A program made the translations under genes and the position numbers. The notes beneath the pieces are model-generated. The model had not been told where the DNA came from, made no database searches, and saw only the letters and a list, made by a program, of their open reading frames with translations. Below, one piece after another: positions 1 through 64,000 of a stretch of 64,000 nucleotides of DNA. Position 1 is the stretch's first letter. Each line of letters opens with the position of its first letter. The DNA is from Alphaproteobacteria bacterium (GTDB lineage Bacteria > Pseudomonadota > Alphaproteobacteria > UBA828): contig CBDEFM010000002.1 in assembly GCA_965237415.1 (NCBI GenBank), positions 1,472,001-1,536,000 of the forward strand, given 5' to 3'.

Positions 1-1
1 G

Positions 2-1237
2 AAGGAACGAGCCACTGCCAACATCCGTGCCGAGGTCGCCGCCGAGCGCGAGAAGGTGCTCGCCGCCGGCGGGCTTCTGGTGCTCGGCAGCGAGCGCCAT
101 GAGGCCAGACGCATCGACAACCAGCTGCGCGGCCGCTCGGGCCGGCAGGGCGATCCCGGCGCCTCGCTCTTCTTCCTCTCCCTCGAAGACGACCTCATGC
201 GCATATTCGGCTCCGAGCGCATGGACTCGATGCTCTCCAAGCTCGGGCTGAAGGACGGCGAGGCGATCATCCATCCGTGGATCAACAAGGCGCTCGAGAA
301 GGCGCAGCAGAAGGTTGAGGCCCGCAACTACGAGATCCGCAAGAACCTTCTGAAGTTCGACAATGTGATGAACGACCAGCGCTCGGTGGTCTACGAGCAG
401 CGCAAGGACCTGATGCGCATCGACGATGTCTCGGAGACGGTTACCGACATGCGTCACGAGGTGGTCGACTCCATCGTCGACGATCACATCCCGGAGAAGG
501 CCTATCCCGAGCAATGGGACCTGGACGGCATGCACGATGCCTGCCGGCGGCTGCTCGGCGTGGACCTGCCGATCAAGGAGTGGGCCTCAGAAGAGGGCAT
601 CGCCGACGAGGAGATTCGCGACCGCATCGCCAAGGAGGCGGATGTCCACGTCGCCGCCAAGCTCAGCAACTACGGTGCCGATGTGTGGCGCCTTGCGGAA
701 AAGAGCCTGCTTCTCCAGATCCTCGACCAGAGCTGGAAGGACCACCTGCTGACCCTCGACCACCTCCGCCAGGGAATCGGTCTCAGGGCTTACGGCCAGC
801 GTGACCCGCTCAACGAATACAAGGCCGAGTCGTTCGAGATGTTCGAGAACATGCTGGCCAGCCTGCGCGAGCAGACGACCCAGCTACTCAGCCATGTGGA
901 GCTGCGGGTGGCCGGGCCGGACGAGGAGGACTCGCCCGTGCCCGAGCGGCGCGCGCCTCAGATGCAGGAGACCCGCCGCGAGCCCGCTCTCGCCAGCGCG
1001 GGCGCAGGAGCGTCAGCCGACGGGCCGCCTGCACTGCCGCCGGGTGGCGGCGGAGGCCGAGCGCCCGCACCGCGTGAGGCAGGCGAGCCCGCCCTAGCGG
1101 CGGCGGGAAACGGAACCGTCCGCCGTGCGGCGTTCGACCAGCGCAATCCCGAGACCTGGAGCAGGGTCGGCCGCAACGCCCCCTGTCCGTGCGGCTCCGG
1201 CCGCAAGTTCAAGCGCTGCCACGGCACACTCGCCTGA
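2..1237 (+). CDS. secA: Preprotein translocase SecA, 3' part (gene starts before the window)
   Basis: Frame open from base 2. Motifs [50 protein letters not shown]; C-terminal SEC-C zinc motif [19 protein letters not shown]. Confidence 0.98.
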
Positions 1238-1355
1238 CTCGGCATTCAGTTTTTTGCAAAACGAAGCCAATTCGGCGCAACCGCTTGAATCGAAAGCGGA
1301 TTAGCGCTCCGAAGCGGGCCCGGCGAGGTATCGCCCGCGAGCTACGGGAGGCGGT

Positions 1356-1952
1356 TCAAATGATGATGCCGAGCGAGCGGCGCCACTTGCTCTCGTGGTC
1401 GGTGCCGAGAACGAGGTCGGGGTCGGCGTCGGTCACCGTCCAATCGCCGCGCGCGAGCTCCCCCTCCAGTTGCGCCGGACCCCAACCACTGTAGCCGAAT
1501 ATGATCAGGCTGCGGCGCGGGCCCTGGCCGAGCGCGATGTCGATCAGCACCTCGGAACTGACGGTCAGCGCGATACCGCTGGAGACCTGCTGCGTCCCGT
1601 CCACCTCATAGTCGGCGGAGTGGAGGACGAACCAGCGGTCGGGATCCACAGGGCCGCCGTAATGCAGGGTGACGGAGCCCTGCACGTTGAACCCGTATTC
1701 ATCGGCTTCGATGCCGAGTTCGTCGAGGAGCGCGGCGATGGGCCCGATGGCGCTCGGCTTGTTGACCACCAGCCCGAATGCGCCGTTCGCGTCATGCTCG
1801 ACGAGATAGATCACCGTCTCCTGGAAGCGCGGGTCGGGCATGCCCTCGCCCGCGACCAGGACCTTCCCGGTGAGCGAGGCCGCCTGCACGGCACCCGCTG
1901 CTGCGCCGGCGGCCAGGAACGCGATCAGACCAAGGGCTCGCAACAGGCGCAT
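1356..1952 (-). CDS. YqgE/AlgH family protein with N-terminal hydrophobic leader
   Basis: LVAGEGMPDPRFQETVIYLVEH, GAFGLVVNKP, YGGPV, GYSGWGPAQLEGEL. ATG at 1952 chosen over the longer ORF start. Confidence 0.9.
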   Translation of the reverse strand: MRLLRALGLIAFLAAGAAAGAVQAASLTGKVLVAGEGMPDPRFQETVIYLVEHDANGAFGLVVNKPSAIGPIAALLDELGIEADEYGFNVQGSVTLHYGGPVDPDRWFVLHSADYEVDGTQQVSSGIALTVSSEVLIDIALGQGPRRSLIIFGYSGWGPAQLEGELARGDWTVTDADPDLVLGTDHESKWRRSLGIII

Positions 1953-1962
1953 GGCGCGGTCC

Positions 1963-2652
1963 TCAGCCGATGCCCAGCAGCGCGGGAAGCTCGGCGAGCG
2001 TGGCGATCTCCGCGTCGGGCGCTTCGGGCACGCGCTCCTGCCCCTGACCGAAGCGGTTGCACCAGGCGACGCGGAAGCCGAAGGCCGCGGCGGCGTTGGC
2101 ATCCCAGGCGTTGGAAGACTGGAAACTCACGTTGGCCCCTTCCACGCCGAGCCGATCCACCACCAGTCGGTAGACAGAGGGGTGCGGCTTATAGATTCCG
2201 ACCTCTTCGACCGAGAGCACGGCATCGAGGCTGTCTGCGATCCCCGCCGCCTCGACGGCAGCATCGAGCATCCCGGACTCGCCGTTGGAGAGGATAGCGG
2301 TCCTGAGCCCGTGCGCCCTGAGTGTCACCAGCGTCTCCTGCACTTCGGGGTAAGCATCCAGGGTGAGGTAAGCCTCCATCAGGTTGGCGCGGAGGGCCTC
2401 ATCCTCGATACCGAGCTCCCCCATGGCAAAGTCGAGCGCCTCGCCCGTGACTTGCCAGAACCCCGTGTAGCGGCCCATGAGGCTGCGAAGCCAAGTGTAC
2501 TGAAGCTGCTTGAGGCGCCAGAGATCGGCGAGCGGCGCGGCCTTCTCGCCGAGCACCGCGTTATGCCGCCCGGCCGCCGCGTTGTAGTCGAACAGAGTCC
2601 CGTAAGCGTCGAAGACACAGACAGAAATATCGCCGAAGCGTGGATGGGCCAT
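1963..2652 (-). CDS. Haloacid dehalogenase type II (2-haloacid dehalogenase-like)
   Basis: VFDAYGTLFD, WRLKQLQYTWL, AILSNG, IYKPHPSVY, SSNAWD. Confidence 0.92.
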   Translation of the reverse strand: MAHPRFGDISVCVFDAYGTLFDYNAAAGRHNAVLGEKAAPLADLWRLKQLQYTWLRSLMGRYTGFWQVTGEALDFAMGELGIEDEALRANLMEAYLTLDAYPEVQETLVTLRAHGLRTAILSNGESGMLDAAVEAAGIADSLDAVLSVEEVGIYKPHPSVYRLVVDRLGVEGANVSFQSSNAWDANAAAAFGFRVAWCNRFGQGQERVPEAPDAEIATLAELPALLGIG

Positions 2653-2754
2653 GCCCTACTCCTCCCGATCCCGGCGGATCCTGCCGGGGCACCGCTACGG
2701 CTATCGGGCCGGCGGCTTCAGCCGCCGCGTGTGACCCGCGTCTCCGCTCCCGGC

Positions 2755-2973
2755 CTACTTGTGGCGGAAGATGATCCGGCCCTTCGACAGATCGTAGGGC
2801 GTCATCTCGACATCGACCCGGTCGCCGACGAGCACGCGGATGCGGAATTTCCGCATCTTACCCGCTGGACGCGCGATGATTTCGTGGCCGTTGTCGAGCG
2901 CCACGCGGAACATCGTATCCGGCAGCTTTTCGCGAACCGTGCCGGAAAATTCGAGCAAGTCTTCTTTGACCAT
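2755..2973 (-). CDS. infA: Translation initiation factor IF-1
   Basis: 72 aa: [33 protein letters not shown]...[33 protein letters not shown]. Confidence 0.96.
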
Positions 2974-3307
2974 AACCGAAGCCGTTGCTTCTTGATCCAG
3001 AGGGCGGCGAGCGGGGCCGCGGAGCATTTCAACCGCACCAGCGGCCGCCCGGGCCGGTTTGTGGCACAGCGCGGCCGGATTGTTAACCCGCAAATCTTTC
3101 CGGGTTCATGGCCTGCGCGGCGAGTTCGGGCAATTCATGGAGACGGCCGGAGCGCACAGACAGTGGCTGCGCGTGTTCAGCGCGGTTGGCAGGCGGGGCC
3201 ATGATGCTATGTTGACGGAATGTTGGAGATGGGCAAATTCGGGCGAAAACGAACCGGGTGCCGGTGGCGCGCCGGCCCAAACGGACTTGTCGGAGTGGAC
3301 TCGTAGA

Positions 3308-4402
3308 ATGGCGCAGCTTCGCCTCACGGGGCTGATCAAGAGCTACGGCTCGGTCCACGCACTACGCGGCGTGGACCTCGAGATCGAGGACGGTGAGTTC
3401 TTCGTCCTGTTCGGTCCGAGCGCGGCGGGAAAGACAACGACGCTCCGCATCATCGCCGGCCTCGAGCGGCCGGACGGCGGCACGCTCACGGTGGACGGGC
3501 ACGACCTCACGGGCGTCCCGGTCAAGCGCCGCGACATGGCGATGGTGTTCCAGAGCTTCGCCCTCTACCCCCACCTCACAACCTTTCAGAACCTCGCCTA
3601 TCCGCTACGCGAGATGAAGCTGCGCCGGAAGGAAATCGACACGCGGGTGCGGGAGACCGCGGAGCTGCTCCGTATCACCCACACGCTGGACCGCAAGCCG
3701 GCATCGCTCAGCGGCGGCGAGCAGCAGCGGCTCGCCATCGGGCGCGCCATCATCCGCCGCCCGCGGCTCTTCCTCTTCGACGAGCCGCTCACCAACCTCG
3801 ATGCGAAGCTCCGCCACGACATGCGCGCCGAGTTCAAGCGCCTGCACCGGGAGCTCGGCACCACCACGCTCTACGCGACTCCTGACCAACTGGAGGCGCT
3901 CAGCATCGGCGAGCGCGTCGCCGTCATCCAGCACGGGCGCATTACGCAGGTCGACACGCCCGAGCGGCTCTACGCCAGGCCGGTCGACCGCCACGTCGCG
4001 GCGCTGATCGGCGATCCGCCTATCAACCTGATCAAGGGCACGCTCAAGCTGGGCGGGAACACGGGCCCGGCCATCGAGCTCCCGTTCATGGAACTGGACG
4101 GCAACCCCTGGCGCGAGAGGCTGCAAGCGCTCGACGCCGGCACCGAGCTGCTGGTCGGCATCAGGCCGCACGACCTCACGCTGGTCGACGACGGCGGCGA
4201 CGGCGTTGCGGCGACGATCGAGATCACCGAGCCGCAGGGCGACATCACGATACTCGACCTCAAGGCGGAAGGTGTTGCGCTGCGCATGGTGGTGGCGGAA
4301 GCGACCGGAGCCCGCTACACCGCCGGCGACCGAGTACGAATTGCGCTCGCCGGCGCCGACACGAGACTTTTCCTGAGCGACTCTGGCACCATGGTGGCGT
4401 AG
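3308..4402 (+). CDS. Carbohydrate (CUT1/MalK-like) ABC ATP-binding protein
   Basis: Walker A GPSAAGKTT, LSGGEQQR, Walker B LFLFDEPLTNLD, TOBE-like tail. ATG at 3308. Confidence 0.92.
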   Translation: MAQLRLTGLIKSYGSVHALRGVDLEIEDGEFFVLFGPSAAGKTTTLRIIAGLERPDGGTLTVDGHDLTGVPVKRRDMAMVFQSFALYPHLTTFQNLAYPLREMKLRRKEIDTRVRETAELLRITHTLDRKPASLSGGEQQRLAIGRAIIRRPRLFLFDEPLTNLDAKLRHDMRAEFKRLHRELGTTTLYATPDQLEALSIGERVAVIQHGRITQVDTPERLYARPVDRHVAALIGDPPINLIKGTLKLGGNTGPAIELPFMELDGNPWRERLQALDAGTELLVGIRPHDLTLVDDGGDGVAATIEITEPQGDITILDLKAEGVALRMVVAEATGARYTAGDRVRIALAGADTRLFLSDSGTMVA

Positions 4403-4490
4403 GATGCGGCGCGCCCGCCGGAGCAGCTTGCCGGCATGACCGACGGCAGGTCCGCCGCGGTTCGCGAGTAGAGCAAAAGGGGAGACGAGC

Positions 4491-5921
4491 ATGAGAGGCA
4501 TGACGAAGGGCAAGGCGGCACTGCTCGCCGGCGCGGTGGCGCTGGTCGGCTCCGCCATGTGGGGAGGCCCCGCCCAGGCCGAGGACATCACCATCAACAT
4601 GGCAGCGCCCGATTGGCCGCCGACGCGCATCATGCAGGACATGGCGAACGCGAGCTACCAGGCGCCGAGCGGCAACACCGTGACGCTCGTGATCGACTTC
4701 ATCCCGTGGCCCGACTACTACACGCGGCTCGCGGCCTCGCTGACCTCGGGCGAGGAGAAGTACCAGATGGCGGTCAGCGACAGCCAGTGGCTGGGCGCCA
4801 ACATCGAGGGCGGCTACTACATGAAGATCAACGACTTCATCGATGCCGACCCGGGTCTGCAGGCGGTGTTCGAGGATCTGCATCCCAACCTCGTCGCGTC
4901 CTATTCCACCTATCCGCATCGGTCGGAGAACTACTACGGCTTCCCGCAGATGCCGGACGTGCTGGTGGTCTACTACCGTGAGGACCTGTTCTGCCATGAC
5001 GGCGAGATGGCCGCGTTCAAGGAGAAGTACGGCTACGACCTGCCGTGTTCGCCCGAGGAACATAACGAAGTCCATTGGGACCAGGTAGCCGACTTCGGCG
5101 AGTTCTTCCGCCGGGGTTCCGGTGACTCACTGGGCGGCGAGGCCTTGACCGACGACTTCTACGGAATCGCCTATCAGGCCGGCAAGGGCTACGACTTCTC
5201 CAGCATGCAGATCAACGGCTTCATCTGGCAGCACGGTGGCAGCATCTGGGACGAAACCATGGAGCCCGAAGGCCAGGCGCTCGGCGTCGTGAACTCCGAC
5301 GTCGCCGTTGAGGCTTTCGAGCATTATCTCTCGCTCACCCAGCACATGCCGCCGGTGGTCCAGACCGGCTCGATGGACATTTTCAAGGTCGACGAGCTGT
5401 TCCGCGAGGGCAAGGTCGCCTGGATCATCCAGTGGATCGGTTTCGGCGAATCGGCGATCTCGCCGGACACCTCGAAGGTCTCCGACCAGGTCAACTTCGC
5501 CAAGATGCCAGGCCTCAAGGTGGGCGACGAGATCGTGCGCTGGTCCAACATCGGCGGGCAGCCCTTCGTGCTGACCACCTGGAACAGCGACACGGTGGTC
5601 CAAGAGTCGCTCGACTTCTGCAAGTGGTGGCTCTCCACCCCCGTGCAGCACGAGTTCGCCTCGCGCGGCGGGCAGAGCGGCCTGAAGAGCGTCTACACCA
5701 CGCCCGAGTACATGGAGTACCGGCCGTGGAACCACGCCTTCGGCCCGAGCCTCGACTGGCAGAGGGACGTCTGGCACATCCCCGAGTTCTTCGAGCTGCT
5801 GGTGCAGCAGCAGGAAGAGTTCGACAAGGCGATCACCGGACAGCTCTCCGCCAAGGAGGCGCTGGACAACATCGCCGTATTCCAGGATGACCTCCTGCGC
5901 GAAGCAGGACGCATCGAGTAG
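4491..5921 (+). CDS. Carbohydrate ABC substrate-binding protein
   Basis: Signal peptide ending AQA, SBP_bac_1-like features (YYGFPQMPD, YYREDLF), located within the ABC cluster. Confidence 0.88.
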   Translation: MRGMTKGKAALLAGAVALVGSAMWGGPAQAEDITINMAAPDWPPTRIMQDMANASYQAPSGNTVTLVIDFIPWPDYYTRLAASLTSGEEKYQMAVSDSQWLGANIEGGYYMKINDFIDADPGLQAVFEDLHPNLVASYSTYPHRSENYYGFPQMPDVLVVYYREDLFCHDGEMAAFKEKYGYDLPCSPEEHNEVHWDQVADFGEFFRRGSGDSLGGEALTDDFYGIAYQAGKGYDFSSMQINGFIWQHGGSIWDETMEPEGQALGVVNSDVAVEAFEHYLSLTQHMPPVVQTGSMDIFKVDELFREGKVAWIIQWIGFGESAISPDTSKVSDQVNFAKMPGLKVGDEIVRWSNIGGQPFVLTTWNSDTVVQESLDFCKWWLSTPVQHEFASRGGQSGLKSVYTTPEYMEYRPWNHAFGPSLDWQRDVWHIPEFFELLVQQQEEFDKAITGQLSAKEALDNIAVFQDDLLREAGRIE

Positions 5922-5937
5922 CGATCGAGGCGGTATC

Positions 5938-5978
5938 GGGGGCGGCTCCGCATTTGGGGGCCGCCCCCCTTTCCTTCC
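5938..5978 (+). terminator. GC-rich hairpin after the SBP gene (attenuator or mRNA stabiliser)
   Basis: GGGGGCGGCTCC...GGGGCCGCCCCC stem followed by a pyrimidine tract. Confidence 0.55.
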
Positions 5979-6020
5979 CACCGATTGCCTAAGTCAAAGC
6001 GATTAACCGGCCCCTGAGTC

Positions 6021-6938
6021 ATGGCCGCTACCTATCACGTCGAGCGCGGAACGCTTCTGGAGCGCTTTTTCGAGCGCAACCGCGGGCCGCTCCTGGTCGC
6101 GCCGGCGCTCGCCGTGCTGGTCATCATGAATATCTTTCCGCTGCTCTGGTCCTTCGGCCTGAGCTTTTATCGATATCGGGCGAACCGCGTCAAAGAACCG
6201 GAATTCGTCTGGTTCAAGAACTACGAAAAGGTGCTCTCCGACCCGGTGGTCTGGGAGCGCTTCCAGACGACGGCGATCATCGTGACGATCGACGTGCTGC
6301 TGCAGCTCGTGGTGGGCTTCCTGCTGGCGCTGCTCTTCGAGAAGACCTTCCCCGGCCGCCGCGTGCTCCTGATGCTGGTGCTGACGCCGATGATGCTGAG
6401 CTTCGTCGCGGTCGGCGCCTTCTTCCGCTACTACTACGAGCCGACGTTCGGGTTGCTGAGCCAGGCGGTGAAGGCGATCACGGGCGAGCCCTTCATCCTC
6501 CTCGGCTCGCAGGTGGGCGCGCTCGCCGGCATCATCTTCGCCGACGTCTGGATGTGGTCGCCCTTCGTGATGCTGCTGGTGCTGGCCGGCCTCGTCAGCG
6601 TGCCGAAGCACCTCTACGAGGCGGCGGAGATCGACCGGGCCTCGTGGTGGCGGCGGTTCTGGACGATCACCTTCCCCTACATCCGGGGCCTCCTGCTGCT
6701 GGCGATCCTCTTCCGCACCATCGAGGCGTTCAAGCTCTTCGACATCGTGTTCCTGATCACCGAGGGCGGGCCGGGCACCTCGACCGAGACCATCGCGGTC
6801 TACGTCTATCGAGTGGCCTTCCAGTACTTCAAGACGAGCCAATCGGCGGCGCTCGGCTATATCCTGCTCTTCGTGGTCATCGTGCTGACCAACCTCTATC
6901 TCTTCTTCGTCAGGCGACGGGCGGAAGAGGAGCCTTAA
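6021..6938 (+). CDS. Carbohydrate ABC permease (MalF-like)
   Basis: Hydrophobic segments, EAA motif LYEAAEIDRAS, TEGGPG. Confidence 0.92.
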   Translation: MAATYHVERGTLLERFFERNRGPLLVAPALAVLVIMNIFPLLWSFGLSFYRYRANRVKEPEFVWFKNYEKVLSDPVVWERFQTTAIIVTIDVLLQLVVGFLLALLFEKTFPGRRVLLMLVLTPMMLSFVAVGAFFRYYYEPTFGLLSQAVKAITGEPFILLGSQVGALAGIIFADVWMWSPFVMLLVLAGLVSVPKHLYEAAEIDRASWWRRFWTITFPYIRGLLLLAILFRTIEAFKLFDIVFLITEGGPGTSTETIAVYVYRVAFQYFKTSQSAALGYILLFVVIVLTNLYLFFVRRRAEEEP

Positions 6939-6941
6939 GCC

Positions 6942-7811
6942 ATGGCGCGCAGACGACCTGAGATCGGCAAGGCAGGCTGGCGTCAGACCGCGGTCTCGAC
7001 GGTGATCAGCTTCATCTACTTCTTCCCGGTGTTGTGGATCATCCTGACCGCGTTCAAGTCGCACACCGACGCGCTCTCCACCCCGCCCGAGTTCATCTTC
7101 ACGCCGACGCTGGAGAATTTCGCCAACGTCTTCTCGCGCGCCTACGAGCGCGGCGGCGCCTCGGTGGACACCGGCTTCGACCTCTTCTTCTTCAACAGCA
7201 TCTTCATCGCCGGCGCCTCGGTCGCGGTAGCGCTGATCCTCGGCACGATCGCGGCCTACGGCTTCTCGCGATGGCCGCTCAAGGGCAACGAAACCTATCT
7301 CTTCATCATCCTCACGACCCGAATGCTGCCGCCGATCATCGTCATCATCCCGATCTTCATCATGTTCCGCGTGAGCGGGCTGTCGGGCAGCTACATCGGG
7401 ATCATCCTGCTGTACGCAGCCTTCAACCTGCCCTTCACCATCTGGATGATGAAGAGCTTCTTCGACGAGATACCGCGCGAGGTGGAAGACGCGGCGCGAA
7501 TGGACGGCAGCTCGGAGATGAAGATCTTCTTCCGCATCTGCATACCGCAGGTGAAGGCGGGCATCGCGGCGACCGCAGTCTTCGGGCTGATCCTGACCTG
7601 GAACGAGTTCCTCTTCGCCCTGCTGCTCACCGGCCGCGACACGCGAACGGTGCCGGTCGCCATGGCGCAGACCATCGGCGGCGACATCGGCGTGCGCTGG
7701 GGGCTGCTGGCGGCCATCGAGACGCTGTTCCTCATCCCCGTCGTGTTCGTGACGTTCCTGCTGCAGAACCAGCTGCTGCGCGGCGTCACCTTCGGCACGA
7801 TCAAGCGGTAG
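6942..7811 (+). CDS. Carbohydrate ABC permease (MalG-like)
   Basis: EVEDAARMDGSS, WNEFLFAL. Confidence 0.92.
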   Translation: MARRRPEIGKAGWRQTAVSTVISFIYFFPVLWIILTAFKSHTDALSTPPEFIFTPTLENFANVFSRAYERGGASVDTGFDLFFFNSIFIAGASVAVALILGTIAAYGFSRWPLKGNETYLFIILTTRMLPPIIVIIPIFIMFRVSGLSGSYIGIILLYAAFNLPFTIWMMKSFFDEIPREVEDAARMDGSSEMKIFFRICIPQVKAGIAATAVFGLILTWNEFLFALLLTGRDTRTVPVAMAQTIGGDIGVRWGLLAAIETLFLIPVVFVTFLLQNQLLRGVTFGTIKR

Positions 7812-7818
7812 CGCACCC

Positions 7819-8919
7819 ATGGCCGACATCGAGCTGCGCAACCTGAGCAAGCACTTCGGCACGCTCGCCGCGGTCGACGACATCGACCTCGACGTGGAGG
7901 CCGGCGAGGTGGTGTGCCTGCTCGGCCCGTCGGGCTGCGGCAAGACCACGACGCTCCGCATGATTGCCGGCCTCGAGGAAGCGACGGCGGGCGAGATCTT
8001 CATCGCCGGCACACGGGTCAACGACCTCGCGCCGCGCGATCGAGACATCGCGATGGTGTTCCAGTTCTACGCGCTCTACCCGAGCCTGACGGTAGCCGAG
8101 AACCTGGCCTTCCCGCTCCACGCCGAGCGCATCACGAAAGAGGAAATCGACCGCCGGGTGCAGGAGATCGCCGGCCTTCTCGACCTCTCCCATGCGCTCG
8201 GCCGGGTCCCCGGCCGGCTCGCGGAGGGCGAGAAGCAGCGCGTCGCCGTCGGCCGCGCGATCATCCGCGACCCGCAGTGTTTCCTCTTCGACGAACCCTT
8301 GAGCCGCCTCGACATCGTCGTCCGCCAGGAGATGCGCGGGCAGATCAAGCGGCTCTTGAACGGTCTGCACAAGGCGACCGTGATCGTGACCCACGATCAG
8401 ATCGAAGCGCTCACCATCGCCGACAGGATCGCGGTCATGCGCGATGGCATCATCGAGCAGGTGGCGAGCCCGCACGACATCTTCGCCAAGCCGGCCAACG
8501 TCTTCGTCGCGGGCTTCATCGGCACACCGCAGATGAACCTCATCGAGGCACGCGTCATCGACGCGGACGAGGATACGGCGACCGTGGACATGCTGGGCCA
8601 GGAGGTCGTGCTGCCCCTGCACGCGGAGGTCTCCTTGCAGGGCGATAGCGGACGGCGCAACACACCGCTCACCGTGGGCGTGCGCCCGCGCGGCCTCGCA
8701 TCGGCTTCCGAGGCGGGCCCCACCACCATCTCCGGCCGCATCGACCTGATCGAGCCGATGGGAGCGGAGACCCTGATCCACCTCCGCATCGGCGACGACG
8801 ATCTGCGCGTCGTGGCCGGCCGCGGATACCCGGTCGCGGTCGGCGAGACCTTGCACGTGGCGCCGGCTGAGGGGCAGGTCCATCTGTTCGACCATGACGG
8901 CTTGAGGATCGCCTCGTGA
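7819..8919 (+). CDS. Second carbohydrate ABC ATP-binding protein
   Basis: GPSGCGKTT, variant signature LAEGEKQR, FLFDEPLSRLD, FIGTPQMN. Confidence 0.92.
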   Translation: MADIELRNLSKHFGTLAAVDDIDLDVEAGEVVCLLGPSGCGKTTTLRMIAGLEEATAGEIFIAGTRVNDLAPRDRDIAMVFQFYALYPSLTVAENLAFPLHAERITKEEIDRRVQEIAGLLDLSHALGRVPGRLAEGEKQRVAVGRAIIRDPQCFLFDEPLSRLDIVVRQEMRGQIKRLLNGLHKATVIVTHDQIEALTIADRIAVMRDGIIEQVASPHDIFAKPANVFVAGFIGTPQMNLIEARVIDADEDTATVDMLGQEVVLPLHAEVSLQGDSGRRNTPLTVGVRPRGLASASEAGPTTISGRIDLIEPMGAETLIHLRIGDDDLRVVAGRGYPVAVGETLHVAPAEGQVHLFDHDGLRIAS

Positions 8920-9209
8920 GCGAGGCTCCGGCACGGCGCAACATGTCCCGCCGCACGGCGCGATTGATCGTGCTGGCGATCATCGCGCTCTGCCTGCTCG
9001 CGCTTGTCTTCATTTTCCAGCCCGTGTACCGCCCGCTCTACTCGGCCGGCTGCGTGATGGTGGTGGCCGGGGGACTCATGTTCAATCTCGTCCCCTTCGC
9101 CAATACACAGAACCCGGTGCGCCGCGTGGTGCGCGTCAGCCTGATCGTCCTCGCGATCCTGATGACCGCCGTGCTGGTCGCCATCGGCTTCGTCGAGATA
9201 CTGCTGTAG
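8916..9209 (+). CDS. Small hypothetical membrane protein (about 3 TM)
   Basis: GTGA overlap with the upstream ATPase; three hydrophobic stretches. Confidence 0.7.
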   Translation: MSEAPARRNMSRRTARLIVLAIIALCLLALVFIFQPVYRPLYSAGCVMVVAGGLMFNLVPFANTQNPVRRVVRVSLIVLAILMTAVLVAIGFVEILL

Positions 9210-9211
9210 CG

Positions 9212-9676
9212 ATGACGAGGGACGGCTACGTCGACCTTGTGGAGAGGCGCTACTTCGGGAACGTCGCGCAAGCCGACATCCCGGCGGTGGTCGCCTGCTT
9301 CACCGACGACGCCCTGGTCACGATCTATCACGGCGATGCCGCACCACGCCTCTTCAAGGCTCAACCGGGCGCTGGCGAGACCCCGCTGCCCCGCTTCTTC
9401 GAGCATCTGCTCGCCAACTACGACCCGCAATTCACCGAATTCGTCCACTACGTGGACACAGGGGGCGAGCGCTGCGCCGCGACCTTCCTCGTCACGCTGA
9501 CGCCGAAACCGGACTCGACCTATCGCGACGCCGGTGTGCAGCGCTTGCGCAACTGCAACTTCTTCCGCTGCCGGGACGGGCTCATCCACGAGATGACCAT
9601 CTACTACAGCAACCCCGGCTCCGCAGGCGGCACGGAGGCCCACGGCGCCCGCCCCACCGGCTTTCCTCAGGCCTAG
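9212..9676 (+). CDS. SnoaL/NTF2-like family protein
   Basis: LVERRYFGNV...DIPAVVACFTDDA, NCNFFRCRDGLIHEMTIYY; operonic position. Confidence 0.8.
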   Translation: MTRDGYVDLVERRYFGNVAQADIPAVVACFTDDALVTIYHGDAAPRLFKAQPGAGETPLPRFFEHLLANYDPQFTEFVHYVDTGGERCAATFLVTLTPKPDSTYRDAGVQRLRNCNFFRCRDGLIHEMTIYYSNPGSAGGTEAHGARPTGFPQA

Positions 9677-9679
9677 CCC

Positions 9680-9880
9680 CTAGCCCGCACCATGGTGCGA
9701 TGCACGGCGTGCGCCGCCTACGCCACAGTTTCGCGTCATGCGGTGCACGAACGAGCGGACCAAGGCGGGCTCGATAGTCGGCAATTCTCACCGGGTCGCG
9801 CGCCGTATCTGGCCCGCGTGTCCCGCGGAATCTCACTTATCCCACTTAATCCCACTTAATCCCGGCGAATCCCGCTTCAA
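9680..9880. repeat. Dispersed non-coding module: ACCATGGTGCG-TGCAC motif plus phased TCCC array; inverted homolog of 31401-31629
   Basis: ACCATGGTGCGATGCACGGCGTGCGC...TGCGGTGCACGAACGAGCGG and TCCCGCGGAATCTCACTTATCCCACTTAATCCCACTTAATCCCGGCGAATCCCGCTTCAA match the reverse complements of 31561-31623 and 31401-31450. Confidence 0.85.
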
Positions 9881-10137
9881 AAAAGGGGGTTTCCCGCGTG
9901 CGTCGTGCTCCCTCACCCGGCGTTCGTTGCGCGCGTACCGGCCCGGCGCTACAGTCGGCCCGCCGATGCGGCCTTGGCGGGCCGTGCGACCGCCCGAACG
10001 ACGGAACGGTCGGTCCCCGTCGGCGAACGGTCGAGGCGCCGTGGAGGTGCGGGAGCGCTCGCTCCAGTCGGAAATCCGCCTCATGCATTGAAGAATGAGG
10101 AGGAGGCGCGATCCCCGCGGGGATCGCGGCGCACGAC

Positions 10138-10941
10138 GTGCGGGATAGTGTGAGCGACCGGCGGCCGCGCCGGTCAGCGGCGCTTCGGGCGCTTTGGCTG
10201 GCGCTCGCCGGGCTCCTCGTCTGCACATGGACGGGGCCGGCGGCGGCCGAGCGCGTGGTCATCCTCGCGGCCGCGAGCAGCGCTCACGCGATCGACGAGG
10301 CGATCGGGCTGTTCGAGGCCGGGCCCGAGGACCGCGTGGTCGCCTCCTACGCCGGGACCTCGGCGCTGGCGCGGCAGATCGAGAGCGGCGCACCGGCCGA
10401 TATCTTCCTCGCGGCCAACGCGGCATGGATGGACCATGTGGAGGCCCTGGGCCTGATCGAGCCCGGCAGCCGGCAGGCGCTCGCGGGCAATCGCCTGGTG
10501 TTCGTCTCGGGGGACAGCGGCATGGCACCGTTCGAGCCGTCCGCAGCACTCGATCTCGGGGCGCTGCTGGCCGGCGGGCGGCTCGCCATCGGCAATCCCG
10601 ACCACGTGCCGGCCGGCATTTACGCGCGCCAGGCGCTCGAAGCGCTCGGCCTCTGGCCCGAAGCGAAAGACCGCCTCGCGCCGGCAGCCGATGTGCGGGC
10701 GGCGCTCGCGCTGGTGGCACGGGGCGAAGCGCCGCTCGGCATCGTCTACGCGACCGACGCCATCCGCGTGCCGGACATCCACGTGGTCGCGCCGGTTCCG
10801 GCATCGCTGCACGAGCCGATCGTCTACCCGGTCGCCCTCATCGCGGGCCGCGCCTCGCCGCTCGCGGCGCGCTTCTTCGCCTTCCTGACCGGGCCGGAGG
10901 GGCGAGCCGCATTCGCCCGCGCCGGCTTCGTCGTCGATTGA
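10138..10941 (+). CDS. modA: Molybdate ABC substrate-binding protein
   Basis: AAASS, SYAGTSALARQIESGAPADIFLAAN, HVPAGIYA, GIVYATDA. Start could be GTG 10138 or GTG 10150. Confidence 0.93.
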   Translation: MRDSVSDRRPRRSAALRALWLALAGLLVCTWTGPAAAERVVILAAASSAHAIDEAIGLFEAGPEDRVVASYAGTSALARQIESGAPADIFLAANAAWMDHVEALGLIEPGSRQALAGNRLVFVSGDSGMAPFEPSAALDLGALLAGGRLAIGNPDHVPAGIYARQALEALGLWPEAKDRLAPAADVRAALALVARGEAPLGIVYATDAIRVPDIHVVAPVPASLHEPIVYPVALIAGRASPLAARFFAFLTGPEGRAAFARAGFVVD

Positions 10942-10945
10942 GGCC

Positions 10946-11635
10946 ATGTCGCTGACGCCGCTGGAGGTCGAGGCGATCATGCTCAGCCTGCGGGTGGCGG
11001 GCTGGGCGGTTCTGATCAGCCTGCCTTTGGGCATCGCCGTCGCCTGGCTGCTCGCCCGGTATCGCTTCCCCGGCTGGGCGGTGGTCAACGGCCTGGTGCA
11101 CCTGCCCCTGGTGCTGCCGCCGGTGGTGGTGGGCTTCGTGCTGCTGCTGCTGCTCGGCCGGCAAGGGCCGCTCGGCGCCTGGCTCGACGACTGGTTCGGC
11201 ATCACCCTCGCCTTCACCTGGCAGGGTGCGGCGGTGGCTTCGGCCGTGGTCTCCTTCCCGCTCATGGTGCGCGCGATCCGGCTCTCGATCGAAGGCATGG
11301 ACCGGCGCCTGGAGACCGCCGCTCGCACGCTGGGCGCGCCGCCTGTCTGGGTGTTCGCGAGCATCAGCCTGCCGCTGATGGCACCCGGCGTGCTGACCGG
11401 CGCCATCCTGGCCTTCGCCCGTTGCCTCGGCGAGTTCGGCGCGACCATCACCTTCGTCTCCAACATCCCCGGCGAGACCCGGACGCTGCCGCTGGCGCTC
11501 TACACCTACACCCAGGTGCCGGGCGGGCTGGACGGCGCCTTTCGCCTGATGGCGATCGCCATCGTCATCGCCTTCGCCGCGCTCGTGGGCTCCGAGCTTC
11601 TCGCGCGCGTCCTCAGACGCCGGCTGGAGGGGTAA
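10946..11635 (+). CDS. modB: Molybdate ABC permease
   Basis: HLPLVLPPVVVG, FARCLGEFGATITF, NIPGETRTLPL. Confidence 0.95.
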   Translation: MSLTPLEVEAIMLSLRVAGWAVLISLPLGIAVAWLLARYRFPGWAVVNGLVHLPLVLPPVVVGFVLLLLLGRQGPLGAWLDDWFGITLAFTWQGAAVASAVVSFPLMVRAIRLSIEGMDRRLETAARTLGAPPVWVFASISLPLMAPGVLTGAILAFARCLGEFGATITFVSNIPGETRTLPLALYTYTQVPGGLDGAFRLMAIAIVIAFAALVGSELLARVLRRRLEG

Positions 11636-12738
11636 TGCTGACGGTCAGCGCGCGCCTCACCCGCGGCGCCTTCACGCTCGATGCAGCCTTCGGCGCCGAA
11701 GCCGACGGCGTCGTCGCGCTGTTCGGAGCCTCAGGCGCCGGCAAGACCACCCTCGCCGACGCCATAGCCGGCCTCGTGCGGCCCGAGGCGGGGCGGATCG
11801 TGCTCGAAGACCGCGTGCTCTTCGATTCGGAGGCCGGAATCGACCTGAGGCCCGAGCGCCGCCGGATCGGCTACGTGTTCCAGGACGGGCGGCTCTTCCC
11901 CCATCTCAGCGTGCGTCGCAACCTGCTCTACGGGCATCGCTTCGCGCCGAGGGAGGGGCACTATGCCACGCTCGAGAGGATCGTGACGCTGCTCGGCCTG
12001 GAGGCGCTCTTGCACCGCAGGCCCGGCACCCTCTCGGGCGGCGAGCGCCAGCGCGTGGCGCTGGGGCGCGCGCTCATGGCCCAGCCGGAGCTGCTGCTCA
12101 TGGACGAGCCGCTGGCCGCGCTCGACGTGCCCCGCAAGGCCCAGGTCATCGACTATATCGAGCGGCTGCGCGACGAGATCGGCGTACCCATCGTCTTCGT
12201 CAGCCACGCTGTGGACGAGGTGGCGCGGCTCGCCGGAACCATCGTCGTCATGGCGGGCGGCAGGGTCGCGGCGGCGGGCCCGGCCGCCGAAGTCATGGCG
12301 CGGCTCGACCTCGACCCGCTGGCCGGGATCGAGGCCGCCGGCGCGGTGCTGGACGCGACCGTGCAGCGCCACGACACGGCCTATGGACTCACCGAACTGG
12401 CGGTGCCGGGCGGCATCCTCCGCGTGCCGCGGCTCAGGCTCGCGCCGGGGCGGCAGCTCAGGGTCCGCGTGCGGGCGCGGGACGTGTCTCTCGCGACGGC
12501 GGAGCCGCGGGAGACGAGCGTCCTCAACGTCTTTCGCGGCCGGGTCGTCGAAATCGGCCCGCGCCGCGGCGCCTCGGTCGACGTTGCGGTCGATATCGGC
12601 GCCCGGCTCACCGCACGGATCACGGCACGCTCCGCCGATGCCCTCGGTCTCGCTCCCGGCAAGGAGGTCTACGCGCTCATCAAGAGCGTCGCGGTCGATC
12701 CCGCCTCCCTGGTGCAGGCGGAACAGGACGAGGCCTGA
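11635..12738 (+). CDS. modC: Molybdate ABC ATP-binding protein
   Basis: TAATG overlap with modB; GASGAGKTT, YVFQDGRLFPHL, LSGGERQR, C-terminal TOBE (VYALIKSVAV). Confidence 0.95.
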   Translation: MLTVSARLTRGAFTLDAAFGAEADGVVALFGASGAGKTTLADAIAGLVRPEAGRIVLEDRVLFDSEAGIDLRPERRRIGYVFQDGRLFPHLSVRRNLLYGHRFAPREGHYATLERIVTLLGLEALLHRRPGTLSGGERQRVALGRALMAQPELLLMDEPLAALDVPRKAQVIDYIERLRDEIGVPIVFVSHAVDEVARLAGTIVVMAGGRVAAAGPAAEVMARLDLDPLAGIEAAGAVLDATVQRHDTAYGLTELAVPGGILRVPRLRLAPGRQLRVRVRARDVSLATAEPRETSVLNVFRGRVVEIGPRRGASVDVAVDIGARLTARITARSADALGLAPGKEVYALIKSVAVDPASLVQAEQDEA

Positions 12739-12766
12739 CCCGGGATTGGGCGGAAGCGCCGAATCG

Positions 12767-13025
12767 TCAGGCCCAAACCTCGCCCGCGGCAGGTTCGCGG
12801 ACCTGGCGCCGTGGCGCCCCTTCGAGCCCGACGACATGCGGAACGGCAATCGTCTCATTGTCGGGCAGTGGCGCCTTCCGCGTCGCCTCCGCGTGTTGAG
12901 CGATGCTGGCGAGGCCCTTCAGCTTGTCGCTCCCCGGGAGCGCAGTCAGATCGCTGCCGTAGTACTCGAACCAGGGAAGACCGTGCTCCGTGTACGCCGC
13001 CGCTGTGGGCGGCTCGGTCGGCGGG
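12767..13025 (-). pseudogene. 3' remnant of a conserved hypothetical protein
   Basis: PPTEPPTAAAYTEHGLPWFEYY...ALPGSDKLKGLASI...PLPDNE reads as the C-terminus of a larger protein; no credible start. Confidence 0.5.
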
Positions 13026-13157
13026 GAGGGCCAGTTGGAGCTTACAGGCAGCACCGGGGTCTATGTCGGGCTGGCAGGGCGTTGCACATACGAGACCGAG
13101 TACCTGGCGAACAACCAGGTCATCACGACCACGGACCGCACCTGGCAGAGGGAGTGA
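13023..13157 (+). pseudogene. 3' remnant of a hypothetical beta-rich protein
   Basis: Frame reads GEGQLELTGSTGVYVGLAGRCTYETEYLANNQVITTTDRTWQRE* with coding-like codons and no clear 5' part. Confidence 0.4.
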
Positions 13158-13270
13158 TTCCGGCGAGCCGACGCACCCCTGTCGCGAGGTGCAAGCCCGC
13201 GCGCGGACTTGCACCGGGGCCGCCAACCTGCGACGCTTCGCGGCGGATAATCCTTGCGGCGGAGGGGGCC

Positions 13271-13552
13271 ATGGGCGCGGCGACGCCAACCCAGTTGATC
13301 GATAATGAGCGCGTGCGCGTTACCGAGTGGCGCTTCAAGCCCGGCGAGGCCACGGGATGGCACCGGCACGCGTTCGACTATGTGGTGGTGCCGGTGACGA
13401 CCGGGCAGCTCCACCTCAAGGAGCCCGACGGCGAGCGCACCATCGATATCGTGACCGGCACCCCCTATTTTCGAGAGGAAGGGGTCGAGCACGACGTCAT
13501 CAACCCGAGCGATACCGACGACGTCATCTTCATCGAAGTCGAGATGAAATAG
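13271..13552 (+). CDS. Small cupin (BauB-like)
   Basis: RBS GGAGGGGG; DNERVRVTEWRF, TGWHRHAFDYVVVP, GVEHDVIN. Confidence 0.88.
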   Translation: MGAATPTQLIDNERVRVTEWRFKPGEATGWHRHAFDYVVVPVTTGQLHLKEPDGERTIDIVTGTPYFREEGVEHDVINPSDTDDVIFIEVEMK

Positions 13553-13601
13553 CGCGCCGGCACGTCGCAGCACGACCCGACGCGGCCGGAGAGCCGGGTC
13601 G

Positions 13602-13630
13602 GCGTCAACGAATCGTCACATTTCCGTATT
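13602..13630 (+). promoter_or_regulatory. Putative Pho box (three half-sites)
   Basis: GCGTCAA-N4-TCGTCAC-N4-CCGTATT with 11-bp periodicity, about 105 bp upstream of pstS; resembles CTGTCAT-N4-CTGTCAT. Confidence 0.6.
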
Positions 13631-13733
13631 ATTTCCATCTTGGCCCGGCGTTAGCGTTTGCGCGTCATCCCGGGTGGCCACGCGGGCGCGTGTCCGTAGC
13701 CGGCGGGATGCGAGCAAACCCGGAGGAAGCGCC

Positions 13734-14780
13734 GTGACCAAGACACCCCTCGCCATCGCCGCGGCGGCAGCTCTTGCGCTGACCGCGTCCGTTGCGCTGA
13801 CCGACGCCGCGGAGGCCCGCGATCAGATCAGGATCGTGGGCTCGTCCACAGTTTTCCCCTTCGCCGCCGTCGTCGCCGAGGAATTCGGCAAGACCACGGA
13901 CAACAAGACGCCGGTGGTCGAGAGCACGGGCTCCGGCGGCGGGCTCAAGCTCTTCTGCGCCGGCGTCGGCGTCAATCATCCCGACATCACCAACGCCTCG
14001 CGAAGGATCAAGTTGTCCGAGGTCGATCGCTGCGCCGAAAACGGGGTGACCGACATCACCGAGGTCAAGTTCGGCTTCGACGGGATCGTGCTCGCCAACT
14101 CGAAGGCGATCGAGCCGTTCTCGATCACCCTGCAGCAGCTCTTCCTCGCGCTGGCCAAGGACGTGCCTTCGGACGGCGGGATTGTGGCGAATCCCAATCA
14201 GACCTGGGCCGACGTCGACGCGTCGCTGCCGGCGGTCAATATCGAGGTGCTCGGCCCGCCGCCGACCTCGGGCACGCGCGACGCCTTCGTCGAGCTCGCC
14301 ATGGAGGGCGGCTGCAAGACCTTCCCCGACATCGAGGCGCTCAAGAAGCGGGATAAGAAGGCATACAAGGTCCTCTGCCACTCGATCCGCGAGGACGGGG
14401 CCTTCGTCGAGGCTGGCGAGAACGACAACCTCATCGTCCAGAAGCTGAAGGCGAACCCCGGCGCGCTCGGGATCTTCGGCTACAGCTTCCTCGACCAGAA
14501 CCGCGACAAGGTGCAGGGCAGCACCATCAACGGCATCGCGCCCGACTTCGACACCATCGCCGACGGCAGCTATCCGGTCTCCCGCTCCATGTACTTCTAC
14601 GTCAAGAAGGCGCATGTGGGCGTGATCCCCGGAATTGAGGAGTATATCGCCACATTCACGGACGAGGACGCCTGGGGACCCTACGGCTACCTCGCCGACA
14701 AGGGGCTGATCCCGCTCCCCGATGCGGATCGCGAGGCCATGCGTACGCAGGCCACCGCGTTCGCCCAACTCTCCATGTAA
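13734..14780 (+). CDS. pstS: Phosphate ABC substrate-binding protein (alphaproteobacterial PstS type)
   Basis: RBS GGAGG and GTG; ARDQIRIVGSSTVFPF, ESTGSGGG, GPPPTSGTRDAF, YPVSRSMYFYVK. Confidence 0.93.
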   Translation: MTKTPLAIAAAAALALTASVALTDAAEARDQIRIVGSSTVFPFAAVVAEEFGKTTDNKTPVVESTGSGGGLKLFCAGVGVNHPDITNASRRIKLSEVDRCAENGVTDITEVKFGFDGIVLANSKAIEPFSITLQQLFLALAKDVPSDGGIVANPNQTWADVDASLPAVNIEVLGPPPTSGTRDAFVELAMEGGCKTFPDIEALKKRDKKAYKVLCHSIREDGAFVEAGENDNLIVQKLKANPGALGIFGYSFLDQNRDKVQGSTINGIAPDFDTIADGSYPVSRSMYFYVKKAHVGVIPGIEEYIATFTDEDAWGPYGYLADKGLIPLPDADREAMRTQATAFAQLSM

Positions 14781-14815
14781 CAGGGCTCATCGCAAGACCC
14801 TGACAATATGTCGCC

Positions 14816-14857
14816 GTGGCGCCCGTTTCTTGCCGGGAACGGGCGCCGCGTTCGTTT
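14816..14857 (+). terminator. Hairpin downstream of pstS
   Basis: GGCGCCCGTT...AACGGGCGCC stem followed by GTTCGTTT. Confidence 0.55.
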
Positions 14858-14908
14858 GGCGCTGCAAATCCAAAGCCCATAACAGGGAGAGCGACAGGAG
14901 CATGTGCA

Positions 14909-15079
14909 GTGACGGATAACCCGCTCATTCTCGTGATCGAAGACGAAGCCTCGCTGACGACCCTGCTCCGCTACAACCTCGAGAGTCACGGGTTCCGTGT
15001 CGTCTCGGTCGAGAACGGCGACGGAGAGGACGATGTGATACGGACGGTGCGCTCGGCAGGCTACGCCTTCGTCAGCTAG
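14909..15079 (+). pseudogene. phoB: phoB remnant with a large in-frame internal deletion (56 aa)
   Basis: N-terminal PLILVIEDEASLTTLLRYNLESHGFRV is joined directly to the C-terminal GEDDVIRTVRSAGY; RBS AGGAG upstream. Confidence 0.8.
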
Positions 15080-15088
15080 CCCGACGCG

Positions 15089-15712
15089 TTAGCCGAACTG
15101 CGGCACCGTCTCGACCGCGCTCTCGCGCTCGTCGATGGCGACCTGCCAGCGGGCGATGTTGGCTCGGGGCGCAAGCAGGCTCTCGCCCTCCGGCGTCATC
15201 TTCAGATAGTGAAGCACGGGCAGCACCATGTAGTCGGCGAGCGACGCTTCGTCGCCGGCGAAGTGGACCTCGCCCTCGAGTGCGCCGTCGAGCGCGACGA
15301 GCGCTTTGTCGGACTTGGGCACGCTGCTCGCGACCAACGCCTCGTCGGGCTCACCGCCCTGCGCGGGGACAACCAGGCGCTGCAGCACGATGTCGATCGC
15401 CGGCCGGTAGAGATACTGGATGAAGACCGATGTCCACTGCCAGCAGCGGGCGTTGGCGAGGGGATCGGCCGGTTGCAGAGGCGGCCCGTCGAACGCGTGG
15501 TCGATGTAGTTGCAGATCGCCAGTGACTCGTACATGCGTACATCGCCGTGGGTCATGGCCGGCACCGAGCCCCAGGGCTGCATTGCCTTCTGCTCCGGCG
15601 ACTGCGGTGCGAGCGGATCGAGCTCGTATGGCACCCCCTTCTCCATGCACGCCATCCGGCAGGTGCGGACATACGTGCTCAGCGGTGTGCCATGGATAAC
15701 CAGTGTCGCCAT
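15089..15712 (-). CDS. Glutathione S-transferase family protein
   Basis: STYVRTCRMACMEKGVPYE, PWGSVPAM, YESLAICNYID, SLADYM. Confidence 0.92.
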   Translation of the reverse strand: MATLVIHGTPLSTYVRTCRMACMEKGVPYELDPLAPQSPEQKAMQPWGSVPAMTHGDVRMYESLAICNYIDHAFDGPPLQPADPLANARCWQWTSVFIQYLYRPAIDIVLQRLVVPAQGGEPDEALVASSVPKSDKALVALDGALEGEVHFAGDEASLADYMVLPVLHYLKMTPEGESLLAPRANIARWQVAIDERESAVETVPQFG

Positions 15713-15895
15713 CGTTCACTCCTTTATTCTGGTGGCGGCAGGCCCTGCCCACCCCGATCAACCGCTTATCTTGCACATCCTGCCCCTGGACTGCACCGGT
15801 AACGCATCGGGAACCGTGACACCGGTGTAAGTTGTTCGCCTGCCGGGCGCTGACTATGCTCACGGCGAAAGAGCGAGGCAGCGCGGAGGTGCGGC

Positions 15896-18148
15896 ATGCT
15901 GACCATCACCGGCTATTCCGACCGAATCAGCGTCCGGCCGGGCGAGACCATCAAGTTCATGGTCAATTGCGAGCATCCGACCTATCAGGCGGACATCGTG
16001 CGCCTGATCTGCGCCGACAACACGCCCTCCGGCCCGGGATTCAAGGAGAAACTGGTCAGCTCGCCGGTGAGCAAGCGGCGCAAGGGGCGCCGTCAGGCCA
16101 TCCACGCGGGCTCCTACGCCATGGTAGAGAGCCGGCGGCTGCTGGAGACGCTTGGCAGCTTCACCGTTCAGGCGATGATCTGGCCGACAACGCCCGGCAA
16201 GGGCGAGCAAGGCATCGTCACCAAGTGGGACCCGCGTAGCCGCACCGGCTTCGCGCTTGTCATCGACGATGCTGGCTCTGTCACGCTCAGACTCGGCAAG
16301 GCGGACGGCACGGTGGAGGCGGTGTCGGTCGGCAAGCCGCTGCTCGAGCGCCACTGGTACCTCGCGGCTGCCAGCTACGACGCCGAATCGGGCAGGGTCA
16401 CGGTCCATCAGGAGCCGCTCCTGCCTTACGCGCGGGCGAACGACGGCGGCACGGCGAAGCGCACGTTGGGGCCCGCTGCAGCCAACACCAACGCACCCAT
16501 CGTCATGGCCGGCATCTTCAAGCGGCGGCAGAAGGGGCGTGTGCTGGTGGACGGCCTCTACAACGGAAAGATCGACTCGCCCCGGCTGGTCGGCCGCGCA
16601 CTGGACCGGCTGGAGATCGAGCGCATGAGGAACGAGGCGATCCCCGCCACCATCGCGCCTGACATCCTCTGCGCCTGGGATTTTTCGCGCGACATCACGT
16701 CCATCAAGATTTCCGATCGCTCCCCGCATCACTTCGACGGCGAGATCGTCAACCTGCCTGCACGCGGCATGACCGGCTGGAATTTTTCTGGCGAAGAGAT
16801 GTGCTGGCGCCACGCCCGGCACGAATATGGGGCCATTCACTTCCACGACGACGATCTTTACGACGCAGACTGGGATGTGGACTTCGAATGGACCGTGCCG
16901 GCACGCGTGGCGAGCGGGGTCTATGCGGCGCGGCTCCGGGCCAAGGGCGCCGAGGAATACGTGCCCTTCGTGGTGTTGCCTTCACCGGGCAAGGCGGCGC
17001 GCATCGCATTCCTGCTGCCGACCGTCGAGTACATGGCCTATGCCAACGAGCATCTGGCCTTCGACGGCCCGCTTGGCGAGCTCCTCACCGGGCAGATCCC
17101 GACGCTGAACGCGAACCAACTCTTCCTCAACGAGCATCGGGAATACGGCGCCTCGCTCTATGACACCCATTCGGACGGCAGCGGCGTCTGCTATTCGTCG
17201 CGGCTGCGCCCGATCCTCAACATGCGGCCGAAGGTGGAGACGCCCTGGTCCTGCGCCGGCGAGGACGCGACCAACGCGCGCGAGTTCATCCTCGACATGT
17301 ACGTGGTCGACTGGCTCACCCACTTCGGGTTCGACCACGACGTCATCACCGATGAGGATGTCCACCGCGAGGGCATCGACCTGCTCAAGCCCTATCATGT
17401 GCTGATTACCGGCGGTCACCCGGAGTACTACTCCAAGGCCATGCGGGACGCCGTCCACGGCTTCACCCAGCAGGGCGGCCGGCTGATGTATTTGGGCGGC
17501 AACGGCTTCTACTGGCGCGTCGCGATGCACAGGGAGGTGCCGGGGGTGATCGAGGTGCGCCGCTGCGAGGCCGCCATCCGCACCTGGGAGGCAGACCCTG
17601 GCGAGTACTACCACAGCTTCACAGGCGAGTACGGCGGGATCTGGCGCCATCAGGGCGACACCGCGCCGCAGCGGTTGGCCGGCGTCGGTTTCGTCGCCGA
17701 AGGGTTCGACAAGTCCTCCTACTACCGGCGCATGCCGGGCAGCTTCGACCCCCGCTCACGCTTCATCTTCGAGGGGATCGGCGAGGACGAGCTGATCGGC
17801 GATTTCGGCTATCACGGCGAGGGCGCGGCCGGCAACGAGCTGGATGCCACCGATCCGCGCCTGGGCACGCCCCCGCACGCGCTGGTCCTCGCGCGTTCGG
17901 AGAACCACACCGACCTCTATCTGGTGGTAAACGAGGAGGTGCTTGTGAATCACTCCGGGCTCGGTGGCACCGAGCACGAGAAGGTCAAGGCCGACATGGT
18001 CTTCTACGAAACGCCGAACGGCGGCGCAGTGTTCTCGGTCGGCTCGATCTGCTACCCGGCGAGCCTGCCGTGGAACGGGTATGACAACAACATCGCCCGG
18101 CTCACCACCAACGTGCTCCGCCGCTTCGCCGACCCAACACCGTTCTGA
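15896..18148 (+). CDS. N,N-dimethylformamidase beta (large) subunit family protein
   Basis: ITGYSDRISVRPGETIKFMV, LamG-like region, YGAIHFHDDDL, YMAYANEH, SLYDTHSDGSG, HPEYYS, YLGGNGFYW, GAVFSVGSI. Confidence 0.9.
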   Translation: MLTITGYSDRISVRPGETIKFMVNCEHPTYQADIVRLICADNTPSGPGFKEKLVSSPVSKRRKGRRQAIHAGSYAMVESRRLLETLGSFTVQAMIWPTTPGKGEQGIVTKWDPRSRTGFALVIDDAGSVTLRLGKADGTVEAVSVGKPLLERHWYLAAASYDAESGRVTVHQEPLLPYARANDGGTAKRTLGPAAANTNAPIVMAGIFKRRQKGRVLVDGLYNGKIDSPRLVGRALDRLEIERMRNEAIPATIAPDILCAWDFSRDITSIKISDRSPHHFDGEIVNLPARGMTGWNFSGEEMCWRHARHEYGAIHFHDDDLYDADWDVDFEWTVPARVASGVYAARLRAKGAEEYVPFVVLPSPGKAARIAFLLPTVEYMAYANEHLAFDGPLGELLTGQIPTLNANQLFLNEHREYGASLYDTHSDGSGVCYSSRLRPILNMRPKVETPWSCAGEDATNAREFILDMYVVDWLTHFGFDHDVITDEDVHREGIDLLKPYHVLITGGHPEYYSKAMRDAVHGFTQQGGRLMYLGGNGFYWRVAMHREVPGVIEVRRCEAAIRTWEADPGEYYHSFTGEYGGIWRHQGDTAPQRLAGVGFVAEGFDKSSYYRRMPGSFDPRSRFIFEGIGEDELIGDFGYHGEGAAGNELDATDPRLGTPPHALVLARSENHTDLYLVVNEEVLVNHSGLGGTEHEKVKADMVFYETPNGGAVFSVGSICYPASLPWNGYDNNIARLTTNVLRRFADPTPF

Positions 18149-18159
18149 GGACCGTTGCC

Positions 18160-18702
18160 ATGCCAGGTTATGTGATCGCCGATGTGACCGTGACCGATCC
18201 TGAGACCTATTCCGGCTACCGGGCACTGACGCCGGGTACGATCCAGGCCTTCGACGGGCGCTTCCTCGTAAGAGGCGGCGACTACGAGGTCATCGCCGGC
18301 GCGTGGACACCGGGGCGCCTGGTGCTGCTGGAATTCGATAGCCCGGCGCGGGCCGCCGCGTGGTACGACTCGCCGGCTTATGTGGAGGCGCGCGCCATCC
18401 GCCAGAGTGCCTCGACCGGCAACATGGTCCATCTCGAAGGCGACGGCGCCGCGCGCGGAGGCGGCAGCTTCTATCTCATCGTCCGCCATCGGGCCGGCGG
18501 AGCCGACACCAACCTCGCCAGCGCCGCCCACACCGGGCGGATTCTGGCAGGCGGCAGCGCGCCCACGGTCAAGGAAGGCAGGTGGCCCGACGGGCAGTTG
18601 TCGGTGATCGAGTTCGACGACCGTGCGGCGGCGACGGCCTGGTGCGAGTCTGAAGGCATCCGGCAGGTGGGGGGTGAGGCCGTACTGGTCGAGGGTGCCT
18701 GA
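18160..18702 (+). CDS. DUF1330 family protein (one clear domain and one degenerate tandem copy)
   Basis: GYVIADVTVTDPETY, GRFLVRGG, LLEFDSPARAAAWYDSPAY; second half has EGRWP...VIEFDD. Confidence 0.82.
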   Translation: MPGYVIADVTVTDPETYSGYRALTPGTIQAFDGRFLVRGGDYEVIAGAWTPGRLVLLEFDSPARAAAWYDSPAYVEARAIRQSASTGNMVHLEGDGAARGGGSFYLIVRHRAGGADTNLASAAHTGRILAGGSAPTVKEGRWPDGQLSVIEFDDRAAATAWCESEGIRQVGGEAVLVEGA

Positions 18703-18710
18703 CCCTTTCG

Positions 18711-19928
18711 TCACGCGGGCGCGGCGACGATGCCGCGATCGTGCAGCGCGCCGATGGCTCCGTCGCTGAGGCCCAGCACCTCCGCCAAAATCTCGTCGGT
18801 ATGCTGGCCGAGCTGTGGCCCCGGCTTGACGGCACCGCGCGGGGCAGAGGCGAAATCGAGCGGCGAGCCCGGCGTGAGCACGGGCCCGATCCCCGGTTGA
18901 TCGACCCGCTGGAACAGGGGATTCGCGGTCGAACAGAAGGGGTCTTCCGCCACCATCTGGGTATGGGTGCGGAAGGGCCCCCAGAGCACGCCGGCCTCGG
19001 TGAGGCGGGCGCCGACTTCCTCCAGGCTGTGGGCCGCGAACCAGGGCTCGAGCGCGGCCCGGAGCGGCTCTCTCACCTCCCAGCGATCGGCCTCGTCGGC
19101 GAGATTGACGCCGCGCTCCGTCTCGATCGCGGCGAAGGTCTCCGTAAGCCCGGTGGCCTGGCCCAGCGCCTTGACGTGCCGCGGCGTCACCACCACCAGC
19201 ATCGCCCGGCGGCCGTCTCTGGTGGCGAAGTCGCCGCCGAAGGTGCCGTACATGTCATTGCCGATGCGCGGTCGCTCGGCGCCGTTGATCTCGACATCGC
19301 CGATGTAACCCAGCGAGCCGGTGATGTGATAGGCGACGTCCGCGAGGCTGAGCCGCACCTCCTGTCCCTCGCCGGTGCGGCTGCGGTGGCGCTCGGCCGC
19401 GAGCAAGCCGATAGCGGCAGTAAGGCCGCAGGTCAGATCCCAGCCCGGCAGCACGTTGTTGACCGGCTCATCCAGATCCGCCGGCCCGGTGACGTAAGGC
19501 CAGCCCATGCGCGCGTTCACCGTGTAGTCGACGGCGACCGTTCCGTCCGGGTTGCCGATGATGCGGAGCATGATGAGGTCGGCGCGCTGGGCGCTGAGCG
19601 TCTCGTAAGAGAGCCAGTCGCCCACCTGGAGATTGGTGAGGAAGATTCCAGCCTCCGGCCCCGGCGCCGTGATGAGCGCGGCCACCAGCTCGCGCCCCTC
19701 CGCCTCGCGCAGATTGACCGCGAAGGAGCGCTTGCCCTTGTTCATGCCGGCCCAGTAGATGCTCTCGTTCTCGGGCGTGACCGGCCAGCGGCGATAGTCG
19801 AGTCCGCCGCCGAGCGGGTCGAAGCGGATCACGTCCGCTCCCATCTGGGCGAGGGTCATGCCGCCGAGTGGGGCTGCCACGAAGGCCGATCCCTCGACCA
19901 CGCGGAGGCCCTTGAGAATACCGTTCAC
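18711..19928 (-). CDS. mct: Class III CoA-transferase, mesaconyl-CoA C1-C4 transferase (2-methylfumaryl-CoA isomerase) type
   Basis: GILKGLRVVEGSAFVAAPLGGMTLAQMGADVIRFDP-GGGLDYRRWP, WAGMNKGKRS, VDYTVN follow the Chloroflexus Mct pattern. GTG 19928 with RBS AGGAGG. Confidence 0.82.
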   Translation of the reverse strand: MNGILKGLRVVEGSAFVAAPLGGMTLAQMGADVIRFDPLGGGLDYRRWPVTPENESIYWAGMNKGKRSFAVNLREAEGRELVAALITAPGPEAGIFLTNLQVGDWLSYETLSAQRADLIMLRIIGNPDGTVAVDYTVNARMGWPYVTGPADLDEPVNNVLPGWDLTCGLTAAIGLLAAERHRSRTGEGQEVRLSLADVAYHITGSLGYIGDVEINGAERPRIGNDMYGTFGGDFATRDGRRAMLVVVTPRHVKALGQATGLTETFAAIETERGVNLADEADRWEVREPLRAALEPWFAAHSLEEVGARLTEAGVLWGPFRTHTQMVAEDPFCSTANPLFQRVDQPGIGPVLTPGSPLDFASAPRGAVKPGPQLGQHTDEILAEVLGLSDGAIGALHDRGIVAAPA

Positions 19929-20014
19929 GCCCGCCCTCCTTGCTCTTGCCGCCCCGCCCCCGTTGCGGGCCGGCCAACGGTGAGCGGGCTGTGTAGTCGC
20001 CATTCAGGCGACGA

Positions 20015-23000
20015 TCAACCGTCGCTTTCGCGATACCGCAGGTGGGGCGCGCGGTCGTCCTCGACCGACCTCTCGCCCGCCTCCGGCGCACGACCGAAGA
20101 GAGCAGCGATGTCGCCTTGGATGGCCAGCAGACACGGCACCAGGATCAGCACGATCGGCGTCACGCCGATCAGACCGAAGACGATGGTGACCGCCATTGG
20201 CTTCAGGAACTGCGCCTGAAGGCTGGTCTCGAAAAGCAACGGCGTAAGGCCGAAGACCGTGGTTACCGAGGTCAGGATGACGGCACGCAGACGATCCCGC
20301 GCGCCGCCGACAATGGCGTCCTGCAGCGGCTCGCCGGCCGAGAGCCGGTCCTGGATCGCCCGCACCAGAATGATCGAATCATTGACCACGATGCCTGAAA
20401 GCCCGAGGAGGGCGACCATACTGAGCACCGTGAGGTCGAATCCCAGGACGAAGTGCCCGCAGACGGCGCCGACCGCGCCGAAGGGGATCACGGCCATGAC
20501 GGCGACGGGCCTCCAGTAACTGGCGAACACCCAGGCCAGGATCAGATAGATCGCGATCAGGCCGACCATGGCGCCGGTCCTCATATCGCCGAGCGTCCTC
20601 GCTTGTTCCTCGGCCTTGCCGCGCAGCAGGACGCCGACGCCATACCGCTCGGCGACTTCCGGCAGACCCTCGATCTGAAGTGCGTCCATGATCTCGTCGG
20701 TGGTGGTGATCGATTCGTCGATCTCCGCCGTGATCGCGACCATGCGCTGGCCGTCCTCGCGGCGGATACGTGCAAAGCCGGCCTTCTCGTCGAAGCTGAC
20801 CACTTCGGCGAGCGGCACCTCGACCCCTGCGAGGCTTCGCACATAGCCGCGGCGGAGATCGGCTTCAGTGAGGGCGTCATGCGGCAGGCGCACGCGAATG
20901 GCGACCTCCTCGTCTCCCCGCGCAAAGCGCTTGGCGATGACCCCCTCGAAGGCGGCGCGGACCTGGCCGGCGGCGCTCTCGGTCGTAAAGCCGAGAGCGC
21001 GGCCGCGTGGGCTCACCGTGAGGATCGTCTCCCGCTTGCCGTAGGGCGTGTCGTCTTCGATATCGCTTACGCCTGGGAAGCGGCTGAGCAGCGTGAGGAC
21101 CTCGCCTGCCGCCCCCTTGAGTGCCCGCACATCGTCGCCCGTCACCCGGATGTCGATCTCGCGGCCGGGCGGTCCCGCTTGGCGCTCGAGGATCGTCATG
21201 GTCTCGAGGCCAGGCAGCGGGCGTACACGGCTGCGCCACGCCTCGATCAGCGCCGGGGTGCGAACGGCGCGCCGATCGGCGGGCCGCAGCTCCACCCGCA
21301 TGCCGCCGATATGATCGCCGGTACCGAGGAAGAATCCGTTGGGGCGAGCCGCAGGCTTGCCGACTTGACCGAGGCTCATGGCCACGAGACCGCCCGCGCC
21401 ACCGGTCAGCTCCGCCTCGGCCTCATTGAGCGCCCGTTCTAGCTCGCGAACCATGGCGATGGTCGTCTCGCGCTTGGTGCCTTCGACGAAGGCGACGTTC
21501 GCGAGCACCGCGTCCGATTCCGGCGAGGGGAAGAAGACGAACGAGATGCGCCCGCCCGCGATCAGGCCCACGAACACCAAGAGGAGCCCGATCGCGAGGC
21601 TCATGGTGAGGTATCGCCAGGTGACGCAGCCGCGCACGATTCGGGCAAACAGCCCGTCTCGGAACGCATCGAAGCGCGGGTTGAACCAGCGTGCGAACCG
21701 GTTCTCGACGCGCGGATCGCCTTTCAGCGCCACGCGCAGATGACCGGGCAAGATAAGGAAACACTCGATCAGGCTCGCGATGAGGACGCAGACGACCACC
21801 AGCGGAATCGCCCGGATGATCTGGCCGATCAGGCCCGACACCATGAATAGCGGCAAGAAGGCAGCGATCGTGGTCAGCGTCGCCGCCATCACGGGCGCCA
21901 GCATTCGGCGCGCGCCGCGTTCGGCCGCACCCACGGCGCCGGCGCCGGCTGTGCGGTGTGTCACCGCGTGTTCGCTGACCACGATCGCATCGTCCACGAT
22001 GATGCCGACCGCCATGATGAGCGCGAACAGGCTTACCATGTTGATGGACTGGCCGGTAAGCATCATCACGCCGAGGGTGGCGAGCAGCGAGACCGGGATC
22101 CCCACCGTGACCCAGAAGGCCACCCGTGCGCTGAGGAACACGAACAGGACGACGATAACCAGGGCGAGGCCGCTGGCGCCGTTACGGAGCAACATGTTGA
22201 TGCGGTCGTCGATAAGCTCCGCCGCATTGTCGTAGTGCTCGACCACCAGTGTCGGCGGCAGCGTTGGCTTAAGCTCGTCGATGAAGGTATCGAGAATGGC
22301 CGCCTGCTCCAGCGCGTCGGAGGTGGGCGCGCGCCGGACCTGCAGCTCGATGGCGGGGTAGCCGGCCCTGAACGCAACCGCATCCCGCTCGTTGAACCGA
22401 TCGCTGATCGCCGCGATGTCGCGGAGGTGGACCTTGGCCCCGTCCTGGCGCGCGATCACCTCGATCTGGCCGATCTCCTCGACCGTTCTCGCGAGACCGA
22501 AGCTGCGGATCTGCTTATTGGTGCCGGCAGGCACGATGCCGGACGGCAGATCGACCGAGCTCTTGCCGATACGCCCGGCGATATCGCCGAGCGTGAGGTC
22601 GAGCTGTCTCAGGTGCCCCTCGCCGACCTCGACCCAGATCTCTTCGCGTCGGCTCCCGAACAGATCGACCTTGTCGACACCTGCGGAAAGCAGCCGCTCC
22701 CGAATGTCCTTGGCATGAGCGCGGAGCGCCGCCTCGGAGAAGGGCCCCGAGATCACGACATTGCCGATGTTCTCGTAAGTGTAGATCCGGGTTACGACCG
22801 GCTTCTCGGAGTCCTCCGGCAGCGTCTCGACTCGGCCCACGGCATTCTCGACATTGGCCAGCGCCGTATCCAGATTCGTCCCGGGATGGAACTCGATGAT
22901 GATCGAGCCGACACCTTCGACCGACTGTGACACGACGCGCTTGACCCCGTCGAGGAAGCGCACTTCCGGCTCGATCGCCGCTACGACGTTGGCATCGACG

Positions 23001-23188
23001 TCCTCGGCGCTGGCGCCGGGCCACGTCACGCTCGCCGAGATCCAATCGATGCCGAAGGTAGGAAAGAACTGGGTGTTCATGCGCGCGAGCCCGAGCGCGC
23101 CGAACAGGATCATAAGTACCATCAGAAGGTTGGCGGCAGTGCGGTGACGCGCGAACAGCGCGATCAGGCCGCGACCGGCTGAGGTCAT
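20015..23188 (-). CDS. RND efflux transporter permease (AcrB/AcrD/AcrF family)
   Basis: 1057 aa; AANLLM, GIIVDDAIVVSEH, GIVVNDSIILV, RLRAVILTSVTT. Confidence 0.95.
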   Translation of the reverse strand: MTSAGRGLIALFARHRTAANLLMVLMILFGALGLARMNTQFFPTFGIDWISASVTWPGASAEDVDANVVAAIEPEVRFLDGVKRVVSQSVEGVGSIIIEFHPGTNLDTALANVENAVGRVETLPEDSEKPVVTRIYTYENIGNVVISGPFSEAALRAHAKDIRERLLSAGVDKVDLFGSRREEIWVEVGEGHLRQLDLTLGDIAGRIGKSSVDLPSGIVPAGTNKQIRSFGLARTVEEIGQIEVIARQDGAKVHLRDIAAISDRFNERDAVAFRAGYPAIELQVRRAPTSDALEQAAILDTFIDELKPTLPPTLVVEHYDNAAELIDDRINMLLRNGASGLALVIVVLFVFLSARVAFWVTVGIPVSLLATLGVMMLTGQSINMVSLFALIMAVGIIVDDAIVVSEHAVTHRTAGAGAVGAAERGARRMLAPVMAATLTTIAAFLPLFMVSGLIGQIIRAIPLVVVCVLIASLIECFLILPGHLRVALKGDPRVENRFARWFNPRFDAFRDGLFARIVRGCVTWRYLTMSLAIGLLLVFVGLIAGGRISFVFFPSPESDAVLANVAFVEGTKRETTIAMVRELERALNEAEAELTGGAGGLVAMSLGQVGKPAARPNGFFLGTGDHIGGMRVELRPADRRAVRTPALIEAWRSRVRPLPGLETMTILERQAGPPGREIDIRVTGDDVRALKGAAGEVLTLLSRFPGVSDIEDDTPYGKRETILTVSPRGRALGFTTESAAGQVRAAFEGVIAKRFARGDEEVAIRVRLPHDALTEADLRRGYVRSLAGVEVPLAEVVSFDEKAGFARIRREDGQRMVAITAEIDESITTTDEIMDALQIEGLPEVAERYGVGVLLRGKAEEQARTLGDMRTGAMVGLIAIYLILAWVFASYWRPVAVMAVIPFGAVGAVCGHFVLGFDLTVLSMVALLGLSGIVVNDSIILVRAIQDRLSAGEPLQDAIVGGARDRLRAVILTSVTTVFGLTPLLFETSLQAQFLKPMAVTIVFGLIGVTPIVLILVPCLLAIQGDIAALFGRAPEAGERSVEDDRAPHLRYRESDG

Positions 23189-24441
23189 CTAACCTGGACC
23201 CTGACACCGGGTCCGATCTCGGGGAAGCGGGTCGTCGCGATGCGCTCGCCGTCTGCGATTCCGCCCGACACCACTACGTCGTTGCCAACGCGGGCGAGCA
23301 GCACCACCGGGCGGGGCTCGAGCCGGCCGTCGACAACGGCGTACACCGTGTCGCCACCCACCAGCGCCGTCTCAGGCAGACGCGCAGCACCCCGGTACAC
23401 ACGGTCCGGGATGCGAACTTCGACGAAGGCACCGGGCCGAAGCGGCACCCGCGCCGCCTCCTGCTCGATTCGCGCAAAGACCCGCACCCCGCCGCTCGCC
23501 GCATCGACCACGCCATCCGCCCGCTGGATTACCGCGCGGAAGGGGAAGCTGCGGCTGCCCGCGCGCCACGTCACCTCGACCGGGCGGCCGCGAAGACCCG
23601 CCGCTGAGGAGACGAGACGACCATAATCCCCGTCGCTCAGTTGAATCCGGATGTCCAGACGCGCCAGATCCAACAGGCGCACGACACGGTCGTTCACACC
23701 CAACCGCTTGCCGAGCGCCGCAGACACACCCGTCAGGTAGCCATCGAAGGGCGCGACAAGCCGCGTGTTCGCAAGATCGTGCCGGGCCCGCTCCACCGCC
23801 ACCGCGCTCCGCGCGATCACCGCTTCCTGACGCGCGATACGCGCCCGCAAGCCCGCAACCCGACGTTCCGTCCCCGCCGCCGCCCGCGCACGCTCGCTGC
23901 GACGCACCAGAGCATCGTCCACTGCCTTCTGCGCCGCCGTCCCCTTGGCCAACAGGTCGCGGCGCCGCTCAAGCTCCCGCTCCGCAAGCTCAAGCTGCGT
24001 CCGCTCCTCGACCAGACCGGCCTCCTCCGCCCCAAGCTCGGTTCTGGTCTCCGCAAGCTGCGCCCGGGCCTCCGCCAGAGACGCCTCGGCCTCCGTCACC
24101 GCAGCGCGATACTCGAACGGATCGATCTCCACCAGAAGCTCGCCCGCCCGCACCGTGCCGCCGTTCACGAAGTTTTCGCCCGCCGCCACCACGGGGCCTG
24201 CCACCAGCGCCCGCAGCTCCACGTCGCGCTGCGCCACCACCTCGCCAAAGGCGGAAATGGAGGGCTGAACGTCGGCTATCTGCACGGTCGTTGCGGCAAT
24301 CGGCCGTGCCCGCTCCTGCGGCCCCTTGCGCTCGATCTCGGGCCTCGTCGCCTGCAGATAGCCGACCGCAAGCACCGCGCAAACCAGCGTCAGCAGCGGA
24401 AGCACGATCTTCAACGTCCGAAAATGCCGGCGGCCAGACAA
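23185..24441 (-). CDS. RND efflux periplasmic adaptor (MFP)
   Basis: N-terminal TM, lipoyl-like GGTVRAGELLVEID, coiled coil, LVAPFDG, LRPGAFVEV; ATGA-like overlap with the permease. Confidence 0.92.
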   Translation of the reverse strand: MSGRRHFRTLKIVLPLLTLVCAVLAVGYLQATRPEIERKGPQERARPIAATTVQIADVQPSISAFGEVVAQRDVELRALVAGPVVAAGENFVNGGTVRAGELLVEIDPFEYRAAVTEAEASLAEARAQLAETRTELGAEEAGLVEERTQLELAERELERRRDLLAKGTAAQKAVDDALVRRSERARAAAGTERRVAGLRARIARQEAVIARSAVAVERARHDLANTRLVAPFDGYLTGVSAALGKRLGVNDRVVRLLDLARLDIRIQLSDGDYGRLVSSAAGLRGRPVEVTWRAGSRSFPFRAVIQRADGVVDAASGGVRVFARIEQEAARVPLRPGAFVEVRIPDRVYRGAARLPETALVGGDTVYAVVDGRLEPRPVVLLARVGNDVVVSGGIADGERIATTRFPEIGPGVRVQVR

Positions 24442-24547
24442 CGGTGGCTTCTCCCTACTCCTCTACGCTTCCGCTCGTGATGGGCGGCCTTGTGCCACTG
24501 CCATCCCGCGGCGACAATCGCGGCCCGACGAACGAATGGTGATGCGA

Positions 24548-25717
24548 ATGTCCGGCACCCATTACGATTCCATCGAGATGATTGAGCGGCTCGTGTTCTT
24601 TGACACGACTAGTCGTGAGTCGAATCTCGCGCTCATTCATTTCGTGCGCGACTATCTCGCCTCTCACGGCATTGACTCTACACTTATTCATGACAAGACG
24701 GGAAACAAGGCGAATCTTTACGCGACGGTAGGGCCGGGCGACGTGCCCGGCATCGCGCTTTCGGGCCATACCGACGTGGTGCCGGTGGATGGCCAGCCCT
24801 GGGACACAGACCCGTTCAGCCTCGTGGAGAAGGACGGCCGCCTCTATGGGCGCGGCACTTCGGACATGAAGAGCTTCAGCGCGATTGCGCTCGCCCTCGT
24901 GCCGGAGTTCACCGCCCGCCCGCTCAAGACACCGATCCATTTCGCCCTCTCGTTCGACGAAGAGGTCGGCTGCCTCGGGGCGCCGCTGATGATCAACCAG
25001 CTTGGCACCACGCTGGGCGTCAAGCCGCACATTGTGATCGTGGGCGAGCCCACGAACATGGCGGTCGTGAACGCCCACAAGGGTGTCTACAGCTTCGAGA
25101 CCCGCGTGCGCGGCCGGGAAGTCCATTCCAGCGCCACCCATCTTGGGGTGAACGCGGTGCAGCACGCTGCGACGCTGGTCCACTTCCTGACCGAAATGGC
25201 CGACGAGATGGCTGGCCGGGCCGACCCTGAGAGCGGGTTCGACCCGCCCTATACGACGGTTCATGTGGGCACGATTCGGGGCGGCACCGCCCAGAATATC
25301 GTGCCGCTCGACTGCGCCTTCACGTGGGAATACCGGCTGATGCCGGGGGCGGACCCCGACGAGATTCGCACCCGCTTCGAGCAGTTTGCCGAAGAGACCG
25401 TTCTGCCCCGCATGCACGCGGTCGATCCCGGCACGGCGATTTCCACGCAGGTCCGCGCGCAAGTGCCGGGCCTCGTGCCCGAGGACGGCTCGCCGGCGGA
25501 AGCGATCGTGATGGCGCTCGCGCGCACCAACCATACCGAGGTGGTCGCCTACGGCACCGAGGCAGGGCAGTTCCAGGAAGTCGGGATCCCGACCGTGATC
25601 TGCGGGCCCGGCAGCATCCTCCAGGCGCACCAGCCCAACGAATACGTCGAGTTGAGCCAGGTGCGCGCCTGCGAGGCCTTCATGCGCCGCCTGCTCGACG
25701 AGGTGTGCGCGGCCTGA
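24548..25717 (+). CDS. argE: Acetylornithine deacetylase (M20 family)
   Basis: FDTTSRESNLALI, LSGHTDVVPV, YGRGTSDMK, DEEVGCLG, GEPT, AHQPNEY. Confidence 0.9.
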   Translation: MSGTHYDSIEMIERLVFFDTTSRESNLALIHFVRDYLASHGIDSTLIHDKTGNKANLYATVGPGDVPGIALSGHTDVVPVDGQPWDTDPFSLVEKDGRLYGRGTSDMKSFSAIALALVPEFTARPLKTPIHFALSFDEEVGCLGAPLMINQLGTTLGVKPHIVIVGEPTNMAVVNAHKGVYSFETRVRGREVHSSATHLGVNAVQHAATLVHFLTEMADEMAGRADPESGFDPPYTTVHVGTIRGGTAQNIVPLDCAFTWEYRLMPGADPDEIRTRFEQFAEETVLPRMHAVDPGTAISTQVRAQVPGLVPEDGSPAEAIVMALARTNHTEVVAYGTEAGQFQEVGIPTVICGPGSILQAHQPNEYVELSQVRACEAFMRRLLDEVCAA

Positions 25718-25733
25718 TGGCACCGGCGGCGGA

Positions 25734-25809
25734 TTTTCCACAGGTTATCCTCAGGTTACCCGCAGCTTGTCCATAAAGTATCCACAACCTATCCACCGGT
25801 TTATCCACT
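25734..25809 (+). promoter_or_regulatory. Array of seven co-oriented DnaA-box-like 9-mers
   Basis: TTTTCCACA 25734, TTATCCTCA 25745, TTACCCGCA 25756, TTGTCCATA 25767, GTATCCACA 25778, CTATCCACC 25789, TTATCCACT 25801; consensus TTWTNCACA. Confidence 0.8.
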
Positions 25810-25831
25810 CAAAGACGGAGGAACGCGAGGA

Positions 25832-27931
25832 ATGGGCGGCGCGAGCTTGGAGCGCGAGGGCGCGGTCGGCGTCATCACCATCGACAACCCGCCGGTAAAT
25901 GCGATGAGCCCTGGCGTGCCGGGCGCGATAGTCGAGCGGCTGGCGGAAGCCCAGGCCGACGATACGGTCGAGGCGGTGGTGCTGCGCGGCGCGGGCAAGG
26001 GCGCGCTTGCCGGCGCCGACATTCGCCAATTTGGCAAGCCGTGGCCCGAAGGCGAGCCGACGCTCCGCGACGTGATTCCGGCAATCGAGCAGTCCGCCAA
26101 GCCGGTGATTGCCGCGCTCGCCGGCTATTGCCTCGGCGGCGGGCTTGAGATGGCGCTCTCCTGCCACTACCGGGTCGCGAGCCGGAAGACCGAGGTGGGC
26201 CAGCCGGAGGTGGCGCTGGGCTTCCCGCCCGGCGCCGGCGGCACCCAGCGCCTGCCGCGGCTTGCGGGCGTGGAGACGGCGCTCGCGATGATCGTCGACG
26301 GCACCCCGATCGGCGCCGCAGAAGCAGCCGAGCACGGGATCCTCGATCGGGTGATCGACGGCGATCTGCTGGAAGGCGCGCTTGCCTTTGCGCAAGAACG
26401 GATCGCCGCCGGGCCGCCGCACCCGCTCGCGCGCGACCGCACGCCGGAGCTCAAGGATCCGGAAATCTTCGCGGCCACCCGCGAGCGTCTGGAGCGCCAA
26501 GCACGCGGCCAGAGGGCGCCGGTCGCGTGCCTCGAATGCGTCGAAATAGCGCTGACGCTCCCCTTCGATGATGGAATTCGCAAGGAGCGCGAAATCTTCG
26601 AGGAATGCATGGCCTCGCCGGAATCGACGGCGCTTCGCCACGTGTTCTTCGCGGAGCGCGCGGCGCGCAAGGTCCCCGGTATCGACAAGGAGACACCGGT
26701 GCGGCCCATCGAGAGCGCGGCCATCGTCGGTGCCGGCACCATGGGCAGGGGTATCGCCACCTGCTTCGCCAACGCCGGAATTCCGGTGCGCTTGATGGAC
26801 TCCGACTCCGAGGCCCTCGAACGCGCGCTCGCTGCGATCCGCAGCGATTACGAGCGGCGCGTGGCACGCGGCCGGATCGGCGCCGTCGACGCCGAGGCCC
26901 GCATCGGGCTGATCGAGCCCATCGAGACGATGGAGGGTGTCGCCGGGGCCGATCTCGTCATCGAGGCGGTGTTCGAGGAAATGCCGCTGAAGGAGGAGGT
27001 GTTTCGGACCCTCGATTCGGTCTGCGACGAGGGCGCGATCATCGCCTCCAACACCTCCTATCTCGATGTGAACCGCCTGGCCGATATCGTGCCCCGGCGC
27101 CGGGGCAACGTCCTCGGCATGCACTTCTTCAGCCCGGCCCAGGTGATGCGCCTCCTGGAGGTGGTGCGCACCGATTCCGCCACACCCGAGACGCTGGCCA
27201 CCGTGCTCGCGCTGGCCCGACGGCTCGGCAAGCTCGCGGTGGTGGCCGGCGTTTGCCACGGCTTCATCGGCAACCGCATGCTCGAGGGGTACACGCGGCA
27301 AGTGCGCTTCCTGCTGGAAGAGGGAGCGTCGCCGGTCGAGATCGACGCCGCGCTCACCGGGTTCGGGATGGCGATGGGGCCGTGTGCCGTCGCCGACCTC
27401 GCCGGCCTCGACGTGAGCTGGCGCAAGCGCAAGGCGGACGCCCATCTGCGCGATCCCTCCAGGCGCTATTCGGTGGTGGCGGACCGCCTGTGCGAACTGG
27501 GCCGCTTCGGCCAGAAGACCGGCGCGGGCTACTACCGCTACGAGCCCGGCAGCCGCACGCCGATCCCGGACCCCGAAGTCGACGCGCTGATCGCCGAGGT
27601 TGCGGCGGAGAGCGGCATCGACCGGCGCACCATCGGCGCAGACGAGATCGTCCAACGCCTCCTCTACGCGCTGGCGAACGAAGGCGCGCGCATCCTCGAC
27701 GAGGGCATTGCGCTCCGCGCGAGCGACATCGACCTCGTATGGATCAACGGATACGGCTTCCCCCGCTGGCGGGGCGGCGTCATGCACTGGGCCGATGCCG
27801 TCGGGCTCGACGCCATTCACACGACCGTCGCGCGCTTCGCCGAGAGCCAGGACTACTGGGAGCCCGCGCCGCTCTTGAGCCGGCTCGCGTCAGAGGGCAA
27901 GGGCTTCGCCGACGTCGACCGCGCGGCGTGA
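25832..27931 (+). CDS. Enoyl-CoA hydratase / 3-hydroxyacyl-CoA dehydrogenase multifunctional enzyme (FadB/FadJ-like)
   Basis: [63 protein letters not shown]. Confidence 0.93.
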
Positions 27932-29074
27932 CGGCCGCGGCACGCTTGCCGACTTGAGCTGACCGCAGGCCGCCTGGATGTCCCGGCCGCGCGGCGCCCT
28001 CACCGGCGCCGCGTAGCCGGCGCGGTTGACGATCGCGGCGAACCGCTCGATGGCTTCCGGCGACGAGCACTCGTAGGGCGCTCCCGGCCAGGCATTGAAC
28101 GGGATCAGATTGAGCTTGGCCGGGATGCCGGCGATCAGGCGGATCAGCGCGCGGGCATCCGCCTCCGAGTCGTTCACGCCCTTCAGCATCACGTATTCGA
28201 AGGTGATCCGGCGCGCGTTGCTGGCTCCGGGGTAGCGGCGGCAGGCGTCGAGCAGGGCCGCGATCGGGTACTTGCGGTTGATCGGGACCAGCTCGTCGCG
28301 CAAGTCGTCGCGAACCGCATGGAGCGAGACGGCGAGGCCGACGCCGAGCTCGGCGCCGCAGCGCTCGATGATCGGCACGACACCGGCGGTGGAGAGCGTG
28401 ATCCGCCGGCGCGAGAGCGCGATCCCCTCCGGGTCCATCACGATGCGGAGCGCCTTGGCGACGTTGTCGTAGTTGAAGAGCGGCTCCCCCATACCCATCA
28501 TCACGATGTTGGAGAGCATGCGCGGCCCGCGCGGCGACGGCCATTCGCCGTACGAATCGCGGGCCACCAGGAACTGGGCGACGATCTCGCCGGCATCCAG
28601 ATTGCGCACCATGCGCTGGGTGCCGGTGTGGCAAAAGGTGCAGGAAAGCGTGCAGCCCACCTGGGAGGAGATGCAGAGCGCGCCGCGATCCTCCTCCGGG
28701 ATGTAGACGGATTCCACCTCGCGGCCATCGGCGAAGCGCAGCAGCCACTTTCGCGTCCCGTCCGCCGAACGCTGCTCCGTCGCCGTCTCGGGGCGTGCCA
28801 GGGTATAGCGCTCGGCGAGCGCAGCGCGCAGCACGCCGGCGATGGTCGTCATCGTGCCGAATTCGACGGCGCCCCGGTGGTAAATCCAGTGCCAGAGCTG
28901 CTTGGCCCGCATCCGGATCCGCTCCGGCGGCACGCCGACGGCCTGCAGGCGCTCGGCAAGCTCGTCGCGCGTGAGCCCGATCAGGCTCTCGCGTTCGTCC
29001 TTTACGGAATTCGTCTCGCTTGCTGCGCCGGCGCCGGACCGGGAACCTGCGCCGGGAGCCCGGTCTACGGGCAC
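27890..29074 (-). CDS. rlmN: 23S rRNA m2A2503 / tRNA methyltransferase RlmN
   Basis: [52 protein letters not shown]. Start uncertain. Confidence 0.96.
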
Positions 29075-29601
29075 GCCCTGACGATGGCGTCGTGAATCTT
29101 GGTAAAGCCGATGAGGGAGTACGAGTCCTCGGAATAGGTATTCTTGAGCGAGACCCCGCGCACCTTCAACTCGCGACCGCGAATCATGGCCTTGACGACG
29201 GTGGCGTCCGCCCCCTCGTCACTCACCCACGCGTGCTCCCCATGGGTCAGGTCGAAGCTGAAATTGCGCCCGTCGATGGTCACCTTCACGGGCTTCCCCT
29301 CGGGATAGGGGTATCCGGAGGTCACGCTCACCTCTTCGGTCGTCCTGCTGCCCCGGCGCCGGGTCACCATGATGTTGGGCGTGCCGCGCCGCTTGTAGTT
29401 GCCCGTGGATTTCGCGGGCTTCGCGTGCATGTAGCAGACCTTGCTACCGTCGCTCACGTAGCTGTGGGACCTCCAATTGGAGTTCTCGGCCAAGGGTTCA
29501 GGCTTGACCTGCGCGTCAGCGTCCTGCGGCCCCGCGAGGAGCGAGATACAAAGAAACGCAGGGACGAGGAGAGCCGGCGTCGCGGCTATGCGTCGAATCA
29601 T
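29065..29601 (-). CDS. Invasion-associated locus B (IalB)-like exported protein
   Basis: Signal peptide; KVCYM...P...[29 protein letters not shown], terminal C. Usual upstream neighbour of rlmN in alphaproteobacteria. Confidence 0.8.
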
Positions 29602-29795
29602 GGCCTCTCAGAACCTATGGGCGACGGCGGCGCAGCATAGCGAAAATGATACTCAGCCGCCAGTACCTCTCCCCATACAGTCGGGTCACGATTTTGACAA
29701 CGGCCGCCCGCCTGGACGCGACGCAGGCCGTGACGGCGGTGAGAATATCGGGCGAAGCGGTTTACGGCGCGCGCCGTGCAGGCCATATAGAGAGC

Positions 29796-30410
29796 ATGGC
29801 GATACTCAAGATCGCGCGCATGGGCCACCCCGTGCTGGGCCGCCCCGCATTGCCGGTCGCCGACCCGGCTGCGCCTGCGATCGCGCGTCTGATCGAGGAC
29901 ATGGTCGATACGCTGGTGGACGCGAACGGGGCCGGCCTGGCGGCGCCCCAGGTGCACGTGCCCCTGCGGCTCGTGCTCTTCCGCGTGCCGCCCGGCCGCG
30001 AGACGGCTCGGGAGGAGAGCAACGGCGCGGAGAGCGACGGCGCGGAGAGCGACGGCGGGGAGAGCGACGGCGGGGAGAGCGACCCGGCGGCGGCGCCCGC
30101 CCTCGAGTCGCCCACGGTCCTGATCAACCCCGAGATCGAGCCGATCGGCGAGAGCATGGTGGAGGACATGGAGGCCTGTCTCTCGCTCCCCGGTCTCGCC
30201 GGGATGGTTCCGCGCCACGACCACATTCGCTATCGCTGGACCGATACCGAAGGCCGGGCCCACGAATGCGAGGCATGGGGCTTCCACGCGCGCGTGGTCC
30301 AGCACGAATGCGATCACCTGGACGGCATCCTCTACCCGATGCGGATGACGGACCTCTCCACCCTCGCCTTCACGAGCGAGCTCGGCCGCTCGCAGGCGGC
30401 GGAGGACTGA
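29796..30410 (+). CDS. def: Peptide deformylase
   Basis: MAILKIARMGHPVL, GAGLAAPQV, EACLSLPG, QHECDHLDGILY. Confidence 0.95.
   Translation: MAILKIARMGHPVLGRPALPVADPAAPAIARLIEDMVDTLVDANGAGLAAPQVHVPLRLVLFRVPPGRETAREESNGAESDGAESDGGESDGGESDPAAAPALESPTVLINPEIEPIGESMVEDMEACLSLPGLAGMVPRHDHIRYRWTDTEGRAHECEAWGFHARVVQHECDHLDGILYPMRMTDLSTLAFTSELGRSQAAED
30015..30083 (+). repeat. In-frame 15-bp tandem repeat (about 4.6 copies) inside def
   Basis: GAGAGC(A/G)ACGGCG(C/G)G repeats encode ESNGA-ESDGA-ESDGG-ESDGG-ESD. Confidence 0.9.
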
Positions 30411-30413
30411 GCC

Positions 30414-31103
30414 GTGTGGCGAGCGCTCCCGGCTGACGAGACCCGCGACCGGGTTCTGCTGGCAGCCCTGCCCCATGTGCCCTTCGACGGCTGGTCCGAG
30501 GTGGCGCTTACGGCGGCCGCCGTCGATCTCGACCTCGAGCCCGGGGAGGCGCGCCAGGCCTTCCCCGGCGGCCCGGTTGCGCTCGTCGCCTATCACGCGG
30601 CCTACGCCGACCGCTGCATGGAGGAGGCGCTGAAGGAGAGCGATCTGGCGGCGATGCGGGTGCGGGAGCGCATCGCCCGCGCCGTGCGTCTCAGGCTCGA
30701 ACAGAACGCGGCACACCGGGAGGCGATCCGCGCGGCGCTGCCGATCCTGGCGCAGCCGGCGAACGGCGGCCACGCGCTCTATTCCCTCTATCGTACCGTG
30801 GACACGATCTGGTTCGCGGTCGGCGACAAGTCGACCGATTTCGGCTTCTACACCAAGCGCGCTTTGCTCGCAGGCGTCTACCTCTCCACCCTGCTCTATT
30901 GGCTGAACGACGGCTCGGAGGGCGCGCAGGCGACCTGGGCCTTCCTCGACCGCCGCATCGCGGACGTCATGCGCATCCAGACGACGCAGGCGCGCTTCGC
31001 CCGCTTCCGCCCGCCCGGCATGGAGCTGCTGCGGCGCCTGCGAAAGGCCGCACGGGCCGCCGCGGACCCCATGCACGGCCGAGGCCCGCAGAGCCCGTCC
31101 TAG
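30414..31103 (+). CDS. COQ9 family protein
   Basis: LLAALPHVPFDGWS, RVRERIARAVRLRL, DTIWFAVGDKSTDFGFYTKRALL, TWAFLDRRIADVM. Confidence 0.92.
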   Translation: MWRALPADETRDRVLLAALPHVPFDGWSEVALTAAAVDLDLEPGEARQAFPGGPVALVAYHAAYADRCMEEALKESDLAAMRVRERIARAVRLRLEQNAAHREAIRAALPILAQPANGGHALYSLYRTVDTIWFAVGDKSTDFGFYTKRALLAGVYLSTLLYWLNDGSEGAQATWAFLDRRIADVMRIQTTQARFARFRPPGMELLRRLRKAARAAADPMHGRGPQSPS

Positions 31104-31177
31104 CATCCCGTTCCCTAAGCTCGTTTGCATGTTGTCGGGCCGGTGCGCGGTCTCTCCGACCGACCGCCCCCACACGC

Positions 31178-31289
31178 CGTCATGCCCGGACTCGTTCCGG
31201 GCATCTCCAGCAGCCTGGCCCGCCGGACGCTGGGCAAACACATGGATGGCCGGATACCCGGAACGAGTCCGGGCTGTCCGTCCATGACG
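31178..31289. repeat. CGTC-tagged REP-like palindromic dimer
   Basis: CGTCATGCCCGGACTCGTTCCGGGCATC ... GATGGCCGGATACCCGGAACGAGTCCGGGC...CATGACG: two inverted units around a spacer. Confidence 0.75.
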
Positions 31290-31400
31290 TGTCGGGGGCG
31301 CCGCGCACACGGATAGAAACTTCTCGAACACGGCACTAGCCCGCAAATCTTACCTCGGTCGCGGTCCGGCTCCTCGTCCCACCTCGGACAGAATTCAGAT

Positions 31401-31657
31401 TCAAAGCGGGATTCGGTGGGATTAAGTGGGATAAGTGGGATTCCGTGGGACAGGGTTGCGCACGCCCGAGTCGCCCGCGCCTGAAAGGTCGCGGGCGCGC
31501 CAGATAGCGTCGTACGCACGGAATCGGGTCGCTCACGACCGTTCATCCTTTCTGCCATGGGCCCGCTCGTTCGTGCACTGCAAGGCGCAAGCGTGGCGCG
31601 CACGCCGTGCACCGCACCATGGTCCGGGTCGCGCGGGCCTGAAAGGTCGCGGGCGCG
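31401..31657. repeat. Non-coding module downstream of the DUF3486-like gene: phased GGGA array, two 21-bp direct repeats, GTGCAC-CGC-ACCATGGT motif
   Basis: AAAGCGGGATTCGGTGGGATTAAGTGGGATAAGTGGGATTCCGTGGGA; GCCTGAAAGGTCGCGGGCGCG at 31479 and 31637; motif at 31607-31623. Confidence 0.85.
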
Positions 31658-31709
31658 GAATCAAGAGTCGAGCGCGTGTCCGGCTGCGGCGGAGGCGGAG
31701 CCCCCGGCC

Positions 31710-32591
31710 TCACCCTGGCCCGCTCCATTCCGAGGGGCAGAAGGGAGGGTCGGTCGGCCAGAGTCGGCCTTCCGCCTCCCGCCGCCTCAGCTCGGCATCC
31801 CGCGCCCTGTGCGCGTCCCATTCATCCTGCGCCCCGGGCGCGTCCGCATCCTGCGCCCCGTCGGCGGCAGGTGACTCGGGCGTGGAGTCCGGCGGAGTGA
31901 CGGGAGAGTCCGCGGGAGGAGCCTCGGCCCACCCGGATGCCGGCGGCGGCTTTATACGCCCAGGGAACAAGTGCCCCTCGAGAGCCCGGCGGACGGTTTC
32001 GACCCGTTCGGCATGCGTCATACCGGCCGCGCGCGCGGCCGGTCCGGCGTGCGCGGCGGCGGCATCGGCTGCCGCCTGCTCGCGCTTGATGCGGAGCCTG
32101 TCGGCGCTTTCGATACGGTAGAGCGCGAGGGCGAGGCGGCCGAGGTCCTCGGTCGGCACCGGCTCCTCGTGCGCGCCGAGCTCGGCCATCGTGCGGAGCG
32201 CCAGCGTTCGCAGGGTCTCGATCGCGATGAGGGCGCTAAGCCCCTCGGCGCGGGGGTCGCGGGCGCGCGTCCATTCCTCGGCAAAGCGAACGGTCTCGCG
32301 CTGCAGGCAGATCAGGCCGTCCATGCGCTCGGCCCAGCGGCCCTCGGCGGGTCGCGCACGCGCGCAGCGTCGTGCGCGCGGGATCAAAGGCGAACGGTCA
32401 CCGTCGCCCGCGCGGACGCGCGACACGATCTCGTCCATGGTGGCGCCGTCCTCGATGGCTGCGGCCACGGCGTCCTGGATCGAGGTCGGCAGCGGCTCGT
32501 CCGCTGAGCCCCCGCCCAGCTCACCTGCCGTGCCCCGCGTGCTCTCGCACTGCGTCGCGCGGATACGCGCGCGGGAAGATGATCGACCCAT
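31710..32591 (-). CDS. Mu gp27-like / DUF3486 family protein with a low-complexity C-terminal extension
   Basis: MGRSSS..., HTH-like LPTSIQDAVAAAIEDGATMDEIV, AEEWTRA..EG..ALIAIETLRTLALRTM, DLGRLALALYRIESA..RE resemble DUF3486. Recognised by eye; no search run. Confidence 0.65.
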   Translation of the reverse strand: MGRSSSRARIRATQCESTRGTAGELGGGSADEPLPTSIQDAVAAAIEDGATMDEIVSRVRAGDGDRSPLIPRARRCARARPAEGRWAERMDGLICLQRETVRFAEEWTRARDPRAEGLSALIAIETLRTLALRTMAELGAHEEPVPTEDLGRLALALYRIESADRLRIKREQAAADAAAAHAGPAARAAGMTHAERVETVRRALEGHLFPGRIKPPPASGWAEAPPADSPVTPPDSTPESPAADGAQDADAPGAQDEWDAHRARDAELRRREAEGRLWPTDPPFCPSEWSGPG

Positions 32592-32698
32592 CGCGCGATC
32601 CTGGCGCAGGCACCACGCGCGGTGCACCGCACCATGGTTCTGGGCGTTGAGCGGGGCGGGCCGTCAGGCTCCAACGACCCGCGCTAGCATTACACCGC

Positions 32699-33886
32699 TC
32701 AGGCGAGAAGTTCGGCCAACAGGCTGTTGAGGAGCGGTCGGCCGGCGGCGGTCGCGCTGAGCCTCCCGTCCCGGCGCTCCAGATAGCCGGCGTCCATGAG
32801 GCGGGCGAGGCCCGCGCGATCGATCACACGGTCGGGATCGCAGCCCGTGCGCTCCCTCAGATGCGTCTCCGACACGCCCTCGGCAAGGCGGAGGCCCATC
32901 ATCAGCATCTCGCGCGCCTGTTCGTGCGTGTCGAGTGAGCGCGTCTCGGCGGTGCCGTGGCCGGCGCCTTCGACGGCAGCAAGCCAGGTTTCCGGCCCCG
33001 CGTGCTGGCGCACCGTCTGCCGCCCGCATCCTGCCGGCGCGACTCGGCCGTGGGCGCCCGGCCCGATGCCCACGTAGTCGTCGTAACGCCAGTAGGCCAG
33101 GTTATGGCGGCTGGCGTTCCCGCCGCGCTCGTGGTTGGAGACCTCGTAGGCCGCGAAACCCGCCGCCGCCGTCATCTCTTGGGTGAGGTCATAGAGCACG
33201 CGCGCCGTGTCGTCGTCGGGCAGCGCGAACGCGCCGTCCCGTTCCAGCCGCCAGAAGGGCGTGCCCTTCTCGACGGTGAGCTGATAGAGCGAGAGATGGT
33301 CGTCGGCGAACGCCAGCGCCTCGGCCAGCTCGGCACGCCAGGCATCGACGGTCTGGCCGGGCCTTGCGTAGATCAGGTCGAAGGAGCTTCGCGGCATGAT
33401 GCGCTGCGCCATTGCGACCGCTTGCCGCGCCTCCGCCGCGTCGTGCCCGCGCCCGAGGAAAGTGAGCGCGCGGTCGTCGAGCGCCTGCACGCCGAGCGAC
33501 ACCCGGTTCACGCCGGCCGCGCGGAAGTCTTCGAGGCGTGCTGCCTCGGTCGAGGTCGGGTTGGCTTCGAGGGTGATCTCGGCGCCCGCCGCGAGCGTCC
33601 ACCGCGCCGCCGCCCGGTCGATCACCGCGGCCGCGGTCTCGGGCGGCATCAGCGAGGGCGTGCCCCCGCCGAAGAACATGCTGGTGACCTGCGCCCCCGG
33701 CAGCAGCGCGGAAAAATGGTCGAGCTCGCGCAGCAGCGCGCCCCGCCACCGCGCCTGATCGACGCTCTCCCTGACATGGCTGTTGAAGTCGCAATAGGGG
33801 CACTTGGAGAGGCAGAACGGCCAGTGCACGTAGAGGGCGAGCCCGGTGGGCGCTCCAGGTGAAGACGGTTCGGGCTCGCCACTCAC
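32699..33886 (-). CDS. hemW: Radical SAM heme chaperone HemW (HemN-like)
   Basis: [51 protein letters not shown]; GTGA overlap with rdgB. Confidence 0.93.
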
Positions 33887-34500
33887 GACCGGGCCGGCCG
33901 TAAGGCCGCCGCCAGTTGCGCGAAGGCCCGCGCCCTGTGGGTCAGCGGCTGCTTCTCCTCCGGCAACATCTCGCCGAAGGTGCGCGCGTGGCCATCGGGG
34001 ACGAAGATCGGGTCGTAGCCGAAGCCGTGTCGGCCGCGGGGCGGAAAGGCGAGTGTCCCATCCACGCGCCCCTCGACCGTCTCGCAATGACCGTCCGGCC
34101 AGCCGAGAGAAAGCGCACAGACGAAATAGGCCGCCGCGCCAACGGTCTGGGATCCGCGCGCCGCAAGTTCCGTCTCGATACGGGCCATCGCCACGCGAAA
34201 ATCCTTCCCCGGCCCCGCCCAGCGGGCGGAATAGATGCCGGGCGCGCCATCGAGCGCAGGCACCACGAGGCCGGAATCGTCGGCAAGGGCCGGCTCGCCG
34301 CTGGCCTCAGCCGCGGCGCGGGCCTTGAGCGCCGCGTTCGCGCCGAACGTCTCCCCCGTCTCCTCGGGCTCCGCGAGGCCAAGCGCCGCGGCACCCACGG
34401 CCTCGATGCCGAGGGGCCTAAGCAACGCCGCGATTTCGCGGGCCTTGCCGGCGTTATGGCTCGCCACGATCAGGCGCGCCGCCGCGAGACGACGGGCCAT
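33883..34500 (-). CDS. rdgB: RdgB/HAM1 non-canonical purine NTP pyrophosphatase
   Basis: [52 protein letters not shown]. Confidence 0.95.
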
Positions 34501-34505
34501 CGGGC

Positions 34506-35228
34506 CTAGCGTCCTCCGGCGAGGGCGTCCCGCTGCAGGGCGAACAGTCGCTCGGCGCCTGAGCGGGCGAGGCCCAGCATGGCGATCAGCTGCGCCTCGC
34601 TGAAGGGGTCGCCCTCCGCCGTGCCCTGGACCTCGACGATCCCGCCGCCGGCGGTGAGTACGAAGTTCGCGTCGGCGTCGGCCGTGCTGTCCTCGGCATA
34701 GTCGAGGTCGAGCACCGCCTCGCCGCCCACGATCCCGCAGCTCACGGCGGCGACCTGGTCGGTGAGCGGCAGGCTCCCGATGACGCCGCGTGCAACGAGG
34801 CCGTCGAGCGCCACGTGGAGCGCCACATAGGCGCCGGTGATGGCTGCCGTGCGGGTGCCGCCATCGGCCTGGATGACGTCGCAGTCGAGGGTGATCTGGC
34901 GCTCCCCGAGCGCTTCCAGGTCGGTCACGGCGCGGAGCGAGCGCCCGATGAGGCGCTGGATCTCCTGCGTGCGCCCGCCCTGGCGCCCGCGCGCGGCCTC
35001 GCGAGCGGTCCGCGACCCGGTCGAGCGCGGCAGCATGCCGTATTCGCCGGTCACCCAGCCCCGCCCCTTGTTGCGCAGGAAGGGCGGCACGCGATCCTCC
35101 AGGCTTGCCGTGCACAGCACCTGCGTGTCGCCGAAGCGAACCAGGCAGGAGCCCTCGGCGTGCTTGTTCACGCCCGGCTCCAGCTTTACCTCGCGCAACT
35201 CGTCGGCTGTACGGCCGGATGGTCGCAT
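34506..35228 (-). CDS. rph: Ribonuclease PH
   Basis: [53 protein letters not shown]. Confidence 0.97.
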
Positions 35229-35875
35229 GGAAAGGCCCTCCCCCGCTGGCGGCGCGACACTATCGCGGGTCCCGGAGGGCGTCCACTATTGTTCATATCC
35301 CCCAGGCGCCGGGCGCTCGCATTTCGCTCCCGCGCGCGTAACCGCACGACACTCGCTTGGCTACGCGCCTTATTCGATCCACTCCGATACACCAGTCTAA
35401 GAATTTGAAAAAAGGCATTAATTCATATGTCCAGTGATCCTTGCGCAGCATTCTCTGTTGTACTGTGAACACCGAGCCAGCACGGATGCAGTCGCGGCGT
35501 CCACTCCATCGGGGTGACCGTTCCGTGTATCTGTTCGGCCGAGTAAGCGGGGGCTGTTGTTCAGCGCGAGGTTTTGACGCCGATCGACGCGCTAACTGGT
35601 TGTTTTATTACGATTCATGGGGGTCAATATAGCGCGTGTAACAACACCATACGGGAACGGAGCCAAGCAGGGTTGGGACAAATCCGGCACGATAATTCCG
35701 GAAGTGGCGTCACGAGACCCGCAACAGCGCGGCGAGGCCGGAAGCAGCGCCACGCCGTTCCCGGCCTCGCCAAGTGGGTTCCACCGAGCGCGGGCGCATC
35801 GGTTCACCGGGCGCCCGCGCCCAAATTCAACGCTCTCGGCTTCCTGGTTGAGGTCCGGCCCTGCCGGTCGCCTCC

Positions 35876-37075
35876 CTACATCGCCGGGGTCCAGGTGCCG
35901 TCGTCCCCAACTACGTTGAGGGAGTAGATGCCGGCCACGTCGCCGTTCTCGTCGAACTCGATGGCGCCGGAGGCGCCCTCGTAGTTGATGTCCTCGCCGG
36001 CCGCGATGGCTTCCTTGGCCTTCGCCCACTCGCCGGGGCGAATGACCATGCCGGGGGCGTTGGCCACATCGCGAAGCGCCGCCGAGATCATGCCGCGGTC
36101 GGCCGAGCCTGCCTTCTCGATCGCGAGCGCGGCGAGGAAAGCGATATCGTAGCCGTGGGCGACGAAGGGGGCGTCCGGGCTGTTGCCGGCGGCCTCGAAG
36201 GCGGCGGCGAAGGCCTTGTACGACCCGCCCCCGGTGTCGGACGCGGGCTGCGAGAGCATGATGTTGCCGCGCAGGTTGTCGGCGCCGATCTGCTCGATGA
36301 CGGAGTTGTCCATCATGCCGTCCGCCCCGAGGAACTTGCCGAAGAGCTCGTTCTCGAGGCTGTTGCGCAGGATGGTGATGCCGCTCGAGCCGAAGTAGGC
36401 GAAGAGGGCGAGCCCTTCCGCCTCGCCGGCCGCGAGCGTCGCGAGCTCGGCGCGGTACGATGCCTTGTTCGGCTCGTGCGCCTCGTTGCCGGCGATCATG
36501 CCGCCGAGCTCGGTGAAGGCGGTCGCGAACACGCCGGCAAGGCCCGAGTTGTAGTCGTCGTTGGAGTAGGTGACCGCAAGCTTGCGGTAGCCGTGCTCCC
36601 AGGCGAGCGCGGCGAGGGATCGTCCCTGGTAGGCGTCGGAGGGCGCGACCCGGAACACGAGGTCGTTGTCGTCGAGGTCCGAGATCGTGGGCGCGGTCGC
36701 GGTGTCGGAAAGCATCACCACGCCGGCCGGGATGGTGACGGACTGGGCCATGCCGTTGGTGGCGCCCGAGCAGTTGGGGCCGATGACCGCCACTGCCTGC
36801 TCGACGTTGACGAGCTTCGCGCCCACGTCGACCGCGGCCTTCGGGTCGCACTGCGAATCGCCCAGCACGAGCCGGTAGGTGTCTCCGCCGAGCAGGCCGC
36901 CCTGCTCATTCACGTGGCTCGCGGCGAGGTTGCGGGCATTGACGATGGCTACCACCAGCTCCGCGATGGGACCGGTAACGGCCGCCGCGGAACCCACATT
37001 GATTTCGCCCGCGGTGGCGGCGGCGCCGTTCATGGCGAGCGCGACCGCGGCTCCGGCTAACATCATTCTCTTCAT
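35876..37075 (-). CDS. Branched-chain amino acid (Liv-type) ABC substrate-binding protein
   Basis: Signal peptide, VNEQGGLLGG, GDSQCDP, FRVAPSDAYQG, YEGASGAIEFDENGD. ATG 37075 overlaps the permease stop. Confidence 0.9.
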   Translation of the reverse strand: MKRMMLAGAAVALAMNGAAATAGEINVGSAAAVTGPIAELVVAIVNARNLAASHVNEQGGLLGGDTYRLVLGDSQCDPKAAVDVGAKLVNVEQAVAVIGPNCSGATNGMAQSVTIPAGVVMLSDTATAPTISDLDDNDLVFRVAPSDAYQGRSLAALAWEHGYRKLAVTYSNDDYNSGLAGVFATAFTELGGMIAGNEAHEPNKASYRAELATLAAGEAEGLALFAYFGSSGITILRNSLENELFGKFLGADGMMDNSVIEQIGADNLRGNIMLSQPASDTGGGSYKAFAAAFEAAGNSPDAPFVAHGYDIAFLAALAIEKAGSADRGMISAALRDVANAPGMVIRPGEWAKAKEAIAAGEDINYEGASGAIEFDENGDVAGIYSLNVVGDDGTWTPAM

Positions 37076-38040
37076 GGCGGTTGCTCCCTGGTTGAAGATG
37101 AAGGAGCGGAGCGGAAGCGGCGCTCGCGGAAGATGCCGCCCGGGTAACGCTGTAGGATGAACTGCAATGCAAGGCCCACAAGAAAGATCCGCAGGTAAGC
37201 CGACTTGACCGCCCACTCCGGGGGTAGTCGCGCGCTTAGTATTTCGGTTGTTGACCAGATAGTCCAGATCAGGATGGCGCCGAAGACCGCGCCCCGATTG
37301 TTCCCGGCGCCGCCCACGACGAGCATGACCCAGACCAGGAAGGTGGCGGAGATCGGCTCCGCCGCGTTCGGCTCGATGAACTTGATGTGGTGCGCCATCA
37401 GCGCCCCGCCGAGGCCCATGAGAGCGGCGCCGAGGACGAAGGCTTCAATTCGCAGGCGCTCGACGTCCTTTCCCGCCGCGCGCGCCGCCGCCTCGTTTTC
37501 GCGGATCGCGGCCATCACCCGTCCCCAGGGGGAACGCCGCGCCCGTTCGAGCAGGACGTAGAGCACGGCGACCACCGCGAAGACCAGCAGCAGCATCCCG
37601 ACTTGGTTCCACGGCTGGGGGAGGTGCTCGAAGGGCTTCGGGATGAGGGAGATCCCGCGCGGGCCGTTGGTCGCCCACACTTCGTTCTTGAGGACGAGCC
37701 GGAAGATCTCGGCGATTCCGAGGGTGGCGATCGCGAGGTAGTCGGCGCGGAGCCGAATGCAGATCCGGCCCACGCCCCAGGCGATGATCGCGCTCGCAAT
37801 CATCGCGGCGACCATGCCCGCCGCCGCCGGCAGGCCGAAGCCGCCCAAGTGCCGCTCGGAGGCAGCGGAGGTCACGATGGCGGTGGTGTAGGCGCCGATC
37901 GCGAAGAAGCCCGCCACCCCGGCGTTGAAGAGCCCCGTGAAGCCCCACTGGATGTTGAGCCCGAGGGTGAGCACCGCGTAGATCCCGCCCATCGTGAGCA
38001 GGAACACGCCGTAGAGGAAGATGCCGTAGAGCTGTTCCAT
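37072..38040 (-). CDS. Liv-type ABC permease (LivM-like)
   Basis: GLNIQWGFTGLFNAG, LRADYLAIATLG, SPWGRVMAAIRENE, GGAGNNRG. Confidence 0.92.
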   Translation of the reverse strand: MEQLYGIFLYGVFLLTMGGIYAVLTLGLNIQWGFTGLFNAGVAGFFAIGAYTTAIVTSAASERHLGGFGLPAAAGMVAAMIASAIIAWGVGRICIRLRADYLAIATLGIAEIFRLVLKNEVWATNGPRGISLIPKPFEHLPQPWNQVGMLLLVFAVVAVLYVLLERARRSPWGRVMAAIRENEAAARAAGKDVERLRIEAFVLGAALMGLGGALMAHHIKFIEPNAAEPISATFLVWVMLVVGGAGNNRGAVFGAILIWTIWSTTEILSARLPPEWAVKSAYLRIFLVGLALQFILQRYPGGIFRERRFRSAPSSSTREQPP

Positions 38041-38106
38041 CTACGCGGCCCGTCTCTTCCGCGAGGGGTGCGCACCGGGAGGTATAGGCATCGACCGCGT
38101 CATGTT

Positions 38107-38997
38107 CTAGAACACCCGACCCCGGAAGAGCCCGCTCGGGCGCCAGATCAGGATCGCGACCATGATCGCGAAGGCGACCCCGGTCTTGTAGCCGGGCGGG
38201 ACGAGCGACCCGGTGCCGATCCACGGATAGGTGGAGAGCTCCTCGACGAGGCCGATCACCAGCCCCCCCGCCATCGCGCCGTAGGGCCGCCCGATTCCCC
38301 CGAGCAGGGCGGCGGCGAAGATCGGCAGCAGCAGCTTGAAGCCCAGTTGCGACTCGACGTGGGTGTCGTAGGCGAGGAAGACCCCGGCCGCGGCCGCAAG
38401 CCCCGCGCCGACGATCCAGGTGGTGAGGATCACCCGCTCGGTGTCGATGCCGGTGAGCCGGGCGAGGTCGGGCGAGTCGGCCATTGCGCGCATCGCCTTG
38501 CCGGCCCGGGTGTGGCCGAGCAGCAGGTGCACCGCCAGCATCAGGACGAGGGCGGCGCAGATGATGGTGACATGCTTGGGGAAGACGCGCAGCGCGTCGA
38601 AGAGCAGCCAGGGAAGCTCGATGCCCTGGCCGAAGGAGCGGAGCCTCGCGCCCCAGATGAGCTGCACGAGGGAGCGCACCATCAGCATCAGCCCGAAGGA
38701 GGCGATCACGAGGATGATGGTCGAGCCGTGGCGGAGTGGCCGGAAGAAGAGCCGGTCCATGCCGAGCACCGCGAGCGCGGTGAACGCCATCGCCAGGGGA
38801 AGGACGGCGAAGGGGTGCCAGTCGGTGAAGGAGGCGAGTGAGAGGGCGAAGAAGGCGCCGAGCGTCATCGTCTCCCCGTGCGCGAAGTTCGCGAAGCGCA
38901 GGATCCCGAAGGTGAGGGTCACGCCGATCGCGCCGAGCGCGTAGATGCTGCCGAGCACCAGGCCCGGAATCAGGTAGAAGTTGAGGAACTCGATCAC
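38107..38997 (-). CDS. Liv-type ABC permease (LivH-like)
   Basis: GSIYALGAIG, FANFAHG, GKAMRA, LGGIGRPYGA, WRPSGLF. GTG 38997. Confidence 0.92.
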   Translation of the reverse strand: MIEFLNFYLIPGLVLGSIYALGAIGVTLTFGILRFANFAHGETMTLGAFFALSLASFTDWHPFAVLPLAMAFTALAVLGMDRLFFRPLRHGSTIILVIASFGLMLMVRSLVQLIWGARLRSFGQGIELPWLLFDALRVFPKHVTIICAALVLMLAVHLLLGHTRAGKAMRAMADSPDLARLTGIDTERVILTTWIVGAGLAAAAGVFLAYDTHVESQLGFKLLLPIFAAALLGGIGRPYGAMAGGLVIGLVEELSTYPWIGTGSLVPPGYKTGVAFAIMVAILIWRPSGLFRGRVF

Positions 38998-39797
38998 GGC
39001 GCGGTCGCTCCCCGCGCGGGCCCGCCTTCGCCGGCGGCAGTGTCGTCTCCGCGCCCGCCGAGGAACATCGTGCCCACTGCAGGGTCCGCGAGAAGCGCAG
39101 CGCCGCTGCCGTCCAGGCGGTTGCGCCCGTCGACGAGGACGTAGCCGCGATCGGCGATGCCGAGGGCCTGGCGCGCGTTCTGCTCCACCATGAGGACGGG
39201 GACGCCGCGCGCGTTGATCTCCCGCACCACGCGGAAGATGTCGCGGCGGAAGCGCGGCGAGAGCCCCGCGGTCGGTTCGTCGAGGAGGAGGACGACCGGC
39301 TCCACCATGAGCGCCTTGGCTATCGCCACCATCTGGCGCTGGCCCCCCGAGAGGTTTCCGGCGGGGGTGCGCCGCCGCTCCGCGAGCGGCGGAAAGAGCT
39401 CGTACATCTCCTGCATGCGGGGGCGGAAGTCGTCGCGGCGGATGTAGGCCCCCATTTCCAGGTTCTCGTTCACGCTGAGGTTGGGGAACACGTTGGCGGT
39501 CTGGGGGACGTAGCACACGCCCTGGCGCACCACCCGGTCAGGGGCGGTACCGGTGATGTCCCGGCCGCGCAGGCTCACCCGCCCGCCCGCGAGCTCGAGG
39601 CGACCGAGCACCGCGTTCATCACCGTGGACTTGCCCGCCCCGTTGGGGCCGACGAGCACGACGATCTCGCCCGGACCGACGCTGATCGATACCTCGTGAA
39701 TGATCTCGGCCCCGCCGTAGCCCCCGGTCACGCGTTCGAGCGCGAGGACCGGCGTTCCCGCCCCTTCGTGCGGCGTTCCGGCGCATGCGTCGCTCAC
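38994..39797 (-). CDS. Liv-type ABC ATPase (LivF-like)
   Basis: GPNGAGKST, LSGGQRQM, LDEPTAGLSP, VEQNA. Confidence 0.92.
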   Translation of the reverse strand: MSDACAGTPHEGAGTPVLALERVTGGYGGAEIIHEVSISVGPGEIVVLVGPNGAGKSTVMNAVLGRLELAGGRVSLRGRDITGTAPDRVVRQGVCYVPQTANVFPNLSVNENLEMGAYIRRDDFRPRMQEMYELFPPLAERRRTPAGNLSGGQRQMVAIAKALMVEPVVLLLDEPTAGLSPRFRRDIFRVVREINARGVPVLMVEQNARQALGIADRGYVLVDGRNRLDGSGAALLADPAVGTMFLGGRGDDTAAGEGGPARGATAP

Positions 39798-40690
39798 GGA
39801 ACGTCTCCTCCCCCATCCGCTCCCGCCCCGCCGATGCCGTGCTCTCTTTCCCCTCCCGCCGCGGGTTCGGGGCCGGCACGACCCTCGTCCTCATCTCCGC
39901 CAAGGTAGGCGTCGAGCACCCGCGGGTCCCGGCGCACCTGCTCCATGGGGCCGTCGGTGAGGACCGCGCCCTGCGAGAGCACGATGACCCGCTCGCACAG
40001 GGAAGCGATGAAGTCCATGTCGTGCTCGATGACGACGAAGGTGTAGCCGCGCTCGCGGTTGAGCTCCAGGATCATCTCCCGGAGGCGGACGAGCAGGGTC
40101 GGGTTGACCCCCGCTCCCGGCTCGTCGAGGAGCACGAGCCGGGGCGAGGTCATCATCGCCCGTCCGAGCTCGAGCAGCTTCTTCTGGCCGCCCGAGAGGT
40201 TCATCGCGAGCTCGTCGCGCAGATCCCACAGGGTGAGGAAGCGGAGCGCGTCCTCCGCCCTTTCGCGCACCTCGCGTTCGCGCCGGGCGACCGCGCCCGG
40301 CGCGAGCCACACCGGCCACAGGCGTTCTCCGGGCTGGGCGGCGGGCACCGCCATCAGGTTCTCGAGCACCGTGAGGCGGCCGAACTCGTGCGGTATCTGG
40401 AAGGTGCGCACGATGCCCCGGTGGAAGAGCCGGTGAGTCGGGAGGCCGGTGATGTCCTCGCCGTCGAAGAGGATCCGGCCCGCGCTGGGGGTCAGCGCCC
40501 CCGCCACCATACTGAAGATGGTGGTCTTGCCCGCGCCGTTCGGCCCGATCATTCCGGTGATGCGGCCCGCCTCGATCGTGAAGGAGCAGCGGTCCACCGC
40601 GGTCAGGCCGCCGAAGCGGCGGGTCAGGCCTTCGAGCGCGAGGATCGGCTCCGGCGAGCGGCCGGGTTCGGGCTGCGGGGCGGCGTTCAT
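39794..40690 (-). CDS. Liv-type ABC ATPase (LivG-like)
   Basis: FGGLTAVD, GPNGAGKTT, RTFQ, LSGGQKK, IEHDMD, DPRVLDAYLG. Confidence 0.92.
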   Translation of the reverse strand: MNAAPQPEPGRSPEPILALEGLTRRFGGLTAVDRCSFTIEAGRITGMIGPNGAGKTTIFSMVAGALTPSAGRILFDGEDITGLPTHRLFHRGIVRTFQIPHEFGRLTVLENLMAVPAAQPGERLWPVWLAPGAVARREREVRERAEDALRFLTLWDLRDELAMNLSGGQKKLLELGRAMMTSPRLVLLDEPGAGVNPTLLVRLREMILELNRERGYTFVVIEHDMDFIASLCERVIVLSQGAVLTDGPMEQVRRDPRVLDAYLGGDEDEGRAGPEPAAGGEREHGIGGAGADGGGDVP

Positions 40691-40873
40691 GACGAGGCCA
40701 ATGGTAGCCTGCCTGCTTCAATGGGTGCGCCAAGAAAAATTTTCTGAAACGACAACGCCTGGGTACCCCCCCTTGGGGCTACAATGGTCGGGACGAGCCG
40801 GTGCGACGCGCGGCGAGGGGGGTTGCGTTGAACGACGAGTCGAGCCTGCATGCGGTCCGGGAATCCGGAGCGC

Positions 40874-42005
40874 ATGGTGGGGCGACGCGGAGTCCGCTCC
40901 GGGCGGAACGGCACGGGCCGAGCTGCTCCTGCCGAGTCGCGACCTGCACGCGGATCTCGCCTTCTTCCGCGAACGGCTCGGCTTCCGTCTCGATTCAATC
41001 TTTCCCGCCGACGACCCCGCGCAGGCGGTGCTGTCGGGCCACGGTGTGCGCATCCGGCTCGAACGCGACGCCGCCGAGGCCCCCGGCGCGATCCGGCTCC
41101 ACTGCGAGGACCCGGGCGCATTCGGAAATGGCGTGCAGGACCTCCACGCCCCCAACGGCACCCGCATCGAGCTCCGAGACCTCCATCCCCGCCTGCGGCG
41201 CCCGCCCACCCGCCACGCTCTGGTGGTGCAGCGCCAGGGCGCGATGGGCGGCGCGTGGGTGGTCGGCCGCGCCGGCATGCATTACCGGGACCTCATTCCG
41301 GGGCGCCTCGGCGGGGCGATCATCGCCTCGCACATCCGCATCCCGAAGGCGGGACCGGTCCCCGACGATGTGCACTACCACATCGCGGCGTTCCAGCTCA
41401 TCTTCTGCTACCGGGGCTGGGTGGACCTCGTGTACGAGGACCAGGGCCCGCCCTTCCGCCTCGAAGCCGGGGACTGTCTCATTCAGCCCCCGCAGATCCG
41501 CCACCGGGTGCTCGAGTCCTCCGCCGGCCTGGAAGTGATCGAGATTGCGGTGCCGGCGGAGCACCTCACCGCGCTCGACCACACGCTGGAGCTCCCCACC
41601 GGCCACCTGCGTCCGCATCGCGACTTCGGCGGCCAGCGCTTCTGCCGCCACACGGCGCGCGACGCGGTCTGGAACCCGGCCCGCCTTCCCGGGTTTTCCG
41701 CCTGCGACAGCGGAATCGCCGTCGCCACCGGCGGGGTGGCGAGCGCGCAGGTCGCGAGACGCACCGACGGCGGCAGCGACGCTGCGGAAACCAGCCATGA
41801 CGCGGACATCCTCTTCATCTTTGTCCTGGAAGGCGGAATGACATTGCGCGTGCCGGAGCGCGAGACCTGCGAGCTTCGGGCCGGAGACGCCTTCGTGCTG
41901 CCGCCGGGGCTTCGCAGCGCCTATGAGCGCTGCACGGACGACCTCGAGCTGCTGGAGGTGTCCCTGCCCGGCGCCTTCGTAACGACCATCCACCGGAGCC
42001 CGTGA
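40874..42005 (+). CDS. VOC + bicupin protein; likely start ATG 40874 is one base out of frame
   Basis: FFRERLGFRLDSIFPADDP, GRAGMHYRDLIP, VHYH..FQLIFC.GWV, QPPQIRHRV. RBS GGAG and ATG at 40874 need one G removed from GTGGGGC to join the frame. Confidence 0.75.
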
Positions 42006-42069
42006 TGGTGAATTCCGGCGCTCACGACCACGACGCCCTCCCCGCCCGCGACGCCCGCCGCCCCCGCCG

Positions 42070-43263
42070 ATGACCGACTTCGCGCGCACCAAGTCCCTCT
42101 TCCACCTCCCGGAAGGGGTCGTCTATCTCGACGGCAACTCGCTCGGCCCCCTGCCGCTCGCGGCGCGCGATCGCGTCGCCCGCCTGCTCAGCGACGAGTG
42201 GGGCGAGATGCTGATCCGGGGCTGGAACGAGGCGGGCTGGATGGACGCACCGGCGCGCATCGGCGACCGGGTCGGCTGCCTCATCGGCGCTGCGCCCGGC
42301 ACGGTGGTGATGGGCGACACGCTTTCCATCAAGGTGTACCAGGCGCTCGCCGCCGCGCTCGAGCTCCGGCCCGGGCGGCAGGTCGTCCTCTCCGACTACG
42401 GTAACTTCCCTTCCGACCTCCACATGGCCAAGGGCCTCATGCACTCCCTCGGCCGCGGCCACGAGCTGCGTCTGGTGGCGCCGGAAGCAGTCGCCGAGGC
42501 CCTGGACGAGAGTGTCGCGGTGCTGATGCTGACCGAGGTGGACTACCGCACCGGGCGCCTTCACGACATGGCGGGCCTGACGCGAGCCGCGCACGCGGCC
42601 GGCGCGCTCACGGTATGGGACCTCTCGCATTCCGCGGGCGCGCTCCCCATCGACCTCGAAGCGGCCGGGGCCGACTTCGCGGTCGGCAGCACCTACAAGT
42701 TCCTGAACGGTGGACCCGGCGCGCCTGCCTTTATCTACGTCGCCTCCCGGCACATCGAGCGGGTGCGGCCCGCCCTCTCCGGGTGGCTCGGCCACGAAGC
42801 CCCCTTCGCCTTCGACCTCGACTACCGCCCCGCCCCCGGCATCGCCCGCATGCGGATAGGCACGCCGTCCATACTCGGCCTCGCCGCCCTCGACGCCGCC
42901 CTCGACGCCTGGGAGGGGGTGTCGATCGAAGACGTGAGGGCGCAATCGGTGGAGCTCTCCGAGCTCTTCATCAGGGAAGTCGAGCGGCGCTGCCCGGAGC
43001 TCGAGCTGGTGAGCCCCCGGAGCGCGCTCGAGCGGGGCTCGCAGGTATCGTTGCGCTTCGCGGGCGCCTATCCCTTCATGCAGGCGCTCATCGACCGGGG
43101 CGTCATCGGAGACTTTCGCCCCCCGGACGTGATGCGCTTCGGGATCGCTCCGCTCTATCTCGACGCCGGCGACATCGTTCGGGCCGCCGGCGTTATGGAG
43201 GACGTGCTTGCGGAACGGAGCTGGGACCGGCCGCGGTATCGCCAGTTGAAGGCGGTGACCTGA
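42070..43263 (+). CDS. kynU: Kynureninase
   Basis: YLDGNSLGPLP, FPSDLH, WDLSHSAGA, PLP lysine in STYKFLNGGPG, GWLGH, RGSQVS, GDFRPPD. Confidence 0.94.
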   Translation: MTDFARTKSLFHLPEGVVYLDGNSLGPLPLAARDRVARLLSDEWGEMLIRGWNEAGWMDAPARIGDRVGCLIGAAPGTVVMGDTLSIKVYQALAAALELRPGRQVVLSDYGNFPSDLHMAKGLMHSLGRGHELRLVAPEAVAEALDESVAVLMLTEVDYRTGRLHDMAGLTRAAHAAGALTVWDLSHSAGALPIDLEAAGADFAVGSTYKFLNGGPGAPAFIYVASRHIERVRPALSGWLGHEAPFAFDLDYRPAPGIARMRIGTPSILGLAALDAALDAWEGVSIEDVRAQSVELSELFIREVERRCPELELVSPRSALERGSQVSLRFAGAYPFMQALIDRGVIGDFRPPDVMRFGIAPLYLDAGDIVRAAGVMEDVLAERSWDRPRYRQLKAVT

Positions 43264-43670
43264 CGAGGCCCGCCGGCTACGGGTCCGTTTTCTTTTCGGG
43301 CTGTTCGTGTTGGCCATGACCCCGCGGCGGGTAGGGACCCGCCCAACCTATTGGTGCCACGCAACTTTTTCCCATATCACGCCGCAGCCAGTGTGGCGCT
43401 TACAAACCGGCCGCAAGCAGTTCGTATGCGCCGCAAATCCAATGCGTGCGCGTCCCTGACTGTCGAAATCTTATGTGGTGGCATCCGAAACGGCATTCGC
43501 AGTTGAGCGTTCGGTCGCGGGGTGATGGCTGAACCCTCAGAGGCGTCCCGACGGCAAGTGAGATCGTCGACTGGGCCAGCGCCCACCCATTCCTATTGTC
43601 AGACGTACGTGACCACCTCGCTGAGCGGCTTTCGCCCGATGTCGGGCACCTGACGCAGCAGGCTGCCGGT

Positions 43671-43697
43671 CTATGACACGGATGCGCACGAGTGCGC
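43671..43697 (-). mobile_element. Candidate MOB-F oriT nic region
   Basis: Minus strand GCGCAC-TC-GTGCGC-ATCCGTGTC-ATAG resembles the R388 nic hairpin GCGCACCGAAAGGTGCGTATTGTCT/ATAG; lies upstream of an RHH gene. Confidence 0.45.
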
Positions 43698-43806
43698 GGG
43701 GCAAACCTTCCACTATGACAAATCCCACGAATTCACAGCCCTGACGTGCCGGGAAAAGTGCGTCCACTTTGGACGCTCACCTTGTCGCGGAGTTACACGC
43801 CAGCAA

Positions 43807-43819
43807 TATCAATGCATTA
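43807..43819 (+). promoter_or_regulatory. IHF consensus site
   Basis: TATCAATGCATTA matches WATCAANNNNTTR exactly. Confidence 0.55.
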
Positions 43820-43881
43820 GGAGAAATTGGAGCGTCTCACGGACCGCCTCCGCCTGAGATGGAAAATAGCCATTCCATGAC

Positions 43882-43945
43882 GAGCGCCCAGAATGGGCGC
43901 TCCTGAACTTGTGACACGGGATGACAGCGCCCATTCTGGGCGCTC
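43882..43945. repeat. Two mutually inverted hairpins (20-21 bp)
   Basis: GAGCGCCCA-GAA-TGGGCGCTC (43882-43902) and AGCGCCCA-TTC-TGGGCGCTC (43926-43945). Confidence 0.85.
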
Positions 43946-44085
43946 CCCAAATCGTGCGTCATGGGGCGATCGATGGCGGTGCACGGCCATGCACCCTCGC
44001 TAAATCGGAGCCGGTCTTGCGAACATGGCGCGCGAAAAGGCTGCTGCCTCGTGCGCCGAAGACCAGGAGATGGAGGTGATGTGGC

Positions 44086-44382
44086 ATGGCGAGGACCATA
44101 GACAGGCACATACGGGTCGAACCCGAGCAGTGGAATCGCATCGAAGCAGCAGCATCCGAGCGTCGCGTAACGGCTAACCAGCTCGTCGTCAAGCTCGCCA
44201 TGGAGGCTCTCGACCGCCGCGAATGGCCGCGGACCGATCTCGAAATCCTCATGTAGCGCTCGTGCGTGTTCACTGCCCAGGCCATCGCGCGCGACATGAT
44301 CGCTGCCGGGCGGGAGAACGAGATCAAGGATATCGAGCGGGCCATCTCCACAGTCGCCCCGGGTCAGCCCGGGGACCTGTGA
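44086..44382 (+). pseudogene. Ribbon-helix-helix (TrwA/MobC-like) protein with an internal amber stop
   Basis: RBS GGAGGTG; MARTIDRHIRVEPEQWNRIEAAASERRVTANQLVVKLAMEALD...LM*RSCVFTAQAIARDMIAAG...DL. TAG at 44254-44256; the frame continues to TGA at 44380-44382. Confidence 0.7.
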
Positions 44383-44472
44383 CGCCGGCACCGGATGCCC
44401 GCGGACTCGGCAGCAGCCGCAACCGACAACGCGCGGCTTTCTCCTTAAATCCCGGTCATTGCGGAGTGAGTC

Positions 44473-45249
44473 ATGGCGACAAATGAGCAATCGCAGAGCC
44501 TGGCGGTCCTGATCGATGCCGACAACACCAGCGCACGCTATGCTCAGGCGATCTTCGAGGAGATCGTCAAGCTAGGCGCAGCCAACGTCCGGCGTATTTA
44601 TGGCGACTTCTCCGGGGCTCGTCTCGGCGGATGGGACAAGGCCATCCAGTCGCTGGCGATCCTGCAGCATCAGCAGCGCAGCAACACCACGGGCAAGAAC
44701 GCCGCCGACATCGCGCTGGTGATCGACGCCATGGACCTCATGCACAAGGGCAAGCTCGACGGCTTCTGCCTCATCAGTTCGGACAGCGACTTCACCCGGC
44801 TCGCACAGCGGCTGCGGGAGGACGGGCTCGTGGTCTACGGCTTCGGCGAGCGCAAGACGCCGGAGGCGTTCCGTAGCGCCTGCAATCGGTTCTTCTATGT
44901 CGACAATCTGATCGAGACGGGAGCGGAGAGGGAGAGCGGCACGACCCCCGCAGCCCCGGCGGCGGCAAAGAAGGCATCTCCATCGAAGGCCGTGAAGATT
45001 ATCGCCAAGGCAATGGAGGAATCGGACGACGACGATGGCTGGGCGAACCTTGGCGGCATCGGCAGCCGGATACTGGGGACCTCGCCGGATTTCGATCCGC
45101 GCACCTACGGTTGTCCCAACCTGAGCACTCTGGCCACAAAGTCCGGCGGATTCGAACTGCGCAAGGGGCCGGGCACCGCGGTTCATATCCGCCGCAAGGT
45201 TTCAGGCCGTGGAGCGCCGGGCAAATCACGCGTTGGCAAGACCAAGTGA
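44473..45249 (+). CDS. NYN (LabA/DUF88) domain protein with C-terminal OST-HTH/LOTUS
   Basis: LAVLIDADN, RRIYGD, GKNAADIALVIDAMD, SSDSDFTRL, GWANLG..G..PDFDPRTYG. Confidence 0.92.
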   Translation: MATNEQSQSLAVLIDADNTSARYAQAIFEEIVKLGAANVRRIYGDFSGARLGGWDKAIQSLAILQHQQRSNTTGKNAADIALVIDAMDLMHKGKLDGFCLISSDSDFTRLAQRLREDGLVVYGFGERKTPEAFRSACNRFFYVDNLIETGAERESGTTPAAPAAAKKASPSKAVKIIAKAMEESDDDDGWANLGGIGSRILGTSPDFDPRTYGCPNLSTLATKSGGFELRKGPGTAVHIRRKVSGRGAPGKSRVGKTK

Positions 45250-45451
45250 AACACGGCCTGTATTGGGCGCGGGCGACGGCGACGGCGAGATGCGTCTTGC
45301 CGGTGGATCGAATAACGGGGCCGACATCGACCGATTTCTTCCTGACACATAACTCTTCACGTTAGCCGTGGCATGCGATGATTGCCCTCGAAACGAGCGG
45401 GTTCCATAGTGTCGTGGCGGCGAGGAAGCGCCGGACGAGTGCGGGGAGACT

Positions 45452-45826
45452 ATGACGACGTCAAACGAAACATACGAAAAGGGACTTCAGATCCGGCGCG
45501 AGGTGATCGGTGCGGACTACGTTGACGAGCAGAGCGCCGACGACTTCAGCCGGGAATACCGCGATATCGTCAACGAGCAATTCTGGGGTGCTGTCTGGGG
45601 TCGCCCCGGTTTGAGCCGGAAGCAGCGCGTCCTCATCAGCCTCGGCATGCTCGCGGCGCTCAAGCGGGATCTCGAGTTCGAGTTGCACCTCACGCATGCG
45701 CTCGACAACGGCGTATCCCCTGAGGAGATCAAGGAACCCCTGATTCATATCGGCGCCTATTGCGGCGCGCCGACAGGCGCGGCGATGTTTCGTATCGCAG
45801 GACGCATCATCGGCGAACGGAAATAG
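45452..45826 (+). CDS. Carboxymuconolactone decarboxylase family protein (PcaC-like)
   Basis: YEKGLQIRREVIG, WGAVWGRPGL, EEIKE, YCGAP. Confidence 0.88.
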   Translation: MTTSNETYEKGLQIRREVIGADYVDEQSADDFSREYRDIVNEQFWGAVWGRPGLSRKQRVLISLGMLAALKRDLEFELHLTHALDNGVSPEEIKEPLIHIGAYCGAPTGAAMFRIAGRIIGERK

Positions 45827-45911
45827 CCGGAGACGGACCGATCGCCGCCCTTAGGCTTGGCGGACGACGGCTATTCGCTCCGGCCGTATAAGGGAGACGC
45901 CGGCGTCCATA

Positions 45912-48146
45912 GTGCTTGGACTCGCTTCGGAGCTGCGCGCCGACGCCGCGTCGGCCAAGCTCCCGGCCGCGCTCTCCACCGGCCTTGTGATCGCCGTGCT
46001 GATGGTGGTCGTTCAGACCTCTGTCGCCGCCATCATATTCTCAGGCCCCTTGGCCCCCTTCGTCAGCCAGGGTACGGGAGCGATACTCTTCGGCGCATTC
46101 GCCATGTGCCTGATCGTCGCTCTATCGGGCACCTACAAGGGCACCATATCCGTACCCCACTTCGCGCCGGCGGCGGCGCTGTTCGGGGTGGGGGGCGGGG
46201 TGGCGGCGAGCATGACGGCAGCGCCGCAAGAGGCGGTGTTCGCGACCATGGTTGTGATCATCGCACTCTCGGCCCTGACGACCGCGCTCTTGTTCGGGCT
46301 CGTCGGGTGGTTCCGCTTGGCCAACCTGTCCCGCTTCATGCCCTATCCCCTGGTCGGCGGATTTCTTGGGGGATTGGGTTGGTTCCTTGTCCTGAGCGGC
46401 GTCTCCATCACGTGCGGAATCACGCTGAATTGGGAGACGTTTCCCGAACTGCTCGAGTCCGACATGGTCTGGAGGTGGGGACCCAGCCTGGCCTTTGCCC
46501 TTGCGCTGCTGGTGGTCACGAAGCTCAGGCCCCACTATCTCATCCTGCCTGCATCGGTGGTGCTCGCCGTCGGACTGTGTCACGCGGTGCTCTTCTTGTT
46601 TGGAATCTCCGTGGAAGAGGCCCGCGCGGCCGGCATTCTGTTCGTCGGCCTGCCGGCGGACGCCTCTTGGCCGCCCCTTCAACCCGGCGACCTCGGTCAT
46701 GTGAACTGGGGTGTCGTGGCGTCCCAGTTCCCTGGCATCCTGGGTGTGACCCTCATTGCCTTGATGTGCATCGTGCTGAACGCGGGCGCGCTGGAACTGG
46801 GCAGTGGCGCTGAGCTCGACATGAACAGGGAGTTTCGGGTCGAGGGCGCTGCCAACCTGGTTGCCGGCTTGGGCGGAAGCGCCCCCGGCTGCAACTCGGC
46901 CGTCATGTCCCTGGTGAGCCATGCGACCGGTGCTGAAACGCGCCTTACCGGGGTCGTCACGGCTTTCGCGCTGGGCGTGGTGCTGTTTTTCGGCGGCGAC
47001 GCGCTGGCGATACTGCCAAAGCCGCTGCTCGGCGGTCTGGTGCTGTTCCTCGGGCTCGGCCTGCTGAACGACTGGCTGGTGGCAAGCCGCAAGACACTGC
47101 CTTGGACGGACTACGCCATCGTCCTTGTCGTCTCCATCGTCATCGGCGTCTTCGGGTTTCTCGAAGGTGTGGCCGTGGGGCTGGTGGCGGCGGTGATCTT
47201 CTTCGTGGTGCGTTTCAGCGGGGTGGATGTGATCGGCGCCTCGTTCACGGCCCGCGATCGTCAGAGCAAGAGAGCCCGCTCCGCGACCCACCGCGCCATT
47301 CTTCGACACCACGGCGAGCGCGTGCGCGCTTACAGGCTGCGCGGTTACATCATCTTCGGCAACGCCTCCCCCATGGGGCATCGTCTCAAGCAGGCCCTCA
47401 GTGCCGACCCGGCCCCGCTGTGCCTGCTGCTGGACTTCGCCGCGGTCTCCGGCTTCGATGTTTCGGCCGCGAATATCGTTTTCCGCTCCGTCCGGACGGC
47501 GGGCGCCCAGGGGACGCACATTGTCCTGAGCGCAGTGGCGGAGCATGTCCGTTCAATCCTGCGGCGCGGCCTCCCCGAGGGCGAGTGGCGTAGTCTGATC
47601 TTCGAAGAGGACCTCGACCGTGGCCTGGAGCGGTGCGAGGACCTCGTCATCGCCGAGTGGGATCGGGTGCACGCCGGGTCGGACGACGCGAGGGACGTCT
47701 TGTTCGGTCTTTCCATCGATCACGCGTTGCGCGAAGTGGAGAGGCAGGCCCGTTTCGAGGCCCTGACGGAACGGCTCAAGCCTTGGCTACAGAGTCGCGC
47801 GTATGAGGCCGGCGAAACCATCGTGGCGCGAGGCGAGGAGCAGGAGGGCATACAGTTTCTGACCCAGGGCCGGGCCATGGCGCGCGAGGAGGACGCCGGG
47901 GCGCGAATGGACGAGTACGGCCCCGGCGATGCATTGGCGGCCGAGGCTGCTTTCGCAGATCATGCGGCCGAGATGACGGTCTTGGCGGTTGAGCCTTGCC
48001 GGACCGCGCTGATGACGCCGTCTGCCCGCCGATCGCTGGAGCGGGACAACCTTGGGCTGACCGTGGAACTGGACAGATATCTCATCGAGACGATCCTGGA
48101 GTATCGGGCAAGGCTGCTGTCCGTCGCGCCGAACGCGCCCGAATAG
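45912..48146 (+). CDS. SulP family anion transporter with STAS and cNMP-binding domains
   Basis: TM domain with RFMPYPLVGGFLGG, DMNREF..GAAN; STAS LRGYIIFG, LLDFAAVSGFD; cNMP-like YEAGETIVARGE. Confidence 0.88.
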   Translation: MLGLASELRADAASAKLPAALSTGLVIAVLMVVVQTSVAAIIFSGPLAPFVSQGTGAILFGAFAMCLIVALSGTYKGTISVPHFAPAAALFGVGGGVAASMTAAPQEAVFATMVVIIALSALTTALLFGLVGWFRLANLSRFMPYPLVGGFLGGLGWFLVLSGVSITCGITLNWETFPELLESDMVWRWGPSLAFALALLVVTKLRPHYLILPASVVLAVGLCHAVLFLFGISVEEARAAGILFVGLPADASWPPLQPGDLGHVNWGVVASQFPGILGVTLIALMCIVLNAGALELGSGAELDMNREFRVEGAANLVAGLGGSAPGCNSAVMSLVSHATGAETRLTGVVTAFALGVVLFFGGDALAILPKPLLGGLVLFLGLGLLNDWLVASRKTLPWTDYAIVLVVSIVIGVFGFLEGVAVGLVAAVIFFVVRFSGVDVIGASFTARDRQSKRARSATHRAILRHHGERVRAYRLRGYIIFGNASPMGHRLKQALSADPAPLCLLLDFAAVSGFDVSAANIVFRSVRTAGAQGTHIVLSAVAEHVRSILRRGLPEGEWRSLIFEEDLDRGLERCEDLVIAEWDRVHAGSDDARDVLFGLSIDHALREVERQARFEALTERLKPWLQSRAYEAGETIVARGEEQEGIQFLTQGRAMAREEDAGARMDEYGPGDALAAEAAFADHAAEMTVLAVEPCRTALMTPSARRSLERDNLGLTVELDRYLIETILEYRARLLSVAPNAPE

Positions 48147-48405
48147 GGCGACTTCGTTGGTGCTTGGCGTCGCGGAGAAGTGGCGACCAGGCATCTCTTT
48201 CCGGTCTTCGATAGCCACGGCCTGCCGGAGAGCCACGGCAAGATTTCGCGCTACAGACCGGCCGCGATCACCGCCAGGGGTGAGCCGGCAATGTGCCGAT
48301 GACCGCTCCCTGCACGACGAAGCCGCTCCCCATGGCGACGAGCGGCCCGGCAATAGCCCCTTCATTGTCTCTTGGCCCTTGCATCCGGGTGCAGTGTCTT
48401 TGCCC

Positions 48406-48652
48406 TGGAGTGGGCCCCCTGGGTCGGACAGGCGGACTGAAATGATTTGACCGGTGCGTCGGGCATTCGAAGGATCGACGCCCATAGCACCGCACCGCAC
48501 CGACAGCATCGCCTTCAAGCGCCAGGTCGTTCAGGAATATCTAGCGGGCGAGACCCTCCACGATCTGGCACGTCGCCACGACCTCTCCCGCACCCTGATC
48601 CGGCTCTGGGTCGACAAGTACGAGGCCGGCACCTTCGACGAGGACGCCGAGG
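48406..48652 (+). mobile_element. IS3-family remnant (left end plus partial orfA)
   Basis: IRL-like TGGAGTGGGCCCCCTGGGTCGGACAG; OrfA HTH SIAFKRQVVQEYLAGETLHDLARRHDLSRTLIRLWVDKYEAG; no intact start and no orfB. Confidence 0.75.
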
Positions 48653-49081
48653 CGGACAGCACGACATTGCGTTCCAGCGCGGCGATGCTGCGCTCGACCC
48701 TGCCCATCGCGTCGAGGTAAGCGCACATCGTCGTCACGGGTTTGTCGTCGTCGTGGCCACAGAAGCTCTCAGCGAGCGTAACGCGTGAGACGCCAAGCCC
48801 GAGGATGAAGCGGCTATCATAGAAATTGCTCAGCGAATCATGCCCGGAGATGGTGGTGAGGGCATCGCGCGCACAAATGTTCGCAATGCCGGCTGCCGCG
48901 CGCAATCGATCGGTTTCCGCCAGGATGAAGCCGCTGTAATTGAAGGTCTCGTAGCCAATTCCTTTCGGGTACCGGAGCATATCGTAGCCGAGACGCTCGA
49001 CGCCCTGCGCCAGTTCCGCGACATCGCTTCCGGAGAGCACGTCAGGTAAGAACCGAACGCCGGTCTGTCGATCTCCTTCAT
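48653..49081 (-). pseudogene. Truncated, frameshifted LLM-class (luciferase-like) oxidoreductase
   Basis: ELAQGVERLGY, GIANICARD, RFILGLGVS, KPVTTMCAYLDAM; 5' frameshift near 49040; 3' end replaced by the IS remnant. Confidence 0.75.
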
Positions 49082-49251
49082 GCGCTTACCGTCTCCCGTT
49101 TCCGACGTATCGCCGGAGCCATCGGACGGGAGACTAGCCGCCACTATTCCGGACCCGCCCCGTGTCGTTGCCGGCATCGCCGCCTTGAGGCAGAGAGCCG
49201 CGGCGAGCAGGCGCTGGGCGCCGGTCACGAAGCGATTGGAGAGACACGCCT

Positions 49252-50157
49252 ATGTATGCCGGCAGGCTCGTTTACATTCCCGCCCTGGCGGCGCTCGGGG
49301 TGATTTACGGCGCCCTCTTCCCGGTCAACAAGATGAGTGCGGAAGCCGAGCTTCCCTATATCGGCTATGTCTTCTGGTTCTCGCTGATCGCCACGATCGG
49401 GCTCGCGATCCCGGCCGCGCTGAGGGGCGAGCTGCCGAAGCTCACCGCTCCCCACCTGCGGGTCTATGCCGTCCTGGGCGGACTCGGCGTCGCGATACCG
49501 GTGCCGCTGCTCACATTCGTGGCGCCGAAGCTTCCGGTCGGCATCATCACGCTGCTGATGATCCTGGTGCCGCTGCTCACCTATCTCCTGTCCTACCTGG
49601 CCCGCATCGAGCGGTTTCGCCTGTCCGGGGTCGTCGGGGTGCTGTTCGGCCTTGGGGGCCTGCTGCTGATCCTGATCCCCGACGTCAGCCTGCCGTCGCG
49701 GGATATGGTGGGCTGGGTGCTGCTGGGGCTGGTGGCGCCGGTCTGTTTCGCCGCCACCAACACGCTGGCGGTCTACCTCCGGCCTCCGGCATCGCCGGCG
49801 CTGACGATGGCGACGGGCATGTCGGCTTGCGCCACGGTGATGCTGGCGCCGGTCATGGTCGGCACCGGGCATGCCTACCTGTTTCCCGGACCCAGCACCG
49901 CGGGCATGCTGGTTGTGCTCTACGCTGCAGCGATCACGGCGGTGACGATGGTCGGCTGGTTCGTGCTGGTGCGCATCATCGGCGCGGTCTTCTTCTCGCA
50001 GTTCAACTACTTCATCGTTCTGAGCGGCTTCGGCTGGGGCGTTCTGCTATTCGACGAACATCACGGCGCCTATGTCTGGGCGGCCACCGGCCTGACCTTC
50101 ATCGGCCTCGCCGTCTTCACCCGCGGCGCGCACATCGCGGGCCGCGCAGACGCGTAG
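49252..50157 (+). CDS. DMT/EamA family transporter
   Basis: About 10 hydrophobic segments in two EamA-like repeats (GAVFFSQFNY, WGVLLFDE). Confidence 0.88.
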   Translation: MYAGRLVYIPALAALGVIYGALFPVNKMSAEAELPYIGYVFWFSLIATIGLAIPAALRGELPKLTAPHLRVYAVLGGLGVAIPVPLLTFVAPKLPVGIITLLMILVPLLTYLLSYLARIERFRLSGVVGVLFGLGGLLLILIPDVSLPSRDMVGWVLLGLVAPVCFAATNTLAVYLRPPASPALTMATGMSACATVMLAPVMVGTGHAYLFPGPSTAGMLVVLYAAAITAVTMVGWFVLVRIIGAVFFSQFNYFIVLSGFGWGVLLFDEHHGAYVWAATGLTFIGLAVFTRGAHIAGRADA

Positions 50158-50353
50158 ATCGCAGGAGGCGCCTGTCCCGTTCGGGGCACGTCCTCGATCC
50201 GCTTGACCTCGGAGCCGACGCCGCACCGCAGCACCGCCGTCTCGCCGGCGGAGTGTCCGCAGTCCACCGATTCTTGCGGAGCCGTTCAGCGTCCGATACG
50301 TTGATCCGAAGACTGGACGACGAGAGCTTCGACATGTTCCACGGAGGCGCCTC

Positions 50354-50731
50354 ATGATCGGCTATGTAACCCTTGGCTCGAACGACATTGCCCGCACCGG
50401 TGAGTTCTACGACGCGCTGCTCGGTGAAATCGGCGCGACGCGGCAGACAGACGGAGAGACCTTTGTTGCTTGGTCGGTGACCCCCGGCACTCCGATGCTG
50501 TGGGTCATCAAACCCTTCGACGGCGCGCCGGCGACTGTCGGCAACGGCGTCATGGTGGCCCTCGCGGTCGACTCGAAGGATCATGTGGAGCGCCTGCACG
50601 CGAAGGCGATAAGTCTGGGCGCCAGTGACGAAGGCGCCCCTGGGCTGCGCGGCGATACGTTCTACGGCGCCTACTTCCGCGACCCTGATGGGAACAAGCT
50701 GGCGGTGTTCGACAAAGCATATATGAGCTGA
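50354..50731 (+). CDS. VOC/glyoxalase family protein
   Basis: MIGYVTLGSND..FYDALL, PATVGNGVMVAL, DEGAPGLR, YFRDPDGNKL. Confidence 0.92.
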   Translation: MIGYVTLGSNDIARTGEFYDALLGEIGATRQTDGETFVAWSVTPGTPMLWVIKPFDGAPATVGNGVMVALAVDSKDHVERLHAKAISLGASDEGAPGLRGDTFYGAYFRDPDGNKLAVFDKAYMS

Positions 50732-51229
50732 GCCGGCCGCGCTCCGGCGGAGCCTGCGAGGGCGCCCGCGGCGAGACCCGGCTCTTCATCAAGAAGGTCT
50801 TGGCCGAGGCCCGGCGCGTCGGCCATGGCGGGTTGGCACGGGCGATCGGAACCCGGTAGGAGACATCGACCACGATCCTGTCGCCCTCGGCCATGACTGG
50901 CGCTACGACGCCGAGACCGGGCGCATCAAGATCCTTCGTTCAGTCCTCGCGGTGTTCCGGGTCACTGTGAAGGATCGCCAGAACCCGTCCTCGGCGACGA
51001 ACTTGCGCACATGCGCTCCCCTCGGCACGAGAAGCGCCCAGTCGGCCGTGTGCATGGCGATGCGGACGACGGTCTCGGCGAGCGACAGCTCGCTCCCGGC
51101 CGCGCCGTTGTCGATCACGCGGCTCCAGCCGGTTCAAGACGCGAGCCGGATGGGCGAGATGCCCCGCCCGCCTTGACAAGCCGGCACACCGCGAACAGCG
51201 TGCGCCACGCCACGCGGAGAAACGCGCCC

Positions 51230-51775
51230 ATGGCCCGATTGCCCTATCTCGACGCGGCTGACCTCGCCGCCGAGCACCGTGGTTTGCTGGACTCGCCGAT
51301 CAACATTCGGCGCGCGCTCGCCCATAGCCCGGGCGCCTTGCAGGGATTTATCGCGCTTGCGCTCTACCTTCGCCACGAGAGCCCGCTCGACCCGCGGCTC
51401 CGCGAGCTCGCGATCATTCAGGTCGGCTACGTCAGCGGCGCCGCCTATGAATACGGCCATCACATCGAGATCGGCGCCCGCGTCGGGGTCACCGATGACG
51501 ACCTTCGGGCGATCGCGCGGGAAACGGCGGGAGAGAGCAGCGACCTCCCGCCCCTCGATCGGGCGGTGCTGCGCGCCGCGCGCGAGATGACCGACGGGCG
51601 CGCTATCTCGGACGAGACCTGGTCGCGCCTCGAGGCGGCGTTGGATCGGACAGCGCTGGTCGACCTCGTGATGGCGATCGCCACTTATAACGGGGTGGTG
51701 CGCATCCTGGGCGCGCTCGAGATCGACATCGAGCCGGGCTATGAGAGCTATCTCGAAAGGTTCCCACTGCCTTGA
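51230..51775 (+). CDS. AhpD-like / carboxymuconolactone decarboxylase family protein
   Basis: MARLPYLD, RALAHSP, LDPRLRELAIIQVG, YEYGHH, YNGVVRIL. Confidence 0.88.
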   Translation: MARLPYLDAADLAAEHRGLLDSPINIRRALAHSPGALQGFIALALYLRHESPLDPRLRELAIIQVGYVSGAAYEYGHHIEIGARVGVTDDDLRAIARETAGESSDLPPLDRAVLRAAREMTDGRAISDETWSRLEAALDRTALVDLVMAIATYNGVVRILGALEIDIEPGYESYLERFPLP

Positions 51776-51864
51776 CCCCGCAACCCTCGCAAGGCCCGCG
51801 TCTGAGCCTTGCCGACCGCGTAGCGCTCGTGGTCGCGCAGGCCATGCGCGGTTTCGTCGGCGAA

Positions 51865-52528
51865 CTATAGCCCGAGATCGAGTTCGAGCTCAGGTCCCTC
51901 GCGGACTTTCTCCGGCTTCGGCTTCCGTTCCCGCGGAGCCTGCTCCCGTTCCGGCACTTGCGGCACTGGTTTCGGTATCGGCGGCCGAGCTTCCTGCACG
52001 CTCGGTCCGCGCTCCCGCTCGCGTGTCTTGTCCGCACCGGCTTCCGCCGCCTTTCCACGCTCGGGCTCGATCGCTTCGAGCGCCGCGACATGCTCCCCGG
52101 TGACGGCCTCCAGCCGCTCTCGCAACGCGCCCCGGTCGTCGGTCACCAGTTCGGCGCGGTGGCAGGCGCGGCTGATCTCGACGTAGAGGGTCTTCTGTGT
52201 GGTTAGATGAGGGTGGTTGGCCTCCATCGCCGCCATCACGGTATCGACGGTGCGTCCTTGAAAAGCATGCGCGGTCGACGCCCATGCCCTGTCGATACGG
52301 CGCAACTGCGGATCGTCCCGGCGCATCTCCAGCCCCCGTCCGTCTTCCAGACGGAAAGCGACCTTGCCGTCCTTCACCGCGGTCACCTCGGCCTTACCGC
52401 TGTTGACCAGCCCATGCATGGCGTCGTTCCGGGTCCAGCGCACGCGGGCGCCCCGGCGCAGCTCGATGATGTCGACGCCATAGACTTCGTCTCCGCCAGT
52501 CCTCGCCGCGAGACGGCCCGGCTCCCAT
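51865..52528 (-). pseudogene. C-terminal helicase fragment of a TrwC/TraI (MOB-F) conjugative relaxase
   Basis: WEPGRLAARTGG, VRWTRND..GLVN, DPQLRRIDRAWASTAHAFQGRTVD, YVEISRA..AELVTDD, plasmid-type tail ...ELDLGL; relaxase domain absent. Confidence 0.82.
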
Positions 52529-54373
52529 CCTCCGGCGTCAGCAGCGCGCCGCCCGCGCCCAGCGCCGCCATCCACATCCCGATATGGGCATGCCGCCGGG
52601 GCGGCCGGCCGTCGTGGACATCGCCGCCGTTCCAGCTCATCTCGCCGGCGCCGTAGCCGAGCGCGCTCCACACCGAGAACCGGTCGCTCAGCGCCAACCG
52701 CAGATAGGGATGCACGCCGTTCACCGACGCTTCGTTTCCCGCGTTCCCGCCCGGCCCGTGGCCGCCTCGGCCGGCGCCGTGGGACAGCGCCACACCGGCC
52801 CTGAGGCGGCCGCACTCGACATCGGCCCCGATCAGGCCCGCCAGGCCCTCGCCGACGGCCCCGTCGCCGACCCCGAATTGCAGCGGTGCCGTGCCGCCCC
52901 AGACCGACCGGCGTCCCGTCGAACTGACGGCGTCCCCGTCCGTCAACAGGAATGCGCTGTATGAGAGGAGGCCGCGCCCGGACATGCCCTGCGAAGGCCG
53001 ATGCACGCCGCCATCGTCGCCGACGCCGTGTCCGTAGCGGTCGGGGCCGCCCGCGATCCCGTGCCGCCATTGCTCGCCGGCCGTGTCCGCCATCTCCGGC
53101 GCGGGCCAGGCTTCCCCTGCCGCCGGAACCGGCGCCGGACCGATGCGCTGCCCGCCCAGCGCCAGGTACGGATCCCGGTCTCCCGCCGTCAGCCGCTCGC
53201 CAAGCCGGTCCACCAGCCCCGACGCCAGCGCGCGCCCGAAGCCGATGATCCATGCCCTGGACAAGGGATCGACGTCGACGATGGTCCCGGTCGCGGCGGG
53301 GTCGGCGATCCGCACACCGCGCGGGTTCGACAGCATCAGTGTCAGCGTCTCGATACCCTCGTCATGCCGGTCGTCGAGCACCGTCACGGAGACCGTCTTC
53401 TCCGTCTCGCCCGGCGCCAGGGCGAGCGTGCCGCGCGTGGCCCTGTAGTCGGACCCCGCCGTTGCGGTCCCGTCCGAAGTGGCATAGTCCACCGTCACTG
53501 CCGCCGCCGCTGCAGCGCCCAGCGTCCCCCGGAAGACGAGCGATGCGCCCGGACCCTCGCGCACCCGGGCATCGGCCACCGACAGTCCCGGCGGCGCCGT
53601 CTGCCTCGACGAGCAGGATCCCAGGGTCAGCGTGCCGTCGCAGTTGGCAACGTCGTCCAGGTCCGTCCAGGGCACGGTGATGCTCGAATACACCCAGGGC
53701 AGTTGCCCGGGGACATGGTGGGCAATGCGTTCGCAATGCGCACGGTACAGCTGCGGACCCCGCCGACCGGGGTCGCCGAGGCAGTCGCGTGCACACAGGT
53801 CTGGGCGGCCGAGCTCATGCGCTCGAACCGCGCCAGACACCCCGCGTCCGTGTCCATGTCCCGCCGGTTGCACAGCCCGCCCACATCCGAGCAGCAGTAG
53901 ATCCACCCGATCCGGTGCAGGCTCGACCCGGTGCGCCGGCCGCCGTCGTCGAGATGCAGGGTCCGGTCCATGGCCCCGTCCAGGTCGACCTTCGCAATCA
54001 CGGTCCCGTATTCCGGGCACAGGTTCCGCACCTCGAACGTGTTCCGCTGGAACGGATCCCGGTTGTTCCACCGGGCATCCATGCAGGCGGCGTCCCGGTG
54101 ACTGATCCTGTCGTTGACGCCGCAGGCCGCATCGACCGGCGCCGGAGACACAGCCCAAACCGAAACCGAAAGCAGCGCAGCCGCAATCCGTGGCCCGCAC
54201 CGCCTGGCGCGGCCCGGCAGCACCGGGCCAGCCGGAGCCAGGCGGATGCCCGTCGGAATAAGCTGCGATGGAAGGGGTGTATACCGGTCGAAGCTGGCCG
54301 AAGCGCACGCATGCAACCGGTTCCCCGCCGATCCCGGCAAGGGACGGATCCGTTCGACTGGTTCGTCGAACAT
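52529..54373 (-). pseudogene. Cys-rich passenger + Calx-beta + truncated autotransporter-like beta domain
   Basis: Leader AAALLSVSVWAVSPAPVDA; Cys-rich region; frameshift near 53740; Calx-beta LSVADARVREG...VTVDYATSDGTATAGSDY...VLDD..DEG.ETLTL.LSNP; barrel-like GVHPYLRLALSDRFSVW..GYGAG cut at about 52530. Confidence 0.78.
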
Positions 54374-54796
54374 CGCGGCGTTCCCCTTGTTCGGGGCGGC
54401 CGGCCGCGTGCTCTTCAGTCTTGTATGTTGGGGCTGTGGCGGGAAAATTCCAGTACTGTGCGGCAGACGCTAGACTGGTCACGGATTCGCGGGCGCGCCA
54501 ATTTGGCGACAGCCTGACCCTGGCACGGTCCGCCTCGCGTACCCCACAGCCACGACTCTTTCTTGCCGCCAGATTCCCCGGGATTTAAGCGGACCGCGAT
54601 ATCGTTGTCTGAATCGTGCAAGAGCTGAATAACCTGGCTTCAGGGCATTTGCAGGAGCCCGGTTGCGACCGGCACAGGCGATGTAGAGGTTCCGCATGGG
54701 TACCCATAGGATACCAGGCAGAGCATATCGTTGGCGGCACTTGCGCGGTCTGGAAGACCCTGACGCCTTGAGATATCGTAACTGTCATTCGGCAAG

Positions 54797-54863
54797 CGTG
54801 CCCTTGTCACTCGTGCCCTTGTCACTCGTGCCCTTGTCACTCGTGCCCTTGTCACTCGTGCCC
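54797..54863. repeat. Perfect intergenic 15-bp tandem repeat (4 full copies plus 7 bp)
   Basis: (CGTGCCCTTGTCACT)x4 + CGTGCCC. Confidence 0.95.
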
Positions 54864-55157
54864 AAGATGACGGCAGATCATCACAGGCCGAGCGCTGGCC
54901 TTTGCTATCGCCTTGAGGACAGCACCCTCTGTCGGGGGCCCCGGTCGACGTTTTACGCAGCCGGGGGCTGTGGCTATTCGAGCGGGTTTTCCCGAGTGCG
55001 CCGGCTGCGGCGCCGAGCAGGGCAGCAAGGCTTTCTTCCGCCGACGGTCGGGTTGTCACCACTCGGAGGCTCAAGTAGCATTCTTGCGGCCTCGCCCGAA
55101 GGCTTCGCTCCGCTCCGGGATGGCCCAACTAAAGCAAAACGAGAGGGAGGTTTCGCG

Positions 55158-56381
55158 ATGCGGTTTCATCGAAACATGGTGCTCGCTGCCGTAGGCGCAC
55201 TGTTGGTCCTGTGCGCCGGAACGCAAGCACGCGCTGAAGACCCGCTCGTCATCGGCATTGCGAAGTCCAGCACGGGCTTCATGTCGGCCTACGACCTGCC
55301 GGCCAAGCTCGGTATCGAACTCGCCATCGAGGACATCAATGCCGAAGGCGGGTTGCTCGGCCGTAAACTTACGTCGATGACGACGACGGCGGCCAACGCA
55401 AGCGACTGACGCAGGCGGGATCGCGACACCAAGACCGACAAGGCTCAGGCCGTCATAGCGGCGCAAGAGCTGATCGACGAGGGCGCACATGTGCTAAGTG
55501 TCAGCTGCGACTTCGACTATGGCGGCCCGGCGGCCTCGGTCGCCCAGGAGAACGACCTCATCGGGCTCGGATGCGCGGGCTCCCCCCGTTTCGGCAAGCA
55601 GGGTGTCGGCCCCAACGCCTTCAGTCTCGATACGCAGACGCCCGACGAGTGCGGCTCGCTCGCCGAGTGGTCGTCGATGAGCCGAGGCTGGAAGACGGTC
55701 TATCTGCTCACCGATACCTTCATCGACTACACCAAGACCTGCTCGCAGTATTTCGAGACGCGCTGGATCGAGCTCGAAGGCGAGGAGAGCGTCGTCGGGC
55801 GGGATACCTTCCTGCTGACCGATACGAGCATCGCCTCCCAAGTGAGCCGCATCAGGGGTCTCGAGACGCCGCCCGATTTCCTGTTCGTGCCGAGCTGCAA
55901 TCCCGGGCTCGGCGTCGCGGCCCGCCAGATCAGGGCCGCCGGAATCGACGCGCCTATCGTGACCGGCGTGTGCGGTGACGGCGACTACTGGCTCGAGTCC
56001 GCGCCGGGCCTCGATAACTTCTACAACGCGGCGTATATCTCGACCTATCTCGATGATCCCTGGGAGGATGTGAACGCATTCGTCCGGCGGCAGATCGAGG
56101 CCGATCCGGACATCACGCAACGCGCCTTCGCAGTGATCGGCTACAGCGAGATCCAGGCTTATGCCGAGGCCGTGAAGAGGGCCGGCAGCTTCGATGCGGC
56201 GGCGGTGCGCGAAGCCCTTGAGAACTTCAAGGAAGTTCCGCTGCTGGTCGGTCCGACCACCTTCACGAGCGAGCGCCATGGCGACATCTGGCGGCCGATA
56301 GTGATCGTAGAAGTGAAGGACGGGAAGCATCGGTTCGTCGAGCGGTGGAAGATTCAAAAGCCTCCGCCAGTGAAGTTTTAG
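55158..56381 (+). pseudogene. Liv-type ABC substrate-binding protein interrupted by an in-frame segment containing TGA
   Basis: Signal peptide and INAEGGLLGRKL, then 17 atypical codons with TGA at 55407, then RDTKTD...CDFDYGGPA in the same frame. Confidence 0.8.
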
Positions 56382-56494
56382 ATTCCGAGCTTGCGATGGG
56401 TGCTGGCTGCCTATCGCGCAGCCGGCGTCCACGCGCCTAAATATCGGGTTATCGTCGACGCCGAACGGCATTCAACCCGGAACTGCGGGAACTC

Positions 56495-58012
56495 ATGAGC
56501 CTGAGAGGCGAGGGCCTTCGAGTCTATTTCGAGGGCGTCAAGGCCGTAGACGGCGTTGATATCAAGCTGGACCCAGGCGAGATTCTGGGCCTGATTGGCC
56601 CGAACGGCGCGGGCAAGACAACGCTCATGAATGCGCTGAGCGGCTTCGTTCCGCTCAGGAGCGGAAGGGTCACGCTCGGCGAGGAAACCGTTACCGTATG
56701 GCCACCCAATCGGCTTGCGAAGAGCGGATTGGCGCGGACGTTCCAGAATGTTCGCCTTTTTCGCGGCCTCACGGTCTCCGAGAACGTCGAGGTCGCAGCC
56801 GTCGGTGTCGGCCTCGGGCGACGGGAGGCCAAGCGCCGGGCCTCCGAAGTGCTCGAGTGGGTCGGCCTCCTGCCGAGAGCGCATCTGCCCACCGAGAAGC
56901 TCTCATTCGGGGAGGAACAGCGTGTGGGCATCGCCCGCGCCATCGCGACGCGCCCGCAGTTTCTCCTCCTCGATGAACCAGCGGCAGGTTTGAATGAAGC
57001 GGAAGGCGACGAACTGGTGACCCTGATCTCGCGGATCAGGGAGAGTGAGGGCTGCGGGGTCCTGATCATCGAACACGATATGCGGCTCGTGATGAACCTT
57101 TGCGACAGCATTCACGTGCTCGACAACGGCAAGACGATCGCCACCGGCCCGCCCGAAGAGATCCAGAGAAATGACGCGGTCATCACCGCATATCTGGGCA
57201 CCAGAAAGCTCGGGGCGAAGGCCGTCGGCGAAGATGAGGCCCCTCCCCCAACCGGCCGCGAGCAGGCGCAGGAGCTTCTCTCCGTCACCGATCTGCATGT
57301 GAGCTACGGCCGGGTGCCGGCGCTCAGAGGCGTATCGCTCAAGGTCCGCCGTGGAGAGATGGTCGGAGTCGTTGGACCGAACGGCGCAGGAAAGTCGACC
57401 CTGTTGCTCACGATCGCCGGTGTGTTTCGGCCGATACAGGGAAGCGTACAGCTTGGCGATGACTCGCTGGTGCGTCAGGCACCGGAAGACATCGTGCGCA
57501 AAGGCGTTTCCTTGGTGCCGGAGCGACGACACATATTCGCGCAGCTCACGGTCGAAGAGAACCTGAGGGTGGCGGCTGCTACCCGAACCGAAAAGCAGCA
57601 AACGACGCGCGATCTGGAGGAGCTCTACGAGCGCTTTCCGATTCTCGGTGAGCGCCGCGCCTCACGCGGCGGCAACCTGTCGGGCGGTCAGCAGCAGCAG
57701 CTTGCGATCGCCCGCGCCCTTCTCACCCGCCCGCAACTCCTGCTTGTGGACGAACCCTCCCTCGGCCTCGCGCCGATACTCGTCGAGCGGGTCTTCGATT
57801 CCCTTGCAGCGTTGCGGGACGAAGGTGTTTCTATCCTCCTCGTCGAGCAAAATGCACTGGCGACCATCGAGATGAGCGATCGCATCTATGTGCTCCGCCG
57901 CGGCGAAATCGCGCTTGAGGGCGAGGGGACCGATGCGACGATCCGCGCCGATATCGTCAAGTCCTATATCGATCAGCTCGGTCTCGACGTGCAAACCACG
58001 TCAGCAGCGTAG
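56495..58012 (+). CDS. Fused LivG-LivF ABC ATPase
   Basis: Two Walker A motifs (GPNGAGKTT, GPNGAGKST), IEHDM..AYLG linker, LSGGQQQQ, VEQNA. Confidence 0.92.
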   Translation: MSLRGEGLRVYFEGVKAVDGVDIKLDPGEILGLIGPNGAGKTTLMNALSGFVPLRSGRVTLGEETVTVWPPNRLAKSGLARTFQNVRLFRGLTVSENVEVAAVGVGLGRREAKRRASEVLEWVGLLPRAHLPTEKLSFGEEQRVGIARAIATRPQFLLLDEPAAGLNEAEGDELVTLISRIRESEGCGVLIIEHDMRLVMNLCDSIHVLDNGKTIATGPPEEIQRNDAVITAYLGTRKLGAKAVGEDEAPPPTGREQAQELLSVTDLHVSYGRVPALRGVSLKVRRGEMVGVVGPNGAGKSTLLLTIAGVFRPIQGSVQLGDDSLVRQAPEDIVRKGVSLVPERRHIFAQLTVEENLRVAAATRTEKQQTTRDLEELYERFPILGERRASRGGNLSGGQQQQLAIARALLTRPQLLLVDEPSLGLAPILVERVFDSLAALRDEGVSILLVEQNALATIEMSDRIYVLRRGEIALEGEGTDATIRADIVKSYIDQLGLDVQTTSAA

Positions 58013-58032
58013 GTGTCTCCAGGCGTCGCGCG

Positions 58033-58911
58033 ATGGTCGTTCAGCACCTAGTCGATGCGATCAGCCTTGGCAGTCTCTACGCGCTCGCCGTGCTCGGCAT
58101 CGCCCTGATCCTCGGCGTGATGAAGCTGATCAACTTCGCCCACGGGGATCTGATCATGGTGGGGGGCTATTCGATGGCAGCCCTCAGCCCCTATCCATGG
58201 CCGCTCCTGATTCTCGGCACGCTCGCCACCACGACCCTGCTTGCGCTGCTCATGGAGCGCACGGCGTTTCGACCCGTGCGAGGCGCCAGTGCGGCAACCC
58301 TGCTGATCACGTCCTTCACCGTGAGCTATCTGCTGCAGAACATCGTGTCGGCAACGCTCACCTCGAATGCGCGGCCGGTGATGATGCCGATGTTCGTGCT
58401 CGAGTTGATCGAGATCGGCGACGTGCGGATTCAGAAGCTCGGCGTCGTCACCGTTGCGGTTACCGTCCTGCTCGTCGCGGCCCTGGCGATCGGCCTGAAA
58501 TGGACCTCGATCGGGCTTCACATGCGCTCGGCGGCCGAGGACTTCCGCATGGCCCGGCTGCTCGGCGTGCGCGCCAACAGGGTGATCGCCGTCTCCTTCG
58601 CGGTCAGCGGCTTCCTCGCGGGCACCGTGTCGCTGATCTTCATGTCGCAGATCGGCGCCGTCGTGCCGACGACGGGCATCAGCATCACCCTCGTCGCCTT
58701 CGTCGGCACCGTCGTGGGCGGCATGGGCAACCTGACGGCGGCGACCGCCGGCGGATTCCTCCTCGGCGTGATGACCGTCGTGCTGCAGGTTGCATTGCCT
58801 CTGGAGCTTTCGCCGTTCCGGGACGCCTTCGTCTTCACGCTGGTCATAGTGATCCTGCTGCTCCGCCCGCAGGGTCTGCTGCAGCGCCACAGCCGACGGC
58901 AGATTCTCTGA
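58033..58911 (+). CDS. Liv-type ABC permease (LivH-like)
   Basis: GSLYAL, LINFAHGD, GLHMRSAAED, VGGMGN, LRPQGL. Confidence 0.92.
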   Translation: MVVQHLVDAISLGSLYALAVLGIALILGVMKLINFAHGDLIMVGGYSMAALSPYPWPLLILGTLATTTLLALLMERTAFRPVRGASAATLLITSFTVSYLLQNIVSATLTSNARPVMMPMFVLELIEIGDVRIQKLGVVTVAVTVLLVAALAIGLKWTSIGLHMRSAAEDFRMARLLGVRANRVIAVSFAVSGFLAGTVSLIFMSQIGAVVPTTGISITLVAFVGTVVGGMGNLTAATAGGFLLGVMTVVLQVALPLELSPFRDAFVFTLVIVILLLRPQGLLQRHSRRQIL

Positions 58912-59981
58912 TGGCTTTGCGCCCCCGCGACGACGTCTTGACGGCCCTCTCGCCGGTGGCGGGCCCGAGCCTGCTGATTGTCGTCATCGTGGCTATCTTG
59001 GCCGGGATCGGCGATGCCGGTCTCAACCGAATCGCCACGCTCGGTCTGGTTAACCTCATTCTGGTGGTGGGTCTGTACATCTTCGTGGGCAATTCGGGCA
59101 TTTTGTCCTTCGGGCAGATGAGCTTCATGGCGGTGGGCGCCTATATCTCGGGCGCGTTGACCATCCCGCTGGCCATGCGGAACGTGCTGCTTCCCAACCT
59201 GCCGGGGCCTCTCGGGACCGAGCTGCTGCCCACCGTGCTCGCCATCGTCCTGGGCGCCGCGGTGGCGGCGGTGGTCGCGTTCATCGTTGCGGTTCCGCTT
59301 ATGCAGCTTTCCGGGCTCGCTGCCGGCATCGCCTCGCTGGCGGTGCTGCAGATCACCTATGTCGTCGCCAGCAATTGGAACGACGTGACCGGCGGGGCGG
59401 CCTCGATGCCAGGTGTGCCGCGCACGACCGGTCTCTGGTCGACGCTGTTCTGGGCGCTGGCGGCCATCGCCGTCGCCTACCTCTTCCAGATATCGCGCTT
59501 CGGGCTGAGGCTCAGGGCCGCGCGGGAAGACCGCGGCGCGGCCGCGTCGATCGGCGTCAATGTGGTCTGGCACCGGGTCTTCGCCTTTTGCCTCAGCGCC
59601 TTCGTCGTCGGCGCGGGCGGCGGTCTGCACATTCACTTTCTGGGGATCGGCAGTCCGGAGAGCTTCTATCTCGGGATCACGTTCATGACGCTCGCCATGC
59701 TCGTGGTGGGCGGCATGAACAGCCTGTGGGGAGCGGTCCTCGGGACGCTCGTCGTCACGACGATCGGGGAGCTCCTGCTCCGCATCGAACTCGCGAGCGG
59801 CGTTCTCAACCTCCGCGAGGTGGGGCTTGCGCTCGTCATGCTGGCGATCCTGATTCTCAGGCCGCGCGGCATCACGGGCGGGCTGGAGCTAGAATGGTAC
59901 CGGGTGAGAGAGTGGGCAGGGTGGCGTCTCGTGAGAGGGCTGCCGGCCGGGTCTCACCCCTCAAAGCCGGGGAAGCGCTGA
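58911..59981 (+). CDS. Liv-type ABC permease (LivM-like)
   Basis: TGATG overlap; GNSGILSFGQ, SRFGLRLRAARED, VVGGMNSLWGA, LRPRGITG. Confidence 0.92.
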   Translation: MALRPRDDVLTALSPVAGPSLLIVVIVAILAGIGDAGLNRIATLGLVNLILVVGLYIFVGNSGILSFGQMSFMAVGAYISGALTIPLAMRNVLLPNLPGPLGTELLPTVLAIVLGAAVAAVVAFIVAVPLMQLSGLAAGIASLAVLQITYVVASNWNDVTGGAASMPGVPRTTGLWSTLFWALAAIAVAYLFQISRFGLRLRAAREDRGAAASIGVNVVWHRVFAFCLSAFVVGAGGGLHIHFLGIGSPESFYLGITFMTLAMLVVGGMNSLWGAVLGTLVVTTIGELLLRIELASGVLNLREVGLALVMLAILILRPRGITGGLELEWYRVREWAGWRLVRGLPAGSHPSKPGKR

Positions 59982-62044
59982 TGAGCACGCGACATCGAGT
60001 GGCCGTGGACGTAGGCGGAACCTTCACTGATCTCGTGGCGGTCGCCGCCGACGGGAATTTTCGATTCACGAAGGTGCCGACCACCTATCCCGACTACCAG
60101 CGAGGCGTAATCGATGCCGTGCGGGCGGCCGATGTCCCCTTCGAGGATATGGAGATATTCCTCCACGGGCTGACGATCGCGACGAACGCCGTGGTCGCGC
60201 GCACCGGCGCAAGAACGGGCCTCGTCGGCACCAAGGGCTTTCGCGATCTCATCGAGATCAGACGGGCCAACCGTCCCCGCGAGGGCATGTATGACGTATC
60301 CTGGGAGCCGTCGCCGCCGCTGGTGCCGCGCCGGGATCGCCTCACCGTCACCGAGCGTGTCGACTATCTCGGGAACGTGCTGACACCCGTGGACGAGGGC
60401 GAGGCGCGGGCGGTGGGGCGGGCCTTCCGGAAGCGCGGCATCGAATCCATCGCGGTCAGCTTCCTCAACGCCTTCCTGAATCCGGAGAACGAGCGCGAGA
60501 TGGCGCGGATACTTCGGGAAGAATGCCCGGACGCGTCGATCACGCTCTCGTCCGAGCTGATCCCCGTGATTCTCGAGTTCGAGCGTACGTCGACGGCGGT
60601 GGTCAACGCCTATCTGGAGCCGATCGTCCGACGCTACATGGATCAGCTCACCAAGGGCTTCCATGACGAGCGCTACGCCGGCGAGATTCTCGTCATGCAA
60701 TCCTCGGGCGGAGTCACCACGCCCGAGGGCGCCGGGCGCAACGCGGCGCGGACGATCATGTCCGGCCCGGCTGCCGGTGTCATTGCCGCCAAGGCGCTGG
60801 GCGAGTTCGCCGGCGTCCGCAACCTCATCAGTCTCGACATGGGCGGCACGAGTGCGGACATCGCGACGATCTTCGAGGGAGAGATCCGCACGACCGAGGA
60901 GTCGAAAATCGATTTCGGCATACCCGTGGTCTTTCCGTCGATCGATCTGATCACCATCGGTGCAGGTGGTGGCACCATCGCCTGGATCGACGAGGGCGGT
61001 GTGCTGAAGAGCGGGCCTGCCAGCGCAGGCTCGGCGCCCGGGCCGGCCTGCTACGGCGCGGGAGGGACCGAGGCGACGAACACCGACGCCAACATGGTCC
61101 TCGGTGCGCTCAGTCCGGAGGGGCTGGCCGGCGGCGCCATGAAGCTCAAGCCGGAACTCGCGCACGAGTCCGTAAAGCGGATCGCCGACCGCCTCGGCAT
61201 GGATGTCACCAAGGCTGCAAATGGTATCATCACGGTCTCCAACGCCAACATGGTCCAGGCCATGCGTCAGGTGACCACCGAGCGGGGCTATGATCCGCGC
61301 GAGTTCGCGTTGGTCGCATTCGGCGGCGCGGGACCGCTGCACTGCGCCGAGCTCGCCTTGCAGATGAGCATTCCCAAGGTCATCGTGCCACCGAATCCGG
61401 GGCTCACCTCGGCGCTCGGCCTGCTCTTTGCGGATGTTCGCTACGACTTCTCGCGAACGCGAATCCGCCGCGCCGATCAGTTGGATTGCGCCGAGATCGA
61501 AGCGGAATTCGCGGACCTGGAGACGACGGCGTGCGACATGCTGCGCGCATCGGGATTTGGCGAGGAGCGCATCCATCTGCAGCGGATCGCGAACTTCAAG
61601 TATTACGGCGGCTTCGAGGCAGTGTCGCTTTCCATCGTGATCGAGGGCCGGCCCTTCGATGAGGCCGCTCTCGATGCGGCGCTTGCCCGCTTCTCCTCGG
61701 AGCACGTGCGGGAATACAACTACGTGCTCGACGAGGTTCCGGTGGAACTGCAGCTCATCCGCCTTGTCGCCTACGGCCTGATCGACCGGCCTTCGCTGAG
61801 GCAGAGCGACAAGGAGGGGTCTGCCGCCGCGGCGGAGACCGGCAGGCGGGATGTCTTCTTCGAAGAGGAGGGCAGCTTTGTTCCGACGACGGTGTATGAC
61901 CGCGACAGGCTCCTGCCGGGAGCTCGGCTCGTGGGGCCTGCGATCGTCGAGCAGATGGATTCGACCGTGCTGATCAGGCCCGGCATGAGCGCGGACGTCG
62001 ACCGCTTCTTCAACCTCATCCTCGAGACAGGCGCAGCCCGCTAG
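59981..62044 (+). CDS. Hydantoinase A / oxoprolinase family protein
   Basis: VDVGGTFTD, EFERTSTAVVNAY, SGPAAG, DMGGTSAD, IGAGGG, FGGAGPLH, GPAIVEQMDST. Confidence 0.94.
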   Translation: MSTRHRVAVDVGGTFTDLVAVAADGNFRFTKVPTTYPDYQRGVIDAVRAADVPFEDMEIFLHGLTIATNAVVARTGARTGLVGTKGFRDLIEIRRANRPREGMYDVSWEPSPPLVPRRDRLTVTERVDYLGNVLTPVDEGEARAVGRAFRKRGIESIAVSFLNAFLNPENEREMARILREECPDASITLSSELIPVILEFERTSTAVVNAYLEPIVRRYMDQLTKGFHDERYAGEILVMQSSGGVTTPEGAGRNAARTIMSGPAAGVIAAKALGEFAGVRNLISLDMGGTSADIATIFEGEIRTTEESKIDFGIPVVFPSIDLITIGAGGGTIAWIDEGGVLKSGPASAGSAPGPACYGAGGTEATNTDANMVLGALSPEGLAGGAMKLKPELAHESVKRIADRLGMDVTKAANGIITVSNANMVQAMRQVTTERGYDPREFALVAFGGAGPLHCAELALQMSIPKVIVPPNPGLTSALGLLFADVRYDFSRTRIRRADQLDCAEIEAEFADLETTACDMLRASGFGEERIHLQRIANFKYYGGFEAVSLSIVIEGRPFDEAALDAALARFSSEHVREYNYVLDEVPVELQLIRLVAYGLIDRPSLRQSDKEGSAAAAETGRRDVFFEEEGSFVPTTVYDRDRLLPGARLVGPAIVEQMDSTVLIRPGMSADVDRFFNLILETGAAR

Positions 62045-62153
62045 GAGCCTGCGCCGCAGAACGCTTTTGGGCACCTTCAGACACCATAGGTAGTAGTAAA
62101 GAATGATCTGATACCACTACATATAGTAGGCAATTTTCCTACGGCGCAGGCTC
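62045..62153. mobile_element. 109-bp MITE with 12-bp perfect TIRs and CTAG on both sides
   Basis: CTAG|GAGCCTGCGCCG ... CGGCGCAGGCTC|CTAG. The left CTAG contains the hydantoinase A stop codon; the interior is AT-rich. Confidence 0.8.
62081..62129. promoter_or_regulatory. Tandem NrdR-box-like sites inside the MITE
   Basis: ACACCATAGGTAGTAG (62081-62096) and CCACTACATATAGTAG (62114-62129), 33 bp apart; consensus acaCwAtATaTwGtg. Confidence 0.6.
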
Positions 62154-62187
62154 CTAGGGCGCCCCAACCCCGTCAGGGAGAACTGAG

Positions 62188-64000
62188 ATGCAGGAGAAAA
62201 TCCAGTTCACGGAGGAGACCGTCGCAGCCGGCGTCGATCAAATCACGTTCGAGGTAATTCGTGGCGCCCTGCAGGCGGTGTGCAACGAGGCGGGCATCGT
62301 CCTTGCGAAGGGCGCCATGTCGATGGTCATCAATCAAGGGCGGGACTTCAGCGCTGCGGTGCTCACGCCGGACGGCGGTCTCGTGATGCAGGGCGAGGAG
62401 GACTTCCCCTGTTTCATCACCATGATGTCGCCGTCGACCAAGGCGATTGTCAAGGAATGCCCGAAGCAGGATATGCGTCCCGGCGACGTCTATATCTGCA
62501 ACGACCCCTACCGCGGCGGCACGCACAAGCCGGATGTCCGGATGCTTCGGCCCGTGTTCTGGGAAGACGAGATCGTGGCCTTCGTCAGCAACTCGGGCCA
62601 TTGGCCGGACGTGGGAGGGCAGACACCGGGGAGCTTCCCGGTGGATGCCTGCGATGCGATCGCCGAGGGCCTCTGCATCCCGCCGGTGAAGATCGCCTCC
62701 GACGATGCCATCGTCGACGACGTCGAGAAGCTTATTCTGGCCAATCTGCGTCTGCCGATGTCGTCGCGGGGCGACATCCGGGCGATGATTTCCTCGCTGC
62801 AGACCGGCGAGAAGCGGCTGCACGAGCTGTACGGCCGCTACGGCAAGCAAACCGTCGCCGCCGTCATGCGGGAGTACATTCGCTATTCGGAGCGGTTGCT
62901 GCGCTCCGCCATTCGCGCGTTGCCCGAGGGCAGCTTCACCTGGGCCGACTATATCGATGAGGACCCCGGCGTCGACGATGCCGACAAGAAGATGATCAAG
63001 GTGCAGCTCACCATCACGATCGAGAACGGCCGGCTGATCTACGACTTCAGCGAGTCGGACCCGCAGACCGCGGGCGGCGTCAACGCGCCCATTTCGATGA
63101 CGATGTCGGCATGCTTCATCGCCACCAAGGCAATGTTCCCCGAGATTCCGGTCAATGAAGGCGTCTACGACGCGATCGACATCATCGCGCCGGAGGGCAG
63201 CGTCGTGAATTGCCGCTACCCGGCGCCGGTCGTGGGCTGCCAGTCGGGGGCTTACCAGAAGATCGTGAACTGCGTGTTCGGGTGCTTCTCCCAGGTGACG
63301 CCGGAGCGGGTCATCGCCTCCTCCCCCAGCCTGATCAATGTCGTGCTTGGCGGTGTCGATACCAGGGAGAGCTCGCCGCTCAAGGGCACGCCCTACGTGT
63401 TCTATTGCTGGACCGAGGGCGGTTACGGCGCGCGCGCCGCACGCGACAACAAGACCTTCATTGCGCTCTATGCCTCGGGCACGCGCAACCAGCCGGTCGA
63501 GATGTTCGAGCAGCAATTCCCGATCACATGGGAAAAATACGAGCTCGCCGCGGATTCGGGCGGGCCGGGCAAATATCGGGGCGGTCTGGGTGTCGAACGC
63601 GTCATCCACATGGATGGCGAGATCGGCACGGCCTCCGTCATGGGCGATGGCGAGCTCAATGCAGGCTGGGGGCTCTTCGGCGGTAAGGCCGGCCACGGCC
63701 AGAGGCTGGTACGCAACATGGGAAGCGCCGAGGAGTTCAATATCGGGATGTTCCGGTCAGGTGCCAAGGTCCGGCAGGGCGACAAGATCGACCTGTGGTC
63801 CGGCGGCGGTGGCGGCTACGGCGATCCGCTGGAACGAGACCCCGCCGCCGTCATGGAGGACGTGAAGGACGGCTATGTGAGCATCGATGGTGCGCTTCGG
63901 GACTACGGCGTTGTCGTCCGCGAAATCGACTGGGAGGCGCTCGAGTACGAGCTCGACCTCGATGCGACGCGCACGGCCCGCCGGGATATGAGAGCGGCGG
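62188..64000 (+). CDS. Hydantoinase B / oxoprolinase family protein (runs off the window end; not in the ORF track)
   Basis: RBS GGAG and ATG 62188; DQITFEVIRGAL, RDFSAA, PGDVYICNDPYRGGTHKPD, HWPDVGG, DSGGPGKYRGGLG, GGGGGYGDPLERDP. Confidence 0.94.
   Translation, partial: MQEKIQFTEETVAAGVDQITFEVIRGALQAVCNEAGIVLAKGAMSMVINQGRDFSAAVLTPDGGLVMQGEEDFPCFITMMSPSTKAIVKECPKQDMRPGDVYICNDPYRGGTHKPDVRMLRPVFWEDEIVAFVSNSGHWPDVGGQTPGSFPVDACDAIAEGLCIPPVKIASDDAIVDDVEKLILANLRLPMSSRGDIRAMISSLQTGEKRLHELYGRYGKQTVAAVMREYIRYSERLLRSAIRALPEGSFTWADYIDEDPGVDDADKKMIKVQLTITIENGRLIYDFSESDPQTAGGVNAPISMTMSACFIATKAMFPEIPVNEGVYDAIDIIAPEGSVVNCRYPAPVVGCQSGAYQKIVNCVFGCFSQVTPERVIASSPSLINVVLGGVDTRESSPLKGTPYVFYCWTEGGYGARAARDNKTFIALYASGTRNQPVEMFEQQFPITWEKYELAADSGGPGKYRGGLGVERVIHMDGEIGTASVMGDGELNAGWGLFGGKAGHGQRLVRNMGSAEEFNIGMFRSGAKVRQGDKIDLWSGGGGGYGDPLERDPAAVMEDVKDGYVSIDGALRDYGVVVREIDWEALEYELDLDATRTARRDMRAA

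Follow-up and report, generated by a model that had tools for sequence, protein, structure and literature searches.

This locus raised the question of why a lone phage-type gene should lie between COQ9 and hemW. Within the stretch of 64,000 nucleotides that was analysed (the window), an ORF of 293 amino acids resembling Mu gp27 (31710-32591, minus strand, stop codon included) is positioned in an insertion that separates COQ9 (30414-31103, plus strand; Pfam match to PF08511 at 7.5e-30) from a HemN/HemW-type radical SAM gene (32699-34087, minus strand). The initial annotation had described it as the only phage gene in the 64 kb, and this held: none of the 45 other GC3-selected ORFs of the window matched a phage Pfam family. 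A search for tRNA and tmRNA genes at the locus found none, and no Rfam family was matched between 29000 and 35000, the one sub-threshold match lying elsewhere.

Family membership of the gp27-like protein

The ORF is, by its sequence, a member of the Mu gp27/small-terminase (TerS) family, as had been proposed under the name DUF3486. Its match to PF11985 (Phage_Mu_Gp27; E 5.8e-10, 40.3 bits against a cut-off of 28) aligned residues 34-206 with positions 4-171 of the 173-position model, and PHROG phrog_426, 'terminase small subunit', was matched at 4.1e-10. In the structural check suggested for the 293-residue protein, a Foldseek search of the AF2 model against the PDB yielded no match at E <= 0.001. 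The model itself was poor (mean pLDDT 55.6, pTM 0.27); it consisted of helices throughout, the long ones at 86-189. When PDB sequences were searched by profile with the gp27-like protein, 0 matches were returned. The protein resembles phage small terminases such as Mu gp27 in matching nearly the whole PF11985 model and in its predicted helical body with long central helices. It differs from them in that its gene is multi-copy, borne by a mobile element and away from TerL. The TerL and portal genes lie about 275 kb from the ORF on the same contig, and the neighbours of the ORF are COQ9 and hemW.

The gene had been considered stand-alone, which is not so genome-wide. Ten PF11985 matches, the window ORF included, were found in its own genome together with Mu-type genes elsewhere, and the number of PF11985 matches per genome ranged from 1 to 15. 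The gene-bearing copies fall into two subfamilies, A and B, and the window ORF belongs to B. In the window protein, a 12-residue Arg-rich insertion sits where subfamily A has the recognition helix of a helix-turn-helix. This insertion is encoded by a GC-rich palindromic stretch within the ORF (32348-32387, minus strand), which is 75% like the hairpin repeat at 31625-31664. The DNA-binding part appears to be altered here by insertion, a likeness to the RcGTA small terminase gp1, whose DNA-binding part is also altered according to an excerpt of PMC6854486. The last ~40 residues of subfamily B are nearly invariant, and its homologs are 70-88% identical overall. Such conservation of the extreme C-terminus is reminiscent of TerS proteins that bind TerL through this end, and the complex prediction for TerL with residues 246-293 of the gp27-like protein scored 0.00, which is evidence neither way. 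The gp27-like proteins may act as TerS.

Promoter-like geometry of the 17-mer

A 17-mer had been noted on both sides of the gene, and it was indeed found exactly at 32622-32638 and 31607-31623 (both minus strand); a third site with one mismatch lies at 9689-9705. Against these three sites in the window, chance predicts 0.03, and none of 100 shuffles yielded as many. At 32622-32638 (head 1), the motif consists of the dyad ACCATGGT plus GTGCAC. Genome-wide, 74 sites with up to two mismatches were present, against 0 for the reversed control. Conservation around the 17-mer extended from about -6 to +50, and the layout of the heads was regular, with the dyad (17-mer), 18 nt, a -10-like hexamer, 6 nt and an ATG. 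The hexamer of head 1, CAGGAT (32598-32603, minus strand), accordingly lies 18 nt past the 17-mer and 6 nt ahead of the ATG. The best-kept letters of the hexamer were A at position 2 and T at position 6. An nAnnnT hexamer occupied positions 35-40 in 62 of the 74 heads and an ATG positions 47-49 in 52, with both present in 50. The copy at 31607-31623 (head 2) is a degenerate internal head, from which hexamer and ATG are both gone.

Heads were also found in the same genome ahead of a DUF5675 plus holin-like gene, of the Mu portal gene, and of a head protease-cement-capsid operon. Upstream of the portal gene in six species, conservation was confined to the motif and the hexamer-ATG block. The 17-mer and PF11985 co-occurred in the same 17 of 20 genus-mates, and a search of 20 genomes from outside the genus gave no 17-mer site. 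The proposal that the 17-mer is the gene's own cognate site was not supported by these 74 sites, which are common to other Mu-type late genes. As judged from sequence comparison, the 17-mer is a genus-wide promoter/operator motif common to Mu-type late genes and not private to the gp27-like gene.

If transcription is assumed to start at the ATG, the hexamer falls at -12 to -7 and the centre of the dyad at -43.5, which is the position given for Mu C sites in an excerpt of PMC2582627. With this assumed start, the head has the features of a late promoter: a -10 hexamer, no -35, a dyad near -43.5, a Mor/C gene encoded in the genome, and late genes downstream. It resembles in these respects the Mu late promoters described in the same excerpt (Plys, PI, PP and Pmom; activator C), which have a -10 hexamer and no good -35; the head's 16-bp dyad would be centred as in those promoters, and the genome has a gene of the Mor/C family. 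Unlike the Mu late promoters, the head has a different motif sequence and exists in ~74 copies, mostly outside prophages, and its transcript would be leaderless, beginning at the ATG itself. A sigma-70 consensus scan found no promoter at the locus; an activator-dependent promoter would look alike. The 17-mer is most likely the operator at which the conserved late activator of the Mor/C family encoded in this genome binds.

Two genuine Mu-like prophages of relatives offered a comparison. In both, a 24-bp palindrome centred on CCATGG directly follows the late-activator (Mor/C) gene, and TACCAT or CACAAT follows the palindrome at the same 18-nt spacing. The lysis-TerS-TerL-portal genes lie downstream, with the order TerS-TerL-portal intact. 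The position of this palindrome, right after the activator gene and ahead of lysis and head genes, is again that of a Mu late promoter. The prophage operator differs from the 17-mer in its outer half, the two being related and not identical.

The presence in the genus of genuine Mu-like prophages with a related palindrome, and the capacity of ~74 operator copies to titrate an activator, could also be read as phage interference or hijack. The copies of TerS or of the operator would then serve as decoys against Mu-like phages, titrating the late activator or redirecting packaging. We regard this as barely credible. The difference in the outer half of the genuine prophage operator speaks against it, and the PADLOC models were unmatched by subfamilies A and B, which left the phage-interference role raised by the initial annotation without support. 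Moreover, the motif is common to conserved, host-resident structural genes, which fits co-regulation better than defence.

A family of non-autonomous mobile elements

The gp27-like gene had been suspected to be part of a mobile, repeat-associated element between COQ9 and hemW, and this was supported. Positions 31340-32683 of the window (minus strand) are one copy of a genus-specific non-autonomous mobile element, MITE or cassette-like; a second copy lies in the window at ~9680-9900. A tail bearing a phased array followed on the same strand within 2.5 kb downstream of the head for 58 of the 74 heads. The head-to-tail distance was 85-479 nt in 48 of these 58, 648-660 nt in four (subfamily A genes), 1142-1189 nt in five (subfamily B genes), and 909 nt in one. 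The family numbers about 58-66 copies when counted by head-array pairs or arrays and ~75 when counted by heads. A gp27-type gene is carried by ~10 copies, whereas most are short and gene-less, with head and array only. The possibility that the short copies encode a conserved small ORF was rejected because the frame from ATG to array was not kept, being 0, 2 and 1 in 21, 13 and 7 of 41 copies.

The boundaries of the element were defined by comparison among copies. Paralog similarity begins at the head, or just upstream of the 17-mer, and the tails stop sharply before CTAG-like tetramers. The terminal inverted repeats are imperfect and ~50 nt long. The right one (31340-31389 in the window, minus strand) is present in tails that reach the element end, and it also bounds ~16 MITEs of 266-274 nt. 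Few of the 58 head-array copies showed a clear full left repeat; a loose pattern, several instances of it doubtful, was matched in 11 of 58. In the window copy the left terminal region (32639-32683, minus strand) is degenerate, its inner half being homologous to the left ends of other copies. Between gene and array lie two REP-like GC hairpin repeats. The first (31625-31664) has at least 35 genomic copies by BLASTN cover, and the second (31467-31506) was recognised by repeat comparison. An AT-rich spacer (31390-31405) was read between the array and the right terminal repeat.

Counted by eye over the repeat pairs, TA stood in register at the left end in 24 of 36 cases and at the right end in 30 of 36, and one repeat-pair copy had a non-canonical CA at both sides. 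After the right end of array-bearing tails, TA was in register in 16 of 41, or ~20 when off-by-one registers are counted. The genome background of TA is 1.46% per position, and CTAG is rarer than expected (1854 against ~14,600). The ends of the family carry YTAR or CTAG, and the window copy has CTAG at both ends. The one at the outer junction on the hemW side (32684-32687) is the presumed target site, with TA duplication; the one at the inner junction (31336-31339) was read as the end of the gp27 element. Five IS630 copies of the same genome are likewise flanked by CTAG. The pattern suggests that TA is the insertion target of the family, most often inside CTAG or at a stop codon, in the fashion of IS630/Tc1-mariner elements.

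The heptamer CTAGCAT, which had been noted at 31100 and 32684, is present at these two positions of the window only; two copies in 64 kb against 2.67 expected are not above chance. Its significance is its position at both insert junctions, and its informative part is CTAG, found also at the inner junction. The CTAG at 31100-31103 takes in the stop codon of COQ9. The remainder of the insert (31104-31335) is a different repeat with a 22-nt inverted pair (31184-31205 and 31253-31274) and ~35 genomic matches; it also follows the tail in several other element copies.

In the proposed comparison of empty and filled COQ9-hemW loci, close relatives furnished no matched pair of sites for this subfamily. 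In 12 of 20 genus-mates the stop codons of COQ9 and hemW are only ~10-30 nt apart, which corresponds to an empty spacer, and COQ9 identity in these genomes is only ~80-85%. In the closest relative (G004), the region downstream of COQ9 has other insertions and hemW is absent within 7.7 kb; this genome is also filled at the site of the window's second element. No transposase was found inside the element, the gp27-like ORF being its only ORF. A transposase with matching terminal repeats was found neither between the 41 repeat pairs of the genome nor among its 11 DDE_3 loci. The mobilising transposase may be of the IS630 type.

Neisseria Correia elements are an example of TA-targeting bacterial MITEs of the IS630/Tc1-mariner type, and mobile insertion cassettes (MICs) are a known element class. 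The present family resembles both in its terminal inverted repeats, TA or CTAG ends, lack of a transposase, tens of copies per genome, and use of short intergenic spacers as sites, with a passenger gene and promoter in some copies. It differs from them in having a phage late promoter and a small terminase gene as cargo, in its one-sided phased array, and in a left repeat that is often truncated; moreover, the parent IS was not found in its own genome. Among the literature matches listed for MITE or IS630 elements with a promoter or passenger, nothing relevant was apparent by title; for DUF3486, the literature match concerned a halovirus genome. For annotation, the locus suggests caution: a lone 'terminase small subunit' among housekeeping genes may be repeat-element cargo and not a prophage remnant or defence gene.

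A Mu-derived gene set and its likely small terminase

Elsewhere, the genome encodes Mu-type TerL, portal, protease-capsid, tail, lysis and Mor/C genes, the Mor/C gene (C2:1212934-1213278) adjoining Gam, GemA and a CI-like repressor. No TerS gene was found beside TerL, and no TerS candidates besides the gp27-like genes were seen. The surroundings of the Mu-type early genes showed no MuA-type transposase. The TerL-portal-pyc synteny is kept in relatives, with amino-acid identities of 86-95% for the portal protein and 91-98% for pyc. Of the 20 genus-mates, 18 had the portal gene and 15 a Mor homolog. Two genus-mates (G012 and G016) were without the 17-mer, PF11985, the portal gene and the Mor homolog, and G015 had a partial portal match only. 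Another (G018) had ~30 heads yet only one partial PF11985 match.

The scattered Mu-type genes look like a candidate transposase-less, vertically conserved, Mu-derived particle set, either GTA-like or a grounded prophage. Like RcGTA, an example of the multi-locus GTAs, the set has particle genes over several loci, one regulatory motif and genus-wide synteny, and no replication or transposition genes were seen beside it. Unlike RcGTA, which is HK97-like, it would be of Mu-type origin, and a grounded defective prophage is equally possible. Among the matches listed in the gene transfer agent and Mu-like literature (titles and abstract openings), none concerned a Mu-derived GTA.

On balance, we consider it probable that the family is a non-autonomous TA-targeting element bearing a phage late promoter, in some copies together with TerS, and that it serves the Mu-derived particle set as a source of TerS. 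This reading builds on the observed family structure, copy numbers, boundaries, TA/CTAG ends, empty sites, motif geometry and cross-genome co-occurrence. The cargo would be a phage late-promoter module of dyad operator, 18 nt, -10-like hexamer, 6 nt and ATG. Beyond this module comes the gp27-type gene in ~10 of ~75 copies, followed in all by GC hairpins, the phased TCCC array and the right terminal repeat. The Mor/C-family activator would bind the operator and fire the element heads together with the portal, lysis and protease-capsid genes. Because the particle set has TerL and portal genes and no adjacent TerS, the dispersed gp27-like genes are its likely TerS supply.

The same architecture could also be selfish debris: MITE ends would once have trapped part of a Mu-like late operon, namely promoter and TerS, whose amplification left decaying genes and fossil promoters. 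The dN/dS of the paralog cores, which ranged from 0.31 to 1.01 and marks a weak constraint on the gp27-like proteins, reaches ~1, and the gene is missing from most copies. Subfamily A ORFs extend into the array with divergent ends, one element copy is interrupted by IS110 and IS21-like insertions, and the short copies spread over all three ATG-to-array frames. However, the dN/dS was below 1 in 15 of 16 core comparisons, and open frames are kept in all nine full-length gene copies. The nearly invariant C-terminal motif of subfamily B, the head geometry kept at 50 of 74 sites, and the conservation of TerL and portal with no other TerS candidate seen also argue against decay, and we find debris rather unlikely as an explanation.

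If the preferred reading of a promoter- and TerS-carrying element is right, a miniature transposon can capture a phage regulatory switch and a packaging gene and copy them dozens of times. A grounded Mu-like phage could then persist as a scattered, co-regulated gene set, and one activator could control ~74 promoters together. The small terminase decides which DNA is packaged and is hard to find in gene transfer agents; this locus would offer a specific example in which to test how domesticated phage particle systems come by it and control it.

The phased TCCC array

The initial annotation had pointed to a TCCC array with a period of ~10 bp, which was confirmed at 31406-31452 (minus strand). 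It comprises five TCCC(A/G)C units at 9-10 bp. Read on the plus strand, the GGGAT/GGGAC units start at 31408, 31418, 31428, 31437 and 31447, with spacings of 10, 10, 9 and 10. The further suggestion that the array belongs to the gene was not supported: it is a conserved subterminal block of a terminal-inverted-repeat-bounded element with ~66 copies, mostly gene-less. Genome-wide, 66 of 69 TCCC arrays lay within element tails, against 4 in the control, and the array always adjoins the right terminal repeat. Individual arrays had 3 to 10 units, a spread like that of tandem repeats prone to slippage. Array types specific to subfamily A or B were not found. Along the chromosome, arrays were scattered at random: the CV of their gaps was 1.05, and random placement gave 0.98 +/- 0.12. 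Strand bias and even spacing were absent.

The array might consist, together with TCCC-like motifs in the inner parts of the terminal repeats, of binding sites for the transposase or an accessory protein, as at the ends of Mu or Tn7, and be unrelated to TerS. TCCC(G/A)-type motifs do occur forward in the inner left repeat and reverse in the inner right repeat in addition to the array, which invariably abuts the right repeat and is retained in gene-less copies. Nevertheless, the 266-274-nt MITEs share the terminal repeats and have no array, and the array is therefore dispensable for amplification of that repeat. To our knowledge, IS630-type elements have no requirement for one-sided arrays, and the genome yielded no transposase for the family. 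Sites of this kind are a possible, if doubtful, account.

Alternatively, the arrays could be pac sites, with rings of the gp27-like TerS binding the 10-bp-phased TCCC units and ~66 arrays serving as packaging starts for Mu-derived particles. In subfamilies A and B alike, the TerS gene is immediately followed by the array, whose units keep a phase of 9-10 bp; arrays are restricted to the element family, and TerL has no TerS gene next to it. TerS rings have been proposed to wrap ~100 bp of DNA (PMC6854486, in the excerpt), which would be in line with such binding. A pac role is nonetheless distinctly unlikely. No array-like cluster or match to the tail model was found in four fetched stretches of the two genuine Mu-like prophages of relatives, which included ~5-8 kb of the early side. 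The random spacing and unbiased strands of the arrays, the slippage-like variation in unit number, and the array type shared by subfamilies A and B also count against it.

A bolder version holds that the particle system has outsourced its packaging start, placing promoter, TerS and a pac-like array in a TA-targeting MITE with ~60-75 chromosomal copies. Mor/C activation would then start packaging at many fixed chromosomal points, which would mimic the dispersed Mu copies made by replicative transposition in lytic growth. We hold this to be highly unlikely; were it true, it would amount to gene transfer that is genome-wide yet site-initiated.

Other origins and roles of the array were also considered. 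For an origin from the ends of a Mu-like prophage or from its pac site, the four stretches, outside which the true ends may fall, offered no counterpart. Readings as replication iterons, DnaA or CtrA boxes, or a CsrA sponge, judged against consensus sequences only, were dropped because the array is confined to the repeat family.

Three metatranscriptome runs gave weak coverage of the ORF, in the form of contigs from which neither start sites nor levels can be read. In the contigs of DNA run X1, the summed depth of the array, head and ORF bins was far above that of the adjoining genes, in keeping with repeats present in many copies in that community.

The gp27-like gene and its surroundings

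The open reading frame (ORF) at 31710-32591 (minus strand) encodes 293 amino acids and matched Pfam PF11985 (Phage_Mu_Gp27), scoring 40.3 bits (cut-off 28) and covering positions 4-171 of the 173-position model. It also matched PHROG 426, 'terminase small subunit' (TerS), which bears out the Mu gp27/DUF3486 identity given in the initial annotation. The other elements of that description held as well. The convergent neighbors, COQ9 and a HemN/HemW-type gene, were verified by annotation, and no phage Pfam family was matched by the 45 other ORFs picked in the window. Exact copies of the 17-mer dyad flank the gene at 31607-31623 and 32622-32638; counting another at 9689 that has one mismatch, three sites fall in the window where 0.03 would be expected. 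The array is phased at about 10 bp, its five units being spaced by 10, 10, 9 and 10 bp. No tRNA or Rfam family was found at the locus, nor did a consensus scan of 31050-32750 detect a sigma-70 promoter or terminator.

A repeat family in the genome

The motif and array had been regarded as the gene's own. All of the features are present, but they belong to a repeat family. Our search covered the two contigs of the same genome (4.75 Mb, 66.7% G+C) and gave 74 sites for the 17-mer at up to two mismatches, versus 0 for a reversed control. When the copies were aligned on the 17-mer, conservation extended from about -6 to +50, comprising the 17-mer, 18 nt, a hexamer, 6 nt and an ATG, together termed the head. 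An nAnnnT hexamer, most commonly CAGGAT, was in place in 62 of 74 heads and the ATG in 52, with both in 50. The array-region profile gave 82 matches, and an array lay downstream on the same strand within 2.5 kb of 58 of the 74 heads; 11 arrays and 16 heads were unpaired within this distance. Arrays of at least three TCCC(A/G)C units numbered 69 (control 4), of which 66 were in element tails (array plus right terminal repeat), and the number of units ranged from 3 to 10 across copies.

The distance from head to array varied with the content. It was 85-479 nt in 48 copies without a gene, 648-660 nt in four copies carrying subfamily A gp27 genes (about 86 bits), and 1142-1189 nt in five copies carrying subfamily B genes (28-41 bits), the window copy among them; one further copy measured 909 nt. 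PF11985 was matched at 10 places in the genome. Overall, the locus is very probably a repeat element. We read it as a TA-targeting element of MITE or cassette-like type whose cargo is a TerS-family gene and a probable late promoter of Mor/C type. The array forms its subterminal block, and could serve as a TerS/pac site, as a transposition site, or have no role.

A second, gene-less head-array copy lies in the window at about 9680-9900, directly after the TAG stop of a SnoaL-like gene and without the right terminal repeat. Its presence at the orthologous site in a relative (G004) indicates an older insertion. At 1799.7-1805.7 kb of contig C2, a subfamily B copy is split, the head and N-terminal 79 codons being separated from the C-terminal part and tail by about 4.7 kb with IS110-family and IS21-like transposases. 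GC-rich, REP-like hairpin repeats (at least 35 genomic copies) occur in the window at 31467-31506, 31625-31664 and 32348-32387. One appears to lie in frame inside the gp27-like ORF, a situation reminiscent of palindromic elements that invade coding sequences.

Element boundaries and putative target sites

Similarity among gene-bearing paralogous copies started at the head and, in subfamily B, ended about 1.23-1.30 kb further on. The tails ended sharply before CTAG, CTAA, TTAG and similar tetramers, with unrelated flanks beyond. Their last ~45 nt formed a terminal repeat with 169 profile matches in the genome, which made up 41 inward-facing pairs. Sixteen pairs were MITEs of 266-274 nt with a different interior. 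These MITEs (e.g., C2:588861-589131) shared the terminal repeats and TA/CTAG flanks, and their unrelated interior had neither head nor array. Of 36 ends counted on each side of the repeat pairs, we found TA in register at 24 on the left and 30 on the right. The outermost base co-varied between both ends, and one copy had CA on each side. The scarcity of TA in this genome (1.46% of positions), with CTAG some 8-fold below expectation, accounts for copies abutting stop codons. Only a few head-array copies showed a clear homologous left repeat at full length; many others had YTAR with a few nucleotides of the repeat, or a GC hairpin repeat, as their left end.

The window element spans 31340 to 32683, with CTAG at each side. 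The COQ9 stop lies within a third CTAG, at 31100, which together with 31104-31335 marks a second, different repeat. This repeat has about 35 genomic matches and a 22-nt inverted pair (31184-31205 and 31253-31274), and often directly follows the gp27-element tail in other copies also. The CTAGCAT pair reported around the insert does exist, at 31100 and 32684 only, but two copies per 64 kb is the chance level, and the pair is best read as a CTAG target site.

In the proposed comparison of empty and filled COQ9-hemW loci, the two genes lay stop-to-stop within about 10-30 nt in 12 of 20 genus-mates, so the 1.58-kb filling is lineage-specific; the other eight had different content or neighbors. No precise empty site was found in a near-identical genome, and no transposase with ends matching the element was found in the own genome. 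Its five-copy IS630 is CTAG-flanked too, but has different terminal repeats. In the window, a solo terminal-repeat remnant lies at 29717-29753, upstream of a peptide deformylase gene, and at 48454-48717 a short ORF encodes the helix-turn-helix of an IS3-type transposase (HTH_Tnp_1).

The head as a putative late promoter

Other phage genes of the genome have the head in front of them too, with the ATG always 30 nt (once 31 nt) beyond the 17-mer. They are a DUF5675/phrog_1501 gene with a holin-like gene after it, a stand-alone Mu-type portal gene, and a head maturation protease gene that leads into cement and major capsid genes. We found a degenerate copy of a 16-bp palindrome variant upstream of the large terminase (TerL) gene. 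In six species, conservation upstream of the portal was limited to the motif and the hexamer-ATG block. According to PMC2582627, Mu late promoters have -10 hexamers and no -35, and C binds a 16-bp dyad centered at -43.5. With the conserved ATG taken as the transcription start, the hexamer here would lie at -12 to -7 and the dyad center, as in Mu, at -43.5. We regard the 17-mer as a putative operator, and the head is predicted, with good probability, to be a Mor/C-type late promoter.

In two genuine Mu-like prophages of relatives, a 24-bp perfect palindrome centered on CCATGG directly follows the late-activator gene. With TACCAT or CACAAT at the same 18-nt distance, it precedes lysis, TerS, TerL and portal genes. 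Each of these apparently genuine prophages (G002:C1 and G006:C24) carries genes for the late activator, lysis, TerS, TerL and portal and a 24-bp palindromic late operator of its own, and one encodes a MuA-type transposase.

The gp27-like proteins

Subfamily A proteins kept a typical helix-turn-helix. At the recognition helix, the window protein (45% identical to them over 158 residues) carries an Arg-rich insertion of 12 residues, whose coding sequence is a GC palindrome 75% like the neighboring hairpin repeat. Among 32 subfamily B homologs (79-90% identical to the window protein), the insertion and the last ~40 residues were nearly invariant and the Pro-rich linker was variable. The dN/dS of paralog cores was 0.31-1.01, below 1 in 15 of 16 pairs, pointing to weak constraint. 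The AF2 model of the window protein was helical but poor. At least 516 of 8000 database candidates scored were homologs at E ≤ 0.001; the best 120 of the 516 were 70-100% identical, none with a name. The gene family is likely to be the TerS supply of a Mu-derived gene set. That the proteins function as TerS is a tentative prediction, held with somewhat less than even confidence.

Distribution among genus-mates

The 17-mer (≤1 mismatch) occurred in 17 of 20 genus-mates, which are kin and not independent counts, with 9-65 sites each, and in none of 20 genomes searched outside the genus. The same 17 had PF11985 matches (1-15 each). The Mu portal was found in 18 of 20 and a Mor homolog in 15 of 20, with 14 of the 15 being 77-97% identical; six genomes had the Mor gene and the portal on one contig, 17-23 kb apart. 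G012 and G016 lacked the 17-mer, PF11985, portal and Mor, and G015 had only a partial portal match. Because the same three have the lowest COQ9 identity of the genus-mates, one gain may account for the pattern.

The scattered Mu-type gene set

The Mu-type genes of this genome are scattered over C2:1208.5-1213.3 kb, 1226.5-1231 kb, 24.6-29 kb and 1121-1132 kb. They comprise lysis, repressor, Gam, GemA and Mor/C genes; TerL and portal; protease, cement and capsid; and a siphovirus-like tail cluster with a short tape-measure ORF (272 aa). About 17 kb from the portal lie genes for a CI-like S24 repressor, a Gam-like protein, GemA and a Mor/C-family late activator (PF08765, 26.5 bits; phrog_836, 1.2e-13). 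There was no transposase among them, and no MuA or MuB was seen beside the early genes. A gene transfer agent and a grounded prophage are both possible readings of this scattered set.

The gene order metE-like, TerL, RTX ORF, portal, pyc is common to this genome and G004, and TerL and portal are adjacent in relatives G014 and G009. The RTX calcium-binding-repeat ORF (C2:1228074-1229426) between TerL and portal is not there in G014 and G009. Identity among relatives was 86-95% for the portal and 91-98% for pyc. The Mu-type set, a putative particle system, looks vertically kept and grounded.

The first 25.8 kb of contig C2 (1-25793) is a 99.96% inverted duplicate of 1132014-1157806. The duplicate ends within the head-protease ORF, one copy running into the cement and capsid genes and the other into the tail genes. 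Either the assembly is at fault here, or the phage-like cluster truly contains an inverted repeat or has been rearranged.
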